NCBI GenBank assembly: GCA_963796455.1
Contig: CAWCLO010000002.1
Coordinates: 96,001-160,000 of the forward strand
DNA length: 64,000 bases
Origin: Candidatus Sulfomarinibacteraceae bacterium
GTDB lineage: Bacteria > Acidobacteriota > Thermoanaerobaculia > Thermoanaerobaculales > Sulfomarinibacteraceae
Direction: 5' to 3'
Within the stretch, counting starts at the first letter, position 1; each line of letters begins with the position of its first letter. The notes beneath the pieces were generated by a model. It was not told the origin of the DNA and did no database searches. It saw only the letters and a program-made list of their open reading frames with translations. The position numbers and the translations under genes are program-made. Shown here piece after piece: positions 1 through 64,000 of the stretch.

Positions 1-832
1 AGGTCGAATCCGTTCCGCGCAAAATGAAGGACGATATAGATCAGACCCATGGCGACGACCACCATCAACGGAATCGGACTGTTGTTGAGAGCATCGGATG
101 GGGTCGGCTCGGGAGCCTGAGGGCCGCTGCCTCCTCGGCCACCGTTGATTGGTGTTCTGTGTCTGTCTCTGTGCGGAGATCGTCCATCTCGATCGGCTCG
201 GACCGGGGGCGGAGAAACCACATGATGAGCGGGGCACCGATCAGGTAGACGGCCATGACCGTCAGATTCAAGGGACTGCCGAGGGTCTGGGTGACGGGTA
301 TCGTGGTCGACAGCAGCCCGGCTTCGATCAAGAAATTTCCCGGGGTATTGAGCAGCAGCGGGATCGAGCTCGAAAGCCCGGCGACCCACGCGCCGCTCGA
401 GAAAAAGGCGCAGGCCACCAGGAATGGATAGTGGATACCTCGCACCCTGATGGCCAGTTCCCGGCCGAGCACCGCCGTCAACACCAGCCAGCCCCAGCTC
501 ACCAGAACAAGGGGGCCGCCAAGCAGCAGGACCGTCAGATAGACCTGGCCCGGTTTGGTGATCTTTTGCGCGATCCGGTCGATCAGGTGGGCGACGGGTG
601 GCGAGAGGGCGACGGCATAACCGGTGGCGAGGATCAGAATGACCTGCATCCCGAACTCGAGCAACAACCAAAAGCCTTCATACCAGCCCGAGAGCACGTC
701 CAGTGGGCCAGCTCCCACCCAGACCATCGCGATGACACCGGTGATGATGGTCAAGAGAACGGCAAAGACAAAGGGGTCGGGTAACCACCTTTTGATCAAT
801 TCTGTACTGCGAATTGCAAGGCGTGCGATCAC
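1..832 (-). CDS. atoE: Short-chain fatty acid transporter (AtoE family); runs off the window start; one frameshift near 105-115
   Basis: WLPDPFVFAVLLT, FWLLLEFGMQVILILATGY and GLSSSIPLL motifs. GTG start at 832 has GAGG upstream. After the shift another frame continues TPSDALNNSPIPLMVVVAMGLIYIVLHFARNGFDL. Confidence 0.8.
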
Positions 833-1014
833 TAGGGGACCTCTTTCAGGATTGATATGTCGTGTGCGCGACATCATAGACTGATCGACGGCCGGGAGCA
901 AAATACGGGTCGTGAATCCGACGTCCGGTGGGTGTTGACGATACAATCGTCGGGTAGGACATCAAGACACCGGTCGCGAGAGGCGCAGAATGATGCGGGC
1001 TGGGGGAGAGGACC

Positions 1015-1296
1015 ATGGACGACGAACGGCGAGGCAAAACACGCACCCCAGATATTCGTTATGTCAAATTGGTCGTAAGCAAAGACAACGGTGAGGAAAG
1101 GGTCTACCCCCTGATTCTCCGTGATGTCAGCAACGAGGGTGTCGGTGCGATGTTCATCGGCAGCGACGCGGTCGATGCGAGCCGCGAGTACGTGTTGAGA
1201 GTCTCTGACGGCAAGGAGCGGCGCGTCCGCATCGTCTGGACCAAACAGGTTGCCGAGTTGGTCCACATTCTTGGGATGAAGTTCACTGACAACTGA
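1015..1296 (+). CDS. Stand-alone PilZ-domain protein (putative c-di-GMP receptor)
   Basis: 93 aa with RRGKTR (RxxxR), DVSNEG (DxSxxG) and a C-terminal RIVW...GMKF pattern. GAGGA RBS upstream. Confidence 0.7.
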   Translation: MDDERRGKTRTPDIRYVKLVVSKDNGEERVYPLILRDVSNEGVGAMFIGSDAVDASREYVLRVSDGKERRVRIVWTKQVAELVHILGMKFTDN

Positions 1297-1347
1297 GAGG
1301 AACCGAGGTTTTGGTTCACGTTCTGGCCGATTTTGACCTCGTCTAAA

Positions 1348-1438
1348 ACGCAAAGACGCAGAGACGCAAAGATTCCGCGAAGCTTGTTTCTTGACAAGGG
1401 TCAGAGAACATCTTTGCGCCCTTCGCGCCTTCGCGGTT
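1348..1438. repeat. Short intergenic palindrome with periodic heptamer arms
   Basis: CGCAAAGA-CGCAGAGA-CGCAAAG on the left and CTTTGCG-CCTTCGCG-CCTTCGCG on the right, between convergent genes. Confidence 0.7.
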
Positions 1439-1494
1439 CTCATGGTGCTGAAGTCGGAGTGGGCTTTCGACCACCTCCTTCTTCCATGTTGTCG

Positions 1495-4400
1495 TCAATC
1501 GTTTTCCCGGGCGAGGTCCGCCTCGGCGGCAATGTGGCCGAAGGCGGCCCAGCTGTCCTGGGCGATGATGGCTTCGAGCATCGCGGTGCCGCCCTCGACA
1601 TCACCGTTTTCGAGTTTCCAGTTGGCAAGCCCATAGGCGACGGCCGCGTTCGACGGCGCATCGCCGTTTTCTGAATTGAAATCAGTCACATCGAGCTCGC
1701 CCTTGTAGAGCAGACAGAGCCGCTGGTAGGCGGTGTTCTCGATCATCTCCATGTCGGGGTTGATGGCTGCAACGACCTCCGCCGCTTCCTCATCGCGGTC
1801 GAGTCGCCTCAGCGCCATATAGAGCCAGTGGCTGAAGGCGACCCGCATGTCGTCGTTGGCCGAAACCTCGAGCCCCTGGTGATAAGCGTCCACTGCGCGC
1901 TCGGAGTTGCCGTCGAGGTAGTAGCCCAGACCGAGGTGGTACCAGATATTGGTGTGCAGGCTGGAGACCGGGATACCGCGGGCGTTCGGCATACCATCGG
2001 GCTCGATCCGGTCCTCGGTCCCCTCGATCAGCCAGGCGGCGTGTTCGAAATCGGCGATGGCGCTCTCGAGTTGCCGGGTGGAAATATAGCGGTGGCCCCG
2101 GTGGCGGTAGAGGCGGGCGTCTTCGGGATGAATTTCGATCCCCGCCGAGAAGATCCGGATCGCATTCTGATAGTCACCGAGGTAGGCGGCGCGCCGGCCG
2201 TACCAGATGATGGCATCGGCGTCCTCGGGCTTGGCTTCAAAGTTGGCCTTGGCTGCTTCGAAGGCGGCGAGGGCCTCGGGCCCGGGCGCCGCGGGGTAGA
2301 GCGCCTCGCCCAGGAACGATGTCGCCTGAGCTGTTTTTTCGGTCCGCATGGGTTTGGGCCCCGGTTCCAGGTGCTCCTCGAGATAGTTGGTCAGCAGCGT
2401 GTAGACGTGCATGGTGGTGCCCTCTCCCTCACGGATGCCGTGACTGCGGTTTGGATAGGCCATCATGTCGAACTGTTTGCCCTCGTCGATGAGTTTGTTC
2501 ACCAGCATCTCGAGATTCTGATAGTGGACATTGTCGTCACCGGTGCCGTGGATCAGCAGAAGATCGCCCTCCAGTTTGCCGGCGTGGTTGATGGGTGAGC
2601 CCTCGAAAAACCCATCCGGGTTGCCTTCGGGCAAACCCATATAACGTTCCTGGTAGACGGTGTCATAGAGTTTCTGGTCGGCGACGAAAGCCACCGCCAT
2701 TCCCATCGAATAGATCTCCGGGTAGCGGAAGAGCGCATTCAAAGTCATGGTGCCGCCGCCACTCCAACCCCAGGAACCGATGCGGTCCGGATCAATGAAG
2801 GGGAATTTTTCGATCATTGCCCGGACGCCGGCGGCCTGATCGGCCGAGGCGAGGATCCCGATCTGGCCGTAGACTGATTTGCGCCACTCTCGCCCGCGCG
2901 GCGCCGGGGTGCCGCGGTTGTCGAGACTCGCCACCAGATAGCCGTGCTGGGCGAGCATGAAATACCAGGCGTTGCCGCTGCGCCCCCAGTTGTTCATGAC
3001 GGTCTGACCCGCCGGTTCGCCGTAGACGAAGATCAGGAGGGGATAACTCTTGGAGGGATCAAAATCCGGTGGCGTGATCATCCAGCCGTCGACCTCCACA
3101 TCACCGATATCGACCCGGAAGTCCCGGATCGGCGCCTTGTCGATCAATGACAATGCCTCCTCGATCTCGGCGTTGTCCTCGAGTACCTTGGCCACGTGGT
3201 GACCCTCCAGGGTCACCACCTCGGTGATGGGGACCTGGTTGCGCGAGGACCAGCTGTGGATGGCCCACATTGCGTCGGGCGAAACCTGGTAGCGGTGGAC
3301 GCCGGGTCCCTCGGGTGTTACCCGCTCGAGACCGCCGGATCCATCGAGGCGTGTGCGATAGAGGGCACGGCTGGTGGGGTCATCCGGGGAAGCCAGGACG
3401 TAGGCCCATCCGCCGGCCTCATCGATCCGGGCCAACCCGGTCACGTCGTAGTCGCCGTCGGTCACCAGGCGGATATCTTCGCCTGATCTGGAGACGACAT
3501 AGAGATGGCGCCAGCCGTCGCGTTCGGAGAGCCAGGTGAAGGCGGAGCCGTCAGCCAACCACTCAGGGTCGTCAAACATGTCGATCCAGGCGTCGTCGCG
3601 ATCGGTGAAAACGGTCTCCAGGTTCCCGGTCGAGACCGTGCCGAGCATCAGATCGGCGGTGTTCTGGAGGCGGTTGAGGCGTATCAGCCAGATCTGGTCA
3701 TCACTCTCGGCCCATCCCATTTTGGGGATGTAGTAGTTGTTCGATTTGCCGTCGGGTTCGAACCACGTGGTCTCACCACCTTCGCTCGGGATGACACCGA
3801 CCCGGACGGCGGAGTTGGTGGTTCCCACCTTTGGGTAGGGCAGGGGGGTGAGCTCGGGGTAGATATTGATCGTGTTGTTGATGAGGTTGAAGGTCCCGAC
3901 GCCCTCGGAGTCGAACTGCCAGTAGGCGATGCGGCGGCCGTCGGGGCTGAAACGAAATGCGTCGCGAAGTCCGAACTCCTCCTCGTAGACCCAGTCCGAG
4001 GTGCCGTTGATGATGAACTCGTTCTCGTCTGCGGTCAGCCGGGTCACCTCCATGGTGGCGAGGTCTTGCGCAAATAGATCCTTGGTGGGGTAGTCGACCC
4101 ATGCGACGCGGCTGTTGTCGGGTGAGACTTTGGCAAACATCATCATCGATTCTTGAGCCTCAACGCCGAGTTGCTTCAGCTCGTAGTCGGCGAGGCGAAG
4201 AAGCCAATAGTCACCGCGCGTGTTTTGGCGCCAGACCCTTTCGGTATTGGTGAAGATCAGGAGCCGGGTGCCGTCTTCGGACCAGATGTAATCGCTGATG
4301 GTGAGCGGATCCTCGCCATCCGCCGGCACCAGTCTGGCGGCCGAAACCAGGACTGTTCGCTCTCCAGAGGCCGGTTCGTAGAGCACGATGTCCTTGGCCT

Positions 4401-4623
4401 CGTCGAAACCCTCGCTCTTTTCGAGGGTGGTGTAACCGGAGCCGTCCTCGAGCCACCGCGCGGGCCCGAAACTCGCAGCCTGGAACTCCAGGTCTTCATA
4501 GATCCGTTCAAGAGTGAGCTTGGACGGATCCGCCACTTCTTCCGCGGTCAGGGCGACCGGTGCCGAGAAAAGCAGACCGACCACGATCCAGAGTGAACAT
4601 TGCTTGAACTCGTTTCTGGTCAT
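1495..4623 (-). CDS. Dipeptidyl peptidase IV-like S9B peptidase fused to a C-terminal TPR domain
   Basis: Signal peptide from MTRNEF, DWVYEEEF propeller motif, GWSGGG nucleophile, HGTGDDNVH and YPNRSH. The last ~285 aa are TPR-like (LYRHRGHRY, IWYHLGLGYY). Confidence 0.85.
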   Translation of the reverse strand: MTRNEFKQCSLWIVVGLLFSAPVALTAEEVADPSKLTLERIYEDLEFQAASFGPARWLEDGSGYTTLEKSEGFDEAKDIVLYEPASGERTVLVSAARLVPADGEDPLTISDYIWSEDGTRLLIFTNTERVWRQNTRGDYWLLRLADYELKQLGVEAQESMMMFAKVSPDNSRVAWVDYPTKDLFAQDLATMEVTRLTADENEFIINGTSDWVYEEEFGLRDAFRFSPDGRRIAYWQFDSEGVGTFNLINNTINIYPELTPLPYPKVGTTNSAVRVGVIPSEGGETTWFEPDGKSNNYYIPKMGWAESDDQIWLIRLNRLQNTADLMLGTVSTGNLETVFTDRDDAWIDMFDDPEWLADGSAFTWLSERDGWRHLYVVSRSGEDIRLVTDGDYDVTGLARIDEAGGWAYVLASPDDPTSRALYRTRLDGSGGLERVTPEGPGVHRYQVSPDAMWAIHSWSSRNQVPITEVVTLEGHHVAKVLEDNAEIEEALSLIDKAPIRDFRVDIGDVEVDGWMITPPDFDPSKSYPLLIFVYGEPAGQTVMNNWGRSGNAWYFMLAQHGYLVASLDNRGTPAPRGREWRKSVYGQIGILASADQAAGVRAMIEKFPFIDPDRIGSWGWSGGGTMTLNALFRYPEIYSMGMAVAFVADQKLYDTVYQERYMGLPEGNPDGFFEGSPINHAGKLEGDLLLIHGTGDDNVHYQNLEMLVNKLIDEGKQFDMMAYPNRSHGIREGEGTTMHVYTLLTNYLEEHLEPGPKPMRTEKTAQATSFLGEALYPAAPGPEALAAFEAAKANFEAKPEDADAIIWYGRRAAYLGDYQNAIRIFSAGIEIHPEDARLYRHRGHRYISTRQLESAIADFEHAAWLIEGTEDRIEPDGMPNARGIPVSSLHTNIWYHLGLGYYLDGNSERAVDAYHQGLEVSANDDMRVAFSHWLYMALRRLDRDEEAAEVVAAINPDMEMIENTAYQRLCLLYKGELDVTDFNSENGDAPSNAAVAYGLANWKLENGDVEGGTAMLEAIIAQDSWAAFGHIAAEADLAREND

Positions 4624-4821
4624 TCCAACCCCCCGGTGCGGCGCGGTGTCCCGATTCCAGGTCAACAGCGCCGGTGTCGCGATGATCTCACGATCGCGAG
4701 GCGGTGTCGCGGGGATGAGGCGGCGCAGCGAATCACAGCTGCCGATGAGTCGTCTCAAAATCTCCTGTTGCTGAGCTATGCTTCACCTTGAGGGCGGACC
4801 TCGGGTCCAAAGGGGGAAGAC

Positions 4822-7683
4822 ATGATCGAGACCTCGCGCGCTATTTCCAGGACATTCTCCATTTTCGCCATCGCGATTCTGGCGGTCGTTTTTGTGGCTG
4901 AAGCCGGTGACAAGGCGCTGACCTTCGAAGAGCTCATGAAGTTCCGCCAGATTCAGGACGCCGTGATCTCCGATGACGGCAACTGGGTCGCCTATGCACT
5001 GGTGCCCGACCGGGGTAACGGTGAGGCGGTCATCCGTTCCACCGGGTCCGAGACCGAGTACCGCGTCGAACGCGGCTCCGGGCCGGTGATCTCATCCGAT
5101 GGACAGTGGGTTGCGGCGGCCATCACGCCGACCCTCGAGGAGCGGGAAAAGGCCAAGGACAAAAAGAAGGATGAAAAGCCGAAGAAGGGCCTCTCGCTCG
5201 TGAACCTCGAGACCGGTGAAGAAGAGCGGATCGAAGAGGTCGAGTCCTTCGCCTTCTCAGAGGACGGACAGTGGATCGCCTTCAAGCATTTTGCAGTGAA
5301 AGAAGAAACCAAGGAGAAGGCCGCGGAGGACGAGGAGACGACAGAGGCGGCCGGCGAAGGTGAAGCCGAGGAAGAAAAGAAGGAAGACAAACAGAAGCTC
5401 GGCACGACCCTCGAGTTGCGCAAGCTCGGTGGTGGCGAGGAGCGAGTGATTGAAAATGTTGCGAGCTTCTCCTTTGCCGAACTGGGTTCGTACCTCGCCT
5501 ACTCGGTTTCGGCGCCGGCGGGTGAAGGCAACGGGGCCTTCCTCGTCGATCTGCGGAAGCCGCAGCCCGCGACGACCACGCTCCACGAAGCCGTGATGGG
5601 GAGCTACACCCACCTGACCTGGGCCCGCGAGGCGGATCACCTGGCCTTTGCCGCGGCAGTATTTGATGACGAGGGTGAAGCCGGTGATGGCGAAATCTGG
5701 GCATGGGGTGGCGACGGTGGGGCGACCGCGGTGGTGACCCTTGAGGACGCGCCCGAAGGATTCACGGTGCCTTCTGCCAACGAGATTCAGTGGAGCAAGG
5801 ATGGGACGCGGTTGTTTTTCGGATTCAAGCATGCCGTGGAGAGCTTTGAGGCCGATGATTCATCGGGCACGGACGCGGACGCTGAAGAACCGGCCTTCGA
5901 ACCCTACGATTTTGATTCGATCCTCGAGGGGCGCGGTGTTGATGTGTGGCACTGGAATGATCCGCGCATCATCCCCAACCAGAAGGAACGCTGGAAAGAA
6001 AACGAGAAGGACCGGGTCTACCGGGCGGTGTTCCACCTTGATGGTGGCGCAGTGGTGCCTCTCGCGACTCTCGAGATACCGACGGTCTTTCCGACTGACA
6101 ACCCGTCTTATGCACTGGCCGGCTCTGATCTGCCGTATCTCCGCCGGATCACATGGGACGGGGTCTACGGCGATGCCTATGTGGTGAATCTTGAAAATGG
6201 TCAGGCGGATCTGGTCGTCAAGGAGCTCGCCGTTGGCCGGCGGAGCGGCGCCTCGCTTTCGCCGAACGGTCGATTTGTCCTGTATTACGACGACGGTGAT
6301 TGGTTTCTGTGGGATGTGCAATCCAAGGTTGCGGACAATCTCACGACGGGTCTCGATGTGCCCTTTGCCAACGAGGACCACGACTACCCGGCGGACCCGC
6401 CCGGCTACGGAACCTCCGAGTGGAGTGCCGACTCGAGCTCCATCTTCATCTACGACAAGTACGATATCTGGCAGTTCTTCACCGATGACCGGCCGGCGCG
6501 GCTGCTCACAGCCGGACAGGGCCGCGAGAGCGAGGTCATTTTCAGGATTCTCGACCTCGATCCCGAAGAGGACACCATTCCGGCGGGCGCCGATCTCATG
6601 CTTTCCGCCTATGACGACATGGAAAAGCACGACGCCTTTTATATGGCGAGCCCGGCCCGCGGCTCCATGCGGCCGCTCTACGGCACCGGCCAGCACAAGC
6701 TGGGCTTCCGCGCCAAAGCGGAGCATGCGGATCGAATCGTTTTCACCCGCGAACGCTACGACGAGTTCCCCGATCTCTGGGTCTCGAACCAGGAGCTGCA
6801 AAGCCCGACGAAGCTGTCCGATGCCAACCCGCAGATCGCCGACTATGCCTGGGGCTCGGCCGAGCTCGTGGAGTGGACGAGTGCGGACGGCATCCCGTTG
6901 CAGGGGGTGCTGATCAAACCCGGAAACTATGAGGAAGGCAAACGCTACCCGGTTCTGACGTACTACTATCGCTTTTTCTCACAGCGTTTGCACGAGTTCA
7001 ACCAACCGGTGGTCAACCACCGTCCGTCCTTCCCGATTTACGCGTCCAACGGTTATGCGGTCTTTCTGCCCGATATCCGTTTCGAGGTCGGCCTTCCGGG
7101 GCCTGCGGCCACCAAATGTCTGGTGCCCGGAATGCAGAAGTTGGTGGACATGGGCATCGCCGATCCCGACGCCCTGGGTCTCCACGGCCACTCGTGGAGC
7201 GGCTACCAGACCGCTTTCGTGATCACCCAGACCGACATCTTTGCCGCGGCGGTGGCCGGCGCGCCGGTCTCGAACATGACCTCCGCCTATTCCGGGATTC
7301 GCTGGGGCACCGGGCTGGCCCGCCAGTTTCAATATGAAAAATCCCAGAGCCGAATCGGCGGCAGCCTGTGGGAGAAGCCCGAGCTCTATATCGAGAATTC
7401 GCCGGTCTTCTACGCCGATCGCATCAACACCCCGCTGCTCATCCAGCATGGTGATGCCGATGAGGCGGTGCCCTGGTACCAGGCGATCGAGCTCTATCTG
7501 GCGTGCCGGCGGCTCGACAAGAACTGCATCTTTCTCCAGTATCGTGACGAACCTCACCACCTCAAGATCTACGCCAACAAGCTCGATTATTCGATCAAGA
7601 TGAAGGAGTTCTTCGACCACTATCTCAAGGGAGAACCGGCCCCGGAGTGGATCGAGAAGGGCGTGCCGTATACGGGGAAATAG
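4822..7683 (+). CDS. Secreted S9 prolyl oligopeptidase family peptidase
   Basis: Signal peptide, PD40-like SPNGRF/SDDGNW repeats, GHSWSG nucleophile, HGDADEAV and EPHH. Confidence 0.9.
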   Translation: MIETSRAISRTFSIFAIAILAVVFVAEAGDKALTFEELMKFRQIQDAVISDDGNWVAYALVPDRGNGEAVIRSTGSETEYRVERGSGPVISSDGQWVAAAITPTLEEREKAKDKKKDEKPKKGLSLVNLETGEEERIEEVESFAFSEDGQWIAFKHFAVKEETKEKAAEDEETTEAAGEGEAEEEKKEDKQKLGTTLELRKLGGGEERVIENVASFSFAELGSYLAYSVSAPAGEGNGAFLVDLRKPQPATTTLHEAVMGSYTHLTWAREADHLAFAAAVFDDEGEAGDGEIWAWGGDGGATAVVTLEDAPEGFTVPSANEIQWSKDGTRLFFGFKHAVESFEADDSSGTDADAEEPAFEPYDFDSILEGRGVDVWHWNDPRIIPNQKERWKENEKDRVYRAVFHLDGGAVVPLATLEIPTVFPTDNPSYALAGSDLPYLRRITWDGVYGDAYVVNLENGQADLVVKELAVGRRSGASLSPNGRFVLYYDDGDWFLWDVQSKVADNLTTGLDVPFANEDHDYPADPPGYGTSEWSADSSSIFIYDKYDIWQFFTDDRPARLLTAGQGRESEVIFRILDLDPEEDTIPAGADLMLSAYDDMEKHDAFYMASPARGSMRPLYGTGQHKLGFRAKAEHADRIVFTRERYDEFPDLWVSNQELQSPTKLSDANPQIADYAWGSAELVEWTSADGIPLQGVLIKPGNYEEGKRYPVLTYYYRFFSQRLHEFNQPVVNHRPSFPIYASNGYAVFLPDIRFEVGLPGPAATKCLVPGMQKLVDMGIADPDALGLHGHSWSGYQTAFVITQTDIFAAAVAGAPVSNMTSAYSGIRWGTGLARQFQYEKSQSRIGGSLWEKPELYIENSPVFYADRINTPLLIQHGDADEAVPWYQAIELYLACRRLDKNCIFLQYRDEPHHLKIYANKLDYSIKMKEFFDHYLKGEPAPEWIEKGVPYTGK

Positions 7684-7685
7684 CT

Positions 7686-8122
7686 TCCGATCCCGATCCC
7701 GATCCCGAAAGGGAGAAAGGGGGAAAGGGAGAAAGGGGGAAAGGGAGAAGGGGAGAACCGTACCTCGCGTGGCAGAGGGGCAGAGGGGCAGAGGAGCAGA
7801 GGGGCAGAGTACCCGTCTCTATCACCATCGGTATCGCTATCGACGGCGAGATCGATCCTCGAACCGGCGGAGGGGCAGACGGGAAAGGGAGATAGGGAGA
7901 AAGGGAGAAACGCCCGGTACCGAATTCTCCTGTATGGGAGTGTCGTCTCCCGATGTCATCCTGAGCGGAGCCCCGCCTTGTCACGGCGTAGCCTGAAAGG
8001 CGCTTCGCTCAGGATGACATCTTGAAACTGGGCAGCCTGCTCATTGTCCCCGCCCCAAACGAGGCTGAATACTCGGTCTCCCCTTCTCCCCTTCTCCCTT
8101 TCTCCCTTTCTCCCTTTCCTCC
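7686..8122. repeat. Composite intergenic repeat with (GATCCC)n, (GGGAGAAA)n and (GGCAGAGG)n tracts and an inverted (TTTCTCCC)n arm
   Basis: Purine tracts at 7710-7757 and 7881-7910 are mirrored by a pyrimidine tract at 8077-8120. Confidence 0.75.
7952..8021. repeat. REP-like palindrome GATGTCATCCTGAGCG...CGCTCAGGATGACATC
   Basis: Perfect 16-bp inverted repeat. The same motif occurs at 37096 and at 40193/40305. Confidence 0.8.
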
Positions 8123-8207
8123 GCATGTGGCCTGCTTTTCGAGAACTCACGACCTATACTGTCTGCAGCAGCTTCGGAGATATCAAGAACAGCGCAGGAG
8201 GTGCACC

Positions 8208-9401
8208 ATGACGAATTCGCATCACGGGATGGATCGGCGTTCTTTCCTCAAGCTCGGGGCCGCCACCACCACCGGTCTCGCCGTCGGCGGCTGCGCCGAC
8301 AGCGAAGAGGTGCTCGCGGACATGCCCAAGCTGGAATTGGGCTCGCGGCCGCTGGGTGATACCGGTCTCGAGGTCTCGGAGATCTCGCTCGGCACCTATG
8401 GCTTCGACAACCCGTCGCTGCTCCTGGCCGCCCTCGATGTGGGCATCACGACCATCTGCACCTCGGCCAATTATCAGGACGGCCGCGCCGAGGAGGCCAT
8501 CGGCAAGGCGCTCGCCACCGTGGCCGGTCGCCGCGACGAACTGGTCCTCTTCACCGGCAATCGATTCAGATCTGATGTCACCGTGGATCAGGTCCTCGAA
8601 TCCATCGACGCCAGTCTGCGCCGTCTCCAGACGGATCATGTGGAGATTTTTCGCATCACCGATGTCCGGTCGCCGGAGGATCTTCGCATCGAAGCCCTGA
8701 TGGAGGGATTCGAACGCGCCCGCGAAGCCGGGAAAGTCGGGGTTCTCGGGATGTCCGGCCATCACGGTGGCATGCAGGACTGTTTGAATGCCGCCATCGA
8801 CCAGGGCGGATACCGGGCGCTTTTCACCAAATACGATTTTGCCTCCTATCCCGATCAGGATGAGATCCTCGAACGCGCCACAAAGCGCGGCCTCGGAACC
8901 CTGGTCTTCAAGACCGGGGCCGGCAACCGGGAGAAGGAGATCAAGGATCTCGAAGTGGGGGGGCTCTCCTACAAGCAGGCCACCATCAAGTGGGCCCTGA
9001 CCAACCCAAACGTGGCCAGCGTGTGCGTGGGCATCACCAACTTCAAACAGATCCGCGATTATGCCGAGGCTGTCGGAAAACCTCTCCGAGAGGCCGAGGT
9101 CGCCATGCTGCGGCGGTACTCGGACGAGGTGTATGACCGGTACTGCCGCTTTTGTGCGACCTGCGAACCGAGTTGCCCACACGGAGTGGCGGTGGCCGAC
9201 GTCAACCGTTTCGCCATGTATTTCAAATACTATGGCCGGGAAAAAGACGCCATGGAACTCTATGGTGAGCTCTCTTCGGGTTGTACGGCAGAGGCCTGTG
9301 CAGACTGCGAGGCCCCCTGCGAGAGCGCCTGCCCCTTTGGCCGCCGGGTGCAGGACGAATTGGTGGAGGCCGATCGTCTCCTGAGCTTCCGCCGCGCGTA
9401 A
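8208..9401 (+). CDS. Tat-signal aldo/keto reductase-like protein with a C-terminal 4Fe-4S dicluster
   Basis: DRRSFLK twin-arginine motif, LGDTGLEVSEISLG, SLRRLQTDHV, CRFCATCEPSCP and CADCEAPCESACP. AGGAGG precedes ATG 8208. Confidence 0.85.
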   Translation: MTNSHHGMDRRSFLKLGAATTTGLAVGGCADSEEVLADMPKLELGSRPLGDTGLEVSEISLGTYGFDNPSLLLAALDVGITTICTSANYQDGRAEEAIGKALATVAGRRDELVLFTGNRFRSDVTVDQVLESIDASLRRLQTDHVEIFRITDVRSPEDLRIEALMEGFERAREAGKVGVLGMSGHHGGMQDCLNAAIDQGGYRALFTKYDFASYPDQDEILERATKRGLGTLVFKTGAGNREKEIKDLEVGGLSYKQATIKWALTNPNVASVCVGITNFKQIRDYAEAVGKPLREAEVAMLRRYSDEVYDRYCRFCATCEPSCPHGVAVADVNRFAMYFKYYGREKDAMELYGELSSGCTAEACADCEAPCESACPFGRRVQDELVEADRLLSFRRA

Positions 9402-9467
9402 ACCAGCCGGTCCGGGCCGAACCAACGGTGTCCATGGAATTTCATCAAACGCCTGTGGGTTGATTAT

Positions 9468-9494
9468 TTTGATATTGATTCAATCGATGTCAAA
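9468..9494. promoter_or_regulatory. Putative MarR operator (two 12-bp boxes, 15-bp period)
   Basis: TTTGATATTGAT-tca-ATCGATGTCAAA upstream of marR resembles 11784-11810. Confidence 0.5.
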
Positions 9495-9516
9495 AGAGTT
9501 TCACAGCGGAGCACCG

Positions 9517-9966
9517 ATGTGCACACGACACGAAGGAACGAAGTCCGAGAAGCGGGTGCTTGACGCGTATATCAAGTTGCGCCGGGCGGTCAACGCCGTG
9601 AACGGAAACGAGGAGCTTGTGACGCGCAGCGCGGGTTTGACCGAAAGTCAGTTCGGAGTGCTGGAGGCCCTTTTCCATCTCGGGCCATCGTGTCAGCGTG
9701 AGCTCGCCGTCAAGATCCTCAAAAGCGCCGGCAACCTCACCACCGTGATCGACAATCTGGAAAAGCGCGACCTCGTCAAACGTCGGCGAGAGGCCGAAGA
9801 TCGCCGGATCGTGATCGTTTCCTTGACGCCGGAAGGCAGACGGCTCATCAGTGAAGTCTATCCGCGAGTCGTCGCCGTCCTCGTCGCTGCCTTTTCTCAT
9901 CTCACGGCACGGGAACAAGACCAGATGGCGTCATTGTCGCTCAAGCTGGGAAAGTGTCGACAATAA
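9517..9966 (+). CDS. MarR family transcriptional regulator (MhqR-like)
   Basis: GLTESQFGVLEAL...GNLTTVIDNLEKRDLVKR...DRRIVIVSLTPEG winged-helix signature. Confidence 0.9.
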   Translation: MCTRHEGTKSEKRVLDAYIKLRRAVNAVNGNEELVTRSAGLTESQFGVLEALFHLGPSCQRELAVKILKSAGNLTTVIDNLEKRDLVKRRREAEDRRIVIVSLTPEGRRLISEVYPRVVAVLVAAFSHLTAREQDQMASLSLKLGKCRQ

Positions 9967-10010
9967 ACTTTCGAAACCGCGCTTCCCTGAGAAGCGAGAA
10001 CAAGGAGAAA

Positions 10011-10388
10011 ATGATGTCAGTCGATATTCGTGAACGCGTGGACGCACTGAACACGATGATCCTCGAGGGCAAGATCATGGAGGCGATGAACGAGTTCTAC
10101 GCCGGTGATGTGGTCATGGCTGAGAACGACAACGAGCCGACGGTCGGCCTGGCTGCGAATTTGGAGCGCGAACAGGCATTCGTCGACAACACGACCTGGT
10201 ATGGCGCCGAGCTCAAGAGCGTTGCAGTCGGTGACGATCTTTCGATGGTGGAATGGCGACTCGATTTTCACAACACCCAGTATGGGGCCAGACTCGCGTT
10301 CACACAGGTGGCTGTGCAGCGCTGGCGCGATGGCAAGATCTACGACGAGCGCTTCTACTATTCGCCTCAACCAGTGACCGAGGTCTGA
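10011..10388 (+). CDS. SnoaL-like / NTF2 family protein
   Basis: AMNEFYAGDVVMAE and QVAVQRWRDGKIYDERFYY. AAGGAG RBS. Confidence 0.8.
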   Translation: MMSVDIRERVDALNTMILEGKIMEAMNEFYAGDVVMAENDNEPTVGLAANLEREQAFVDNTTWYGAELKSVAVGDDLSMVEWRLDFHNTQYGARLAFTQVAVQRWRDGKIYDERFYYSPQPVTEV

Positions 10389-10398
10389 GAATCGGGCC

Positions 10399-10965
10399 GT
10401 GGCAAACCTGAAAATACCGGTTCTTCTGGGGAGCGTTCGTCGCAATCGGCAAAGCCCGAAGGTGGCGCGCTGGTTCAAGGCAGCTCTGGGAGCCGATGAT
10501 CGGATATCAAGCGAGCTCCTGGACCTTGAGGAGCTCGCGCTTCCGATCATGGAGGAGAGGCTTCGGATGCGTGACGACCCACCACCGGGTGCGGTGAGGT
10601 TGAGTGAGGCCGTAGCGGCGGCTCACGGCCTGGTGATCGTCACTCCTGAGTACAATAACGGCTATCCCGGCGCGCTCAAAAACGCTCTCGACTACCTCTT
10701 GCCGGAGCTCAAACGCAAACCGGTGGGTATTGTGACGGTATCGGCCGGCGGCTTTGGCGGCATCAGCTGTCTGGCTCAATTGCGGTTGGTGCTGCTGGCC
10801 ATGGGTGCGGCGCCGATTCCGGCCTCGCTGCCCGTATCGAAGGTCGGGCAGTCCTTCTCGGAAGAGGGCCCGACCGACGGAGATTTCGGCCAACGCGCGA
10901 CCCGTTTCATCGACGAACTGGTGTGGTGGACCGAGGCAGCGACAAGACAACGCGGGTCCGTCTGA
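10399..10965 (+). CDS. NADPH-dependent FMN reductase
   Basis: LGSVRRNRQS and TPEYNNGYPGALKNALD motifs. Confidence 0.9.
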   Translation: MANLKIPVLLGSVRRNRQSPKVARWFKAALGADDRISSELLDLEELALPIMEERLRMRDDPPPGAVRLSEAVAAAHGLVIVTPEYNNGYPGALKNALDYLLPELKRKPVGIVTVSAGGFGGISCLAQLRLVLLAMGAAPIPASLPVSKVGQSFSEEGPTDGDFGQRATRFIDELVWWTEAATRQRGSV

Positions 10966-10982
10966 TAAAGACATTTCCTGGC

Positions 10983-11015
10983 AAAAAAAGGACGCACCCG
11001 TGGGCGCGCCCTTTT
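10983..11015 (-). terminator. Rho-independent terminator of the pirin gene, possibly bidirectional
   Basis: Minus strand reads GGGCGCGCCC-ac-GGGTGCGTCC-TTTTTTT. Confidence 0.7.
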
Positions 11016-11028
11016 CCTGTGGCGGGTT

Positions 11029-11745
11029 TCATGCGAGGTCGAAGAGCAGGACGTCGCTCCAATCGCCGACCCCGGTGACGACAAGGGCGGCGGGGTTGTC
11101 GGCGGCCAGACCGTCACCCTCCTCGAGGCGATGGCCGTCGACTTCCACAGCTCCCTCGATGACCTGCAGCCAGGCGTTGCGTTCGGCGGCAAAGGTCTTC
11201 TCGAGGCGCGCTCCTTCAGTCAACGTCGCTCGATACATCGCGACATCCTGGTGTACGGTCAGCGAACCGTCCCGACCGTCTTGCGAAGCCACCAGGGTCC
11301 AGGCATCGCGCAACCCCTCCCATGGAAAGACACGCTGCTCGTAGCTGGGCGCGAGGCCGGTTTGCTCCGGCTCGATCCAGATCTGCAGAAAACGCACCTC
11401 TTCGCTTGGCGACGGGTTGAACTCGGAGTGCCGGACACCGGTGCCCGCGGTGATCCGCTGGACTTCGCCGGGGCGGATCACCGAACCGGTTCCGAGGCTG
11501 TCCTTGTGCTCGAGCGCCCCTTCCACCACCACGCTGAGAATTTCCATGTCGCGGTGCGGGTGGGTGCCGAAGCCCTGTCCCGGCTGGACCCGGTCGTCGT
11601 TGATCACCCGCAGGCTGCGGAAACCCATGTGCTCCGGGTCGTAATAGTGCCCGAAGGAGAAACTGTGCCGGCTCGACAGCCAGCCGAACTCGGCCATTCC
11701 GCGTTCTGCGGCCGACCGGATGCGATTTTGAGTCGAGGATGTCAT
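11029..11745 (-). CDS. Pirin family protein (YhhW-like)
   Basis: GWLSSRHSFSFG, GFGTHPHRDMEI, AGTGVRHSEFN and FLQIWI. Confidence 0.93.
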   Translation of the reverse strand: MTSSTQNRIRSAAERGMAEFGWLSSRHSFSFGHYYDPEHMGFRSLRVINDDRVQPGQGFGTHPHRDMEILSVVVEGALEHKDSLGTGSVIRPGEVQRITAGTGVRHSEFNPSPSEEVRFLQIWIEPEQTGLAPSYEQRVFPWEGLRDAWTLVASQDGRDGSLTVHQDVAMYRATLTEGARLEKTFAAERNAWLQVIEGAVEVDGHRLEEGDGLAADNPAALVVTGVGDWSDVLLFDLA

Positions 11746-11783
11746 ATCGAACTCCTTTCATTGGCCGCCTTTTGGCGGCCCGC

Positions 11784-11810
11784 TCTGATATTAAACAGTT
11801 CGATGTCGAA
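11784..11810. promoter_or_regulatory. Putative MarR operator in the divergent pirin/larB region
   Basis: TCTGATATTAAA-cag-TTCGATGTCGAA; the second box is a 5-bp inverted repeat (TTCGA-TG-TCGAA). Confidence 0.5.
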
Positions 11811-11900
11811 GTAAATTTCAGAGCCTTGGTCACGGTCGACCCCGGCCGTGTCGCGGGGCGAAACCTGATATTCTGTCGCACGTGTGCGGATGGAGGGCCG

Positions 11901-12665
11901 GTGAAAAGATCAGAGCTCCAGGAAATATTGCGGGCGGTAGCAGCCGGTGACATCAAGGCCGATGCCGCGCTCGAGAGCGTGCTTGCACAGGGAGTCGAAG
12001 ATCTCGGTTTTGCGCGGCTCGACACCGATCGCGAACGTCGCACCGGGATGGCCGAGGCGATCTTTGCGCCCGGCAAGACGGACGAACAGCTGACGCTCAT
12101 CGTTGATCGGTGTCTCGAGATGCACCACAAGGTGTTGGTGACGCGCGTCGAGAGAGATCGTGTCGGAGCATTGTTGGAACGCCATCCGGAGTTGCGCTAT
12201 CACTCCGTTGGCCGAATCCTCGAGGCACGGCCGGAGGCGGAGCCTACGGGCAAGCCGGTCGCGGTGGTTTCCGCCGGGACTTCCGATCTCCCGGTGGCCG
12301 AGGAAGCGGCGCTGGTCCTCGAACATCTCGGCCACCCGGTCGACCGCGTCAACGATGTCGGAGTGGCGGGGATCCACCGTCTCTTCTCGGTCCTCGAACG
12401 GCTCCGCCGTGCCCGCGTCCTCGTGGTCGTTGCGGGGATGGAAGGCGCGCTGCCATCGGTGGTCGCGGGTCTGGTGGAGTGCCCCGTGATCGCGGTGCCG
12501 ACCTCGGTCGGTTATGGCGCCAGCTTCGGTGGCGTGGCGGCCCTGCTCGGGATGCTGAACTCCTGTGCCGCCGGCATCAGTGTGGTCAACATCGACAACG
12601 GTTTTGGCGCCGCCACGGTGGTGCATCGTATCGCTCGCATCGACGGTTCCGGAGACGACGAATGA
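11901..12665 (+). CDS. larB: Nickel-pincer cofactor biosynthesis protein LarB
   Basis: AGTSDLPVAEEA, DVGVAGIHRL, AGMEGALPSVV, PTSVGYGA and VVNIDNGFGAA. GTG start with GGAGG. Confidence 0.93.
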   Translation: MKRSELQEILRAVAAGDIKADAALESVLAQGVEDLGFARLDTDRERRTGMAEAIFAPGKTDEQLTLIVDRCLEMHHKVLVTRVERDRVGALLERHPELRYHSVGRILEARPEAEPTGKPVAVVSAGTSDLPVAEEAALVLEHLGHPVDRVNDVGVAGIHRLFSVLERLRRARVLVVVAGMEGALPSVVAGLVECPVIAVPTSVGYGASFGGVAALLGMLNSCAAGISVVNIDNGFGAATVVHRIARIDGSGDDE

Positions 12666-13852
12666 GCAGGCGGCTTCTTTACCTCGACTGTGCGGGCGGG
12701 GCCGCGGGGGACATGATCCTGTGCGCCCTGGCCGAAGCCGTTGGCGACGTGTCGCTGGTGGAGAACCTCCCGGAGCGGCTCGGGTTCCCGGATGTCACCC
12801 TCGAGTGGCCGGCCGGAAAACCCGGCGGGTTTGCCGCGCGCCGCCTCAATGTTCGCTTCGATCCCGCAAAACACCCCCACCATCGAAATCTCGCGGATGT
12901 GGTCAGTCTTCTGGAAGCTGCCGATGTGTCGCCGACAGCTATCAAAATGGCGCGGGCGGTTTTCGAGCGTCTTGCCGAGGCCGAAGGCCAGGTCCACGGT
13001 GAGCCCGCCGACCAGGTCCATTTCCATGAAGTCGGCGCAGTCGATGCGTTGATCGACATTCTCGGCGCCTGTCTCCTGCTCGAGCGACTGGCGGTGGACG
13101 AGGTCGTTTGCTCGGTGCTGCCGATGGGTCACGGTACGGTGGCCTGTGCTCACGGCGAACTGCCCTTGCCGGCACCGGCGGTGGCCGCCATGTTGCCCGG
13201 TGTGCCGGTGCGCGCAGTCGAAATCGAAGGCGAGACCGTCACCCCGACCGGCGCCGCCTTGGTCACGACGCTCGCCGATCACTTTGGTGCGATGCCGGCC
13301 ATGACGGTTGAAAAAATTGGAGTCGGTGCGGGATCGAGAGAGTACCCGGGTCTGCCGAACGTGGTCCGCGCCTTTGTCGGTTCGGCGGCAACGCCCACTG
13401 AAATCGAACGCAGCGACAACCTGGTCATCGAGTGCAATATCGACGATCTCGACCCGAGGGTGTTTCCGGTCGTGATCGATAATTTGCTTGCCGCCGGCGC
13501 TCTCGATGCTTATGTCACTCCGCTTTTGATGAAGAAGGGGCGGCCGGGTCATTTGCTGACGGTCATTTCGACGGCCGCTTCCGTCGAAGGCCATATTGAT
13601 TTGATTCTGCGCGAGACGACCAGTCTCGGGTGCCGCACCTATCCGGTCAGCAAATACCATCTGCAACGGCACATGGAGATGGTCGCCACGCCCTGGGGCC
13701 AGGTGCCGGTGAAGGTCGCTCTGGCCGGCGACAAGGTGCTTCGAAGAGTCCCGGAATTCGAACCCTGCGCCGCGCTGGCCCGCGAAACCGGCGTACCCCT
13801 GCGCGACATCCTCGCCGCTGCCGGCGGTGTGCCCGATAAGGAATCCGAATGA
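12662..13852 (+). CDS. larC: Nickel-pincer cofactor biosynthesis protein LarC
   Basis: GAAGDMIL, VHFHEVGAVDALIDI, TPTGAAL, ECNIDD and MKKGRPG. ATGA overlap with larB. Confidence 0.93.
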   Translation: MSRRLLYLDCAGGAAGDMILCALAEAVGDVSLVENLPERLGFPDVTLEWPAGKPGGFAARRLNVRFDPAKHPHHRNLADVVSLLEAADVSPTAIKMARAVFERLAEAEGQVHGEPADQVHFHEVGAVDALIDILGACLLLERLAVDEVVCSVLPMGHGTVACAHGELPLPAPAVAAMLPGVPVRAVEIEGETVTPTGAALVTTLADHFGAMPAMTVEKIGVGAGSREYPGLPNVVRAFVGSAATPTEIERSDNLVIECNIDDLDPRVFPVVIDNLLAAGALDAYVTPLLMKKGRPGHLLTVISTAASVEGHIDLILRETTSLGCRTYPVSKYHLQRHMEMVATPWGQVPVKVALAGDKVLRRVPEFEPCAALARETGVPLRDILAAAGGVPDKESE

Positions 13853-14673
13853 TGGCTGATTACGATGGGTTGTTGCAGTGGTTCCGCGACTCCGGTTCGG
13901 CCCTGGTGGCCTTCTCGGGAGGCGTCGATTCGACGCTCCTGGCCAGGATCGCCTTCGAGGCGCTCGAGGACCGGGCTGTTGCAGTCACTGCGGTGTCGGC
14001 CTCCCTGGCGCCCCGTGAGCTCGACGAGGCGCGGCAGCTGGCGGCACAGATCGGCATCAACCACCGACTCGAGACCTCCTCCGAAACCGCCAAACCCCAG
14101 TATCTGGTCAACGACGGGGACCGCTGTTACCACTGCAAATCGGAGCTCTATTCGATCTGCGAAAAAGTGGCCCGCGAGATGGATCTGGCGGTGATCGTCA
14201 ACGGCCTCAACACCGATGATCTTTCCGATCACCGGCCGGGAAACAGGGCCGCCGAAGAGGCCGGGGTGCGATCGCCCTTTGTCGACTTCGGCTTTGACAA
14301 GACTGCCATCAGGGAGCGCTCCCGCCGCTTCGGCCTTCCCACCGCTGCAAAACCGGAATTGGCCTGTCTCGCGTCTCGCTTTCCAACCGGAACACCGATC
14401 ACGATCAATGGTCTGGAGCGTGTTGCTGCGGCCGAAGAAGTGGTGGCGGCGCTCGGTTTTTCGCAATACCGGGTCCGCTTTCACGGCGATCTGGCGCGCA
14501 TCGAGGTGCCGGGCGCCGAGATCGATCGTTTGTCCGACCCGTCGCTTCGCGGTCGTCTGGTGGCGGGCGTCAAGGATGCCGGTTTCCGGTTTGTGACGGT
14601 GGATCTCGCCGGGTATTCGCGGGGCTCGTCGAATCCCCTGGCGATGGCGCGGGATGGAGGTGAGCGGGGCTGA
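13849..14673 (+). CDS. larE: ATP-dependent sulfur transferase LarE
   Basis: AFSGGVDS PP-loop, RCYHCK, DHRPG, ACLASR and RVRFHGDLARIEV. Confidence 0.92.
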   Translation: MMADYDGLLQWFRDSGSALVAFSGGVDSTLLARIAFEALEDRAVAVTAVSASLAPRELDEARQLAAQIGINHRLETSSETAKPQYLVNDGDRCYHCKSELYSICEKVAREMDLAVIVNGLNTDDLSDHRPGNRAAEEAGVRSPFVDFGFDKTAIRERSRRFGLPTAAKPELACLASRFPTGTPITINGLERVAAAEEVVAALGFSQYRVRFHGDLARIEVPGAEIDRLSDPSLRGRLVAGVKDAGFRFVTVDLAGYSRGSSNPLAMARDGGERG

Positions 14674-14830
14674 GAAAGGGAGCAGGGGGGAGAGCGAGAA
14701 AGGGAGAAAGGGAGATTACCGCTCCTTCCGCGTGAATCCGATCCCGATCCCGATCCCGATCCCGTCCCCGTACCGGAAGCAGACTGAAGGGCGGAGGAGA
14801 AAGGGAGCAGCGCCTCCATCTCTTCCTTCG
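14672..14830. repeat. Purine-rich tract plus (GATCCC)n microsatellite, related to 7686-8122
   Basis: GAGAAAGGGAG units at 14672-14715 and GATCCC x4 at about 14740-14763, directly after the larE stop. Confidence 0.65.
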
Positions 14831-15060
14831 AGATCACACGCCATCAAAACCGGTGAAAAAGCGGTCCCGCAGTACGGTCCGCCGTTGTCGTCCGGTCGGA
14901 ATCCTTGAAAGCCGCAGGCTGGGTCGCCAACGCCCATCTCAAAATCCGTCATTGTGATGCGAGGAACATCGGATATTGGTATCGTGTCGACGTGCCTGAA
15001 GGGCGTCGGCGGTGAGGTCGCACGCCCCGCAGTTACAAAAAGGTCTGGGGGGCGCAGTTC

Positions 15061-17763
15061 ATGAGCAGTTCAACCCGGTTTCAATCTGTAGTCGTGTTGT
15101 TTCTTCTGGCGGTGTCGCTCTGCCTCCTGCCGGAGATCGAGAGGTTGGACGCCTGTACGACGGCGGTGGTGGCGCCGGGCGGGTCGGCAACAGGAACACC
15201 GATCCTGTGGAAGAACCGGGATACGCCGACCTTGTCGAACAAGGTCGTCTACGTCGACGAGTCGCCCTTTGCTTATCTCTGTCTGGCGAATGCGCGCGCC
15301 GACTCCGGGCGCTCGTGTTTCGCCGGCCTCAACGACTCGGGTTTCGCGATCATCAACACGGTCGCCTACAACGTCCCCGAGATCGCCGGCGAGCGCAACG
15401 ACCGCGAGGGCATCATCCAGGCCGATGCCCTCCGCACCTGTCGAACGGTAGACGATTTCGAGCGTCTGCTCGAGGAGAACCTGGGGCCGGAGCTCGGCGC
15501 TCAGACAAACATCGGGGTCTTTGACGCCGATGGCGGCGCTGCTCTATTCGAGATCCACAACCATGGTTTTGTCCGCCATGACGCGGCGGATGAAGGTGCC
15601 GACTATCTCGTCAACACAAACTATGCCCGCAGCGGCGCAGTGGACGAAGGAGAAGGCTATCTTCGATTCAAACGCGCCTCTGAGCTCTTCAGATCGTTCC
15701 CCGAGGGAGGGGTGGACCCGGAAACCATTTTGCACCGGTTCAGCCGCGACCTCGGACACCCCCTGGTTGACAAACCAAATCTGAACGACGCTTCCGAGCT
15801 GCCGGCGAACACCCCGGTCTGGGTCAACAGCCGGGACTGTATCGACCGGCCGTCGACCGCCTCGACCGTGGTCCTCGTCGGTGGCAACGACAAACGGCCC
15901 GCGACCCTGTGGATCATTCCCGGTGAGCCCCTGACGGCGGCGGCCATTCCTCTCTGGGTCGAGGCGGGGCGGAGCCCGGCGGCCCTTCACGAAGGAAAAA
16001 GAGCGCCACTCTGGAACGAATCGCTGCGGATCAAAGACGGTATCCGGCCGGCAAAACGAGGGCATGGCCGCGACTACCTGGATCTCACCCGCCTCGACAA
16101 CAGCGACGGTACGGGATATCTCCCGGGTCTGTTGCAGATCGAGACCTCGATCTTCGACGAGACCGAGGCCTTTCTCGCAGGCCGTCCGGGTCCGGAGGAA
16201 CTCGCTGATTTCTCCGAAAGGGTGGCGAATCGGGTCCTCGGCCACTTGCAATCGATCGTCGTCCCTGGCGCCGGGTTGCCGCCGACCCCTCTCGAACGAA
16301 ACGGAGGGAATCAGCTCACGTCCTATGACGAGCTCACGACCTTTTTGCAACAACTGGCCGCCGCGAGCCCGATCGCCGATCTGCGAAGCATCGGGACATC
16401 ACTTGAAGGCAGGGATCTTCACGCCCTCTTCTTCTCCCGGTCCCTCCCGTTGACGGGCCCTCGCGACGGAATCTTGACCGTGATGATCTCGGCCCAGCAG
16501 CACGGCAACGAGCCCTCGGGCAAGGAGGCCGCGCTCGAACTGGCCCGCGAACTTGCGATGGATGACGAAGGCCTGCTCGATCACTTTGATCTCATCCTCG
16601 TGCCGCAGGTCAACCCCGACGGCTCGGAGGCCGGGACGCGGCGGAATGCGGCGGGCGCCGATCTCAACCGCAACCACACGATCCTCTCCGAGCCGGAGGT
16701 CAGGGCCCTGCACGATCTCTTTCTCGATTGGGTGCCCGAGGTCACCCTCGACATCCACGAAACCAACGTGGCCAAAACCAGTTGGATGAGCGTCGGGTAT
16801 CTCAAGGACCCGACCGAACAGTTCGGTGGGCTCTCCAACCTCAATGTGTCGACGAAAATACGAGCCTTGTCGTCGGATCTCATTGTGCCGGAGGTGGGAC
16901 GGCGCATCGAAGACGCCGGTGTCAGCTTCCACGAATACGTGGTGGGCGGCCCACCCGAAGAGAGCCGGATTCGTTTCAGCACCACCGATATCAACGACAG
17001 CCGACAGAGCATGGGTATCTACAACACACTGTCCTTTCTCTTCGAGGGCAAACGCTGGGACGATCACACGGCCCACCTCGGCGAGCGAACCGAGGGCCAG
17101 GCGGTTGCCATGCGATCGTTTCTGAAGACCATCGTGGAACACGCTGATGAGATCCGCGAGACCGTTGGTCAGGCCCGAGCGGAGTTGATCGAGGAGGGGG
17201 TCGAGCTGCCGCCGGTTTACCTCCGACAGGACTATGTGGCGGATCCCGATCGGCCGACGGTGCGCTACCCGATCTTCGATCTTCGCACCTGGACCAGCCG
17301 TGAGGCTGATTTGAGTAACTTCGAACCGAAGGTCGTTCCACTGTTGACCGTCGAGCGTCCGTGGGCCTATGCGATCCCGTCGGATCAGGAAGACCTCATC
17401 GCGCTCCTCGAACGGCACCGCATCGACGTCATTCGCCTGACGACCGCGACGCCGGCTTCGGTCGAGCGTTATCTCATCGAAGAGATCACCGAGGTCGAGG
17501 TCGAGGACAAAGAAGCCGACGAAATCACCCTTCGGGTCGAAAACGAGGAGATCGAGTTGCCTGCAGGGACCGTCGTCGTCCCGGTACGCCAACCGGCGGC
17601 AAACCTCATCCCCCTGCTCCTGGAGCCACAGTCCTTGTGGGCGCCCTATGGCGAGAGGGGCGGCCGGGATCTGGCCCTGGATTCGCTCATCGAGCCCGGA
17701 TCAGCTTTCCCAGTGCTGAGAATCATCGCACCGCTGGAAGCAGTTTTTTGGGTTGCGCCTTGA
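15061..17763 (+). CDS. Secreted fusion of an Ntn-hydrolase (C45/C69-like) domain and an M14 zinc carboxypeptidase
   Basis: Signal peptide then CTTAVV...ILWKNRD and AGLNDSGFAI. The C-terminal half has QQHGNEPSG, NPDG, RRNAAGADLNRN and LDIHE. Confidence 0.8.
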   Translation: MSSSTRFQSVVVLFLLAVSLCLLPEIERLDACTTAVVAPGGSATGTPILWKNRDTPTLSNKVVYVDESPFAYLCLANARADSGRSCFAGLNDSGFAIINTVAYNVPEIAGERNDREGIIQADALRTCRTVDDFERLLEENLGPELGAQTNIGVFDADGGAALFEIHNHGFVRHDAADEGADYLVNTNYARSGAVDEGEGYLRFKRASELFRSFPEGGVDPETILHRFSRDLGHPLVDKPNLNDASELPANTPVWVNSRDCIDRPSTASTVVLVGGNDKRPATLWIIPGEPLTAAAIPLWVEAGRSPAALHEGKRAPLWNESLRIKDGIRPAKRGHGRDYLDLTRLDNSDGTGYLPGLLQIETSIFDETEAFLAGRPGPEELADFSERVANRVLGHLQSIVVPGAGLPPTPLERNGGNQLTSYDELTTFLQQLAAASPIADLRSIGTSLEGRDLHALFFSRSLPLTGPRDGILTVMISAQQHGNEPSGKEAALELARELAMDDEGLLDHFDLILVPQVNPDGSEAGTRRNAAGADLNRNHTILSEPEVRALHDLFLDWVPEVTLDIHETNVAKTSWMSVGYLKDPTEQFGGLSNLNVSTKIRALSSDLIVPEVGRRIEDAGVSFHEYVVGGPPEESRIRFSTTDINDSRQSMGIYNTLSFLFEGKRWDDHTAHLGERTEGQAVAMRSFLKTIVEHADEIRETVGQARAELIEEGVELPPVYLRQDYVADPDRPTVRYPIFDLRTWTSREADLSNFEPKVVPLLTVERPWAYAIPSDQEDLIALLERHRIDVIRLTTATPASVERYLIEEITEVEVEDKEADEITLRVENEEIELPAGTVVVPVRQPAANLIPLLLEPQSLWAPYGERGGRDLALDSLIEPGSAFPVLRIIAPLEAVFWVAP

Positions 17764-19205
17764 AGAATGAAGGATCAGCCCCGGTCGAGGAGTCCGCAGC
17801 GACCGGCCGGCGTCTGCCCTCCCTCGCCCAGTCGGTGACACCGCTGATCGCGATGGGGATCTTCCTCGGCGTTGGTTACGGTGTGCTGCGGCTGCCGGCA
17901 GAAGTGCTGCTGATCGCTGCCGCGGCTGTGGCAGGGTTGATCGCCCACCACCTCGGTTACACCTACAAGGAAATCGAAAACGGAATCCTCGAAAGCATGA
18001 TGAAGGGCATGCCGGCCATGTTGATCGTCATTGTCGTGGGCGCACTGATCGGATCGTGGATCGCCTGCGGGACCATCCCGATGCTCATCTTCTACGGCCT
18101 CAAGCTTATCTCGCCGACCTTTTTCCTGGTCACGGCCTGCATCGTGTGCTCGGTCGTATCGGTGGTGACAGGGACTTCCTATGGAACGGTCGGGACTCTC
18201 GGAGTGGCCTTGATCGGGATCTCGCAGGGCCTCGAGATCCCACTCGGTCAGGCTGCGGGCGCCATCGTCGCGGGTGCCTACTTCGGCGACAAGCTGTCGC
18301 CGTTCTCCGATACCACCAATCTGGCCCCGGTTGCGGCACGGTCGAACCTCTACGACCACATCCGGCACACCCTGTGGACCACGACTCCGGCCTGGCTCAT
18401 CGGGCTGGCCGTTTATCTCGTGCTCGGTCTGATGTCGGCGAGAACGGGTGCGGTCTCCCTCGAGAACACGACCGCGATCACCAGCGCCATCAGCGCCAAC
18501 TTCCGCTTCAGCGTCCTCCTGCTGCTGCCACCGGCCATCACCCTCTTTGCCGCCGCCAGACGTTACCCGGTGATTCCGGGAATGTTGGTTTCATCGGCGG
18601 TGGCCGTGGTGCTCGCCCTCGGTCTTCAGGGCCTCGATATCAAAACCGCGGTCGCCTCGATGGCGACCGGCTACACATCCACCACCGGCAGTCAGGTCGT
18701 CGACACGCTTCTGACCCGCGGCGGGATGGCCAACATGATGCACGTCACCCTGATTGCCTTCTGCGCTTTTGCCTTCGGCGGGATCATGCAAAAGGCCGGG
18801 ATGCTCGAAGTTCTCCTGCAGCGTCTGGTCCGGGTGGCCGACACCACCGGCAAGATCGTGGCCTCGACGGTCGCCGCTTCGATCACCACCGCGGTGGTCA
18901 CTGGAAGTTCTTTTTTGAGCATCCTGATACCGGGTGAGCTCTTCGCCCCGGTCTACCGGCGGCGGGGTCTGGCGGCAAAAAACCTCTCACGAACGACCGA
19001 GGACAGCGGCACCGTGGTCGTGCCCCTCGTGCCGTGGAGCATCGCGGGGGTCTTTATGGCCGGAACCCTCGGGGTCGAGACGATGAGCTACGCGCCGTGG
19101 GCCGTCATGTGTTATCTCAGCTCTCTTGTCGCCCTGACGTACGGTTTTACCGGTTTTGCCATCGCACCGAAGATCGCCGAGGACGAGACGGTGCCGGGGA
19201 GTTGA
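17760..19205 (+). CDS. nhaC: NhaC family Na+/H+ antiporter or amino-acid transporter
   Basis: GTSYGTVGTLG, GAYFGDKLSPFSDTTNLA and LSRTTEDSGT. TTG start overlaps the upstream stop. Confidence 0.88.
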   Translation: MKNEGSAPVEESAATGRRLPSLAQSVTPLIAMGIFLGVGYGVLRLPAEVLLIAAAAVAGLIAHHLGYTYKEIENGILESMMKGMPAMLIVIVVGALIGSWIACGTIPMLIFYGLKLISPTFFLVTACIVCSVVSVVTGTSYGTVGTLGVALIGISQGLEIPLGQAAGAIVAGAYFGDKLSPFSDTTNLAPVAARSNLYDHIRHTLWTTTPAWLIGLAVYLVLGLMSARTGAVSLENTTAITSAISANFRFSVLLLLPPAITLFAAARRYPVIPGMLVSSAVAVVLALGLQGLDIKTAVASMATGYTSTTGSQVVDTLLTRGGMANMMHVTLIAFCAFAFGGIMQKAGMLEVLLQRLVRVADTTGKIVASTVAASITTAVVTGSSFLSILIPGELFAPVYRRRGLAAKNLSRTTEDSGTVVVPLVPWSIAGVFMAGTLGVETMSYAPWAVMCYLSSLVALTYGFTGFAIAPKIAEDETVPGS

Positions 19206-19206
19206 T

Positions 19207-20364
19207 TCAGAAGGTACCGCGGAGCACGGTGGTTCCGTCGGACACCGCCATCCTTCCCCGCGCCATCAGATGAACGAATTCCAGATCGTCGTTGAAAAAG
19301 ATCAGATCGGCATCGGCGCCGGCCGCGACCCGTCCCTTGTGGTCGAGGCCGTAAAACCGCGCCGGGTTGGTGGAGAACAGGGCGAGCGCCCGCCGGAGAT
19401 CGAGGACGCCGTTGCCGACGATGAGCCGCAACTGTTCGAGCAGGGTTTTCTGGTTGGCCACATCGAGGCGTTCGAGATTTCCATCCCGGTCGAAAACCGG
19501 CAGGCTTCCGTTACTGTCGGAGCTGACACTGATGTTTTCGAGCGGAGCGCCGGCCTCTACTGCGAGCCGAACGGCCGCCTCGACGGTCATCGACGGGGCA
19601 TGGCTTCCGATCCCCGAAGTGAGATCGATGCGCCCTCCCTCGCGGGCATATTCAAGGGCCTGGTCGAGCAGCAATGGGTTGCGGTTGCAGTGGGTCGGGA
19701 TGATCTGGGTGATCGGGATTTCGGTCTCGTGAATGATGCGAAAGACCAGCTCGAGACCCCGCGAACCGTCTCCCAGGTGGAGGTGGAGGATCCCCGGTTT
19801 GCCGCCGAGCATGCCTCCGACCCGGCACTCGGCGGCAAGATGCGCCAATTGGTCGAACGTCGGTTGTGAAGAACGATGATCGGAGATGGCGATCTCGCCG
19901 GCGCCGAGCACCGACGGCAGGAGTGCGAGATCGGAGCGAACGTTTCCCGTCAGGGTCTGTACCGGGAGTTCGTAGGAACCAACGTAGACATAGGCCGAAA
20001 TGCCCTCCTGCACGAGGCCACGGGCCTTGGCCATCAGGGAACTCTGATGGCGCGTGACCCCGTCGGTGCCGAGGCAGCCGATGACTGTGGTCACTCCGCT
20101 CGTGACGATGTCTTCGATCCGGATTTCCGGGGCGCGCGTGGCCGGCCCGCCCTCGCCGCCGCCTCCGGTGAGGTGGAGGTGCGAGTCGACCAATCCGGGT
20201 GCGACCCTGAGACCCGAGGCGTCCATCTCCTCCACCTCGAGACCTGTGACCGTGATCTTCCCCGGCAAGGCCAGCGCGGCGATTTTCTCGCCGGCAATCA
20301 GAATATCGCGCACACCATCGGTCTCGTGATCGAGAATCGCCGCGTTTCGAATCAGCGTGAGCAT
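19207..20364 (-). CDS. iadA: Isoaspartyl dipeptidase (beta-aspartyl peptidase)
   Basis: DSHLHLTGGGGEGG, GCLGTDG, EIAISDHRSSQP and SSDSNGSLP. Start at MLTLIRNA. Confidence 0.93.
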   Translation of the reverse strand: MLTLIRNAAILDHETDGVRDILIAGEKIAALALPGKITVTGLEVEEMDASGLRVAPGLVDSHLHLTGGGGEGGPATRAPEIRIEDIVTSGVTTVIGCLGTDGVTRHQSSLMAKARGLVQEGISAYVYVGSYELPVQTLTGNVRSDLALLPSVLGAGEIAISDHRSSQPTFDQLAHLAAECRVGGMLGGKPGILHLHLGDGSRGLELVFRIIHETEIPITQIIPTHCNRNPLLLDQALEYAREGGRIDLTSGIGSHAPSMTVEAAVRLAVEAGAPLENISVSSDSNGSLPVFDRDGNLERLDVANQKTLLEQLRLIVGNGVLDLRRALALFSTNPARFYGLDHKGRVAAGADADLIFFNDDLEFVHLMARGRMAVSDGTTVLRGTF

Positions 20365-20383
20365 GGCTTCGGCCTCCTGATTC

Positions 20384-21774
20384 TCAGCAAGAGATCGGTT
20401 CGAAGTGGCAGGTGAAATGACGCAGGAGTCGCTCTGCGCTCGTGATGCGGTGGCCGCCGGAATCGCCACCCGGTCGCGCCACACCTCCTCGATGACCTCG
20501 ATCAGATAGTCGAAGTGGCTCTGGGTATAGACCCGGCGGGGAAATGCCAGGCGAACCAGCTCGAGCGGTGACGGTTGTTCGTTGCCGTCTTCGTCGAAAT
20601 GGCCGAACATCACGCTGCCGAGCTCGACGGCGCGGACGCCGCCCGCCAGATAGAGGGCGTTGACCACCCCGATGCCCGGGTAGTCGAGTTGCGGGATGTG
20701 CGGGCAGCATCGCGCGGGCGTCGAGAAAGACCGCGTGGCCGCCGGCAGGGCGCACCATCGGCACGCCGAGCGTGGTCAGCTTCTTCGACCATGTACTCCA
20801 CCGTGGCGTGGCGGTAGACCTGGTAGTCGTAGTCGAGCGCCTCCTGGAGACCGACCGCGATCGCTTCGAGGTCGCGGCCCGCGAGCCCGCCATAGGTGGG
20901 GAAACCCTCGCGCAGGATCAGCAGGTTGCGGAAGCGCTCGGCCCACTCGTCGTTGCGGCAGACCAGAAAGCCGCCGATGTTGGCGAGACCGTCCTTTTTG
21001 CAGCTCATGGTGGCGCCGTCGGCGAGCGAGAACATCTCCTGTGCGATCTCCATCAGCGGCCGGTCGCGGTAGCCGTCCTCCCGTTCGCGCACGAAGTAGG
21101 CATTCTCGGCAAAGCGGCAGGCGTCGATGATGAGCGGAATCCCGTGCTCGGCCAGGACCGCCTTGACGGCGCGTGAGGTTGGCCATCGAGACCGGCTGGC
21201 CGCCGCCGGTGTTGTTGGTGACCGTGACCATGGCGAAAGGGATCTTTTCGCGTGCCGTGCTCGGCGATGCAGGCGCGCAGAGCGTCCACATCCATGTTGC
21301 CCTTGAAGGGCGCCGCGGCCTGGGTGTCGAAGGCCTCGGCGCAGGGCAGGTTGAGAGCGGTCGGCTCCGCGGTACTCGATGTTGGCGCGGGTCGTGTCGA
21401 AGTGGCTGTTGTTGGGGATGACATCGCCGGGCTTCGACGATGCACTCGGCGAGGATGCCCTCGGCTGCACGGCCCTGGTGGGTCGGCAGGATGTGTGGCA
21501 TGCCGGTGATCTCGCGCGACCGCTGGCTTCGAAGCTTCTTCCACGACCGGCTGCCGGCGTAGCTCTCGTCGCCGAGCATCATGGCCGCCCACTGCTCGGT
21601 GGACATCGCGCCGGTGCCGCTGTCGGTCAGGAGGTCGATGCAGCAGTCCTCGGCGTCGAGCAGGAAGACGTTGTGATGGGCCTGGCTTCAGTGCCGCCAC
21701 CCGTTCCTCGGCCGAGTGGTGATCTTGAGGGGTTCGGTCATCTTGATGCGGAACGGTTCGATGATGGTGCGCAT
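20384..21774 (-). pseudogene. tnaA: Tryptophanase with at least 9 frameshifts, probably sequencing errors
   Basis: Joined frames give EPFRIK, DLLTDSGT, GDESYAGS, PTHQGRAAE, HFDTTRAN, MSCKKDG (PLP lysine), EGFPTYGGLAGRD, RLAFPRRVYT and LRHFT. Confidence 0.85.
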
Positions 21775-21877
21775 GGTCTCCTCCGGCGTGCAGGGTAACG
21801 GTTTTTTCAAACCGGGGGAAGCCGCGGACGTAATATGTAGAGTGCCCGCTCGATACTGTCGCGCGAAAGGACCATTG

Positions 21878-23263
21878 ATGTTTCCAACCACGACCTACCT
21901 CAGTCGTCGCGAGATCCTGAAGACCCGTTTCGAAGGCGGGCTGCTGCTCTTCCTCGGCAACAATGAAAGCCCCATGAACTATCCCGACAACTGCTACCCC
22001 TTTCGCCAGGACAGTTCGTTTCTGTATTACTTCGGTCTCAACCAACCCGAGTTGGCCGCGGTGATCGATATCGACCAGGACCGTACGGTGCTTTTTGGTG
22101 ACGAACTCACGATCGATCACATCGTGTGGATGGGGGACCTGCCCACGGTCTCCGAGCGCGCCGCTGACGTGGGAATTACGGACACCCGACCCCGGGCGGC
22201 CCTGGTCGAGGTGGTCAAGACGGCGATAGCCACCGGTCGTCCGGTTCACTATCTCCCTCCCTATCGGGCGGACAACTCGATTCTCCTTTCCGGGCTTCTC
22301 GGTTTACCCCTCACCGGGCTCGCCGATGGTGCTTCCCTCGATCTCGTCAGAGCCGTGATCGACCAACGATCGTCCAAGAGCGAAGAGGAAGTCGCCGAAC
22401 TGGACCGGGCCGCGAACATCTCGGTGGACATGCACGTCACAGCGATGCGGATGGCGCGACCGGGAATGATGGAAACCGAGATCGCAGCCGAGGCCGAGCG
22501 GGTTGCGGCCGCTGCTGGAGGCCGGATTTCTTTTCCTGTGATCGCCACCATCCACGGCGAGACCCTCCACAACCACTTCCACGGCAATGTTCTCTCTGAC
22601 GGCGACCTCTTTCTTCTCGATTGCGGCGCCGAGACCGCCATGGGTTATGCGGGCGATCTATCGTCGACCTTTCCGGTGAGCCCGGAGTTTTCCGAACCGC
22701 AAAGGATCATCTACGAGCTGCAGCTCGCGGCCTACGATGCCGCAGTATCGAAACTTGCACCCGGTGTTCCGAATCGCGAGGTGCACTTTGCCGCGGCCCG
22801 CGTCATCGCCGAGGGCATGAAGGATCTCGGGTTGATGAAAGGGAATATTGACGACGCCCTCGCCAATGGAGCGCACGCCATGTTCTTTCCCTGCGGCGTG
22901 GGTCACATGATGGGTCTCGACGTCCACGATATGGAGGACCTCGGCGAGGTGTGGGTCGGTTATGGCGGTGAGGCCAAGAGCACCCAGTTCGGCCTCAAGT
23001 CCCTTCGGCTCGGGCGCGAACTCGAGGCGGGCTTTGTGGTGACCATCGAACCTGGGATCTACTTCATTCCCCAGTTGATGGATCTCTGGCGTTCCGAGGG
23101 CCGCTGCGCCGAATATCTCGACTTTGATGCCCTGGATGCGTGGCGGGACTTTGGCGGCATCCGCAACGAGGAGGACTATCTGATCACCCCTGACGGCGCC
23201 CGCCGCCTCGGCAAGGCGAAACCGCTCCGAATCAACGAGGTCGAAGCGCTGCGAAAGGCTTGA
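21878..23263 (+). CDS. pepP: Xaa-Pro aminopeptidase (M24B)
   Basis: YPFRQDSSFLY, LLDCGAE..GYAGDLS, GHMMGLDVHD, TIEPGIYF and GGIRNEED. Confidence 0.9.
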   Translation: MFPTTTYLSRREILKTRFEGGLLLFLGNNESPMNYPDNCYPFRQDSSFLYYFGLNQPELAAVIDIDQDRTVLFGDELTIDHIVWMGDLPTVSERAADVGITDTRPRAALVEVVKTAIATGRPVHYLPPYRADNSILLSGLLGLPLTGLADGASLDLVRAVIDQRSSKSEEEVAELDRAANISVDMHVTAMRMARPGMMETEIAAEAERVAAAAGGRISFPVIATIHGETLHNHFHGNVLSDGDLFLLDCGAETAMGYAGDLSSTFPVSPEFSEPQRIIYELQLAAYDAAVSKLAPGVPNREVHFAAARVIAEGMKDLGLMKGNIDDALANGAHAMFFPCGVGHMMGLDVHDMEDLGEVWVGYGGEAKSTQFGLKSLRLGRELEAGFVVTIEPGIYFIPQLMDLWRSEGRCAEYLDFDALDAWRDFGGIRNEEDYLITPDGARRLGKAKPLRINEVEALRKA

Positions 23264-23361
23264 TCCGGTTTGCCTCCGGGAGGCTTTGTCGATCGAATGA
23301 CTGAGGCATTCGGCCGGGTGGCGTATACTGAGTCGAAATCTCGACACAAATGGAGGCCGCA

Positions 23362-24051
23362 ATGTTCGCGAAGGTCTTTCTGATTGTGCTCGCTTTGGTG
23401 ATGGTGGTCGCGGCGTGTGCCTTCTTCTATATCGGTCCGAGAAACGTGATCGGTGTCCTCACCTATGGCCGGCAGGCGCGCGATGGCGATCTCCAGGTCG
23501 GGGATGCCATTCCGACGGTGAGCGTCGTCGCCCTCGATGGCGAGAGCCAACGAGAACTGAGCGAGTGGATCGGGATGCGACCGCTGGTTCTCGTCTTTGG
23601 CAGCTTCACCTGACCACCCTTCCGGCGCTCGGTCGAGCGCGTGGACCAGATCAGAACCCGTTTTGAAGACCGTGCCGAGTTTCTGACCGTGTACATCAAA
23701 GAGGCCCACCCGGAAGACGAGTGGCAGATGACCGTCAACGAAGATCAGGGAGTTTGCTACACCCAGCCCCAGACCCTCGCCGATCGGGTGCTGATCGCCA
23801 ATGATTTCAGCGAGCGTTTCGAGTATGCGATGACACTTGTGGTGGATCCGATGGAAAATCCGGCCGAGGAGGCTTTTGCCGCCTGGCCGGAACGACTCTA
23901 TGTCGTTGGGTCGGACGGCCTGATCGCCTACAAGGGCCGCAAGGGCCCCTTTGGTTTCGATCCGGATGAACTCGAGCGTTGGCTCGAGGAGAATCTGCCG
24001 CCCGCGGGGGAGATCGAATCGACCCCGGAAGCGGCGGCGGCACCCTTCTAG
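23362..24051 (+). CDS. Iodothyronine deiodinase-like selenoprotein (TGA 23611-23613 read as Sec), 229 aa
   Basis: ORFs 23350..23613 and 23641..24051 share a frame. Readthrough gives RPLVLVFGSFT-U-PPF...FLTVYIKEAHPEDEW...AWPERLYV...KGPFG. N-terminal TM helix and GGAGG RBS. Confidence 0.88.
23621..23645 (+). promoter_or_regulatory. Bacterial SECIS-like hairpin
   Basis: TCC-G-GCGCTC-[GGTC]-GAGCGC-GT-GGA; the G-starting apical loop begins 17 nt after the UGA. Confidence 0.7.
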
Positions 24052-24061
24052 CGGCGAGATC

Positions 24062-25156
24062 TCATCCGAGCCGGACGCGGTAGCGGAGGCGGGCAAAGGT
24101 GATGATGATGGTGGCCAGACCGATCAGAGCGAGGGCCTCGGGCCACAGGACCTCGAGACCCGCCCCTTTCAAAAACACGCCGCGCAGGATGGTGATGTAG
24201 TAGCGCAGAGGAATCGCGTACGAGATCCACTGAAAAATCTGCGGCATGTTCTGGATCGGAAAGACGAAACCCGAGAGATAGATCTGCGGCATCATCACGA
24301 CAAAGGTCGAGATCATCATCGCCTGTTGCTGGGTGCGCGAAAGGGTCGAGACCAGCAGTCCGAAACCGAGACAACAGACGATGAAGGGCGCAGTCAGCAG
24401 GCAGAGAGTCCAGAAGGCGCCTCGAAGAGGAACCTGGAACCAGAAGAGTACAACCGTCAGCGCTGTCAGGAACTCGACCACCCCCACCAGTGCATAGGGC
24501 ACCAGTTTGCCGGCGATCACGGCGCTCGGCGTCAGCGGCGTGACCAGGAGCTGCTCCATGGTGCCGATTTCTGTTTCGCGCACGATGGCCATGGAGGAGA
24601 GCATCATGGTCATGATCAGGATGATCAAAGCGAGCACCCCGGGGACCATGTAGTAGCGGCTCAGGAGATCCGGGTTGTAGAGCACCGTTGGCCTCAGCTC
24701 GAGCGGCAACCGCGCTCCTTCCGAATCGGCGGCCGTTTGCAGGACCCCCTGGGCGTAGGCGAGACCGACGGTCCCGATCATTGGGTCCGAGCCATCAGCC
24801 ACGACCTGGATTCTGGCGCTCCGGCCCGCTTCTTTATCGGCTGAGAATCCGGCGGGTATGGTCACCGCGACCCGGGCATCACCGCTCGCGAGCCACGGGT
24901 CGAGTTCGTCCTGGGTGTCGACCGTGGCGACCTGTCGAAAATAGGTGGACGCGCCGAAGCTCTCGAGGAGCTGACGGCTCAGGGGCGACCGGTCGAGGTC
25001 GCAGACGGCAAGTTCGACCATTTTGATGTCGGTGGTGGCGGCATAGGCGAGGAGGGTCAGCTGAATGACCGGGGCGACAAAGAGCACTGAGAGTGTCTTG
25101 GGATCGCGCTTGAGCTGAATGAGCTCCTTCACCAGCATGTTCAAGAGCATTCGCAC
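24062..25156 (-). CDS. ABC-2 type permease (YbhR-like)
   Basis: KELIQLKRD, YNPDL and IVRETEIGTMEQLLVTP. Confidence 0.9.
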   Translation of the reverse strand: MRMLLNMLVKELIQLKRDPKTLSVLFVAPVIQLTLLAYAATTDIKMVELAVCDLDRSPLSRQLLESFGASTYFRQVATVDTQDELDPWLASGDARVAVTIPAGFSADKEAGRSARIQVVADGSDPMIGTVGLAYAQGVLQTAADSEGARLPLELRPTVLYNPDLLSRYYMVPGVLALIILIMTMMLSSMAIVRETEIGTMEQLLVTPLTPSAVIAGKLVPYALVGVVEFLTALTVVLFWFQVPLRGAFWTLCLLTAPFIVCCLGFGLLVSTLSRTQQQAMMISTFVVMMPQIYLSGFVFPIQNMPQIFQWISYAIPLRYYITILRGVFLKGAGLEVLWPEALALIGLATIIITFARLRYRVRLG

Positions 25157-26259
25157 TACAAACTCCTCAACATGCGGATTGTTGCCAATAGCAAAACGAT
25201 GCTGGCGTAGATGATCAACCCGGCGGCCTCATCCCACCACATGAAGGGTCCGACGCCTTTCAAGACGATGGAGCGCAGTGCGGCGATGTAGTAGCGGGCG
25301 GGAACGATCACCGTCAGCATCTGCAGCGCCTTTGGCATCGAGGAAATGGGGAAGATAAAGCCGGACAACAACAGGGTCGGCAGCATGGACGAAAGCAGGC
25401 TGAGCTGGAAGGCCAACTGCTGGCTGTCGGCCAGAGTCGAGATGAAGATGCCCCAGCCGAGCCCCCCGGCGAGAAAGAGCAGCGTGACCAGCGCGAGCCA
25501 GACGAGCGATCCGTTGATGGGGACATCAAAAAGGGCCCAGGCCAGAAACAGTGAACCCGTTGCCGAAACCGAGGCCACCAGGAGATAGGGGAGTGTCTTG
25601 CCGAGCAGAAGCTCGATGGCCCGGATCGGTGTCGCCCGCAGCGACTCCATGGTGCCGCGCTCTTTTTCGCGCACCACCGCCAAAGCGGTGGCGATCACCG
25701 AGGACACCATCAGAATAAAGGCCAGAAGACCGGGCACGAGAAAAATGGTCGATCGCAGATCGGGGTTGTACCAGACCAGTGGTGCCGCCTCGAATGGAGG
25801 TCTCACCTCGATGTCGAACACGGCCCCGGTCTGAGCCGCAACGATCTGGCGCGCATATCCCAGCACCGTGTTGGCCGTCTGAGCATCGGTTCCATCGAGC
25901 ACGAACTGGATCGAGGTCGGCCGGCGGGCTGCAACGGCCGAAGAAAAATCCCTGGGGATGATCAGCGCCGCCTGGATGGAGTTGTCCAGAAAAAGGCCGT
26001 CGAGCGGTCGCACATCGTCCACCACCGCCCGTTGCACGAAGTAGCCGCTCCGGAGAAAAGCCTCGATCACTTTTCGTGAATCGTGGGTCCGGCACTGATC
26101 GACGACTCCCAACCGGATGTCGGTGACATCGAAACTGAGCGCGAATCCATAGATCATCAACAAAACCACAGGCATCGCCAGCAGCGCCAGAGCGGTCCGC
26201 CAGTCCCGTTTGAGCTGGAGAAGCTCTTTGACCGTGGTGGCAAGGACCCGGCGAATCAT
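25156..26259 (-). CDS. ABC-2 type permease (YbhS-like)
   Basis: KELLQLKRD, WYNPDL and VVREKERGTMESL. Start at MIRRVLA. Confidence 0.9.
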   Translation of the reverse strand: MIRRVLATTVKELLQLKRDWRTALALLAMPVVLLMIYGFALSFDVTDIRLGVVDQCRTHDSRKVIEAFLRSGYFVQRAVVDDVRPLDGLFLDNSIQAALIIPRDFSSAVAARRPTSIQFVLDGTDAQTANTVLGYARQIVAAQTGAVFDIEVRPPFEAAPLVWYNPDLRSTIFLVPGLLAFILMVSSVIATALAVVREKERGTMESLRATPIRAIELLLGKTLPYLLVASVSATGSLFLAWALFDVPINGSLVWLALVTLLFLAGGLGWGIFISTLADSQQLAFQLSLLSSMLPTLLLSGFIFPISSMPKALQMLTVIVPARYYIAALRSIVLKGVGPFMWWDEAAGLIIYASIVLLLATIRMLRSL

Positions 26260-27227
26260 CCCTGGAGGCCTTCTTCGGCTTCGCGAATCGATCGGATGAA
26301 GACATCTTCCAGTGTCGGCGCCACCGGTTCCACCGAAACCGGGGCAAAGCCCCGGGCCTCGAGGTGTTCGCGGACGATTCGAGCCGCAGCCGGATCTTTG
26401 ACGACGGCGTGAAGCACATTGCCAAAAAGGGCTGCATCGGCCACCTCTGCGAGTTCCTCGATCGTTTCGAGTGCGCGCGACGCGTCGTGGCACTCCACTT
26501 CGAGAACGGAGCCCGGCGCAAAGACCTTTTTGAGCTCGGGGACGGTGTCCAGGGCGAGGAGTTTTCCGGCGTGCATCAGGGCCACCCTGTGACAGCGCTC
26601 GGCCTCATCCATGTAGTGGGTGGTGACAAAGACGGTGGTTCCCTGATTCGAAAGATCGTCGATGAGATCCCAGAACCGGCGGCGGGCTTCGGGGTCGACG
26701 CCCCCGGTTGGTTCGTCGAGAAAGACCACCGGTGGTTGGTGAAGCAGGGCACAGGAAAGGGCGAGACGTTGCCTGAAACCACCTGGTAGATCAGCCACCA
26801 GAGCCTTGTGCCGAGGCCCGAGGCCGGTCATTTCGAAGGCCCACGCACGGCGTTCTTCGAACTTCTTGCCCCAGACCCGGTGGGTTCCCGCCCAGAAGCG
26901 GAGATTCTCGTCGACCGTCAGATCGTCATAGAGCGAGAATTTCTGCGACATGTATCCGATCCGGGTCTTGATCTCCGCTGATTGGGTGGCCGCGTCAAAG
27001 CCGGCCACCGTGCCACTTCCCGAAGTCGGTCTGAGCAGACCGCAGAGCATGCGAATGACGGTTGTCTTGCCGGCGCCGTTGGAACCGAGGAAGCCGAAGA
27101 TTTCACCCGGCGCCACCTCGAATGAGACGCGATCGACAGCAATGAACTCACCGAATTTGCGGGTCAGTTCCTTTGCCGAGACCATGATCTCGGAAGAATC
27201 GCGTCTGCTGGCGGTCGCTGAGATCAC
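26256..27227 (-). CDS. ABC transporter ATP-binding protein
   Basis: GSNGAGKTT, LPGG, FLDEPT and TTHYMDEAE. Confidence 0.92.
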   Translation of the reverse strand: MISATASRRDSSEIMVSAKELTRKFGEFIAVDRVSFEVAPGEIFGFLGSNGAGKTTVIRMLCGLLRPTSGSGTVAGFDAATQSAEIKTRIGYMSQKFSLYDDLTVDENLRFWAGTHRVWGKKFEERRAWAFEMTGLGPRHKALVADLPGGFRQRLALSCALLHQPPVVFLDEPTGGVDPEARRRFWDLIDDLSNQGTTVFVTTHYMDEAERCHRVALMHAGKLLALDTVPELKKVFAPGSVLEVECHDASRALETIEELAEVADAALFGNVLHAVVKDPAAARIVREHLEARGFAPVSVEPVAPTLEDVFIRSIREAEEGLQG

Positions 27228-28546
27228 TGACCGACCGCCCGCTGCAGCGTCGCGTGAGCCGTCCAGGCGCTGACTCGGGTCTTGACCTGAGCGACCTCTG
27301 CTGTGGTCAGGTCAGCCTGGGCGTCAAGCAGTTCGGAGAGCATCGCGAGCCCGGCGGCATAGCGCTCGCTGGATGCCTCTTCCCACGCCTCGGCGGCGGC
27401 GGCGGAGGCGTCGGAGGATGTGACGGCCTCGAGAGCTGACTCCAGATCCAGCCGGGCGATCGTGACCTCGAGTTTGATCTGCCGTTCAAGCTCTGCACGG
27501 TCGTGTTGTCGAGCGCGTTGTTCGGCCTCGACCTCGGCGACCTGGGCCCTAGCCCGGCTGCCGTCAAAAAGTTGCCAGCTGGCCGCGACGCCGACAAGCC
27601 ACGAGTCATTCCGCTCGTCCACAGGAGGTAGGAAGCGATTGTTCGGACGAGCGATGAGGTATTGGCCGGTGGCGGCAACCGCCGGTTTTCTGATGGCGTT
27701 GAGCGCCCGGGCCTTCGCTCCGAAACCCTCGATCTGGGCGTCGGTGATCTTGAGCTCGGGGCGGCCGTTGATGGCCTGGTCTTCGAGCTTTTGCCGCGAC
27801 GGCGGACGCGTGGGAACGCGGTCGGTCCTGGCGTCATCCAGTGTGAGCCCGGTGGTTTCTTCGATTCCAAGGAGGGAGCGGAGACGGGCCAGGGCCTGTT
27901 CGGCCGCATTCTTCGACCGAATCACATCGACCTCGGCGGCAGCGAGACGTGCTTCGGCGGCAAAGACATCGGCGTTGACCGCCATCCCCGCGTCCCGCAG
28001 CGCGCGTGCGTCTTCGAGCAAACGCCTGGATCGTTTGCGTTGTGCCTCGGCCACATCGACGGCTGAGGCGGCGGCCACCGCGGACCAGTAGTGCATGCGT
28101 CCGGAGTATGCGAGGTCGAGCTCGGTGACGGATTGTGACCAGCTCGCCGCCGTTTCGTGCTGCCGGGCGGCATCCCGTTGGGCGGTGATCGCGCCACCGG
28201 TGTAGACGGGTTGGGAAACCGTGAGATCGATGCGGTAGTGATTCTGAATGTTGGGAAAGAGAATGAAGATGGGCTCATCCGGATCGTCGGAAGCAACTCC
28301 GAACTCCGGCACCGAGCTGTGCCGGGTGTAACTGGCGTTGGTGGAGAGCACCGGCAATCGCGCGGCGTCCGCGGCCTTGACGGCAAATTCGGAGGCCTCG
28401 ACCCGGTCAGCGGCCGCCGTGGTCAGGGTCGATGCACGAACCGCCATGGTAGCCGCGGTCTCCGCGTCGAGGTGAAGCTCGGCGCCGTGAGCCGGTGCGA
28501 CAACGGCGGCAAGGAGGAAGAAGTAGACGAATGACTTGGATTTCAT
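27224..28546 (-). CDS. TolC family outer membrane efflux protein
   Basis: Signal peptide MKSKSF, SQPVYTGG, WQLFDG and ERYAAG..ELLDAQ. Confidence 0.88.
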   Translation of the reverse strand: MKSKSFVYFFLLAAVVAPAHGAELHLDAETAATMAVRASTLTTAAADRVEASEFAVKAADAARLPVLSTNASYTRHSSVPEFGVASDDPDEPIFILFPNIQNHYRIDLTVSQPVYTGGAITAQRDAARQHETAASWSQSVTELDLAYSGRMHYWSAVAAASAVDVAEAQRKRSRRLLEDARALRDAGMAVNADVFAAEARLAAAEVDVIRSKNAAEQALARLRSLLGIEETTGLTLDDARTDRVPTRPPSRQKLEDQAINGRPELKITDAQIEGFGAKARALNAIRKPAVAATGQYLIARPNNRFLPPVDERNDSWLVGVAASWQLFDGSRARAQVAEVEAEQRARQHDRAELERQIKLEVTIARLDLESALEAVTSSDASAAAAEAWEEASSERYAAGLAMLSELLDAQADLTTAEVAQVKTRVSAWTAHATLQRAVGQ

Positions 28547-29490
28547 GCTGCCTCCGTCGATGAGGGCTTGTCGGTGTTCCGCGTCAGATAAAGAAATGCG
28601 TCTTCGAGGCCGGCGGGGATGATTTCTGCAGACGACACCTCGACACCAGGTGTCGAGAGGATTTGCCGGACCAGATTGATCGGGTCTTTTTCGTCGACAC
28701 AGTGGACGTGGAGGGTCGTGCCGAAGACGCTGACATCGGCTATGGATTCGTGAGCGGTCAGGGCTTCCACGGCGGCATTCCGTGTATTGACCATGACCTC
28801 CACAACCGCGCCGGGCATCAGGGAGGGAATCTCCCGCGGCCGTGCATCTGCCACCAGAACGCCTTCGTGCATCAGAAGCACCCGGGTGCAACGTTCCGCT
28901 TCGTCAAGATAGGGCGTGGCCACCAGCAGCGTGAGGCCCTCGCTCACCAGATCGGCGAGCAATCGCCAGAATTCCCGCCGGGTGACCGGATCGACCCCGG
29001 TTGTGGGTTCGTCGAGCAACAGGGCGAGAGGCGAATGGATGAGCGTGCAGGCCAGGGCGAGCTTTTGTTTCATGCCTCCCGAGAGGCGGTCGGCAAGCCG
29101 GGTGTTGAATGACGCCAGGCCGACCAGTTCGAGGAGCTCCCGGCGTCGTTTCCGCCACGCTGGGACGCCGTACATCATGGCGAAGAACTGGACATTTTCG
29201 TCGACCGTCAGATCGCCATAGAGCGCAAAACGTTGCGCAAGATACCCGAGCCGGGTATGAAGCTTTCTCCGTGCTCGCCAACAGTCCATTGAAAATGCGG
29301 TGGCGGTCCCGCCGCCGGCCGGTTGCAGCCCGCCCAGGACCCTGAGCGTTGATGTTTTTCCGGCACCGTCAGGACCGATCAAACCCACGACCTCCCCGGA
29401 TCCGACCGAAAAAGATACGTGGCGCACGGCCTCGTGGTCCCCGTATCTCACAACCAGGTCGCGCGCATCCAACAAGGCATCAACGGTCAC
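28543..29490 (-). CDS. ABC transporter ATP-binding protein
   Basis: GPDGAGKTS, LSGGMKQKL and LLDEPTTGVDP. Confidence 0.92.
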   Translation of the reverse strand: MTVDALLDARDLVVRYGDHEAVRHVSFSVGSGEVVGLIGPDGAGKTSTLRVLGGLQPAGGGTATAFSMDCWRARRKLHTRLGYLAQRFALYGDLTVDENVQFFAMMYGVPAWRKRRRELLELVGLASFNTRLADRLSGGMKQKLALACTLIHSPLALLLDEPTTGVDPVTRREFWRLLADLVSEGLTLLVATPYLDEAERCTRVLLMHEGVLVADARPREIPSLMPGAVVEVMVNTRNAAVEALTAHESIADVSVFGTTLHVHCVDEKDPINLVRQILSTPGVEVSSAEIIPAGLEDAFLYLTRNTDKPSSTEAA

Positions 29491-29499
29491 GAGATTCCC

Positions 29500-30465
29500 C
29501 TAGTCGAAGGAGGCATCGGCCGGCATCCCGGGTTTGAAAACGCCGTCCGGGTTCTCGAGTTGGACCTTGACGCGGAAGACGAGCTTGGCCCGTTCGTCGG
29601 GTGTTTGCACGTTTTTCGGGGTGAACTCCGCGACCGGCGAAATAAACGAAACGGTGCCTTCGAAACGGCGGTCGCTGCCGTCGACGTCGACTGTCACAAC
29701 CTGGCCGAGCACGATCTGCGACAGACTCGGTTCGTCGATCCAAACCGTCAGCCATGGCCGGGCGAGATCCGTGAGGACGGCGATGGCCGCGCCCGGCGGC
29801 AGCACCTCACCGGGTTCCGCAACGCGGGTCGTGATGACGCCGTCGGTCGGGGCCAGGACCGTCGCGTCAACGATCTTTTGTTCGACGGCGGCCACCATCG
29901 CCTCGGCGGCGGCGCGCTGGGCACGAGCGGATTCGACCTCCTGTCGCCGCGGACCGGCCACCAGCTTGTCGAGTTGGGCTCGAGCGGCTGCGACGGCGCG
30001 GTCGGCGACCTCTTTACGGGTCGCCGCGTCGTCGCGCGATTTTTCGGTCGCCGAGCCCCGGTCGGCAAGACCGCTCAACCGATCGAGGTCGCGGTGAGCC
30101 GCATCGAGTTCCGCCTGGGCCTGGGCCAGTTGATCCTCGGCTCGGCGGAGATCCTCCGCCCTGGTTCCAGCAAGCAAGAGCCGAAGCTGGGCGTCGGCGG
30201 CCTCAGCGTTGGCCCGTGCCTGGGCCAGTTGGTGTTCCGCGTCGATGGTCTCGAGACGGGCCACCACATCCCCGGTGCTGACCGTGTCACCCTCCTCGAG
30301 GGGTGCTTCGAGGAGACGACCGCCGACCGTCGCCGCGAGCCGGATTTCGGTGGCCTCGATGTGTCCCGATCCTCGGATGCCCACGTCATCGGAATCTTGT
30401 TGACACGCAACGATGAAAAACAGGGGCGCGATAAGAATGACCGTAACAACGATGCGTTTCGTCAT
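29500..30465 (-). CDS. HlyD family membrane fusion protein (YbhG-like, lipoprotein)
   Basis: IVAC lipobox, SGHIEATE, APTDGVI and ISPVAEFTPKNVQT. Confidence 0.88.
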   Translation of the reverse strand: MTKRIVVTVILIAPLFFIVACQQDSDDVGIRGSGHIEATEIRLAATVGGRLLEAPLEEGDTVSTGDVVARLETIDAEHQLAQARANAEAADAQLRLLLAGTRAEDLRRAEDQLAQAQAELDAAHRDLDRLSGLADRGSATEKSRDDAATRKEVADRAVAAARAQLDKLVAGPRRQEVESARAQRAAAEAMVAAVEQKIVDATVLAPTDGVITTRVAEPGEVLPPGAAIAVLTDLARPWLTVWIDEPSLSQIVLGQVVTVDVDGSDRRFEGTVSFISPVAEFTPKNVQTPDERAKLVFRVKVQLENPDGVFKPGMPADASFD

Positions 30466-30502
30466 GTCGATTCTCCCGTTCGGGGCGTAGCGGTCCCGTA
30501 CC

Positions 30503-31231
30503 TCAGTCCATGATTTTCTGCGTACTCTTTTCGGTGGAAACGAGCGCCTCGAGATGCGGGGCGAGAGTCTCCGCCAGGCGCCGGTGGCCCTCGGTGGTGG
30601 GGTGCAGCCCATCTGCTTGCATGAGCTCCGGATCGAGCCCGATTTCGCGGACAAACTCGGGCACCAGGACCACGCCCTCCTCGTCGGCGATTCGTTCGTA
30701 CATGGCTGCAAAGTCCGAGCTGTATTCCGGGCCGTAGTTGGTCGGGACATCCATGCCGAGCAGGAGCACCCGTGCCCCGGCGGCCAGGCCCCGGCGCACG
30801 ATCTCGCGCAGATTGCGGTCGATATTAGTGATCGGCTGACCCCGCAGGGCGTCATTGCCACCGAGTTCGACAACCAGAATGTCCGGTCGTTGCGAGAGCA
30901 CCCAGTCGAGGCGGGCCAGCCCGCCGGCAGACGTGTCTCCCGAAACACCGGCGTTGATCACCGAGACGGCGTGGCCGCGCTCGCGAAGCCCGGATTCCAC
31001 CACGGCGGGAAAGGCATCACTCTCGGGCAGCCCGAGACCGGCGCTCAGACTGTCGCCGAGAATGATGATTTTCAGCGCGGCATCTATCGGTGCGGGTGTC
31101 GCTGCCCGCGACTGCGGGGTCGGAGACGGACTTTCGATCGGCTGCGGGCTGCATGATGCCTGCAGGAGTGCGAGGCCTGCAATCATGACCGTGGTGCGAA
31201 GGCTGTGAGAACGTGAAATGATTGCGACCAT
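30503..31231 (-). CDS. tesA: GDSL arylesterase / acyl-CoA thioesterase I
   Basis: GDSLSAG, NAGVSGDTS, ELGGNDALRG and DGLHP. Divergent from ybbA; start approximate. Confidence 0.85.
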   Translation of the reverse strand: MVAIISRSHSLRTTVMIAGLALLQASCSPQPIESPSPTPQSRAATPAPIDAALKIIILGDSLSAGLGLPESDAFPAVVESGLRERGHAVSVINAGVSGDTSAGGLARLDWVLSQRPDILVVELGGNDALRGQPITNIDRNLREIVRRGLAAGARVLLLGMDVPTNYGPEYSSDFAAMYERIADEEGVVLVPEFVREIGLDPELMQADGLHPTTEGHRRLAETLAPHLEALVSTEKSTQKIMD

Positions 31232-31298
31232 GAAAGAGATTCTATCTTGTGCACGACCTGAAGTGCCGTCCGATTTGATGTGGGCCAAAGGAGTTTGA

Positions 31299-31997
31299 AT
31301 GAACCGCGAAGAAAACCCGGAGATCGTCCTGTCGCTCGAGGGTGTCGGTCGTGAGCTGCCCTCGGGCGGGAGGATGTTGAAGATCCTCGACGGGATCGAT
31401 CTCGAGGTGCACCGGGGTGAGTTTTTGGCTGTCCTCGGCCCTTCGGGCAGCGGCAAGTCGACCCTGCTCGCTCTGATGGCCGGTCTCGATCGACCGAGTT
31501 CGGGCGAAGTGCATCTCGCCGGCGAGCGGATCGACCGATTGTCGGAGGACCGCCTGGCTGTTCTCAGACGGCACACGATCGGTTTTGTCTTTCAGTCCTT
31601 TCAGTTGCTGGCGAATTTTACCGCGCGCGAGAACGTGCTCCTACCGATGGAACTTCTGGGTTGGCCTGAGGCACGCCGGCGTGCAGACGAACTTCTGGCG
31701 GCGGTCGGCCTCAACGAGCGCGGCCACCACTACCCCTCGCAGCTCTCCGGTGGCGAGCAGCAGCGGGTTGCTCTGGCCCGGGCCTTCGCACCGCGGCCGC
31801 GGCTCCTGCTGGCCGATGAACCGACCGGCAACCTCGATGGAGCGACCGGCCGGGTGGTGCTCGATCTTCTGGTTTCGTTGCGGGCGGAGGAGGGAACCAC
31901 TCTGGTGCTGGTGACCCACGACCCGGCGGTCGCCGCTCTCGCCGATCGCCGGATCCACCTCAACGATGGCGTGATCGAGCGCGAGGAACGCGCATGA
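31299..31997 (+). CDS. ybbA: ABC ATP-binding protein (YbbA/LolD-like)
   Basis: GPSGSGKST, LSGGEQQRV and ADEPTGNLD, in tesA-ybbA-ybbP synteny. Confidence 0.85.
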   Translation: MNREENPEIVLSLEGVGRELPSGGRMLKILDGIDLEVHRGEFLAVLGPSGSGKSTLLALMAGLDRPSSGEVHLAGERIDRLSEDRLAVLRRHTIGFVFQSFQLLANFTARENVLLPMELLGWPEARRRADELLAAVGLNERGHHYPSQLSGGEQQRVALARAFAPRPRLLLADEPTGNLDGATGRVVLDLLVSLRAEEGTTLVLVTHDPAVAALADRRIHLNDGVIEREERA

Positions 31998-34537
31998 AGG
32001 CTGGTCGTTGGTTAGCCCTGGCTGGGCGCGAATTCAAGGGTTCGGCGGGGCGCCTGGTTTTTTTTGCCGCCTGTCTCTCGGTGGGGGTTGCGGCGGTGGT
32101 CGCAGTTGCCGGTTTGTCGCGGGCGCTCGATCACGGGATCCAGGCCCAGGCGCGACAGCTTCTGGCTGCGGATATCGCAGTCTCCAGTCGGCGACCGATC
32201 CCAGCCGAGGTCCTCGAGGCGATCGACGGATTGGCCGGTGCCGATCGGGTGGAGATTCGAGAATTGCCGAGCGTTGTTTCGTCACCCTCACCAGACGGTG
32301 CGCCCGGTCCGTCGCAGTTATGCGAACTCAAGGCAGTGGGTGCGGGGTATCCGTTCTACGGCGAATTCTTGAGTGAGCCGGCCGGCCCGCTCGCCGAGCT
32401 TCTGGCGGGCGATCAGGTGCTGGTCGACAGAGAGCTCCTGTCGAGGCTCGGTGTGGCCATTGGTCAATCGATTCGCGTCGGCTCGGTCGAGCTTCGTATC
32501 GCCGGGCTTGTCGAGGCCGAGCCGGATCGTCTCGAGGTGGGTTTTGCGCTCGGCCCGCGGGTCCTCCTGTCGCTTGAAAGCCTCGAAAAGAGCGGGCTGA
32601 CGGGTCTGGGCAGCCGGGTTTCGTACCAGGCTCTCGTGCGGCTGCAGCAGGGCGTAGAATCTGATGCCGTCGCCGCCGCCGCCGAGGTGATTCGAGAGGC
32701 GACCGCAAACCCCGAATTCCTCCGGGTCGAGACCTTTTCAGAGGCCCAGCCCGCTTTGCGGCGGGGAATCGATCGGGTCGAACGTTTTCTCGGTCTCGTG
32801 GCGCTGCTGTCATTATTGATCGGCGGGATCGGAGTGGCCCAGGCGGTCCGCGCCTGGCTTGCCGGACGACTCGATGCCATCGCCGTCCTCAAGGCGGTTG
32901 GAGTGAGGCCGCGCGAAGTCTTTACCCTCTATCTCGGACAAACGGCCCTTCTCGCTTTCGTGGGGAGCGCGGTTGGCGCGGTGGCCGGGGCATTGGTGGC
33001 CAGGGCGGTGCCCGGCCTGCTTTCTGATCTGATGCCGGTGCGTATCGAAGTGGGTTGGCAACCGGTCGCAATGCTTCGTGGCGTTTTGCTCGGAGTGGGT
33101 GTCGCTGCGATCTTTGCTCTGCGGCCCCTGATCGATGTCCTTCGCGTGCCGCCGGTCCGGGTGTTGCGGCGGGATGCCGATCCATTGCCGGTGAGCCGCG
33201 GCGTGGCCGTTGTTCTGGCATTGGTCCTCGGCGCCGGGATCGCGACGACCGCGGCAGTCCAATCAGGTTCGCTGATGCGGGGTCTGCAGTTCGCCGTCGG
33301 GATCGCCGTTGCGACCCTTCTGCTGGCGGGAGGTGCCTGGCTGGTGATCCGATCGGTGGCCGGCCTGCCGCGCGATCTCGGATCGGTTTCGCTGCGCCAC
33401 GGTCTTGCCGCCCTGGCGCGCCCGGGCTCGGGAACCCTCGGCGCGGTTGTCGCTCTCGGTCTAGGGGTGTTGACCGTCCTCGGCATGTTTTTGATCCAGG
33501 GCCGGTTGACCGCCCAACTCGATGCGGAACTGCCTGATGAGGCGCCGACCGCCTTTCTGGTCGATATACAACCCGATCAATGGGACGGAGTGCAGGCTGT
33601 CCTCGAAGAGGCCGGTGGCGAAGACCTCGAGGCGGTGGAAGTGGTGATGGCGCGCCTGCAGGCGATCAACTCGGTTCCGGTGGGAGAGTTGGTGGCCCGT
33701 GCCGATGAAGGGACCCAGGATCGCCGCTGGGTGCTGACCAGGGAGCAGCGGCTGACGTGGCTGGAGACTCTGCCCGAGGACAACGTGATCCTCGAAGGGG
33801 AGTTGTGGTCGGTGGATGACCGCGATGAGGTCAGCATCGAGAGAGATTTTGCCGAAGATCTCGACGTGGGTGTCGGCGACACCATCACCCTCAATGTCCA
33901 GGGGGTGCCTCTCGAATTGTTGGTCAGCACCATCCGCCAGGTTGACTGGACCCGGTTTTCGATCAACTTCTTTTTGGTTGTGGAGCCTGGCGTGCTTGAT
34001 CATGCGCCGGGCTTTCGCATAGCCACTGTTCGGCTGCAGGAGAGCGCCGAGCTTCCAACCCAGGATCGGCTCGCAGCAGCCTATCCCAACATCACCATGC
34101 TGCGAATTCGAGAGGTCCTGCTCAAGGTCGTCAGCATCCTTCAGCAGCTCGGTTTTGGGGTGCGATTCATCGGCAGCTTTACCGTGCTGGCGGGCATCGC
34201 TATTCTCTTCGGCTCGGTGGCTGCCGGGGCGGTGCGACGCAGCAAGCAGGTCGCCCTGTACAAGACGCTGGGGATGACCCGGGCGCAGGTGGCCGCGATC
34301 TTTGCCCTCGAATACGCGTTGGTCGGTCTGGTGGCGGGTGTGATCGGGACAGTGGGCGGCGTCGCGCTGGCCTGGGCGGTGACCCGATTCGGTTTCGAGA
34401 TCGTGTGGGCGTGGTCGCCGGTGGCGCTCGTGATCTCGGTGCTGTCGGCCACTCTCCTCAGTGTGGTTGCGGGTCTGGCGGCCAGCACCCGTGCCCTCGC
34501 TGTACGTCCTCTGGCGGTGCTCCGTCAAGGGGACTGA
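31994..34537 (+). CDS. ybbP: FtsX-like ABC permease (YbbP-like)
   Basis: ELKAVGAGYPFYG, FLVDIQPDQ and two FtsX-type TM blocks. Confidence 0.85.
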   Translation: MKAGRWLALAGREFKGSAGRLVFFAACLSVGVAAVVAVAGLSRALDHGIQAQARQLLAADIAVSSRRPIPAEVLEAIDGLAGADRVEIRELPSVVSSPSPDGAPGPSQLCELKAVGAGYPFYGEFLSEPAGPLAELLAGDQVLVDRELLSRLGVAIGQSIRVGSVELRIAGLVEAEPDRLEVGFALGPRVLLSLESLEKSGLTGLGSRVSYQALVRLQQGVESDAVAAAAEVIREATANPEFLRVETFSEAQPALRRGIDRVERFLGLVALLSLLIGGIGVAQAVRAWLAGRLDAIAVLKAVGVRPREVFTLYLGQTALLAFVGSAVGAVAGALVARAVPGLLSDLMPVRIEVGWQPVAMLRGVLLGVGVAAIFALRPLIDVLRVPPVRVLRRDADPLPVSRGVAVVLALVLGAGIATTAAVQSGSLMRGLQFAVGIAVATLLLAGGAWLVIRSVAGLPRDLGSVSLRHGLAALARPGSGTLGAVVALGLGVLTVLGMFLIQGRLTAQLDAELPDEAPTAFLVDIQPDQWDGVQAVLEEAGGEDLEAVEVVMARLQAINSVPVGELVARADEGTQDRRWVLTREQRLTWLETLPEDNVILEGELWSVDDRDEVSIERDFAEDLDVGVGDTITLNVQGVPLELLVSTIRQVDWTRFSINFFLVVEPGVLDHAPGFRIATVRLQESAELPTQDRLAAAYPNITMLRIREVLLKVVSILQQLGFGVRFIGSFTVLAGIAILFGSVAAGAVRRSKQVALYKTLGMTRAQVAAIFALEYALVGLVAGVIGTVGGVALAWAVTRFGFEIVWAWSPVALVISVLSATLLSVVAGLAASTRALAVRPLAVLRQGD

Positions 34538-34539
34538 CG

Positions 34540-35440
34540 GAGAACCACCAAGACACCAAGGACGGACACCAGGAAAACCACAGAGGCACAGAGACACTGA
34601 GAGAGAACGCCCGCAGATCACGCAGAGAGACCCAGATTGATCATCTTTTTCGCTATCGTAGCTATCGCTATCGCTATCGCTATCGCTATCGACTGGAGAC
34701 TGACCGGATTTGCCCACAGATCTCCCAGATGACCCGGATGGCCGGCGTCGCAACCACAAAGACACAAAGACACAAAGCAGTCACGCCAAGAAAACCACAG
34801 AGGCACGGAGGCACAGAGAGAGAGAACGCCCGCAGATCACGCAGATAGACGCAGATCCATCGCAAAGAACGCAAAGAACGCAAAGTCGTAAAGACGCCAA
34901 GGCGAGTTGACCGGACTTGATGCGACGTTGCCATCAGTGTCGGCAGATCGACAGACGATCTCCGATCGCCCGTCGCCGGTGAGAAGCGGGGTGCCTCCAA
35001 TCGCCAGCGCTCGGAGTCACCCCGCGTCCCACCGCCCGGCACGCCCACGGCGTGCCGGTTCTGCCTTGGATCGGTGACGTCATCCCTTGATTGAAGAAAA
35101 GAGGAGGAAAGAGGCGAGACCTGCGCGGTCGCGCAGGCAGCTGGGTCAGGAAACCGTGACGAAAGCTCGTTTTCGGAACAGTTTCCTGACCCAGCTGTAC
35201 CTGGCCGCCCCTGGCGGCCAGAACCTCGCCGGACTGTGGATGGTCCGGGAAGTCCTCTGCGTCTCCGTGACTCTGCGCCTTTGCGTTAAGAACTCGAGAG
35301 GCTGACGCCGCGTGTTTTCAGCGGTCGGTGATGTTCCTGCAATCAGTCTGTCATCTGCGTCTATCTGCGTGATCTGTGGGCAAATTGCGCGGCTTTGCGT
35401 TTGCGATGTCTTCGCGCCTTTGCGTCTTTGCGTTGAAAAG
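34540..35440 (+). repeat. Composite structured element, copy 1 (MITE-like or ncRNA-like)
   Basis: Heptamer-array left arm, (GCTATC)n, 51-nt core at 34941-34991, several hairpins, and a reverse-complement right arm at about 35255-35435. Confidence 0.85.
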
Positions 35441-35559
35441 ATAGATCGGCGAGGAAGTGAACTCGATGACACAATTTGCCGGGAGCCTCCGTTCTCAAGT
35501 GATTCTGGGCCTTTGCGCTGCCCGTCTGTGCTTCTGTGGTTGTCGCGGACCCGGAGAAC

Positions 35560-35916
35560 TCAGAAGGGCTTGGTGATGGCCAACCAGGCGGCGAGTCCTC
35601 CGAGGATGGGCAGCCCGGTCCAGATCACCACCGCCCACTCGGGTTTGCGCCGCAACGGCACCACGGCCATCGCGAGAATCAACCAGAGACCGAACTTGGC
35701 CCACGCCCAGTTCGGAATTGCACCAAACATTTTCAGCCTCGCGAGCAGTCCGAATCCGGCAACCAGAACGATCACGAGGGCAACGCCGTGGGCGACCCCG
35801 GCGAGACGCCGAAGCTGGCTACTGGTCGTGCCCGCAGTTGCAGCCAGCGTGCCGAGGGACGTAAAGAGAAGAATAATCGCGAAGACGTGCAGCACCCGAT
35901 AAAACTCGTAGCTCAT
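35560..35916 (-). CDS. Small 4-TM membrane protein (SirB-like, tentative)
   Basis: MSYEFYRVLH...HGVALVIVLVAGFGLL...WAWAKFGLW...ITKPF. GGAGG RBS. Confidence 0.7.
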   Translation of the reverse strand: MSYEFYRVLHVFAIILLFTSLGTLAATAGTTSSQLRRLAGVAHGVALVIVLVAGFGLLARLKMFGAIPNWAWAKFGLWLILAMAVVPLRRKPEWAVVIWTGLPILGGLAAWLAITKPF

Positions 35917-35987
35917 CAAAGCCTCCATCCCGAACAACGTAATTCGAATGCCGGCATTCCCTGGTGTAGGATCCCGGTGGAGTGTAT

Positions 35988-36431
35988 ATGAACCGAGTCG
36001 CCTTCATACTTCTGTTAATCCTGGCCGGATGCAGTCATGTTCCGGTTGCCGAGGAGGCCCCAATGACCGGTGTCGTGTTTTTCAAGACCGAGCGACTCGA
36101 GGACCTCACCCGCTTCTATACCGATCGGGTCGGCACCGAGTTGTGGATGGATCAAGAAGACTGCCGCATCTTCCGCCACGGGCAGTTTCTCTTCGGTTTT
36201 TGCCAACGTGAGACGGCCGAGACCTGCGGTGTGCTGACCTTTGTCTACCGCGGCCGCGAAGGCGTCGACCGGATGTACGATTTGTTTCGTGATGAGGCCC
36301 TCGAAGAACCGCGAGACAACCCGCGCTATCCGATCTACAATTTTTTCGCGCGCGACCCTGAGGGCCGGTTGATCGAGTTTCAGTTCTTTTCCGGTGACGA
36401 TGTTGACTGGTCCTACGCTGATTCTCGATGA
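35988..36431 (+). CDS. VOC/glyoxalase family protein with lipoprotein-like N-terminus
   Basis: LAGC lipobox, FYTDRVG and FFARDPEGRLIEFQ. Confidence 0.8.
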   Translation: MNRVAFILLLILAGCSHVPVAEEAPMTGVVFFKTERLEDLTRFYTDRVGTELWMDQEDCRIFRHGQFLFGFCQRETAETCGVLTFVYRGREGVDRMYDLFRDEALEEPRDNPRYPIYNFFARDPEGRLIEFQFFSGDDVDWSYADSR

Positions 36432-36504
36432 CTATCAGGGCACTGCTAAACTCTGATCGTGGTCGGGCAGCCGGCGATTCAACGGCCCCTCCCGGGAGAC
36501 CAAC

Positions 36505-36951
36505 TTGGAACTGAGCGAAGTCTTTCAGAGCTGGGAAGAAGATCTGGTGGATGAGGCGGTGACCGAGTTGCGCCACGCCAGGCTGCAGCACTACATCGCC
36601 GATGGCGACTCGGTCACGCGTTTGAGGGTTGGAAGGTTCATCAACCGTGCCTTCGAGTGTTTTGCCATCCGGCGGGCCGATCCGATGATCGAGCACGCGG
36701 AACAAATCGCCAGGGAACGCTTTTCGGCGGGCTACGATCTCTTCGAGGTTCAGACCGCGATCAACGTGATCGAGGAAGCGCTGTGGAAACGCATCCTCTC
36801 ATCCGTCGAGCCGGAAGAGCTCGCCCATGCGCTCGGGATGGTCAACGCCATCTTCGGAATGTCCAAGGATGTGCTGGCGCGGACCTACGTCTCCTTGACC
36901 ACGAACCAGGAAACTCCGCGCAAAGAGATCGACGAGATCCTCGACGGTTAG
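36505..36951 (+). CDS. All-helical hypothetical protein (RsbRD N-terminal-like, tentative)
   Basis: GGGAG RBS plus TTG start, and an IARERFSAGYDLFEVQTAINVIEEALW pattern. Confidence 0.6.
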   Translation: MELSEVFQSWEEDLVDEAVTELRHARLQHYIADGDSVTRLRVGRFINRAFECFAIRRADPMIEHAEQIARERFSAGYDLFEVQTAINVIEEALWKRILSSVEPEELAHALGMVNAIFGMSKDVLARTYVSLTTNQETPRKEIDEILDG

Positions 36952-36964
36952 GTCGCGCACGCGA

Positions 36965-37525
36965 CCGATGCTGGATGCTGGATCTGGCACGGCGTGGCCT
37001 GTAGGGAGAAGCCGGAGAAACCGCAGATCACGCAGATAGACGCAGATGGCAGCCGGACTTCCTGGGAATCCCTGTGCATGCGAATCTCACCTCCCGATGT
37101 CATCCTGAGCGGAGCCCCTCAGGGGGCGCAGTCGAAGGATCTATGAGATGGAACGGAAGATTCTCAGGCCGTAGGCTTGCCGGCCGGTGGGAAGCGGGGT
37201 GACTCCGAGCGCTGGCGATTGAGGTCACCCCGCTTCTCACCGGCGACTGGCGATCGGAGATCGTCTGTCGATCTGCCGATACCGATGGCACCCTCGCACG
37301 AGTTCGGCGACCTACCCTTTGCGTTTCTGCGACTTTGCGTTCTTTGCGGTTCATCCTGTGTTTTTCTGTGTGCTCTGTCGGCCATCGTGTTTGCGACGAG
37401 GCCGTTTGCGATGGATCTGCGTCCATCTGCGTGATCTGCGGGCGTTCTCTCTCTGTGTCTCCGTGCCTCCGTGTTTGCGGCGTCCCTATCTGCGGCCATC
37501 TGTGTGATCTGCGGTTTCTCTGACC
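36965..37525 (-). repeat. Composite structured element, copy 2 (truncated, with a REP half-unit)
   Basis: Core at 37228-37278 (reverse complement). Inverted GAGAAACCGCAGATCAC arms at about 37015-37047 and 37489-37520. GATGTCATCCTGAGCG...GAAGGATCT at 37096-37142. Confidence 0.85.
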
Positions 37526-37537
37526 GACGCCGCACCC

Positions 37538-39319
37538 TTATAGATTGCGCACTTCCTCCGGGATGTCCTTCCAGCTCATGAACTGCAGATTGCAGAGTCG
37601 AAACTCGAGCCGGCCGTCCTCGCCGCGCACCAGAGCACCATCGGGCCCCATGGATGTCAGAAGATGCTCGGGACGAAGACGCAAGGCCTCGACTCCCAGT
37701 TCTTCGAGGCGGTCTTCCAGGCTTTGCACCACATGCATCGATTCGTCGACGGAGAGCAGCATACGCTCCACCGCCGCCTCCACATTCAAGGACCGGTAGA
37801 CCGAAGCCTCCGACTCCTCTTCGGTGTGGACCGGGCCGTCCCACTGGTCCCAGATGGTGACGTAATTGCGCCCGGCCTCGAGGATCGGCTCACCATCGGG
37901 AGACAGAATCTCGGCGTGGCTGTGGAAGCGGCTGGGGTCGAAGAGCGATTCTTTGAGTTGCGACCGATGACCGGTGCGATAGATGGCTCGGGGCAGGATG
38001 GTCCTGACTGAGTGGCGACGCAGCCAATAGGCCAGTGCCACTTCCTCGAAGGGGCTGTTGAAGCCGCGGGCCAGAAGTTGAAATCCTTCCGGACCGAGCG
38101 CCGCATGCTCCGGGTATTCACCTACGCGCGACACCTTCCATACGAATCGGACGTTGTCCTTGGTGGTCGTGAGATAGGTCTCGTGGTTTTCCCACAACCT
38201 GATCTGGGGTGTGGTTCGCCACCTCTCCGGCAGAAAATAGTCAAAAAGATCGGGGTCGCGACCGACAACCCACAACGCACCCCCGGTGCTTTCGCTGTGG
38301 CCGAAAAGATAGTCGATTCCAAAGATCCGCGACGCTCTGAGGTGTTTCGGAAGCCGTTTTAAGGCCCCGGTCCCGGTGACCGCTTCGATCTTGATCTGTT
38401 GCCGTTGGCGTTGGTATTTGTGGTGGCGCTTTTCGAGGATTTCCCGCTCGTATTCGGGTGTCCGCTCCATGAGCTCGAAATCGACCATTCCCCACTGAAT
38501 CTGATCGTCTCTTTTGACGAGGTTTTCGCGATCTTCGACTTCGACGATCACGTGCACCGGTTTCATGTCGAGAACGAGAAAACCCTTCGCGGCGGACGCA
38601 TCGATCGCGCGCTGGTTCAGGGCGAGCACCTGATCGTGAGTCAGCCAACCGTTTTCTTCGGCCAGACAGACATCGATGCCCTGCAGCCATTCGTAGACCA
38701 TGATGTAGTCGCGCATGATGTCGATCGCCATGCCCGGGTGTTTGGCCACCTTGTTGGCGATCCGCCACTGGAAACGACCGGTCTGGGATGGCTGCCACTT
38801 TTCGGGCGGCACATAGATGGCGAGCGGAATCTGGGTCTTGACCTCGAGACCTTTGGGGCCGCGCTTGGAGTGGCGCAGTTCGTCCACCAGGGCAAACTCT
38901 TCGAAGGGCCCGTTGAACTCGCAGGACAGGAGATCCCGGATCGCCTTGGTCTCGATGGGCACCTTCTGGCCGACCCGGCTGAATTTGACCACCACCACCA
39001 TGTATTCGCCGTCGATGGGTTTGGTCGGCGAAGCATAGACCGCGCCGGTTCCTTCGAGGATCTCGCGGTGTTTGCGGAACCACGCCAGATCGTACCAACT
39101 GTCGGGTTGGAGATGCTCGGAGCGGGCAAATCCATCGCCGGTCAGATAAAGATCGGCCCCGGACTCGGTCACTGTGTGGACGTAGTCGACCCCCAGGACG
39201 TTGACCAGCTGCGCATCAGGCGGCAGATTTCTGATTGCGACCGGGGCGCCGGAAGATCGAACTTCGGCGATCTCACGGGCGCGGGCGCGTGGATCGGTTG
39301 TGGATTGATCGGTGCTCAT
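37538..39319 (-). CDS. Hypothetical protein with two tandem protein-kinase-like repeats
   Basis: Internal duplication (KFSRVG/KVSRVG, FNGPFEE/FNSPFEE, PLAIY/PRAIY). Repeat 1 has LDMKPVH and VDFE. Confidence 0.75.
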   Translation of the reverse strand: MSTDQSTTDPRARAREIAEVRSSGAPVAIRNLPPDAQLVNVLGVDYVHTVTESGADLYLTGDGFARSEHLQPDSWYDLAWFRKHREILEGTGAVYASPTKPIDGEYMVVVVKFSRVGQKVPIETKAIRDLLSCEFNGPFEEFALVDELRHSKRGPKGLEVKTQIPLAIYVPPEKWQPSQTGRFQWRIANKVAKHPGMAIDIMRDYIMVYEWLQGIDVCLAEENGWLTHDQVLALNQRAIDASAAKGFLVLDMKPVHVIVEVEDRENLVKRDDQIQWGMVDFELMERTPEYEREILEKRHHKYQRQRQQIKIEAVTGTGALKRLPKHLRASRIFGIDYLFGHSESTGGALWVVGRDPDLFDYFLPERWRTTPQIRLWENHETYLTTTKDNVRFVWKVSRVGEYPEHAALGPEGFQLLARGFNSPFEEVALAYWLRRHSVRTILPRAIYRTGHRSQLKESLFDPSRFHSHAEILSPDGEPILEAGRNYVTIWDQWDGPVHTEEESEASVYRSLNVEAAVERMLLSVDESMHVVQSLEDRLEELGVEALRLRPEHLLTSMGPDGALVRGEDGRLEFRLCNLQFMSWKDIPEEVRNL

Positions 39320-39409
39320 GAGCCCTCTTTTCACCGTGGATTATCTCAGATCATCTGCGTCATCGACCCGGAATTCCACGGAGGTCACAGAAGTCGCCTG
39401 TTTGTTCGA

Positions 39410-40480
39410 AGCAGGATGCACGATGCTGGAAGATCCCGCTGTCGGAGAAACCGCAGATCACGCAGATGGACGCAGATTGATCATCGCTATCGCTATCGCT
39501 ATCGCTATCGACGGGAGACGGACCGGATATGCCCACTGATTACCCAGGTGGACCCAGCCAAGAACGCCGCAAACACGAAGACACAAAGACACGAAGGCGC
39601 CACACCAAGAAAACCACGGAGGCACGGAGACACAGAGAGGGAACACAGAGAGCTGGCGAAAAGGCTGACAGAACACACAGAAAGACACAGAAGCCATCGC
39701 AAAGGTACAACCGGAGTGCAGCCGGGACGGCTGCACCACCATGGTGGTGCACGCGTCTCGCGTGCACATGGTTGAACCGCAAAGTACGCAAGGAACGCAA
39801 AGTCGCAAAGACGCCAAGGCGCGGTTGCCGAGATTGTGGGAGGGTGCCGTCAGTGGCGGCAGATCGACAGACGATCTCCGATCGCCCGTCGCCGGTGAGA
39901 AGCGGGGCGCCTCCGAACGCCAGCGCTCGCAGTCACCCCGCATCCCACCGTCCGGCACGCCTCCGGCATGCCGGATCTGCCTCGCATTGGTGACCGCCTT
40001 CCTTGATTGAAGAAGAGGAGAGGAAGGAGGCGAGACCTGCGCGATCGCGCAGGCCGCTGGTTGACGGCCAGGACCTCGCCGGGCGAAGGAATCTTCCGGG
40101 AAGTTCTCTGCGTCTCCGCGCCTTTGTGCCTCTGCGTTAAGAACGCGACAGGCGGCAGCTGCGTGGGTTTTGAGCTGGCAGCTTCTTTTCAAGATGTCAT
40201 CCTGAGCGAAGCGCCTTTGGCGCGCAGTCGAAGGATCTGCGGCTCGACTCGAGGTCTTAGTCACCTGTCTCATAGATCCTTCGACTACGCCCCCTGCGGG
40301 GCTCCGCTCAGGATGACATCGGGAGGCGACATTCGCATCCACATTGATTCCTACGAAGTCAGGCTGTCATCTGCGTCTCTCTGCGTGATCTGCGGTTTCT
40401 CCGACTGAAACTCCCCGGTGCACGGAATCGGGTTGGGCCGGGCCGATCCAGCATCCACTATCCAGTATCGAGTATCGTGT
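39410..40480 (+). repeat. Composite structured element, copy 3
   Basis: 37-bp inverted repeats at 39441-39477 and 40369-40405 (2 mismatches). Core at 39857-39907. REP pair at 40193-40320. Confidence 0.88.
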
Positions 40481-40504
40481 GGTCGCAAGATGGGGAGGTG
40501 GGGC

Positions 40505-41953
40505 GTGTCCGAAACTCGACCAGGTGAACGAGAGGTCACGCTGGCCCAGGCCGCACTGCCGGTGGTCTTTCTGCTTGCCCTGATCGTTTACGGTCTGGTT
40601 CTTCGGCCCCGCCTCCAGGGCCTCGCGCCGTTCCCGCTCGAGATCGTTTTCATCCTCGCTGCTTCATTTGCCATCGGTCAACAACTGCTGATGGGCTACC
40701 GATGGACCCAGATTCAGGCGGCAATCGTTGCCAAGCTCGGCAAGGCGCTACCCGGGTTCTTCATCCTCTTTCTGGTGGGTCTCGTCATTTCGAGCTGGAT
40801 CATCTGCGGCACCATTCCCATGCTTGTCTCCATCGGGCTCGAGATCATCAACCCGACATTCCTGTACATCCTGGCCTTTCTGGTGCCGGTGGTCTTCTCC
40901 TTGCTCACCGGGACCTCCTGGGGTTCGGCGGGAACCATCGGGGTGGTGATCATCGGCGTCGCCACGGCCATGGAGGCGAACCTCGGCATCACAGCGGGCG
41001 CCGTCATCGGCGGAGCATTCTTCGGCGACAAGATGTCTCCGCTGTCGGACACCACCAACATGGCCGCTCTGGCCACCGAGGTGAATCTCTACGATCACAT
41101 CCGCTCCATGATGGTTACAACCATGCCGTCGGCGCTGGTGGCTTCGGCGGCTTTTTTGGTGCTCGGAATCGTTGATCCTCCCACCGTGACGGCCGCCGAT
41201 CTCGGTGCGCTGGCGCCGTTTCAGGAGACCTTGAAGGCGACCTTTCATTTCAATGTGACCCTGCTGATCCCGCCGTTCATCGTGCTCGCGGGCTCGCTTC
41301 GGAAGAAGCCGATCCTGCAAACGATGATGGTGTCCATCCTGACGGCATCCGGGCTCGCCCTGATTTTTCAAAAATTCACCCTGGACGATGTGATGCAGAG
41401 CCTGTACCGCGGATTCGATATGGGCATGGCATCGTGGGTTGCGGAGGTGCCACCGGAGGTTGCGGAGCTGGTCAACCGGGGTGGGCTCTACGCCTTGATC
41501 GACGCCATTGTCGTGGCCTTCACGGTCTTTTTTTTCGTCGGTGCGCTGGACAACATCGGCGCAATGCCGCTGATCGTGGGCAGGGTCTTCCGTTTTGCCC
41601 GGACGAGGACCAGCACCATTCTCGCGTCCCTCGCCGCAACCGGTTTCACCAATTCGCTGACATCGAATCAGTACGCCACCAGCTTCATCATCGGTGATGC
41701 GTTCAGGGGTGCCTACGATCGCCTCGGCATCGACCGCTCAGTATTGTCGCGGTCCATCGAGGATTACGGCACCATGCTCGAGAGTCTGGTGCCCTGGCAT
41801 CCAACCGCCGTCTTCATGGTGGGCACCCTGGGCGTTGCCTGGGCCGACTATTGGCACTGGCAGCTGCTGTCGCTCACAAACCTGGCGCTGGCGCCCGCCC
41901 TCGCCATCCTCGGCATCGGCTGTTTCTACTCCGATGAGAAGCCTGCCAACTGA
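40505..41953 (+). CDS. nhaC: NhaC family antiporter, second paralog
   Basis: GTSWGSAGTIG, GAFFGDKMSPLSDTTNMA and LSRSIEDYGT. GGAGG plus GTG start. Confidence 0.88.
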   Translation: MSETRPGEREVTLAQAALPVVFLLALIVYGLVLRPRLQGLAPFPLEIVFILAASFAIGQQLLMGYRWTQIQAAIVAKLGKALPGFFILFLVGLVISSWIICGTIPMLVSIGLEIINPTFLYILAFLVPVVFSLLTGTSWGSAGTIGVVIIGVATAMEANLGITAGAVIGGAFFGDKMSPLSDTTNMAALATEVNLYDHIRSMMVTTMPSALVASAAFLVLGIVDPPTVTAADLGALAPFQETLKATFHFNVTLLIPPFIVLAGSLRKKPILQTMMVSILTASGLALIFQKFTLDDVMQSLYRGFDMGMASWVAEVPPEVAELVNRGGLYALIDAIVVAFTVFFFVGALDNIGAMPLIVGRVFRFARTRTSTILASLAATGFTNSLTSNQYATSFIIGDAFRGAYDRLGIDRSVLSRSIEDYGTMLESLVPWHPTAVFMVGTLGVAWADYWHWQLLSLTNLALAPALAILGIGCFYSDEKPAN

Positions 41954-41975
41954 TACCCAGCGTGATCGTTCGGAC

Positions 41976-42137
41976 AACCACGGAGGCACGAAGGCACAGA
42001 GAACCACACAGAGTTTTCTGAGACTTCGCGATGGCTCGTTTCATCACGACCGGCCACGGTGGACCATTCAATTCGGTGGTGGCTATTGTATGAATTCTTC
42101 TCTGTGCGGTCCTCTGTGCCTCTGTGTCTCTGTGGTT
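41976..42137. repeat. Intergenic palindrome with CACRGAG heptamer arms
   Basis: AACCACGGAGGCACGAAGGCACAGAG...CTCTGTGCCTCTGTGTCTCTGTGGTT between convergent genes. Confidence 0.75.
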
Positions 42138-44055
42138 AGTTTTCTTTGACGATCGGCAGCACGACCTTCGACGGGTGGTCCGGAGAGAGGTGAACGGTAT
42201 TGGTCGCCACCACACCCTCGGTCTCGTCGTAGTTCTTACCGCCGGTATTGAGGTTGCGGGTGAACCGCGGGAAGTTGCTCGACGAGACCTCGACCCGGAT
42301 CCGGTGTCCCTTGTCGAAGTAGTTGCTGGTCGAGAGGGGGCTGAGCTTGATTTCGTAGACCTCGCCCTCCTCCATGAAAACCTGTTTGTCGAAGCCCTCA
42401 CGATAGCGGGCCCTGAAGATGGTCTCGTCGAGATTCCACGCCTGACCTTCGGTGTCCACATCCACCAGTTTGACGGTGAAGTCGGTGTCCTTGGCGTCGG
42501 AGGAGACATAGAGGGTGACCTCGATCGGACCGCTGACCTCGACCCCCTCCTCGAGCACGTCGGTGCTGTAGACCAGAATATCGTGGCGCGCTTCCATCCG
42601 CCGTTGGTCGAAGGACCCTGCGTTGATGGCGTTGCCGGTGCAACAGACGTTACCGCCGTAGGACAGGACCGGGTTCATGGGATCATAGGTGAAGGTGTCG
42701 CTCTTCTTCGCAGAGGGTTTGTCGGTGCTGAGCAGGCCGTCGCCATAGAGGCTGTTGGCCCCTTTGTCGCTGTCGAGATAGTAGGTCACCATCTCGGTCC
42801 CGGCGGGCGGCCAGCTGGTTGACGAGTTCCACTCGTTGGAGCCCATCGTGTAGTACTGGACCCTGGGCAGTGTTTCGAGAATGCCGTTTTCTTCACCCTT
42901 GAGCCAGTAGTCGAACCAGTCGTAAGTCAGGTCTTCGTACTCGAGCCGCGCATCGCCCATGTTGCGTTCGCCGACAATGGTCTCTTCCTTCGAGCGGCGA
43001 AATCCACAATGCCCGACCGGGGCGATCAGCGCGTACTGGTTGGCTGCCACCTCGGGGTCCTTTGCGTTCTCCCTGACGTGGTTGAAGAGCGCCAGATTGG
43101 GGCTGATCGAGACGTCGTACCACGACATCCACCAGAAGCTCGGAACTCCGAAATCTTCGTCGTCGTGGTAGAGACCGCCCTTGTACCAGGCCGGGTCGTT
43201 GGGGGTGCGCTGGATCATCCGACCGCCGGTGGCGTTGGCGGCGGGATCGGCAAAGATACCTTCGGGCCCTTCGACCGAGCGCATGAGGTCTTCGACCGGC
43301 AGGTGCCAGAAGGCCTCGTCCCAGTCGACTTCCGGGTACTCGGGCGCGAGATCGAAGTACTTGGAGAGGCGGATGATGTCCTCGCGGTCGATGTCCGGCG
43401 AAAATGTGGGTCGCTGGGTGTTTTGGACCCCATAGAGCCAGGAAAAGAAAAGCATCTGCTCGGCGCCGCCGCGGTACCAGTTGCCCTGCTCGTAAAAGTC
43501 ACCGACGCGGCCGATGCCGGCGCCAAAACCCTGCGGCACCATGGCCGCATGGGCGGGATGATCGAGGGCGGCCAGACCCATCTGCCACTCGGCCGTTGAC
43601 GAGCACCCGAGAGTTCCCACCTTGCCGTTGGACCAGCCCTGGTGGACGATCCAGGTCAAGGCGTCGTAGCCGTCGGTCTTCGGCGGACCGAGGAGATCCC
43701 ACTCACCCTCGCTGAAATACCGGCCGCGTTCGTTCTGGACGACCATGGCATAACCGCGTTTCACTGCAGCGAGAGCCATCCGCAGCCCCCGGGTCTGCGG
43801 TTCGCCATCGCGGTAGAGGTTGAAATTGTAGGGTGTGCGAACAAAGATGGTCGGCACCGGGCCATCCGCGTTTTTGGGTCGGATGATGTCGGTGGCGAGG
43901 GCGACGCCGTCGCGCATTGGCATCATGACCTTCGGCTCGTAGATGGCGATTTTTTCGAGCGTCTTCATCACGTCCTCGCTCCCCTGGGCGGAGAGCGCGC
44001 CGGGCATCATCGCGGTCGCGACGCAGCACAGAACCAAAACGGTGAATTTTTTCAT
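42136..44055 (-). CDS. CocE/NonD family hydrolase (S15-like), secreted
   Basis: [36 protein letters not shown] and [16 protein letters not shown]. Confidence 0.9.
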
Positions 44056-44096
44056 AACGTTTTTCTCCTCATTGGTGCATGCCATTCGCAGGAGAC

Positions 44097-46139
44097 TCAT
44101 GACGGATCCACCGCGGCCGGGCGAGGTGGATGGACATAGGCTCTCGGTGCGATATAGGTCGCCAACGTGACCGGCTCACCCCTGAGCCAGTGGCTGAACC
44201 ACTCCAATGTCAGTTGGTATCGAAGGGTCACGTGGTCATCACCCCGAATACCGTGCTGCTCGTCCGGGAAGTTGACATAGACCGAGGGCACACCGACCTT
44301 CTGCAGCGCGGTGAAGAGCTGGACCCCCTGTTCCGGTCGAACCCGCCAGTCGTTGTTGCCATGCAGGACCATGGTCGGCGTTGTGAAATTCTCGGCCGCC
44401 CACAGCGGTGAATTGGAAAGGTGGGTTTCCTTGCTCTGCCACGGCATGCCGCCCATCTCCTTTTCGGAGAAGAACTGCTCATCGGTGGTCCCGAAGAAGG
44501 AGACCATGTTGGAAAGACCCGCGCTCGAGACCGCGCCCTTGAATCGGTCGGTATGGCCGATGATCCAGTTCGTCATATAGCCGCCGTAGGAGCCACCGGT
44601 GACCCCGAGCGCCTCAGGATCGGCCACGCCCATCTCCACCACATGATCGACAAAGGCCATGAGATCGGCCATCGGTTTGGTGTGCCAGTCCTGGTGGATG
44701 GCATCGGCAAAAGCCTGGCCGTAACCATCAGACCCGCGCGGGTTGGTGTAGAGAACGGCAAAACCGTTGGCGGCCATCAGCTGGTTGGAGAATCGGAACG
44801 ACGGGCTCGACATGCCGTGGGGGCCGCCGTGGATCGACAGGATCATCGGCACCGGGGTCCCTGCTTCGAACCCGATCGGTCGCATGAGCCAACCCTGCAC
44901 CCGGTCGCCGTCGGTTGTGTCGATCCAGATCTCTTCGGAGGCACTCACCGGACGACCGGCCCACCACGCTGACGCTTCGTCGGTGAGCTTTTTCACGGTA
45001 CCGAAGGCGACTGTCCAAAGCTCGTTCGGGATCACGTCGGTGGAGCCCTGGAGCACGAAGTGCTCGTTGTCCAGGACATTGAAACGGGAGATCACCGGTT
45101 CATTGGCCACCGTGTGGAAGACGTCGGGTTGTTGGAGCCCCACCCATTGGAGATCTCGGGCGCCATGGCTCGAGGCGGTGAAAAAGATCCGGTCGCTGCT
45201 CGGTCCCCAGACAATTGAACGGACCGTGCGGTCGAGGCTCTCGGTCAGCACCCGCTCGTCGGAACCATCCCGGGCCGCGGTGTGGATCTTGTAGTTTTCG
45301 CTCTCGTAGTTGTACTCATAACTCGCGCGCCAGGCGATGCGTTTCCCGTCAGGACTGAAAGCCGGGCTGTGATCCGGGCCCGGGTTTTTGGTGAACTGCC
45401 GGGTAGTACCGGTTGCCACATCGACGATGAAGACATTGGTGTCGATGGTGTTCCACCACTCGGGCGAACGGTTGGAGACGTAGGCGATCTCCTTCGAGTC
45501 GGGGCTCCAGACCATGGAGTGGTCGCCCTCGTCGGCGCATTCACCGTCGGTAAGCTGTTTCGCCTCGCCGCCGTCGGCGGGAATCACGAAGACCCTCTTA
45601 CGGGTGCCGTCGTCCCAGCCGCGACCGAGGTGGTAGAAACGCGGATGGACCGCGTAGCGCACGTCGCCGAATGCTTCGCGTTGCGCCTCACTGTGGAGCT
45701 CACCGACCGACGACGTGAAGGCGATCGTTTTCCCGTCCGGCGAATACAGCGGGGCCGAGGCACCGCTTTCAACACCCGTGAGGCGGCGGGCCTCACCGCC
45801 GTCGATGCGGATCGCGTAGATCTGGCTCTTCTCGTCCTCTCCCCGTTTGGCCGAGAAGATGACCGTCTTACCGTCCGGGCTCCAGCTGTAGCCCTTCTCG
45901 ATCCCGGGGCTTGATGTCAGCCGCCTCGCCTCGCCTCCGGTAAAGGGTCGGAGATAGATGTCCCCCACGTCTTTCTCGTGAACCGGGCAATAACGGGTCA
46001 CCGAATAAGCGACCCACAGACCATCGGGTGAGACCTGTGGCGCACCCACCGAAACCTGCTTCAGGTGATCGGCAGGAACGAGCGGCCCCAGATCGTTGGA
46101 TTGAGCGCGAGGAACAAAAAACAGAACGACGAAAACCAA
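44097..46139 (-). CDS. S9 family peptidase (acylaminoacyl peptidase-like); start uncertain
   Basis: WSPDG repeats, [29 protein letters not shown] and FPDEQH. Confidence 0.9.
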
Positions 46140-46369
46140 TACACGGATGACAGATGTATCACGACGAGACCCCCTTCCAACTCCGTGGCCATCGTAGACC
46201 TCTCCACCGTTTCTGCCAAATTGACGGTTCGATCAAATGAGAAAGGGGGGTGCGGGGCGATCGATTCGGCTCGATAGCCTCGATGCGGGAGTCCAGGCGC
46301 CCCACCCACGAAGGCGGGCGTCATGGGTGGTTCTGTATCGCCGAGGGTCTGATCCAGAGCCTCGAGGTC

Positions 46370-46995
46370 GATCCTGGATGCTCGATGCTGGATCGACCGG
46401 CCCAACTCGATACCGGGTGCCGAAAGAACTTCGGTCGGAGAAACCGCAGATTACGCAGATGGACGCAGATAACTTCCCGGTAGGAGCTTCCGCCCGGCGA
46501 GGCCTGCGCGACCGCGCAGGCCTCGCCTCTTTCCTCCCCTCTCCTTCAATCGAGGAAGGGTGTCACTCATGCAAGGCAGAACCGGTGTGCCGGAGGCGCA
46601 CCGGTCGGTGGGGAGCGGGGTGACTCCGAGCGCTGGCGATCGGGAGGCGCCCCGCTTCTCACCGGCGACGGGCGATCGGAGATCGTCTGTCGATCTGCCG
46701 ACACTGACGGCACCCTCGCACAAGTTCGGCGACCTACCCTTTGCGTCTCTGCGACTTTGCGTTCTTTGCGGTTCATTCTGTGTGTTCTATGGGCAACCGT
46801 GTGTGCGACGAGTTCGTGTGCGATGGATCTGCGTCCATCTGCGCGATCTGCGGGCGTTCTCTCTCTCTGTGTCTCCGTGCCTCCGTGGTTGCGACGTTCT
46901 TGGCTGTATCCGGGTCCATTTGGGTTATCTGTGGGCAATCGTTTTTGCGACGAGAGCATTTGCGATGAATCTGCGTGATCTGTGGGCAAATTGAA
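46370..46995 (-). repeat. Composite structured element, copy 4
   Basis: Core at 46650-46700 (reverse complement). GTCGGAGAAACCGCAGATTACGCAGATGGACGCAGAT at 46434-46470. Confidence 0.88.
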
Positions 46996-47130
46996 CTGTC
47001 CTGCGCTGGCTCCGTGGCTGTGTTCTTGTTCGGGAGTCAGCGGGCTATAGGAATACCCCGGCGGCGCGAGACGATTGCGGGATCATCGGTCTCAAGATGG
47101 CCTCGGCTCACTGAGATCCGTGTCGTCCTC

Positions 47131-47487
47131 TTATTCTTCCTCTTCGTCCGGGAGGGGCTCGCCGGTCATGGGGTCGACGCGGATCTCGTACTCTTCGCCG
47201 CCCACGACGTACTCGATCTCCCACACCCCGTCCTCGAACTCCACTTCGGTGATGGCGGTGTGGTCGCCGATCTCGAGGCTGGCGATGATGCCGGAAAGAG
47301 GCAACGAGCCCTCGGGTGGCACCTCCAACTCTTCCCCTTCTTCAACCTCGCCACCCTCGAAGTCCTCCGTGTAAACGACATCCTCTGTTTCGTTCCCAGA
47401 GGGTGTCGAATCCGGGACCTCGGACTGGGGCACACAGGCCGCCACCGAGACGATCAAAAACGCGACGAGCAGCATCTCTTTCATCAT
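47131..47487 (-). CDS. Acidic lipoprotein with a PepSY-like domain
   Basis: VAAC lipobox and ITEVEFEDGVWEIEY...EIRVDPMTGE. Confidence 0.7.
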   Translation of the reverse strand: MMKEMLLVAFLIVSVAACVPQSEVPDSTPSGNETEDVVYTEDFEGGEVEEGEELEVPPEGSLPLSGIIASLEIGDHTAITEVEFEDGVWEIEYVVGGEEYEIRVDPMTGEPLPDEEEE

Positions 47488-47525
47488 CAGAATCTCCATT
47501 CGATTGGCGCTTCGAGATTGGGACC

Positions 47526-48086
47526 TTACTTGCCCTTACCCTCGAGGATATTTTTCCACTTACCGCCGAGCTTTTTGAGGATGTTCTCGACCTGTTGGGT
47601 CTGCTTCTGGGGTTTGTCTTTAACCTTGATCTTCCCGGTGCCATGCCAGACAATTTTCTTTTCCACCGAATCATAGGCGTCGATGATCAGGGTGCCGACT
47701 TCGTAGGTGTACTCCTGGGTCGTTGAAGTCGAGATTGCCGGGTAGCCGCCCCACCCGTACCAGCCGCCCCAGTAGCCGCCATATCCATAGCCGGTGGTGG
47801 TGTAGCCTTTCTTTTCTTCGGAAATGAAGTGGTAGGTCACGTAGATGTCCGGGTTCTCCTCCACCTCGGCGAGCCCACCGTCGCGAAGCGCCTTTTTGAT
47901 CATCGTGACAATACGATTGTGCATGATCTCGGTGCTTTTGACCTGGCTCTCCTGGGTTTCGACATATTGGAAGGTCGCGATGTTCTCGAAGTCGAATTCA
48001 TGGGCATAGAGAACATCGACCTTCTGAGCCATCGCCGGGATCGTCGCCAGGACGGCCAGGATCGTGATCGTAAGAACCTTTTTCAT
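47526..48086 (-). CDS. DUF4136-like exported protein
   Basis: Gly/Tyr/Trp-rich loop and YEVGTLIIDAYD...IVWHGTG. Confidence 0.75.
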   Translation of the reverse strand: MKKVLTITILAVLATIPAMAQKVDVLYAHEFDFENIATFQYVETQESQVKSTEIMHNRIVTMIKKALRDGGLAEVEENPDIYVTYHFISEEKKGYTTTGYGYGGYWGGWYGWGGYPAISTSTTQEYTYEVGTLIIDAYDSVEKKIVWHGTGKIKVKDKPQKQTQQVENILKKLGGKWKNILEGKGK

Positions 48087-48214
48087 CAAACCGCTCCTTT
48101 CAGGTGCCAACGGTATCTTCGCACTGTTCTCGCAAAAGTTGCCCCTATACTAAGCTGCTCCGGAGGCACCAACAATCGGGGCGTGGGAAACAACATTCGT
48201 GTTCCCGATGTGAT

Positions 48215-50080
48215 CTATTCGAGGCTCGCCTGGGCGTTGGGGTGCGCACCATCTTGCGTGTCCGGGACGGGCTCGAGATCAACAAGGGCGTGACTCTCGA
48301 GGATTTCGAGGGCCGCTCCTTCCGAGACCAGGACGATCAGTCGATCGAGGTGTGCGAGATCGGGATCTGCAACCCGGAGATCGGGTTCGTCGTTCCGGTA
48401 GCCGAGCAGACGGAGCACGCCTCCGGCGGAATCCTCCTCCGCGAGGTGGAGCGCTTTCACCGTCTCGGATTGCCCCGGATCGATGGTCAGTTGGCGGAAG
48501 CCACCGCTTTCGATCCGGCGAATCCACGCGGGAATGTCAATGCTGCCGCCGCCAACCAGATCGAGCCAGGCGCGGGACCGTCGTCCGAGTTCTTCCGGTG
48601 GTCGCTGGATGGCGACCACCGGGTGTTCGACCCCGAATTCGGCCCGCACGAGTTCGGCCACCAGGAGGTTGAGCTCGTCGTTGGTGGTGGCGGCCACGAC
48701 CCACGAGTCCCGTTCGAGTCCGGCCTCCTCATATGTGGCGGCATCGCGGGCGTCGCCGACAACGACCCGCAGGTCGTTTTTGCGGAATCGATCGAGCCGC
48801 CACGAAGTTCCGTCGACGACGACTGTGGTCCGGCCGCCGTCTCTCAGGAGACGCGCCAGGCGCTCGGTCAACGCGTTGGCGCCGACCAGGACAGCCCGCC
48901 GCCGTGCCGGGTCAGCCGTGTAGCCGAGAATCCTTGGGAGAACCAGTGCACCCACAGTGGAGAATATGCCGGTGGCGAGAATCGTCAGATACACCAGACC
49001 CTCCATCTCGACCGCGCCGGCGATACCCGCCTTGCTCATTTCGCGAGCTGCCAGCGAGGCCACCGCGGCAGCGACGATTCCCCGCGGTGCGGTGAGGCCG
49101 ATCACGGTCCGGCCGCGGAGGTCGAGCTGGGAGGGCCAGATGGAGAGGGCGACCGCGAGGGGCCGCACCACCAGGATGAGAGCGGCCACTGCGAACAATC
49201 CGCTCCACCCGAGGGCCAGGACCGAACCGAGATCGAGTTGTGCCGCCAGCAGAATGAAGAGCATCGAGATGATCAGGGTCGTGAGCTGGCCCTTGAAGGC
49301 CCGCACCGAGACCAGATCCGGAAGTTCCGCCGCCGAGATCGTCAATCCCATGACCATCGCGGCCAGGATCCCGGACTGCGGCGCCTCGTGCTCGGCCACC
49401 ATGTAACAGAGCATGAGCAGGGCCAGAATGCTGAGGTTGCGCAGTTCGCCGCCGACCAACCTGGATTTCAAGATGAGCTTGGCCAGGGCTCCGGCGACAA
49501 AACCGAGCACGATGCCGGTGGCGGTAAGACTCATCACTTCGGCGGTGAGGGCCTGGAAGGGAATGCCCGTGCGACCGATCCACTGCAGGACGAGATAGGC
49601 GAGAATGGCGCCGATCGGGTCCACGATCAGACCCTCGGACAGCAAAATAGTCTTGACCTCGCGTGGCGCGATGAGGTGCCGCAGCAACGGCACGATCACG
49701 GTTGGACCGGTGACGGTGACGATGGCGCCAAACAGCGCTGCGGTGGGCCACGGCATCGCGACGAGCCAATGGGCGACGGCCGCCGAGGCGACACCGGTCA
49801 CCGCGACGCCGATGGTCAGCAAATTGCGGACCGCCGCGCCGACGCTCTTCAATCGTTGCGGGTCGAGAGACAGACCGCCCTCGAAGAGAATGATCGCCAC
49901 CCCGAGATGGATCAACGCCTCGAGCGAAGGACCGAGCGCCTCGGGATGCACGAACCCGAGACCGAAAGGACCAAAGGCGATGCCGATCAAAAGCAAAGGG
50001 AGAATGGCCGGCAGCTGGAAGCGCTCGGCAATGATCTGGCCCGCGATGCCCAGGGTCACCGCCGCCACGAATGTCGTCAT
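48215..50080 (-). CDS. Cation:proton antiporter (CPA1) with a C-terminal TrkA-N/RCK domain
   Basis: ILFEGGL, VTGPTVI, EGLIVDPIG, APRGIVAAA, VVGDARD and AATTNDELN. Confidence 0.88.
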   Translation of the reverse strand: MTTFVAAVTLGIAGQIIAERFQLPAILPLLLIGIAFGPFGLGFVHPEALGPSLEALIHLGVAIILFEGGLSLDPQRLKSVGAAVRNLLTIGVAVTGVASAAVAHWLVAMPWPTAALFGAIVTVTGPTVIVPLLRHLIAPREVKTILLSEGLIVDPIGAILAYLVLQWIGRTGIPFQALTAEVMSLTATGIVLGFVAGALAKLILKSRLVGGELRNLSILALLMLCYMVAEHEAPQSGILAAMVMGLTISAAELPDLVSVRAFKGQLTTLIISMLFILLAAQLDLGSVLALGWSGLFAVAALILVVRPLAVALSIWPSQLDLRGRTVIGLTAPRGIVAAAVASLAAREMSKAGIAGAVEMEGLVYLTILATGIFSTVGALVLPRILGYTADPARRRAVLVGANALTERLARLLRDGGRTTVVVDGTSWRLDRFRKNDLRVVVGDARDAATYEEAGLERDSWVVAATTNDELNLLVAELVRAEFGVEHPVVAIQRPPEELGRRSRAWLDLVGGGSIDIPAWIRRIESGGFRQLTIDPGQSETVKALHLAEEDSAGGVLRLLGYRNDEPDLRVADPDLAHLDRLIVLVSEGAALEILESHALVDLEPVPDTQDGAHPNAQASLE

Positions 50081-50336
50081 GATCGTTTCCAATGTCTGTC
50101 CAGGTCCTTTCGGTGGACCATGATAGTCGAGCCTGGTTGCTCTCCGGCCAATGACCTCTGAAAAGCAGTCGACGATGCAACGAAATCGCGTCTCGATTGC
50201 CCGATGATTCGGAGAATAGGGTCGGACGCGATAGTCTCTTGATGGCACGCAACCACCGGTTGCGCCACATCGTCAAGTTGGTTGGATGACCAAATTGTGC
50301 GGGCCCCGTTGATCGCCGAACTGAAAGGGAAACACC

Positions 50337-51683
50337 ATGAGCGATACCAAACAAAAAAACACCATGTCTCGACGCGGCTTCCTCGCGGTGGGCAGCGCCG
50401 CCGCGGCGGCTTCGGCGCTGCCCCTGCACGCCGCGGACGACGCGGAAGAAAAGGCGCCCGCAATCAATAACTGGCGCACTCTCGGCCGTACGGGCTTCAA
50501 GGTGTCCGATGTTTCAATGGGTGCCGGTGCATCGGACTCGAACATGATCCGCTACGCCTACGATCACGGGATCAACTACTTCGACACCGCGGAGTCCTAC
50601 GGCAACGGCAAGCACGAGAAGCTCATCGGCGAGGCCTTGAAGCACATGGATCGCTCGAAGGTCTTCATCACCACGAAGCTCGAGCTCAAGGAAGGCGACA
50701 CCGAGCAGACCATTCTCGACCGCTATGCAAAATGTCTCGAGAGGCTCGGGACGGAGTATGCCGATGCGCTCTTCATGCACGCGGTCTACCACGTCGAGAC
50801 CACCAAGAACGAGGGTTTCCACGCTGCGATCAAAAAGCTCAAGACCGACTCCAAGGTCCGGTTCGACGGGCTCTCGTGCCACGGGCCCCGCAACGACGAA
50901 CAGGAGAGCATGGAGAAGGTCCTGGGCGCCGCCATCGAGGACGGTCGTTTCGATCTCATGCTCATGTCATACAACTTCATGAATTCTGAAGAGGCGGAGC
51001 GGGTCCTGGCGCTGGCCAAGGCATCGGGCGTCGGCACCACCGCCATGAAGACGGCGCCGGGCGCCGCCGAGATCCCCGATTTCGATCCCGAAAATCCCAC
51101 CGGCGATCTCCTGGCCTATATCGAACGCAAGGAGAAGGAAGGGCAGTCGAGGGAGAAATCCATCGAAGAGATCCAGGGGTGGTTGGCCGATCAGAAGAAG
51201 GCCTACGATGACACCGCACCCTTCCGCGAGAAGTACGGGCTGACCGACCGCACCGTCATGCGGGACACCGCCATCAAGTGGGTCCTCCAGAACCCGGACA
51301 TGCAAACTGTCTGCGTAGGCATGCGGGACTTCGAACAGGTGCAGCGTTTTGTCGCACTTTCTGGATCGACGATGAAGCTGGCCGAGGCGCGCTTCCTCGA
51401 GGACTACCGGCTCGCCCACAACAGTCTTTATTGTCGTCACGGTTGCTCCGAGTGCCTCGGAAAGTGTGCCGAACGCCTGGCGGTGAGCACCATCATGCGC
51501 TACTCCTACTATTTCACCGGTCAGGGTCGGGAAAAAGAGGCGATCGGCAAATATGCTCGCCTCGGCGATTCGAACGGCGCCCGTTGCATGGGCTGCAGCG
51601 CGCCGTGTACCGGAGCCTGTCCCTATGGCATCGATATTCGTGCAAACGTTCTGTCCGCTCATTCGCTCTTGACCGTCATCTAG
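50337..51683 (+). CDS. Tat-signal aldo/keto reductase with a C-terminal Fe-S domain
   Basis: SRRGFL, LGRTGFKVS, FDTAESYG, FITTK, YCRHGCSECLGKC and CMGCSAPCTGACP. Confidence 0.88.
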   Translation: MSDTKQKNTMSRRGFLAVGSAAAAASALPLHAADDAEEKAPAINNWRTLGRTGFKVSDVSMGAGASDSNMIRYAYDHGINYFDTAESYGNGKHEKLIGEALKHMDRSKVFITTKLELKEGDTEQTILDRYAKCLERLGTEYADALFMHAVYHVETTKNEGFHAAIKKLKTDSKVRFDGLSCHGPRNDEQESMEKVLGAAIEDGRFDLMLMSYNFMNSEEAERVLALAKASGVGTTAMKTAPGAAEIPDFDPENPTGDLLAYIERKEKEGQSREKSIEEIQGWLADQKKAYDDTAPFREKYGLTDRTVMRDTAIKWVLQNPDMQTVCVGMRDFEQVQRFVALSGSTMKLAEARFLEDYRLAHNSLYCRHGCSECLGKCAERLAVSTIMRYSYYFTGQGREKEAIGKYARLGDSNGARCMGCSAPCTGACPYGIDIRANVLSAHSLLTVI

Positions 51684-51692
51684 GAGCTGGAA

Positions 51693-52508
51693 TTGAAAAA
51701 ACTCAGTCTGTTCTTCGTCGTGTTGGTGGTCGTGACTCCCGCGGCCGCCCTGGACTTTCCCGAGATCGAGGGGTGGACCCCCGACAGCGAGGTGAGCTCC
51801 TATGATTCGGACTCTCTGTGGGAGTACATCAACGGGGCGGCCGAGACCTTCATGCAGTATGGTTTTCAGGGTCTCGAAACCGCAGAGCTTTCCCGCGATG
51901 GAGTCACCGTGGCCGTGAGCATCTACGACATGGGCACCCCGATCAACGCGTACGGAATCTACCGCACCGAGCTCCCCGATGACACCAAGCCGCTGTCGAT
52001 CGGCGCCCAGGCGGTCGTGTCGCCTCCTTACCAGGCCCTGATGGCCAAGGACCGGTTCTATGTCAAGGTGGATGTCTACGACGGCGAGATGGACGACGTG
52101 ACGGGCAAGGTGGTTCTCGAGACGGTGGCCCGATCGCTTCCTGGATCGAACGGCATGCCTGCGGAGTTTTCCAAACTACCGACCGCTGGGAGAGCGGACG
52201 GGTCGGAACAGTTTGTCCGCGAGGGCTTCCTCGGGCTTGCCGAGCTCTCGCGCTGCGTATCGGCAGAGTACGAAGACGGCCGCAAGCTCTTTGTCGTGTT
52301 GCCTGCCCCTGGTTCCAGCGCGGATGCGACGTGGAACACCTTGGCTTCCAAATGGATGCCCGTGGCCTTCGACGGCGCTCCCGTGCTCGCCAAAAAGGTG
52401 CCCTACACCGGTTTCGTGGGTGTGATCCGGAAGGGCGACGGCATCATCGGGGTGGTGGGGGCGGAAAACGAAACCGAGCTTGTCGAGATCTTGTCTTTGA
52501 TCAAATAG
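51693..52508 (+). CDS. Exported DUF6599-like protein
   Basis: Signal peptide, LWEYINGAAETFMQYGF and IYDMGTPINAYGIY. Confidence 0.7.
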   Translation: MKKLSLFFVVLVVVTPAAALDFPEIEGWTPDSEVSSYDSDSLWEYINGAAETFMQYGFQGLETAELSRDGVTVAVSIYDMGTPINAYGIYRTELPDDTKPLSIGAQAVVSPPYQALMAKDRFYVKVDVYDGEMDDVTGKVVLETVARSLPGSNGMPAEFSKLPTAGRADGSEQFVREGFLGLAELSRCVSAEYEDGRKLFVVLPAPGSSADATWNTLASKWMPVAFDGAPVLAKKVPYTGFVGVIRKGDGIIGVVGAENETELVEILSLIK

Positions 52509-52541
52509 AATCGAAGCGCTTTATCGACAAAGGGGTCCGTC

Positions 52542-55731
<3,190 letters not shown>

Positions 55732-55754
55732 TCAGCCGGGAGGGAAGGGCCGGT

Positions 55755-57209
55755 TCACCGTCGCCAGAAGGTGGGGTAGAAAATCACCAGGGCCGAAAAC
55801 ATCTCGAGTCGACCGACCAGCATGTTCCAGGCGAGAAACCACTTTCCGGCGTCCGAGATGAAGGCGTAGTTCTCGGATGGGCCCACGTCGCCAAAGCCTG
55901 GGCCGATGTTCATCAGCGCGGCGATCACCGAACTCATGGCGGTGATGGCGTCCATGTCGGCGATCAGGACCATGACGATGCCGCCGCCGAGCACCATGAA
56001 GATGTTGACGATGAAGTAACAGACGGCCAGGCCGATGATCATCTGATCAACCGGCAGACCGTTGACCCGGACCGAAATCACCGCCAGCGGTTGGAAGAAG
56101 AGCTTCTTGATCGCGCCGACCATGTACTTCCAGATCAAGACGTAGTGAATGACCTTGATGCCGCTGGTCGTGGAGCCGGCGCAGGCGCCGACGAAGCAAA
56201 CGGCCAGCAGGAACATCTGGGCGGCCTGGGGCCAGAGTTCGTAGTCTGTGGTGGTGAAACCGGTGGTGGTCAGCAACGAGGTGACCTGGAACGCGCCGTA
56301 GCGCAGAGAATCTGCGAAACCGTAGGTGCCTTCCCGCCACAGGATCCAGGATGTCGCGCCGCAGAAGAATAGGGTGAAACCGATGTACCAGCGCAGCTCG
56401 GTGTTGATCTTGAGCGCTTTCCAATTGCCGCGGGCGGCGAAGTAAAAGAGCATGAAGGTGACGCCGCCGAGGAACATGAAAAGAGTGATGATCCAATCGA
56501 AGTAGGCGCTGTTGTAGTGGCCGATGCTCGCGTTGTAGGGCGAGTAGCCGGATGTGGAGACCGTGCCGAAGGCGTGGCAGAGGGAGTCGAAGAGCGACAT
56601 GCCGCCGAGGCACATCAGAAGGGTCTGCACCGCGTTGAGTGCCAGATAGATCACCCACAGGTAGACGATGGCGTCGCGGTTGCGGGGGGTGAACCTCTCC
56701 TTGGTGAGGACCTGTCCCGGGCTCGACTCGGCGCGGAAAATCCGGAGGCCGCCGACGCCGTGGGGGAGGAAGATGATGGTGAGGGTCAGGAAGCCCATGC
56801 CCCCGAGCAGGTGGGTCTGGCTGCGCCAGAACAGGAGCCCGTGCGGTAGGACCTCGATGTCCGTCAGGATGGTGGCGCCGGTCGTGGTGTAGCCGGACAT
56901 CATTTCGAAGAACGCGTCGGTGAACGACGGGATGCTGCCGTGGATCATGAACGGCAACGCCGACACCGCGGAGATGACGATCCACCCGAAGGCGGCGATG
57001 ACGATCGCGTCGCGGGTGTCGAGCTCGCGGGCATCTCTGAATTTGAGCCGCAATGGCAACCCGACGGCCGCAGCAACCGCTGCGGAGATCAGCAGGGCGT
57101 GCAGGTCTCTCTCACCGTAGATGATGGAGCACAGTGCGGGAATAACCAGGGCCCCCGCCGTCACCAACAACAGGGTGCCCATAACGAAGGCGATGGAGCG
57201 GAAGTTCAT
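55755..57209 (-). CDS. trkH: Trk potassium uptake membrane protein
   Basis: SGYTTTGAT, STSG, TTTGF, GSTTSGIK and MLVGRLE. Confidence 0.92.
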   Translation of the reverse strand: MNFRSIAFVMGTLLLVTAGALVIPALCSIIYGERDLHALLISAAVAAAVGLPLRLKFRDARELDTRDAIVIAAFGWIVISAVSALPFMIHGSIPSFTDAFFEMMSGYTTTGATILTDIEVLPHGLLFWRSQTHLLGGMGFLTLTIIFLPHGVGGLRIFRAESSPGQVLTKERFTPRNRDAIVYLWVIYLALNAVQTLLMCLGGMSLFDSLCHAFGTVSTSGYSPYNASIGHYNSAYFDWIITLFMFLGGVTFMLFYFAARGNWKALKINTELRWYIGFTLFFCGATSWILWREGTYGFADSLRYGAFQVTSLLTTTGFTTTDYELWPQAAQMFLLAVCFVGACAGSTTSGIKVIHYVLIWKYMVGAIKKLFFQPLAVISVRVNGLPVDQMIIGLAVCYFIVNIFMVLGGGIVMVLIADMDAITAMSSVIAALMNIGPGFGDVGPSENYAFISDAGKWFLAWNMLVGRLEMFSALVIFYPTFWRR

Positions 57210-57216
57210 TGACGGA

Positions 57217-58607
57217 TCACCCGAGCACGAGGTTCTGAAGATCGCGCAGGTGATCGGATGTGCAGACCGCGAGCACCAGGTCGCCGGGCAGGAGGTGGGT
57301 CGAGCCGACCGCCGTCTGCCACGACTCTCCGCGCGCGTAACCGCCGATAATAATCCGGCCCTTGAGGCCGCTCGGTCTGGTAGAGCGGCTTGCGGGTGAT
57401 CGGAGCGTCGTCACCGACCACCAACTCGACCACCTCGGCTTCGAATCCGTGCAGATGGGCGACCGAGAGCAGCTGTCCCCGGCGGATGTATTTGAGGATC
57501 TCATTGGCGGCCAGGACCTTTTTGCTGAGCACGATGTCGGAGCCCATGGTCGTGGCCAGGACGAGGTACTCCTCACGCCCGACCAGAGCGATCGTCTTGG
57601 TCTTTTTCAGCCCTTCGGATCCGGCGTGGTCTTCGATCACGCTTCGGGCGAGCACGCAGGACATGATGTTGGTTTCGTTTTCGCTGGTGGCGGCGACGAC
57701 GGTGTCCATATCGAGCAGACCGGCCTGGAGCAGGACATCACGCTTCGACCCGTCGCCGTGCAGGAACTCGGTGTTCGGCAGCGTGTGCGAGAGCTCTTCG
57801 GCGCGCTGCTCGTCGCGTTCGAGCAGGCGAACCGGGAAGACGTTTTCGAGCAACTGGGCGACCCGGCTGCCGACCAGCCCGCCGCCGATGATCAGAACCC
57901 GGTGCTTCGTCGTCCTCCGGGAGATCCGCCATCTCGATCAGTTTCGGCACGTGCTCGGTTCGGGCGAGAATGTAGGCGTTGTCGCCAGGCCGCAGTTCTT
58001 CATCACCGCCGGGAATGATCGTTTTGATGCCGCGCGCGATGGAGACCACCCGGAAGTAGGAGTGGTCATATTTCTTCGCCAGATCCTTGAGGTTGGCCCC
58101 GGCAAACGGCGAGCCCTCGTCGATCCGCATCCCGACCACCTGCATCTGCCCTTCGGCGATATCGATGACCACGTTGCCGGCGCGGATCTTGAGGAGCCGG
58201 GCGATCTCCTGCGCGGTCAGCTCCTCGGGGCGGATCACGAGATCGATCTCGAGGTCGTCGGCGGTGAGGATGGCGTCCTCGTTCCAGAGTTCGAGAGAAC
58301 GAACGCGGGCGATCTTGCGGGGGATGCCGCAGCGCTCGGCAATCAGCGCGCCCATGATGTTGACCGAATCGTTGTCGGTGACCGCGATCAGATAGTCCAT
58401 CTCCTTCGCATGTGCTTGTGCCCAGGTGGTAAAGCTCATGGCGTCGCCGCGGATCAGCCGCGCGTCGACCACGCCGTCGGCACGGTGGATCAACTCGGGG
58501 CTCTGCTCGATCGCGGTGATGGCATGGCCTTCGTGGCTGAGTCTTTTGGCCAGATAGAACCCGACGCCGCCGAGACCGAGGATCAAAATGTTTTCGTGAT
58601 TTTTCAT
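57217..58607 (-). pseudogene. trkA: Trk potassium uptake protein TrkA with two frameshifts (near 57910 and 57375), probably errors
   Basis: Frames join ILGLGGVG...AVTDNDSVN, then IIGGGLVG...HGDG...NETNI, then GRIIIGGYARG...LLPGD. Confidence 0.85.
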
Positions 58608-58717
58608 GCTGTTGCTGAATGTACTTCAGATTCTCCGCGAGAGCGACCCGAGTTTTTGATCGCGAGAGTGGTCGAGGGCTCGGTCAGGGCGTGGAAAAAC
58701 ATCTCGACCGGTTCACC

Positions 58718-58768
58718 TTGACATTGGCGCTCGGACTTCGCACGATAGATATACGAGCGACAACTCAT
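58718..58768 (+). promoter_or_regulatory. Putative sigma70 promoter and TetR operator
   Basis: TTGACA-17 nt-CACGAT, then ACGAG-N6-CTCAT at 58753-58768; a second operator copy lies at 58879-58894. Confidence 0.5.
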
Positions 58769-58801
58769 TTTATTTATCTACTTCGGGAAACGAGGTCGAC
58801 C

Positions 58802-59560
58802 ATGCCGAAGGTTGGAACGCAAAATACTCAATCTAAAATAACTTCGAAAATGAGTGACATGGTCGATGGGCCGCTAAAACGAGTAAAACCTCATATTTCA
58901 GACTGCGCGACCCGCCGGTCTCCGCGGCAGAAACGCGCGAGGTTGACCCATCGAGCGATCCTCGAGGCCGCCGCAACCGTCATCGACGAAATCGGCTGGG
59001 ACAAGGCCTCCACAAACCGGATCGCGGAGCGGGCGGGCGTTTCCATCGGTTCGCTCTATCAGTATTTCGGCAACAAGGAAGCCATCCTCGCGGCCCTGCG
59101 GGAGGAGCATCGCAAGGAAGTTCACGTGGTGGTCGGTTTGGCGCTCGATCGTCTTGATGATCCTGCGGTGCCGGTGGAAGAGGCGCTGCGTGGGTTGTTC
59201 GAGGAAATGATCGGTCTCCACAACGACAACCCGGTCCTGACCCGGGTTCTGGCCGACGAGGTGCCGCAGAGCATTGGCGGCCAGGATGTTGGTGAAGAAA
59301 GCGACCACCTCGTACGATGGTTGAAACGGGTTCTCGAACATCGTCCCGATGTGAGGGTGCAAAACGTGGAGGCTGCGGCTTACATCATGGCCACCTCGAT
59401 CGAGGCCCTGACCCGGCGGCTCGCGCACGAGACACCGAAAGGAACGAAGACCGATCTCATGATCGACGAGATGGTCGCCATGTTTTCGTCGTATCTCACC
59501 GGCCGACGATCGGTTTGGCGCAAGGTCTTCGGATCGATCGAGTTGGACGCCGACTCCTGA
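58802..59560 (+). CDS. TetR/AcrR family regulator; start uncertain
   Basis: PRQKRA...ILEAA...STNRIAERAGVSIGSLYQYFGNKEAI. Confidence 0.88.
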   Translation: MPKVGTQNTQSKITSKMSDMVDGPLKRVKPHISDCATRRSPRQKRARLTHRAILEAAATVIDEIGWDKASTNRIAERAGVSIGSLYQYFGNKEAILAALREEHRKEVHVVVGLALDRLDDPAVPVEEALRGLFEEMIGLHNDNPVLTRVLADEVPQSIGGQDVGEESDHLVRWLKRVLEHRPDVRVQNVEAAAYIMATSIEALTRRLAHETPKGTKTDLMIDEMVAMFSSYLTGRRSVWRKVFGSIELDADS

Positions 59561-59584
59561 ACCCATCCGAAGGCCTTCTTCGCC

Positions 59585-61009
59585 TCATTGGCGGTCGATG
59601 GTATTCAGCGGGAACAATTCGGAGGGTGAGTGCTCGCGCTCCATGATGGAGGCGATCTCTGCGATCACATCGGGGTGCTGTTCGGCCACATCCGTGGACT
59701 CGGACATATCGTCTTCGAGGTTATAGAGCTCGATCGAGGTATCACCATCTGCGAGTCGTGGCCGAATGCCCTTCCATTTGCCGACCCATACCGCCTGATG
59801 GCCGCCGTATCCGGCAAACTCCCGATAGAGAAAGGCGCGATCCATCTCGACTCCGTCGAGCAATGCGGGACTCAAGTCGAGCCCATCACCGCTTTCCTCC
59901 GAGCTACCGGCCAGCGACAGGAGCGTCGGCATCCAGTCTTCGAAACCCGACAGGGTGGAATTCACCGAATTCGTTTTGACCCGGCCCGGATAGCGCACCA
60001 GAGCGGGCACCCGAAGACCACCCTCATAACTCGAGCCCTTGAGACCGCGGAGCGTTCCGACCGAGTCGAAGAACTCGGCCATCGGTCCGAGGTAGGTGGT
60101 GCCGTTGTCCGAGGTGAAGACCACGATCGTGTTGTCGGCCAGCTCGAGCTCGTCGAGGAGATCCAGGATGCGACCGACATTGCGGTCCATGCGAGTGATC
60201 ATGGCTGCGTAGGCGGCACGGGGTGTGAAATGCGGCGTATAGCGAGCGTCCGCCGGTGGGTCCTCCCAACCAAGGGCAGTGTACTCGGCCAAGGAATCAT
60301 CCGGCACGTGGAGTGCGAGGTGAGGAATGATGGTGGGGTAGTAGAGAAAGAAGGACCGGTCCCTGTTGTCATTGATAAAGGCGAGCGCCTGTTCAGCGAT
60401 CCGATCGGAGGCATAGTCCGTGCCCTGGAACGGCGCATAACTCGATGGATCCGCCGGATCGGCATTCTCGGCAAGTTTTGCGTGTCCAGGCACCGGAGGT
60501 TCGTTGTTGAGAGCGATCCGCTCGTTGTCGTCCCAGAGATAGCCGGGGTAATAACTGTGAGCATGGCGTTGGCAGTTGTAGCCGAAGAACCGGTCGAAAC
60601 CCTGTTCGAGTGGATCGCCTTCGGAGCCGGGGAAGCCCAGACCCCATTTGCCGAAGATCCCACTCGTATAGCCTCGCTCGCGCAGCCTCTCGGCCAGCGT
60701 CACCTCGGTCGCGGGGATCGGCGCCTGGCCTTCCGGTTGGATTTCTTTGTTGTCGCGGACCCAGGCGTGACCCGGGTGTTTTCCGGTCATGAGGACCGCC
60801 CGCGAAGGCGCGCAAACCGGCGAGCCGCTGTAGTGGCGTGTGAACCGCATGCCCTCCGCCGCGAGCCGATCGATGTGAGGTGTGCGAATCTTTTCCTGGC
60901 CGTACGATCCCAGCTCTCGGTAGCCGAGGTCGTCGGCGACAATGAAGATGATATTGGGTGGTGGATCGGCTTTGCGGCACGAACCGAGCGGGAGCACAAA
61001 AAGACACAA
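59585..61009 (-). CDS. Arylsulfatase (Cys-type); true start probably ~45 nt upstream
   Basis: PNIIFIVADDLG, CAPSRAVLMTG, FGKWGLG and FTSDNG. LGSC lipobox. Confidence 0.92.
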   Translation of the reverse strand: MCLFVLPLGSCRKADPPPNIIFIVADDLGYRELGSYGQEKIRTPHIDRLAAEGMRFTRHYSGSPVCAPSRAVLMTGKHPGHAWVRDNKEIQPEGQAPIPATEVTLAERLRERGYTSGIFGKWGLGFPGSEGDPLEQGFDRFFGYNCQRHAHSYYPGYLWDDNERIALNNEPPVPGHAKLAENADPADPSSYAPFQGTDYASDRIAEQALAFINDNRDRSFFLYYPTIIPHLALHVPDDSLAEYTALGWEDPPADARYTPHFTPRAAYAAMITRMDRNVGRILDLLDELELADNTIVVFTSDNGTTYLGPMAEFFDSVGTLRGLKGSSYEGGLRVPALVRYPGRVKTNSVNSTLSGFEDWMPTLLSLAGSSEESGDGLDLSPALLDGVEMDRAFLYREFAGYGGHQAVWVGKWKGIRPRLADGDTSIELYNLEDDMSESTDVAEQHPDVIAEIASIMEREHSPSELFPLNTIDRQ

Positions 61010-61153
61010 CAGGATGCGCAGGATGGTTCGCAGGATCGGCCTCCAATTCCTCAGCCGACCTGCATCTCACTACAGCGAAGCCGCAGTCGTCAACCCGTGA
61101 TAATCTCGCTGGCAGGCGAGAAGCATCGATGGCTCGAATCGGGAGTCGACGGC

Positions 61154-61378
61154 ATGATTCAGCAAACCTGTCAGCACTGCCAACACTTTGTCGACGACCC
61201 CGCCGCCATCGAGGTTGAATTCCCCGCTTCCACCATCCTGGGAACACTCTACGCATCGGTCCGCGGATCGGCGGGCATCTGTCTCGATCGCGACCGTTTT
61301 ATGGACCCGGTCTCGGCCGCCGACTGTCCGGCCTTCGTCGCGCGGGGAAAGCCCTCCGGAGTGGCCCCTTCCGAATAG
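61154..61378 (+). CDS. Small four-cysteine protein (74 aa)
   Basis: MIQQTCQHCQHF...GICLDRDRFMDPVSAADCPAF with GGGAG RBS; it fills the gap between two genes. Confidence 0.6.
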   Translation: MIQQTCQHCQHFVDDPAAIEVEFPASTILGTLYASVRGSAGICLDRDRFMDPVSAADCPAFVARGKPSGVAPSE

Positions 61379-61411
61379 ACGCCGCCCAGGGAAGGGAACC
61401 CTGTGGCGGAT

Positions 61412-62734
61412 CTAGAACTTTTCGTACTCTCCAACCATCCCGAAATCCGTCGCGGCGCTTTCACACCAGTGCCCGAAACAATCGAGGTGGTGCCCGGGGA
61501 CCAGCACGAGGTGGTTGCCCAGGGGAGCGCGCAGCAGATCGGCGGCCTTGCCGCCCCGCGTGAGTTGGATCTCAGCCTGGGTGCGGCAGAGGTTTTCGGC
61601 ATTGCCGGATCGCAGGATTTCGCCCTCGGCCAACCACACCCTGTCCATCTCCTTGCCGCCTATTCGCAGCAGGGTGACCTGGCCCGGCGGGAGTGTGCCT
61701 TGAATCCCCACGCCGAGCCCCGACTCGAAGTGCGACCGAAGACCATAGCTCGAGACCAGCGAGCGCGGCACGGTGCAGTGGGCCAACCAGAGCGTGTTGC
61801 GCTCCGGATCGAGCTGTGCGGGATTCGCCATCCACGGTGTTTCATCGACCAGCAAACGCGCCCAAAGCAAACCGATGGTGGAGACCAGATCGCCCTCACA
61901 CCCTGCGATGACACCCTCGTCGGTGAGTTGAGCCAGACCGAAACACCCGGTCGTCTTCTGGTTCTGGACGAAATCGAAACAACGAACCGTCAGCGCATCG
62001 AGATCGTGATCGACGACGATCTGTTGAAGTGCGAGGTAGACCCTGGCCACATCCCGGATGTCGGAAGTTGATGGTTCGAAAACCCCGCTGGCTCCCGCGA
62101 TGAGTTCGTCGGCGTGCTCTTCGAGCTCTTCGTCGCAAATGGCCGCCATGGTTTTCACCACCCCGTCCATCTCCACCGGGACCACCGTGGGGCCCCAGGT
62201 CCTGCGGACTGTCGACGCATCGGGCATGCTGGCCACGAGCCAATCCGACGGCTCGCCCACCAGCCCGATACGGGCGCGCCGAAGGGCCCGCCGGACTCTC
62301 TCTTCGTGTGCGGCCTCGGTGATCATTTGAAGACCGGAACCGTCCTCGGGCCCCTCGAGATAGAAAATCCGCCCCGGGGTTCCGTCCTGTTGCAGCCGGG
62401 CCAGGACCTCCAGGGCCGCAGGCAGCGAGTTGTTGCCGGGGTGGGCGATCAGGAAAAGCGATTCGTCCGGCGTTGCACCGTGATGTTCCGCCCACCAGCG
62501 GAGAACGACCTGTTCGCTGCCGCCCGTTGCTACCAGCAGGAATGGCGGGATGCCGTTATCAGGCAGCGAGTTCGAATCACAACTGTAGCCGCCCAGCTCT
62601 TCGAGAGAGCGAAGATATGGGCCGATGATCTTCTCGAGTTCGTCCGTATCGAGGAGAGTGCCCGGATGTACGGAGACGATGCCGAATTTCTGGTCCATTG
62701 AAGCCATCCTGCGATCCGTTCCATCTTCTGTCAA
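61412..62734 (-). CDS. L-fucose/L-arabinose isomerase-like protein; start uncertain
   Basis: GEPSDWL, DALTVRCF, AGCEGD, LAHCTVP, SHFESGLGVG, CRTQ and LGNHLV. Confidence 0.75.
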   Translation of the reverse strand: MTEDGTDRRMASMDQKFGIVSVHPGTLLDTDELEKIIGPYLRSLEELGGYSCDSNSLPDNGIPPFLLVATGGSEQVVLRWWAEHHGATPDESLFLIAHPGNNSLPAALEVLARLQQDGTPGRIFYLEGPEDGSGLQMITEAAHEERVRRALRRARIGLVGEPSDWLVASMPDASTVRRTWGPTVVPVEMDGVVKTMAAICDEELEEHADELIAGASGVFEPSTSDIRDVARVYLALQQIVVDHDLDALTVRCFDFVQNQKTTGCFGLAQLTDEGVIAGCEGDLVSTIGLLWARLLVDETPWMANPAQLDPERNTLWLAHCTVPRSLVSSYGLRSHFESGLGVGIQGTLPPGQVTLLRIGGKEMDRVWLAEGEILRSGNAENLCRTQAEIQLTRGGKAADLLRAPLGNHLVLVPGHHLDCFGHWCESAATDFGMVGEYEKF

Positions 62735-63525
62735 CTACTCGCGTCGGTGCCGTCGATCTTTGACGCTGCGCGCCGGTCACTCGTCGCCAGGAATGAACTC
62801 AGTGCCCTGATGGCCTCGGGTCTGATGACGATTCCGGGGCGTTTCGAACGGAGATGTGTCAAAACTTCGTTGAGGGAATCGCATAGTCCGCTGGCCGCGA
62901 GGTAGGCGCCGACCGCCGTCGCGGTCCGCGAGTAGCCGACCTTGCAGTGCACATAGACGGTTCCACCCGACGCGACCCGGTCGCCGATAAACGCGACGGC
63001 TTCCTGAAGCTGGACTGGTGTCGGTGCGGTCAGGTCGAGAAGCGGCACATTGTGATACTCGAGGGCGAGCAGCCTGGCGGTCTCGCTGAACTCCGCCGTG
63101 AGATCCAGAACGGCGGTTGCACCGGTCTGGATCAGCGCGGCGCACTCCGGTTCGGTCAGGACCCTGCCCATCAGTAATCCGGGGGCGGCCTCGTCCCAGG
63201 GGCTTGAATTCCGCCGGTAGTAACATAGCGACAAGTGTTGGCCCAGGAGCGTCGGCGCCATCATGAAAAGGACGTGCTTTGGAAGGGCCCCCTTCCGTTT
63301 GCCGTAGATGACCGGGCCCACACCAAGGTAGGCGACCACCAGGGCGAGCATGGAAAGGGCCGGCCAGATCAAGGGACTGGTCCAGGGCCAACCGCCCACG
63401 GTCAACAGGGTGGTGAACAGCACGCCCGCAGCGTAGTAAGCGGCGACACGGGGGTTTGCGACGGTTTTCAGTTGAGTTGATCCTCTCGTCCCGGGAGCGG
63501 CCGTTGGAGCCCTTTCAAATGGCAT
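62731..63525 (-). CDS. Membrane-anchored dual-specificity phosphatase (C-terminal YnbD-like)
   Basis: TM segments followed by VLDLTAEF, LDLTAP and VHCKVGYSRTA (HCxxGxxR). Start approximate. Confidence 0.8.
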   Translation of the reverse strand: MPFERAPTAAPGTRGSTQLKTVANPRVAAYYAAGVLFTTLLTVGGWPWTSPLIWPALSMLALVVAYLGVGPVIYGKRKGALPKHVLFMMAPTLLGQHLSLCYYRRNSSPWDEAAPGLLMGRVLTEPECAALIQTGATAVLDLTAEFSETARLLALEYHNVPLLDLTAPTPVQLQEAVAFIGDRVASGGTVYVHCKVGYSRTATAVGAYLAASGLCDSLNEVLTHLRSKRPGIVIRPEAIRALSSFLATSDRRAASKIDGTDASS

Positions 63526-64000
63526 AACCCAAACGGTCGAACACTTCCCTCCATCGGTGGGCGACGAGCTCTTTTTCGTTTGCCGCCAACGGCAAGCGGT
63601 TCTTTTTGTAGTCGCGCTGGCTCTCGAGGTACTCTTCGAAATAGGGCCTGGCCGCTCCAAAATCCGCCATGCCGAGATCACGGTAGATCCCCGCCAGCGT
63701 CCCGATCGGGTCCTCCTGGAGCGAACGGAAACCCACATCGACCAACTCATCCTCGCCCAGGTCACCGCGCTGGTCGAAGAACGCGTTCATCAGTAGGGGA
63801 TAGGATTCGAGGATGTGCCGTGCGACACGGTCCCGCTCGGTGCTCTGCAGTCCCCAGGCCTCCTGGGCCTTGAGGTAGAGGTGTACAGAGGAGGCAAATA
63901 CCTTGTAAGGGTCGCGATGAATATGGATGAAACGACAACCCGGAAACATCTGTTTGAGGAGGGTGATTCTGGCGGTGTTGGCAGGGTTTTTCAACAGCAA
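63515..64000 (-). CDS. Sulfotransferase family protein (3' part only)
   Basis: LLKNPANTARI, FIHIHRDPY and L.EDP...L..IY motifs. Confidence 0.8.
   Translation of the reverse strand: MLLKNPANTARITLLKQMFPGCRFIHIHRDPYKVFASSVHLYLKAQEAWGLQSTERDRVARHILESYPLLMNAFFDQRGDLGEDELVDVGFRSLQEDPIGTLAGIYRDLGMADFGAARPYFEEYLESQRDYKKNRLPLAANEKELVAHRWREVFDRLGYAI

Follow-up and report, generated by a model that had tools for sequence, protein, structure and literature searches.

The stretch of DNA analysed here (the window) comprises 64,000 nucleotides of contig CAWCLO010000002.1 from Candidatus Sulfomarinibacteraceae bacterium. Its forward strand, on which all features of the gene are located, carries at 23362-24051 a deiodinase-like gene encoding 229 amino acids with a predicted selenocysteine (Sec) at position 84, as judged from a profile match, alignment to the animal deiodinases Dio3 and Dio2, a conserved TGA and the predicted fold. 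The frame is composed of 83 codons, an in-frame TGA at 23611-23613, which is the putative Sec codon, 145 further codons and a TAG at 24049-24051. The start at ATG 23362 was preferred to ATG 23350 because a Shine-Dalgarno-like GGAGG is placed at 23352-23356, 5 nt upstream of the former. An ORF lister breaks the gene at the TGA into ORFs of 87 and 136 amino acids. An earlier note on this DNA had described two in-frame ORFs parted by a single TGA; its coordinates are exact, the TGA being codon 84 of one 229-residue gene, and the segments it had read across the TGA (RPLVLVFGSFT-U-PPF, YIKEAHPEDEW, AWPERLY and GPFG) are all present in the readthrough product. The 136-residue C-terminal half exists as a protein entry in public collections, and 99 of 111 database matches span at most 59% of the joined protein, most of them having the size of that half. 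Since most matches are of half length, Sec forms are under-represented in protein collections. At the level of the gene the consequence is an annotation correction, in which two apparent fragments become one gene.

The gene is located 98 nt downstream of a Xaa-Pro aminopeptidase gene and is convergent with an ABC exporter operon. The nearest relative, in an Acidobacteriota MAG, is 70% identical; its locus likewise has the aminopeptidase P upstream (77%) and ABC permease genes close by, which makes an acidobacterial host probable. Near-identical DNA is present in sediment metagenomes. Neighbours vary among the related loci; within related genomes M24, M16 and M20 peptidases, amidohydrolases, Nramp, a two-component pair and DUF2127 recur. 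No conserved partner gene, dehalogenase or ring-cleavage family was found among 44 cluster representatives plus 100 of the 137 flanking ORFs that had been picked heuristically. A conserved operon or a halogen-metabolism context, not found among these ORFs, was consequently rejected, and gene context does not give the substrate. The genome to which the window belongs (5.02 Mb, 90.5% complete) has one PF00837 gene and no reductive dehalogenase over the cut-off, the best match reaching 130 bits against 160. That partial match, at C1:756273-756887 on the minus strand within a 456-residue frame, may represent a QueG-like protein or a divergent cobalamin protein with Fe-S clusters. A promoter and terminator scan of 21500-24300 gave results near chance level. 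Elsewhere in the window, a gene of the tryptophanase/tyrosine phenol-lyase family at 20200-21700 (minus strand), divergent from the aminopeptidase P gene, contains many frameshifts and overlaps an intact isoaspartyl dipeptidase gene at its start, indicating local assembly error or decay; no match to it was found near the other 72 loci. Genes larC and larE for nickel-pincer cofactor biosynthesis are placed at 12665-14673 (plus strand). Mammalian mu-crystallin binds thyroid hormone, and a gene of the ornithine cyclodeaminase/mu-crystallin family is positioned downstream on the opposite strand in four related loci (L069:3498-4472, L080:9290-10882, and also L070 and L072), which is probably synteny among kin. 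In L015, L016, L021, L038, L039, L043, L046 and related loci, a gene for a DUF2127 membrane protein is situated downstream of the deiodinase-like gene and convergent with it, its cluster reaching up to 20 loci.

The assignment to the deiodinase family made in the earlier note was borne out by both profile and fold. The joined protein matches PF00837 with 136 bits (E 1.7e-39, cut-off 27), the halves alone scoring 17.5 and 92.5 bits. Its only sequence matches in the PDB are mouse Dio3 and Dio2, and in both alignments U pairs with the residue that was changed from Sec to Cys. The AlphaFold2 model, built on a 52-row alignment, has a pLDDT of 90.9, and its best structural matches are again Dio2 and Dio3 (Z 22.5, rmsd 2.6-3.2, 172-175 residues aligned), with the next entries (SdbA, Bcp, DsbE and Tpx) at Z 16.4 or below. 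NCBIfam NF038285 is matched with 188.5 bits over model positions 177-338 of 347, under its 250-bit cut-off. The family is large, comprising 4285 clusters at E<=1e-10 in a profile search that possibly includes some other Trx folds. The lineages of the relatives' MAGs include many of soil type as well as marine ones.

Several observations indicate that the UGA is almost certainly decoded as Sec. The set of loci comprises 73, that is, 72 relatives and the locus of the window, and one of the 73 does not cover the TGA site; the catalytic column is TGA in all of the 72 that do. Homologs with a residue other than Cys or Sec at this site had been named in the earlier note as an argument against a selenoprotein; besides the 72 TGA codons, 128 of the 153 domains taken from relatives called intact have Cys in this column. 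The lack of a Sec machinery had been named likewise, and selA, selB, selC and selD are all in the genome: selA (475.6 bits), selB (317.4 bits) and selD (347.8 bits) score over their curated cut-offs, and the tRNA-Sec matches RF01852 with 76.4 bits. A putative bacterial SECIS hairpin is situated at 23621-23645, its upper stem of 6 bp being formed by 23625-23630 with 23635-23640 and its loop, GGUC, occupying 23631-23634, 17 nt after the UGA. The hairpin agrees with the bSECIS model as outlined in PMC13188914, which places G in the first two loop positions, a stem of 4-16 bp and a distance of 16-37 nt from the UGA. Covariation in the hairpin, calculated on 39 of the 72 loci and inflated by related sequences, is 0.265 against 0.126 in shuffled alignments, the observed value being reached in 0 of 500 shuffles and lying above all slid controls. 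Of the 72 loci, 57 have a stem of at least 5 bp with a loop starting in G at 15-18 nt, as do only 243 of 5978 control positions (4%). Synonymous codon choice in the hairpin is constrained as well, Ser being TCG in 52 of 54 cases (background 34%), Val GTC in 56 of 58 (61%) and Arg CGC in 51 of 57 (48%). No Rfam entry falls within the locus of the gene. In a sample of the phylum, PF00837 is matched in 37 of 301 genomes, and 32 of the 36 matches over the cut-off hold one TGA (G024 included, the position of the TGA being unchecked). All 29 tested genomes with a one-TGA match, a set that left out the window's own genome and G024 and whose members are kin and not independent, contain selA, compared with 234 of 301 overall. 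Four of the genomes behind five related loci have selA, and the fifth is a small draft.

The opposite reading would make the TGA a genuine stop codon, an error of sequencing or the lesion of a pseudogene, the ORFs on either side then being distinct genes or no longer functional. It finds some ground in the frameshifted tryptophanase-family gene, which points to assembly errors or decay close by. Moreover, contigs from 4 sequencing runs do not span 23574-23743, the stretch that holds the TGA, and a contig of a near relative from an RNA run covers 23778-24012, which is not evidence of transcription. Hairpin stability alone was rejected as evidence for Sec since it is not diagnostic: its z score is an unremarkable -0.6 to -1.3, and across the genome 10620 of 99702 TGAs have a loose hairpin after them. 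Against it stand the TGA at the catalytic column of 72 loci from independent genomes, the synonymous constraint in the hairpin, the presence of selA in every tested one-TGA genome of the phylum and the complete Sec machinery of the genome itself, so that this reading is very improbable and the selenoprotein call of the earlier note holds. Six more genes in the genome are candidates for UGA-encoded Sec and have a hairpin downstream, at C1:356707(+), C1:471309(-), C4:602301(-), C4:219925(+), C4:458690(+) and C7:105182(+); their motifs are UPVC, WUPLC, PGUGHC, WUPFC in two peroxiredoxin-like genes and CYPU in an AhpD-like one. The genome appears rich in selenoproteins, Sec redox proteins included. 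In a related locus, selA lies 240 nt downstream of the deiodinase-like Sec gene (L075:6801-8237, minus strand).

The N-terminus contains a hydrophobic helix at about residues 5-24 (23374-23433), a putative anchor or signal, with a hydropathy of 2.94 and a helix at 2-24 in the model, in agreement with the membrane anchor proposed earlier. Such a helix, preceded by basic residues, is found in 61 of 72 loci, with means of 2.36 Lys plus Arg and 0.02 Asp plus Glu before it. In these 61 the net charge before the helix is higher than that after it in 46, equal in 5 and lower in 10, the window protein being among the equal cases (1 and 1). A crude signal-peptide filter was passed by 73 of 150 wider relatives, and EF-hands are present in 42 and TPRs in 6 of 89 scanned. 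Because of the basic-flanked helix, the signal-peptide-like relatives and the EF-hand fusions, the catalytic domain is likely exported. A lipobox-like VAAC (Cys19) within the helix occurs in 2 of 72 loci only, and a lipoprotein reading was rejected on this lack of conservation.

The catalytic domain reproduces most of the animal deiodinase active site. In the alignment to mouse Dio3, the motif S81-F82-T83-U84-P-P-F (23602-23622) corresponds to S167-C168-T169-U170, the deiodinase-specific loop (23692-23769) keeps Y111, E114, H116 and W121 with P136 in place of His219, and W175-P176-E177-R178 (23884-23895), forming pocket wall and floor, corresponds to Y257-F258-E259-R260. Hence Dio3 residues S167, T169, Y197, E200, H202, W207, E259 and R260, with roles in the deiodinase pocket described in PMC7506546, PMC9141512 and PMC11592359, are all matched. 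S81, T83, Y111, E114 and H116 are invariant in the 72 loci, and W121 (70), E/D177 (69) and R178 (70) are nearly so. Four residues are replaced: Cys168 by Phe82, Cys239 by Met157, His219 by Pro136 and Phe258 by Pro176. The Phe in place of Cys two residues before Sec, to which the earlier note had drawn attention, is real but not special, since this position is Tyr in 38, Phe in 29, Cys in 4 and Trp in 1 of the 72 loci, and Ala in Dio2. It is Tyr in family members from amphioxus and a soft coral. Neither the proximal nor the distal Cys is universal in animals, given the Ala of Dio2 and the amphioxus protein with Tyr at -2 and without the distal Cys. In human DIO1, according to PMC9141512, deiodination itself is independent of the proximal Cys, which serves re-reduction.

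The loss of His219 is the clearest difference between the bacterial and animal proteins. Pro stands at this site in 70 of the 72 loci; of the 153 wider domains, 119 have Pro and 7 have His, while His is present in 7 of 7 animal sequences examined; the H174A (His-to-Ala) mutant of human DIO1 remains active, as reported in PMC9141512. E177 is characteristic of the clade and rare beyond it, with 17 Glu and 14 Asp among the 153 wider domains. That Pro176 speaks against deiodinase activity was considered and dropped because Dio1 also has Pro at the Phe258 site, where it opens the pocket (PMC11592359). Pro176 and the frequent Lys193/Pro194 of the clade resemble Dio1, described in the same source as the most permissive isoform.

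Compared as a whole with Dio1-3 (mouse Dio3 4TR3/4TR4 and Dio2 9H48), the window protein has the same fold, at Z 22.5 and 35-36% identity in the structural alignment, and in common with them an N-terminal membrane helix, S-x-T-U-P-P-F, the Y..EAHP.D.W loop, the Glu-Arg pocket floor and a G-K-GP turn, and with Dio1 specifically the Pro at the Phe258 site. It differs in having neither the proximal Cys168 nor the distal Cys239, in the Pro for His219, in an extra Cys132 and in a SECIS inside the coding region. Animal deiodinases face the cytosol, whereas its catalytic domain is probably exported. The Cys-type proteins of amphioxus (XP_035687791.1) and soft coral (XP_028392231.1) also carry an aromatic residue, Tyr, at -2; the former, 36% identical to the window protein over 194 amino acids, also resembles it in the Pro at the Phe258 site and in being without Cys239. 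Unlike the window protein, both have Cys for Sec, keep His219 and do not have Cys132. A 2011 study reports that a non-selenoprotein of amphioxus, possibly XP_035687791.1, deiodinates triac.

Because both Cys used for recycling in animals are missing, the Cys residues of the catalytic domain were surveyed. Only one other Cys exists in this domain of the window protein, Cys132 (TGC, 23755-23757), which is the candidate resolving residue. Exactly one Cys is found among sites 82, 132, 149 and 171 in 71 of 72 loci, the remaining locus being truncated, and its position is 132 in 55 loci, 149 in 6, 171 in 6 and 82 in 4. The equivalent of site 82 has been proven to act as the resolving Cys in DIO1 (PMC9141512), and helix alphaD, where site 149 is located, houses the resolving Cys of PtGPX5 (PMC7506546). 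In the 128 Cys-form domains recovered by profile search, Cys149 is present in 95 and a Cys in the next column in 11, and 125 have at least one extra Cys. Among 158 rows, Cys149 is absent in 33 of the 35 with an alternative Cys compared with 16 of the 123 without, both being present in 2 of the 35. A lineage test of this exclusivity, with few independent lineages, gave 4 supported pairs, 2.7 in the same way and 0.1 in the opposite way, with a median p of 0.25. A second Cys is missing from P0168, P0172 and P0175, which are close relatives in the Cys form. As read from the alignments, the exclusive pattern somewhat favours a resolving Cys that moved among sites, in the window protein to Cys132. 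What is new here is the presence of one extra Cys at one of four mutually exclusive sites; neither the loop Cys nor the four sites were encountered in the literature search, though supplementary family alignments may show the loop Cys.

Prokaryotic deiodinase-like proteins in Sec and Cys forms have been known since 2005, when Zhang, Fomenko and Gladyshev described four Sec sequences and expected a different function for bacterial members (PMC1088965). The GOS data of 2008 contain 22 deiodinase-like selenoproteins (PMC2398784), and a 2026 catalogue lists the family as still uncharacterised, with the motif UxxC (PMC13188914). A literature search, outside which most of the subscription literature lay, found no functional study or activity data on any bacterial member. 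The window protein shares with this bacterial family PF00837, the UGA at the catalytic residue, a downstream bacterial SECIS and Cys homologs; in contrast to the catalogued UxxC, it has SFT-U-PPF, and its second Cys follows 48 residues later, within the deiodinase loop. Loop and pocket motifs are shared also with the NF038285 'deiodinase family protein' and the Cys forms fused to EF-hands or TPRs, from which it differs by being without the first 176 model positions and without EF-hands, and by having Cys132 and not the alphaD Cys149. By every feature examined, the gene is a member of the bacterial deiodinase-like family and not of the animal deiodinase group, though it may work like one. A FastTree of 175 domains put its clade with animal and probable microbial-eukaryote sequences (support 0.976), and a quick IQ-TREE did likewise. 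In a careful tree of 81 rows, however, the backbone is unresolved, the grouping occurs in 263 of 1000 bootstrap trees, and a branch (100/99) separates the 7 animal-type rows from the rest, among which is the window protein. The proposal that, among bacteria, animal deiodinases have their nearest relatives in this clade is hence unsupported, as is any special kinship to them, and we make no claim of ancestry.

Taking these features together, we tentatively propose, by analogy with the animal enzymes, a membrane-anchored, outward-facing enzyme that would remove iodine, or reactive bromine, from small aromatics at Sec84 in the manner of a deiodinase and be reset via Cys132. In the model, SelB would with near certainty read the hairpin 17 nt downstream and insert Sec. 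The N-terminal helix would quite probably anchor the protein with its N-terminus in and its C-terminus out, leaving the domain in the periplasm. The selenolate, positioned by T83, Y111, E114 and H116, might then take the halogen as X+, a proton replacing it, as in animal deiodinases. Subsequent attack of Cys132 on the oxidised selenium would, rather plausibly, give a selenenylsulfide. A DsbD-fed thiol relay may perhaps re-reduce it; the genome encodes a DsbD domain in a 598-residue frame, and this homolog could be the electron source. Iodinated aromatics from degraded protein in sediment are plausible substrates, and the halogen-bond energetics given in PMC12025243 favour iodo over bromo compounds and make chloro compounds unlikely. 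The earlier note had suggested a possible reductive dehalogenase for iodinated or brominated aromatics. In favour of this reading we count the PF00837 score, the Dio2/Dio3 fold, the invariant pocket residues, the Dio1-like Pro176, the activity of DIO1 H174A, the animal family members with Tyr at -2, the one-extra-Cys pattern, the charge bias around the helix in the clade and the DsbD domain; against it, the different function expected in 2005, the Pro for His219, the rarity of E177 in the wider family, the failure to find a dehalogenation gene context among the ORFs scanned, the soil-type and marine lineages of the relatives, the small number of independent lineages behind the Cys exclusivity, the close Cys-form relatives without a second Cys and the even charge balance of the window protein itself.

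The same Sec84/Cys132 cycle could instead serve an envelope antioxidant of the atypical 2-Cys peroxiredoxin or GPx type, acting on peroxides, hypohalous acids and halamines or sulfenylated targets, the scaffold having later been co-opted by animals for thyroid hormone. We regard this as a close rival, possible if on the doubtful side. Bcp, Tpx, PtGPX5 and TlpA/ResA have the Trx fold and the Prx-like N-terminal module in common with the window protein (Z 15-16.4), the Bcp/Tpx/AhpE peroxiredoxins and TlpA-like proteins being the next-best folds at Z 15-16, and in proteins of the Bcp, Tpx and PtGPX5 type one catalytic residue is combined with a distant second Cys, as would be the case here with Cys132. 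The prevalence of a second Cys in helix alphaD of the Cys-form domains, the resolving-Cys helix of PtGPX5, points in the same direction, as do the great size of the family and its frequent EF-hand or TPR fusions, the missing proton-relay His of animals and the apparent wealth of Sec redox proteins in the genome. Single loci adjoin MsrB, AhpC/TSA or ferritin-like genes, but these redox neighbours are singletons. Pfam Redoxin is matched with 17 bits against a cut-off of 26.6, and an AhpC-TSA match is not listed. The peroxiredoxin motif is PxxxT/SxxC, and the window protein has its Ser at -3 but Leu at -7 where Pro is expected. Moreover, the residues found invariant belong to the pocket specific to deiodinases; relative to the Prx, GPx, TlpA and ResA proteins, identity in structural alignments is 10-21%, there is no UxxC, Pfam cut-offs are unreached and the deiodinase loop is present.

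An anchored thiol-disulfide oxidoreductase resembling TlpA/ResA, in which Sec84 would attack envelope proteins, agrees with the architecture of an N-terminal anchor plus a Trx domain, with the structural neighbours SdbA, DsbE and ResA (Z 15-16.4) and with the DsbD in the genome. Pro176 occupies what we take to be the thioredoxin cis-Pro site; Pro is kept there in 70 of the 72 loci and, in the wider family, in 151 of 153 domains, although Dio1 too has Pro there (PMC11592359). The motif is nevertheless U-P-P-F, not UxxC or CxxC, in 72 of 72 loci, the large conserved loop forms a small-molecule pocket in Dio3 (PMC7506546), and no cytochrome-maturation or Dsb neighbours were found among the scanned ORFs, so that we consider such an activity quite unlikely.

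Returning to the deiodinase-type reading, its broadest form, a widespread, database-invisible sediment and soil clade with an exported, cofactor-free selenoenzyme that deiodinates aromatics and has its selenium resolved by a substrate-loop Cys, is unlikely to be right in all its parts. If true, it would provide a bacterial route of organo-iodine turnover, and the resolving Cys of the deiodinase family would have changed place between no fewer than four sites, which include the CxU position of animals. A deiodinating activity would be relevant both to the cycling of organo-iodine and to how thyroid-hormone metabolism originated, and the protein would inform how deiodinases without the proximal Cys are re-reduced. 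This member makes the question of the family's function, posed since 2005, testable, as it is a compact single-domain protein with a sharp prediction of a Sec84-Cys132 bond. A close natural Cys-form relative, P0153, with 59% identity and the loop Cys, can be expressed without Sec machinery.

Some variants of the domain were observed in the wider family. Fusions occur in P0002, P0003, P0027, P0016, P0047, P0081, P0084 and P0113, the partners being a tandem duplicate with a degenerate second copy, a ceramidase N-terminal domain, a CMD/AhpD-like domain, TPR, a carboxypeptidase-regulatory domain and BNR. The catalytic position is Ser or Ala in P0005, P0043, P0071, P0074, P0091, P0115 and P0148, mostly without a second Cys, and these are possible non-catalytic, ligand-binding forms. 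Trp stands at the Sec column in the database proteins P0093, P0117, P0131, P0136 and P0154, several of which have the loop Cys; they are probably gene calls under a code in which UGA is Trp. Four of the five are without an anchor, lie on contigs of about 1 kb and may be from microbial eukaryotes.

Follow-up and report, generated by a model that had tools for sequence, protein, structure and literature searches.

MITEs and the Drosophila Foldback elements are non-coding and carry inverted modular arms around a variable interior. Bacteria also harbor REPINs, doublets of 20-40 nt GTAG hairpins that depend on an enzyme in trans (accessible part of Bertels and Rainey 2011, PMC3116915). BIMEs, GTAG/CGTC repeats, REPtrons and TIRtrons are treated in Di Nocera 2013 (PMC3733652), whose accessible part describes a liking of REPs for dnaE2 and repair genes and an imu operon that draws unrelated repeats in other bacteria. 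In the available portion of the work on Ssn nucleases and their NTS/SRM repeats (Chenal 2025, PMC11893778), a small nuclease gene has strand-specific hairpin repeats of its own on its flanks, and these are also dispersed without the gene. GxxExxY (PF13366) is a PD-(D/E)XK family of unknown function according to the portion available of PMC3424549.

We analyzed four non-coding copies of a composite element in the window (the whole 64,000-nt stretch studied here, from a Ca. Sulfomarinibacteraceae bacterium). We give a probability of roughly 0.6 to the reading that these copies are a gene-less mosaic of palindromic repeats, with arms around an inverted pair of predicted four-way junctions, likely cut by nucleases in trans and repaired from other copies. 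Neither this mosaic nor an inverted-arm cassette around a GxxExxY gene is described in the literature searched, which consisted mostly of the main texts of papers open without subscription.

Anatomy of the copies and their twin junctions

The initial annotation described four copies that share a 51-nt core with one mismatch. The core has zero mismatches at 34941-34991 (+), 39857-39907 (+) and 46650-46700 (-), and the single mismatch sits in copy 2 (37228-37278, -). The four copies are real but only part of a family of 34 copies genome-wide, and the conserved unit is not the core itself but a predicted 124-nt four-way junction containing it (X1), together with a predicted homologous junction (X2) that lies inverted 40-70 nt away (Table 1). 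The copies have the supposed common module order only in part: copy 1 has an entire X2, copy 3 one with an internal deletion, copy 4 a single hairpin of it and copy 2 none, and the REP pair occurs in copy 3 only. Other details were reproduced. The 37-bp inverted repeat of copy 3 corresponds to its outer A arms (95% complementary), a codon-model gene caller places zero genes in all four copies, and a co-oriented gene ends just before the start of copies 1, 2 and 4, copy 3 being located between divergent genes.

Table 1. Coordinates of the copies and their modules in the window. R1 is a model built on X1.
Feature	Position	Strand	Description
Copy 1, whole mosaic	34540..35545	+	left arms D2,B,A,E,A2,D,B,A,C; X1; linker; X2; right arms B,A,A2,C inverted
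Copy 1 junction X1	34942..35065	- preferred	closing stem and three hairpins, zero unpaired bases at junction; R1 110.5 bits; fold z -7.5 on minus vs -5.0 on plus
Copy 1 linker	35066..35112	.	47 nt, rich first in pyrimidines and then in purines; each junction turns its 5' end towards it
Copy 1 junction X2	35113..35230	+	X1 homolog, inverted orientation; covariation; R1 83.4 bits on +, 48.7 on -
Copy 2	36965..37525	-	arms A,B,A,C; X1; half F junction; A and G arms
Half F junction in copy 2	37095..37146	+	GIY-YIG-linked hairpin module
Copy 2 junction X1	37155..37277	+ preferred	closing stem eroded; R1 87.7 bits
Copy 3, longest mosaic	39410..40480	+	outer A arms 39441-39477 and 40369-40405
Module R of copy 3	39712..39768	.	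GTGG-tagged REP hairpin pair, back-to-back; scores 31 and 29
Copy 3 junction X1	39858..39981	-	R1 115.3 bits
Copy 3 X2, long arm deleted	40029..40080	+	
Whole F module of copy 3	40193..40321	+	itself a four-way junction; DNA fold z -7.3
Empty inverted B-arm pair	41973..42140	.	between convergent genes; no gene, no junction
Copy 4	46370..46995	-	arms A2,A,A2,B,A,C; X1; X2 remnant; A and G arms
Copy 4 X2 remnant	46496..46527	-	one perfect hairpin: closing stem and first arm
Copy 4 junction X1	46575..46699	+ preferred	R1 108.6 bits

The inverted doublet is commoner than the singlet, both units being present in 22/34 copies of the genome and in 86/98 distinct metagenome loci. No nuclease gene or any other gene lies within the X1-X2 unit, be it in the linker (84 X1 loci and 98 X2 loci) or in the long arm, and the 372-nt linker of locus L056 holds a non-coding insert. 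The list of candidate genes in the initial annotation was apt: the arms belong to GxxExxY genes, one module is a RAYT-linked REP and another is linked to GIY-YIG genes.

Compensatory change is strong in both junctions. In X1, 94% of cells are paired and 28/51 pairs have changed on both sides; the corresponding values for X2 are 95% and 32/49. These levels were reached by 0/500 shuffles, and slid controls gave 33-51%. X1 folds better on the minus strand in 40/41 cases and X2 on the plus strand in 17/21. A tandem-GA motif is found in 77/100 X1(-) vs 2 X1(+), and in 42 X2(+) vs 3 X2(-), and strand-specific CTNG motifs and G-U(T) pairs are also seen. Loops of 2-3 nt dominate, GNRA and UNCG loops occurring about 5 times per 100 at any hairpin. 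This loop make-up is a DNA-type trait, while tandem GA, CTNG and G-U(T) fit RNA equally well.

The covariation, the strand preference and the strand-specific motifs would suit the other possibility raised in the initial annotation, a structured RNA or 3'-UTR element. The twin junction would then be a functional RNA in 3' untranslated or intercistronic regions (serving protein binding, stability or processing), its two inverted units would ensure a correctly oriented junction on either transcribed strand, and the arms would be passengers. At least one gene reads into 30/34 copies, but for the most part the genes on either side have no relation to one another (transporters, kinases, hydrolases). 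A junction adjoining imuB is kept in 14/19 genus loci, with the preferred strand of X1 on the mRNA wherever X1 is found, but unrelated repeats also gather in the imu operon elsewhere (accessible part of PMC3733652). RNA-type tetraloops are few, many copies lack whole helices, and behind the ABC permease of the window 11 congeners carry an X2 on its own, REP pairs or nothing at all. In the region and 10 related loci, no Rfam family comes near its gathering threshold for the element (best 27-28 bits vs 65-112). We regard a role as RNA as unlikely and infer that the fold matters as DNA. If the junction pair does act as RNA, it would be a new 300-nt motif.

Arms, hairpin modules and their enzyme genes

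The arms have an 8-9-nt period and match those of GxxExxY genes. Each of the three GxxExxY genes in the genome lies between arms of a single type (A, B or C), and these match arms in the window. Two intact GxxExxY proteins are encoded at G000:C1:453957-454322 and G000:C1:750122-750499 (G000 labels the genome under study and C1 a contig). Arm pairs occur at such genes in 25/30 rows genus-wide (23/27 distinct loci), and phylum-wide an inverted repeat is present at 22/29 GxxExxY loci vs 1/298 control genes. The same arm classes face inward in the mosaics, with a single wrong-way match in 84 distinct X1 loci, and stand on both sides in 55/64 X1 loci with full flanks. Left and right arms of the same copy pair no better than arms across copies (p=0.67), which rules out copy-specific arm pairing; a long fold-back is therefore not maintained copy by copy. 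The mosaics are derivatives of GxxExxY inverted-arm cassettes without the nuclease gene, and the empty B-arm pair in Table 1 is the shell of such a cassette, lacking gene and junction alike.

The GxxExxY protein (PF13366/TIGR04256) keeps D65, E75 and K77. Its model found no Foldseek match at E<=0.001, Cas4, lambda exonuclease and Hjc being only weak top rows. Seven of the 25 genus genomes have no GxxExxY match, and one of these, G017, is rich in X copies. In 54 GxxExxY loci, no X junction lies between the arms, the single match being 1.3 kb off.

The junctions are not 20-40 nt GTAG-type units, and only module R is a GTGG REP. Its left hairpin matches the REP on both sides of a RAYT gene (G000:C4:209842-210456, C4 being another contig; NF047646 over cut-off). 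A cognate RAYT flanked by the repeat thus exists for module R but not for X, which has one weak match (26 bits) in 28 Y1 loci. As regards BIMEs, extragenic mosaics of REPs with other conserved motifs, the element is mosaic and extragenic; the REP pair is found in most copies of the genome but in only 1/4 window copies, and it is not the central unit. F-type halves flank short GIY-YIG genes of relatives on both sides in 3/15 loci by pattern and 6/15 by eye. X junctions flank the short stand-alone GIY-YIG genes in none of these 15 loci, where only weak matches (<=23.5 bits) occur, and the only GIY-YIG gene of the genome itself is UvrC. Among the GxxExxY, Y1 and short GIY-YIG loci, we found no enzyme gene linked to the X junctions themselves.

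Range, age and turnover of the sites

The element occurs in 22/24 same-genus genomes (Ca. Sulfomarinibacteraceae-like Acidobacteriota). Model R1 has matches in 9/151 genomes class-wide, all from one family, and in 3/151 phylum-wide, where the two outside matches score 31-33 bits and one lies within a gene. Viral contigs gave 0 matches to the X1 pattern. The copies are clustered beyond chance, 16/34 having a neighbour at <10 kb (mean 4.1 and maximum 15 in 5000 random placements), and closely spaced copies are not significantly more alike (0.875 vs 0.849, p=0.09). Sixteen of the 34 copies lie between convergent genes, vs 585/3849 of junctions between genes.

Four neighbouring copies with structured, strand-specific units might bring to mind a local assembly duplication or an RNA-based (retro) element, either of which we find hardly credible. 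An assembly artefact is excluded because of the occurrence in congeners, which were assembled independently, and because contigs from public runs span the edges of copies 2 and 4; moreover, the copies differ by 5-20%. As for a retroelement, the genome (90.5% complete) has no RVT_1 match, and the variants show no adenine bias.

Ten of the 34 sites are also occupied in other genomes or contigs, in the same orientation in 23/23 pairs, and three of the ten are in the imuA-imuB-dnaE2 operon. Orthologs are 0.54-0.73 identical, mostly equal to their identity with unrelated sites, and most paralogs in the genome reach about 0.9. For two imu junctions compared in 8 genomes, the median identity is 0.83 within a genome vs 0.69 between genomes, at the same site and at different sites alike, and the pair in the genome under study has support of 100/99. 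Site incompatibility climbs with distance from 0.44 to 0.68, and the neighbour test gives 0.489 vs 0.649 (0/2000 permutations), a recombination test that recurrent mutation and paired sites can inflate. Copies are homogenized within genomes at old shared sites. Because they occupy old positions and are alike within a genome, they have likely been overwritten from one another.

At one site, a copy has been gained or lost. The gap holding copy 2 measures 586 bp in this genome but no more than about 15 bp in two congeners (G018 and G004). In the low-depth contigs of public runs, a clean joint of an empty site was seen for none of the copies. No orthologous filled site of the four window copies was found among the loci compared, and the congener regions of copies 3 and 4 have no X1 and also no matching second flank gene. 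The empty site and the inverted arms at both ends might point to a classical MITE moved by a DDE transposase via terminal inverted repeats. However, the element has no fixed ends or length (host gaps of 586-1448 bp, variable arm order), no duplication is visible at its ends in comparison with empty sites that are about 75% diverged, the closest of 22 whole cores differ by 4.7%, and the arms belong to GxxExxY cassettes, all of which makes this very improbable. A non-autonomous REPIN-like element with its enzyme encoded elsewhere, as first proposed, fits the anatomy, but a young, uniform MITE that makes target duplications is unsupported because many sites are old and shared and the copies are mosaic.

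Six of the 34 sites touch imuA, imuB, dnaE2, dinB, radA/fpg-like or SRAP genes, and ImuB is the commonest neighbour elsewhere (15/181 neighbour calls). A junction pair domesticated as a single-stranded DNA signal for DNA repair or SOS, and kept by the host near repair genes, would agree with this and with a modelled fold that mimics a Holliday junction. We consider this quite improbable, as the gene set was picked post hoc, three of the six sites are in one operon, 28/34 sites have other neighbours, and a junction is missing from 5/19 genus imu loci, for two of which both flanks are covered. The retention beside imuB could mean a host function.

Proposed mechanism and comparison with known systems

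Our best reading is a BIME/REPIN-like single-stranded DNA mosaic that would spread rarely and undergo frequent conversion, probably through small nucleases acting in trans. In single-stranded DNA, the inverted units are predicted to adopt four-way junctions. Nucleases encoded elsewhere would cut the copies and so start the copying, and repair would be templated by other copies; the founding of new sites would be rare and mostly nearby, and the overwriting of old sites frequent. GxxExxY proteins may act on the arms. It is possible, though doubtful, that GxxExxY represents a third repeat-specific small nuclease family beside RAYT and Ssn, that the twin junction is a Holliday-junction mimic recruiting such cutting and copying over older repeats by homing-like gene conversion, and that the SOS mutagenesis operon is the oldest reservoir.

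These findings link GxxExxY nucleases, which are widespread and of unknown function, to candidate DNA substrates in several arm-enzyme pairs, in the way that studies of Ssn did for GIY-YIG. A direct assay is therefore possible and could yield new enzymes specific for single-stranded DNA. The family is also a clean case of dispersed bacterial repeats in concerted evolution at fixed orthologous sites, and it is relevant to the persistence of REP-like families and to the reason for their gathering at genes of error-prone polymerases.

Compared with MITEs and Foldback elements, the mosaic lacks fixed termini and a link to a transposase, no duplication is seen, and arms of the same copy are not matched to each other. 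Module F and its GIY-YIG genes look, by analogy, like an Ssn system, and the mosaic likewise has repeats that flank a small nuclease gene and are dispersed without it. However, GxxExxY has a different nuclease fold and is not known to have an activity, and a literal SRM match is ruled out, as the pattern in the accessible part of PMC11893778 fits neither X (0/100) nor the window F modules. With REPINs, as the available part of PMC3116915 presents them, the element shares a doublet of inverted units separated by a less conserved spacer, extragenic location, compensatory changes, a putative trans enzyme and one true RAYT-linked REP module; it differs in that its doublet units are four-way junctions of about 120 nt, in that no RAYT is flanked by X units and in its old, converted sites. 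With the BIMEs, REPtrons and TIRtrons of PMC3733652, as far as its accessible part goes, it shares the clustering of mosaics at the ends of genes, the presence of the repeats on both sides of a small enzyme gene as well, and a liking for dnaE2 and repair genes. Most of the mosaic here consists of arms of PD-(D/E)XK (GxxExxY) genes, absent from that part of the account, and these arms all point inward, towards the junction pair at the center.

Twin junctions in a gene-less family

The four gene-less elements reported in the initial annotation were recovered at their positions (see table), as were the shared 51-mer, which copies 1, 3 and 4 carry unchanged and copy 2 with a single mismatch, and the outer pair of 37-bp inverted repeats in copy 3. 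A BLAST search for copy number, which that annotation had proposed, and profile searches bring the family to 34 copies in the 5.0-Mb source genome (G000, in which the window spans C2:96001-160000), all of them intergenic by codon-model gene calls, with a few very low-scoring calls overlapping the arms. These copies are clustered, 16 of 34 having a neighbour within 10 kb (4.1 expected). In a DNA search, 22 of the 24 genomes from the same genus gave a match, which was weak in a few. The exact pattern retrieved 48 loci from the GTDB collection, mostly titled Ca. Sulfomarinibacteraceae or Thermoanaerobaculales and some labelled otherwise by submitters, and none from viral contigs. The Rfam scan, also suggested earlier, brought no family near threshold.

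The 51-mer is part of X1, a 124-nt predicted four-way junction with a closing stem, three hairpins and no unpaired bases at the junction. Across 32 X1 sequences, 94% of cells are paired and 28 of 51 pairs show both-side changes, a level reached by 0/500 shuffles; slid registers pair at 33–51%, a control biased in favour of the structure, which was drawn from the same 32 sequences. A second junction, X2, begins beyond a 38–69-nt linker (36 sequences, 95% paired, 32/49 pairs covarying). The preferred folding strand is minus for X1 (40/41 cases) and plus for X2 (17/21). Because a covariance model built on X1(-) scores X2(+) at 83 bits vs 49 bits for X2(-), with opposite strand preferences, X1 and X2 are homologs placed back to back. 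The tandem GA beneath a CTNG-capped tip is found in both junctions on the preferred strand only, and thus the fold is selected on one single strand. Short hairpin loops are DNA-like, while GNRA and UNCG loops are RNA-like; since loops of 2–3 nt dominate in X1 and X2 and GNRA and UNCG are rare, the evidence leans towards the selected strand being DNA rather than RNA. At two loci (L056 and L050), the linker is interrupted by 300 nt of non-coding sequence bounded by short inverted ends of its own. An intergenic junction-like match (31 bits) comes from a distantly related family of this phylum.

Arms, nuclease genes and associated modules

At 84 distinct loci, the arms around X1 point inward, a single hit excepted. 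Their short repeats, which have an 8–9-nt period, are not random, and arms of the same copy pair no better than arms from different copies. G000 has three genes of the GxxExxY family (PF13366/TIGR04256, small predicted PD-(D/E)XK nucleases), one of them frameshifted, possibly by assembly error; each lies within an inverted pair of a single arm type (A, B or C) matching the arms in the window. An inverted pair is present at 25/30 GxxExxY rows in the genus (23/27 distinct loci) and at 22/29 in the phylum, vs 1/298 control genes. The protein gives a good model (pLDDT 94.8) and retains PD-(D/E)XK-type acidic and lysine residues; its fold matches are weak, with none at E<=0.001. A single chromosomal site holds GxxExxY genes whose subfamily and arm type (B or D) vary with the species (L114, L115, L116, L117, L118, L120, L123, L125, L126, L127, L128), as if cassettes replaced one another there. 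The window also has an empty B-arm pair between convergent genes.

Copy 3 carries a GTGG-tagged hairpin (REP) identical to the REP flanking a RAYT gene on both sides. Module F is predicted to fold as a further four-way junction, and F-related halves enclose short GIY-YIG genes at 3/15 congener loci by pattern and 6/15 by eye. Other short GIY-YIG genes form a separate group, which is found not within F halves but behind small hairpins, mostly just after a tRNA-like gene (L197, L198, L199, L200, L204, L214, L215). A fifth mosaic in the window lacks X; its J, H and E repeats surround a whole F junction. About 65 G000 loci, none of them in the window, carry a four-helix-bundle cassette (PF05635/TIGR02436) with inverted CAGCG-type arms, likewise mosaic (70 Pfam matches, 65 full-length DNA matches, 53 intact 124-aa frames, pN/pS 0.18).

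Locations of the elements and of associated features
Feature	Location	Strand
Copy 1	window 34540..35545	+
Copy 2	window 36965..37525	-
Copy 3	window 39410..40480	+
Copy 4	window 46370..46995	-
Fifth mosaic	window 7689-8117	
Empty B-arm pair	window 41973-42140	
593-aa protein	window 37538-39319	-
Four-helix-bundle cassette, example (L364)	G000 C2:166000-166700	
imu locus of G000 (L408)	G000 C4:783000-794500	
Short open frame	L408:7175-7275	-
Lone X2-type junctions	L096:1353-1484; L098:1311-1442	
Linker insert	L056:465-780	
Distant junction-like match	L395:1501-1620	

Site history and the imu operon

The copy 2 site is empty in two related genomes (G018 and G004), where its two convergent genes nearly touch. 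Of 11 congeners, two have a lone X2 at the copy 1 site and three have REPs; the remaining ones have other sequence there, or none. Lone X2-type junctions at this site lie within C or D arms. A 593-aa protein encoded in the window, with no Pfam match, is 70–75% conserved in congeners. For ten of the 34 G000 sites, other genomes or contigs also carry a copy at the corresponding junction, with the same orientation in 23/23 non-independent pairs. Most G000 copies are ~0.9 alike, two divergent ones excepted, and shared-site orthologs (0.54–0.73) are mostly no closer than unrelated G000 copies.

The imuA-imuB-dnaE2 operon of G000 carries three copies. Among the 30 best imuB loci (61 genomes matched), a junction is present at 14/19 in the genus, three of the five misses being cut by contig ends, and at 2/11 elsewhere. 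Eight genomes have an element at both imu junctions; among these, close relatives cluster by site, G000 and G006 cluster by genome, and the two copies of G008 are 97% alike vs 76–89% in its relatives. This pattern is one of vertical inheritance plus gene conversion, with which the mosaicism among G000 copies agrees. It is possible that X acts as RNA, above all in this operon; however, REPs are already reported (PMC3733652) to favour dnaE2 and repair genes. In-frame heptamer repeats occur within imuA, imuB and dnaE2 at two loci (L408 and L066), besides the intergenic junction elements. A short conserved open frame of ~30 codons with a Cys-Val end lies between imuA and the element (L408, L087, L231).

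Proposed mechanism and known systems

The findings fit best with a DNA mosaic devoid of genes, which would fold when single-stranded, be nicked in trans, probably by small repeat-specific nucleases, and be repaired from sister copies; both this nicking and the nuclease are putative. New sites would be founded rarely and locally, while overwriting of existing copies would be common. An autonomous form was not encountered: the unit contains no gene at 84 X1 loci and 98 distinct metagenome X2 loci (109 found; X1 within 90 nt in 86, deleted in 7 and cut off in 5). Against this mechanism stands the occurrence of X without a linked enzyme gene, since none of the GxxExxY, Y1 or GIY-YIG genes at the loci examined has X attached to it. 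G017, with many X copies and no GxxExxY match, also counts against it. G000 gave no RT match.

The literature searches turned up neither GxxExxY arms nor the X1–X2 junction pair. The published SRM pattern of the Ssn system (PMC11893778) does not match module F, but the halves enclosing short GIY-YIG genes are a likeness to that system. Although it does not pass the defining sequence tests of either BIME/REPIN or NTS-Ssn, the element would work as these two systems do.
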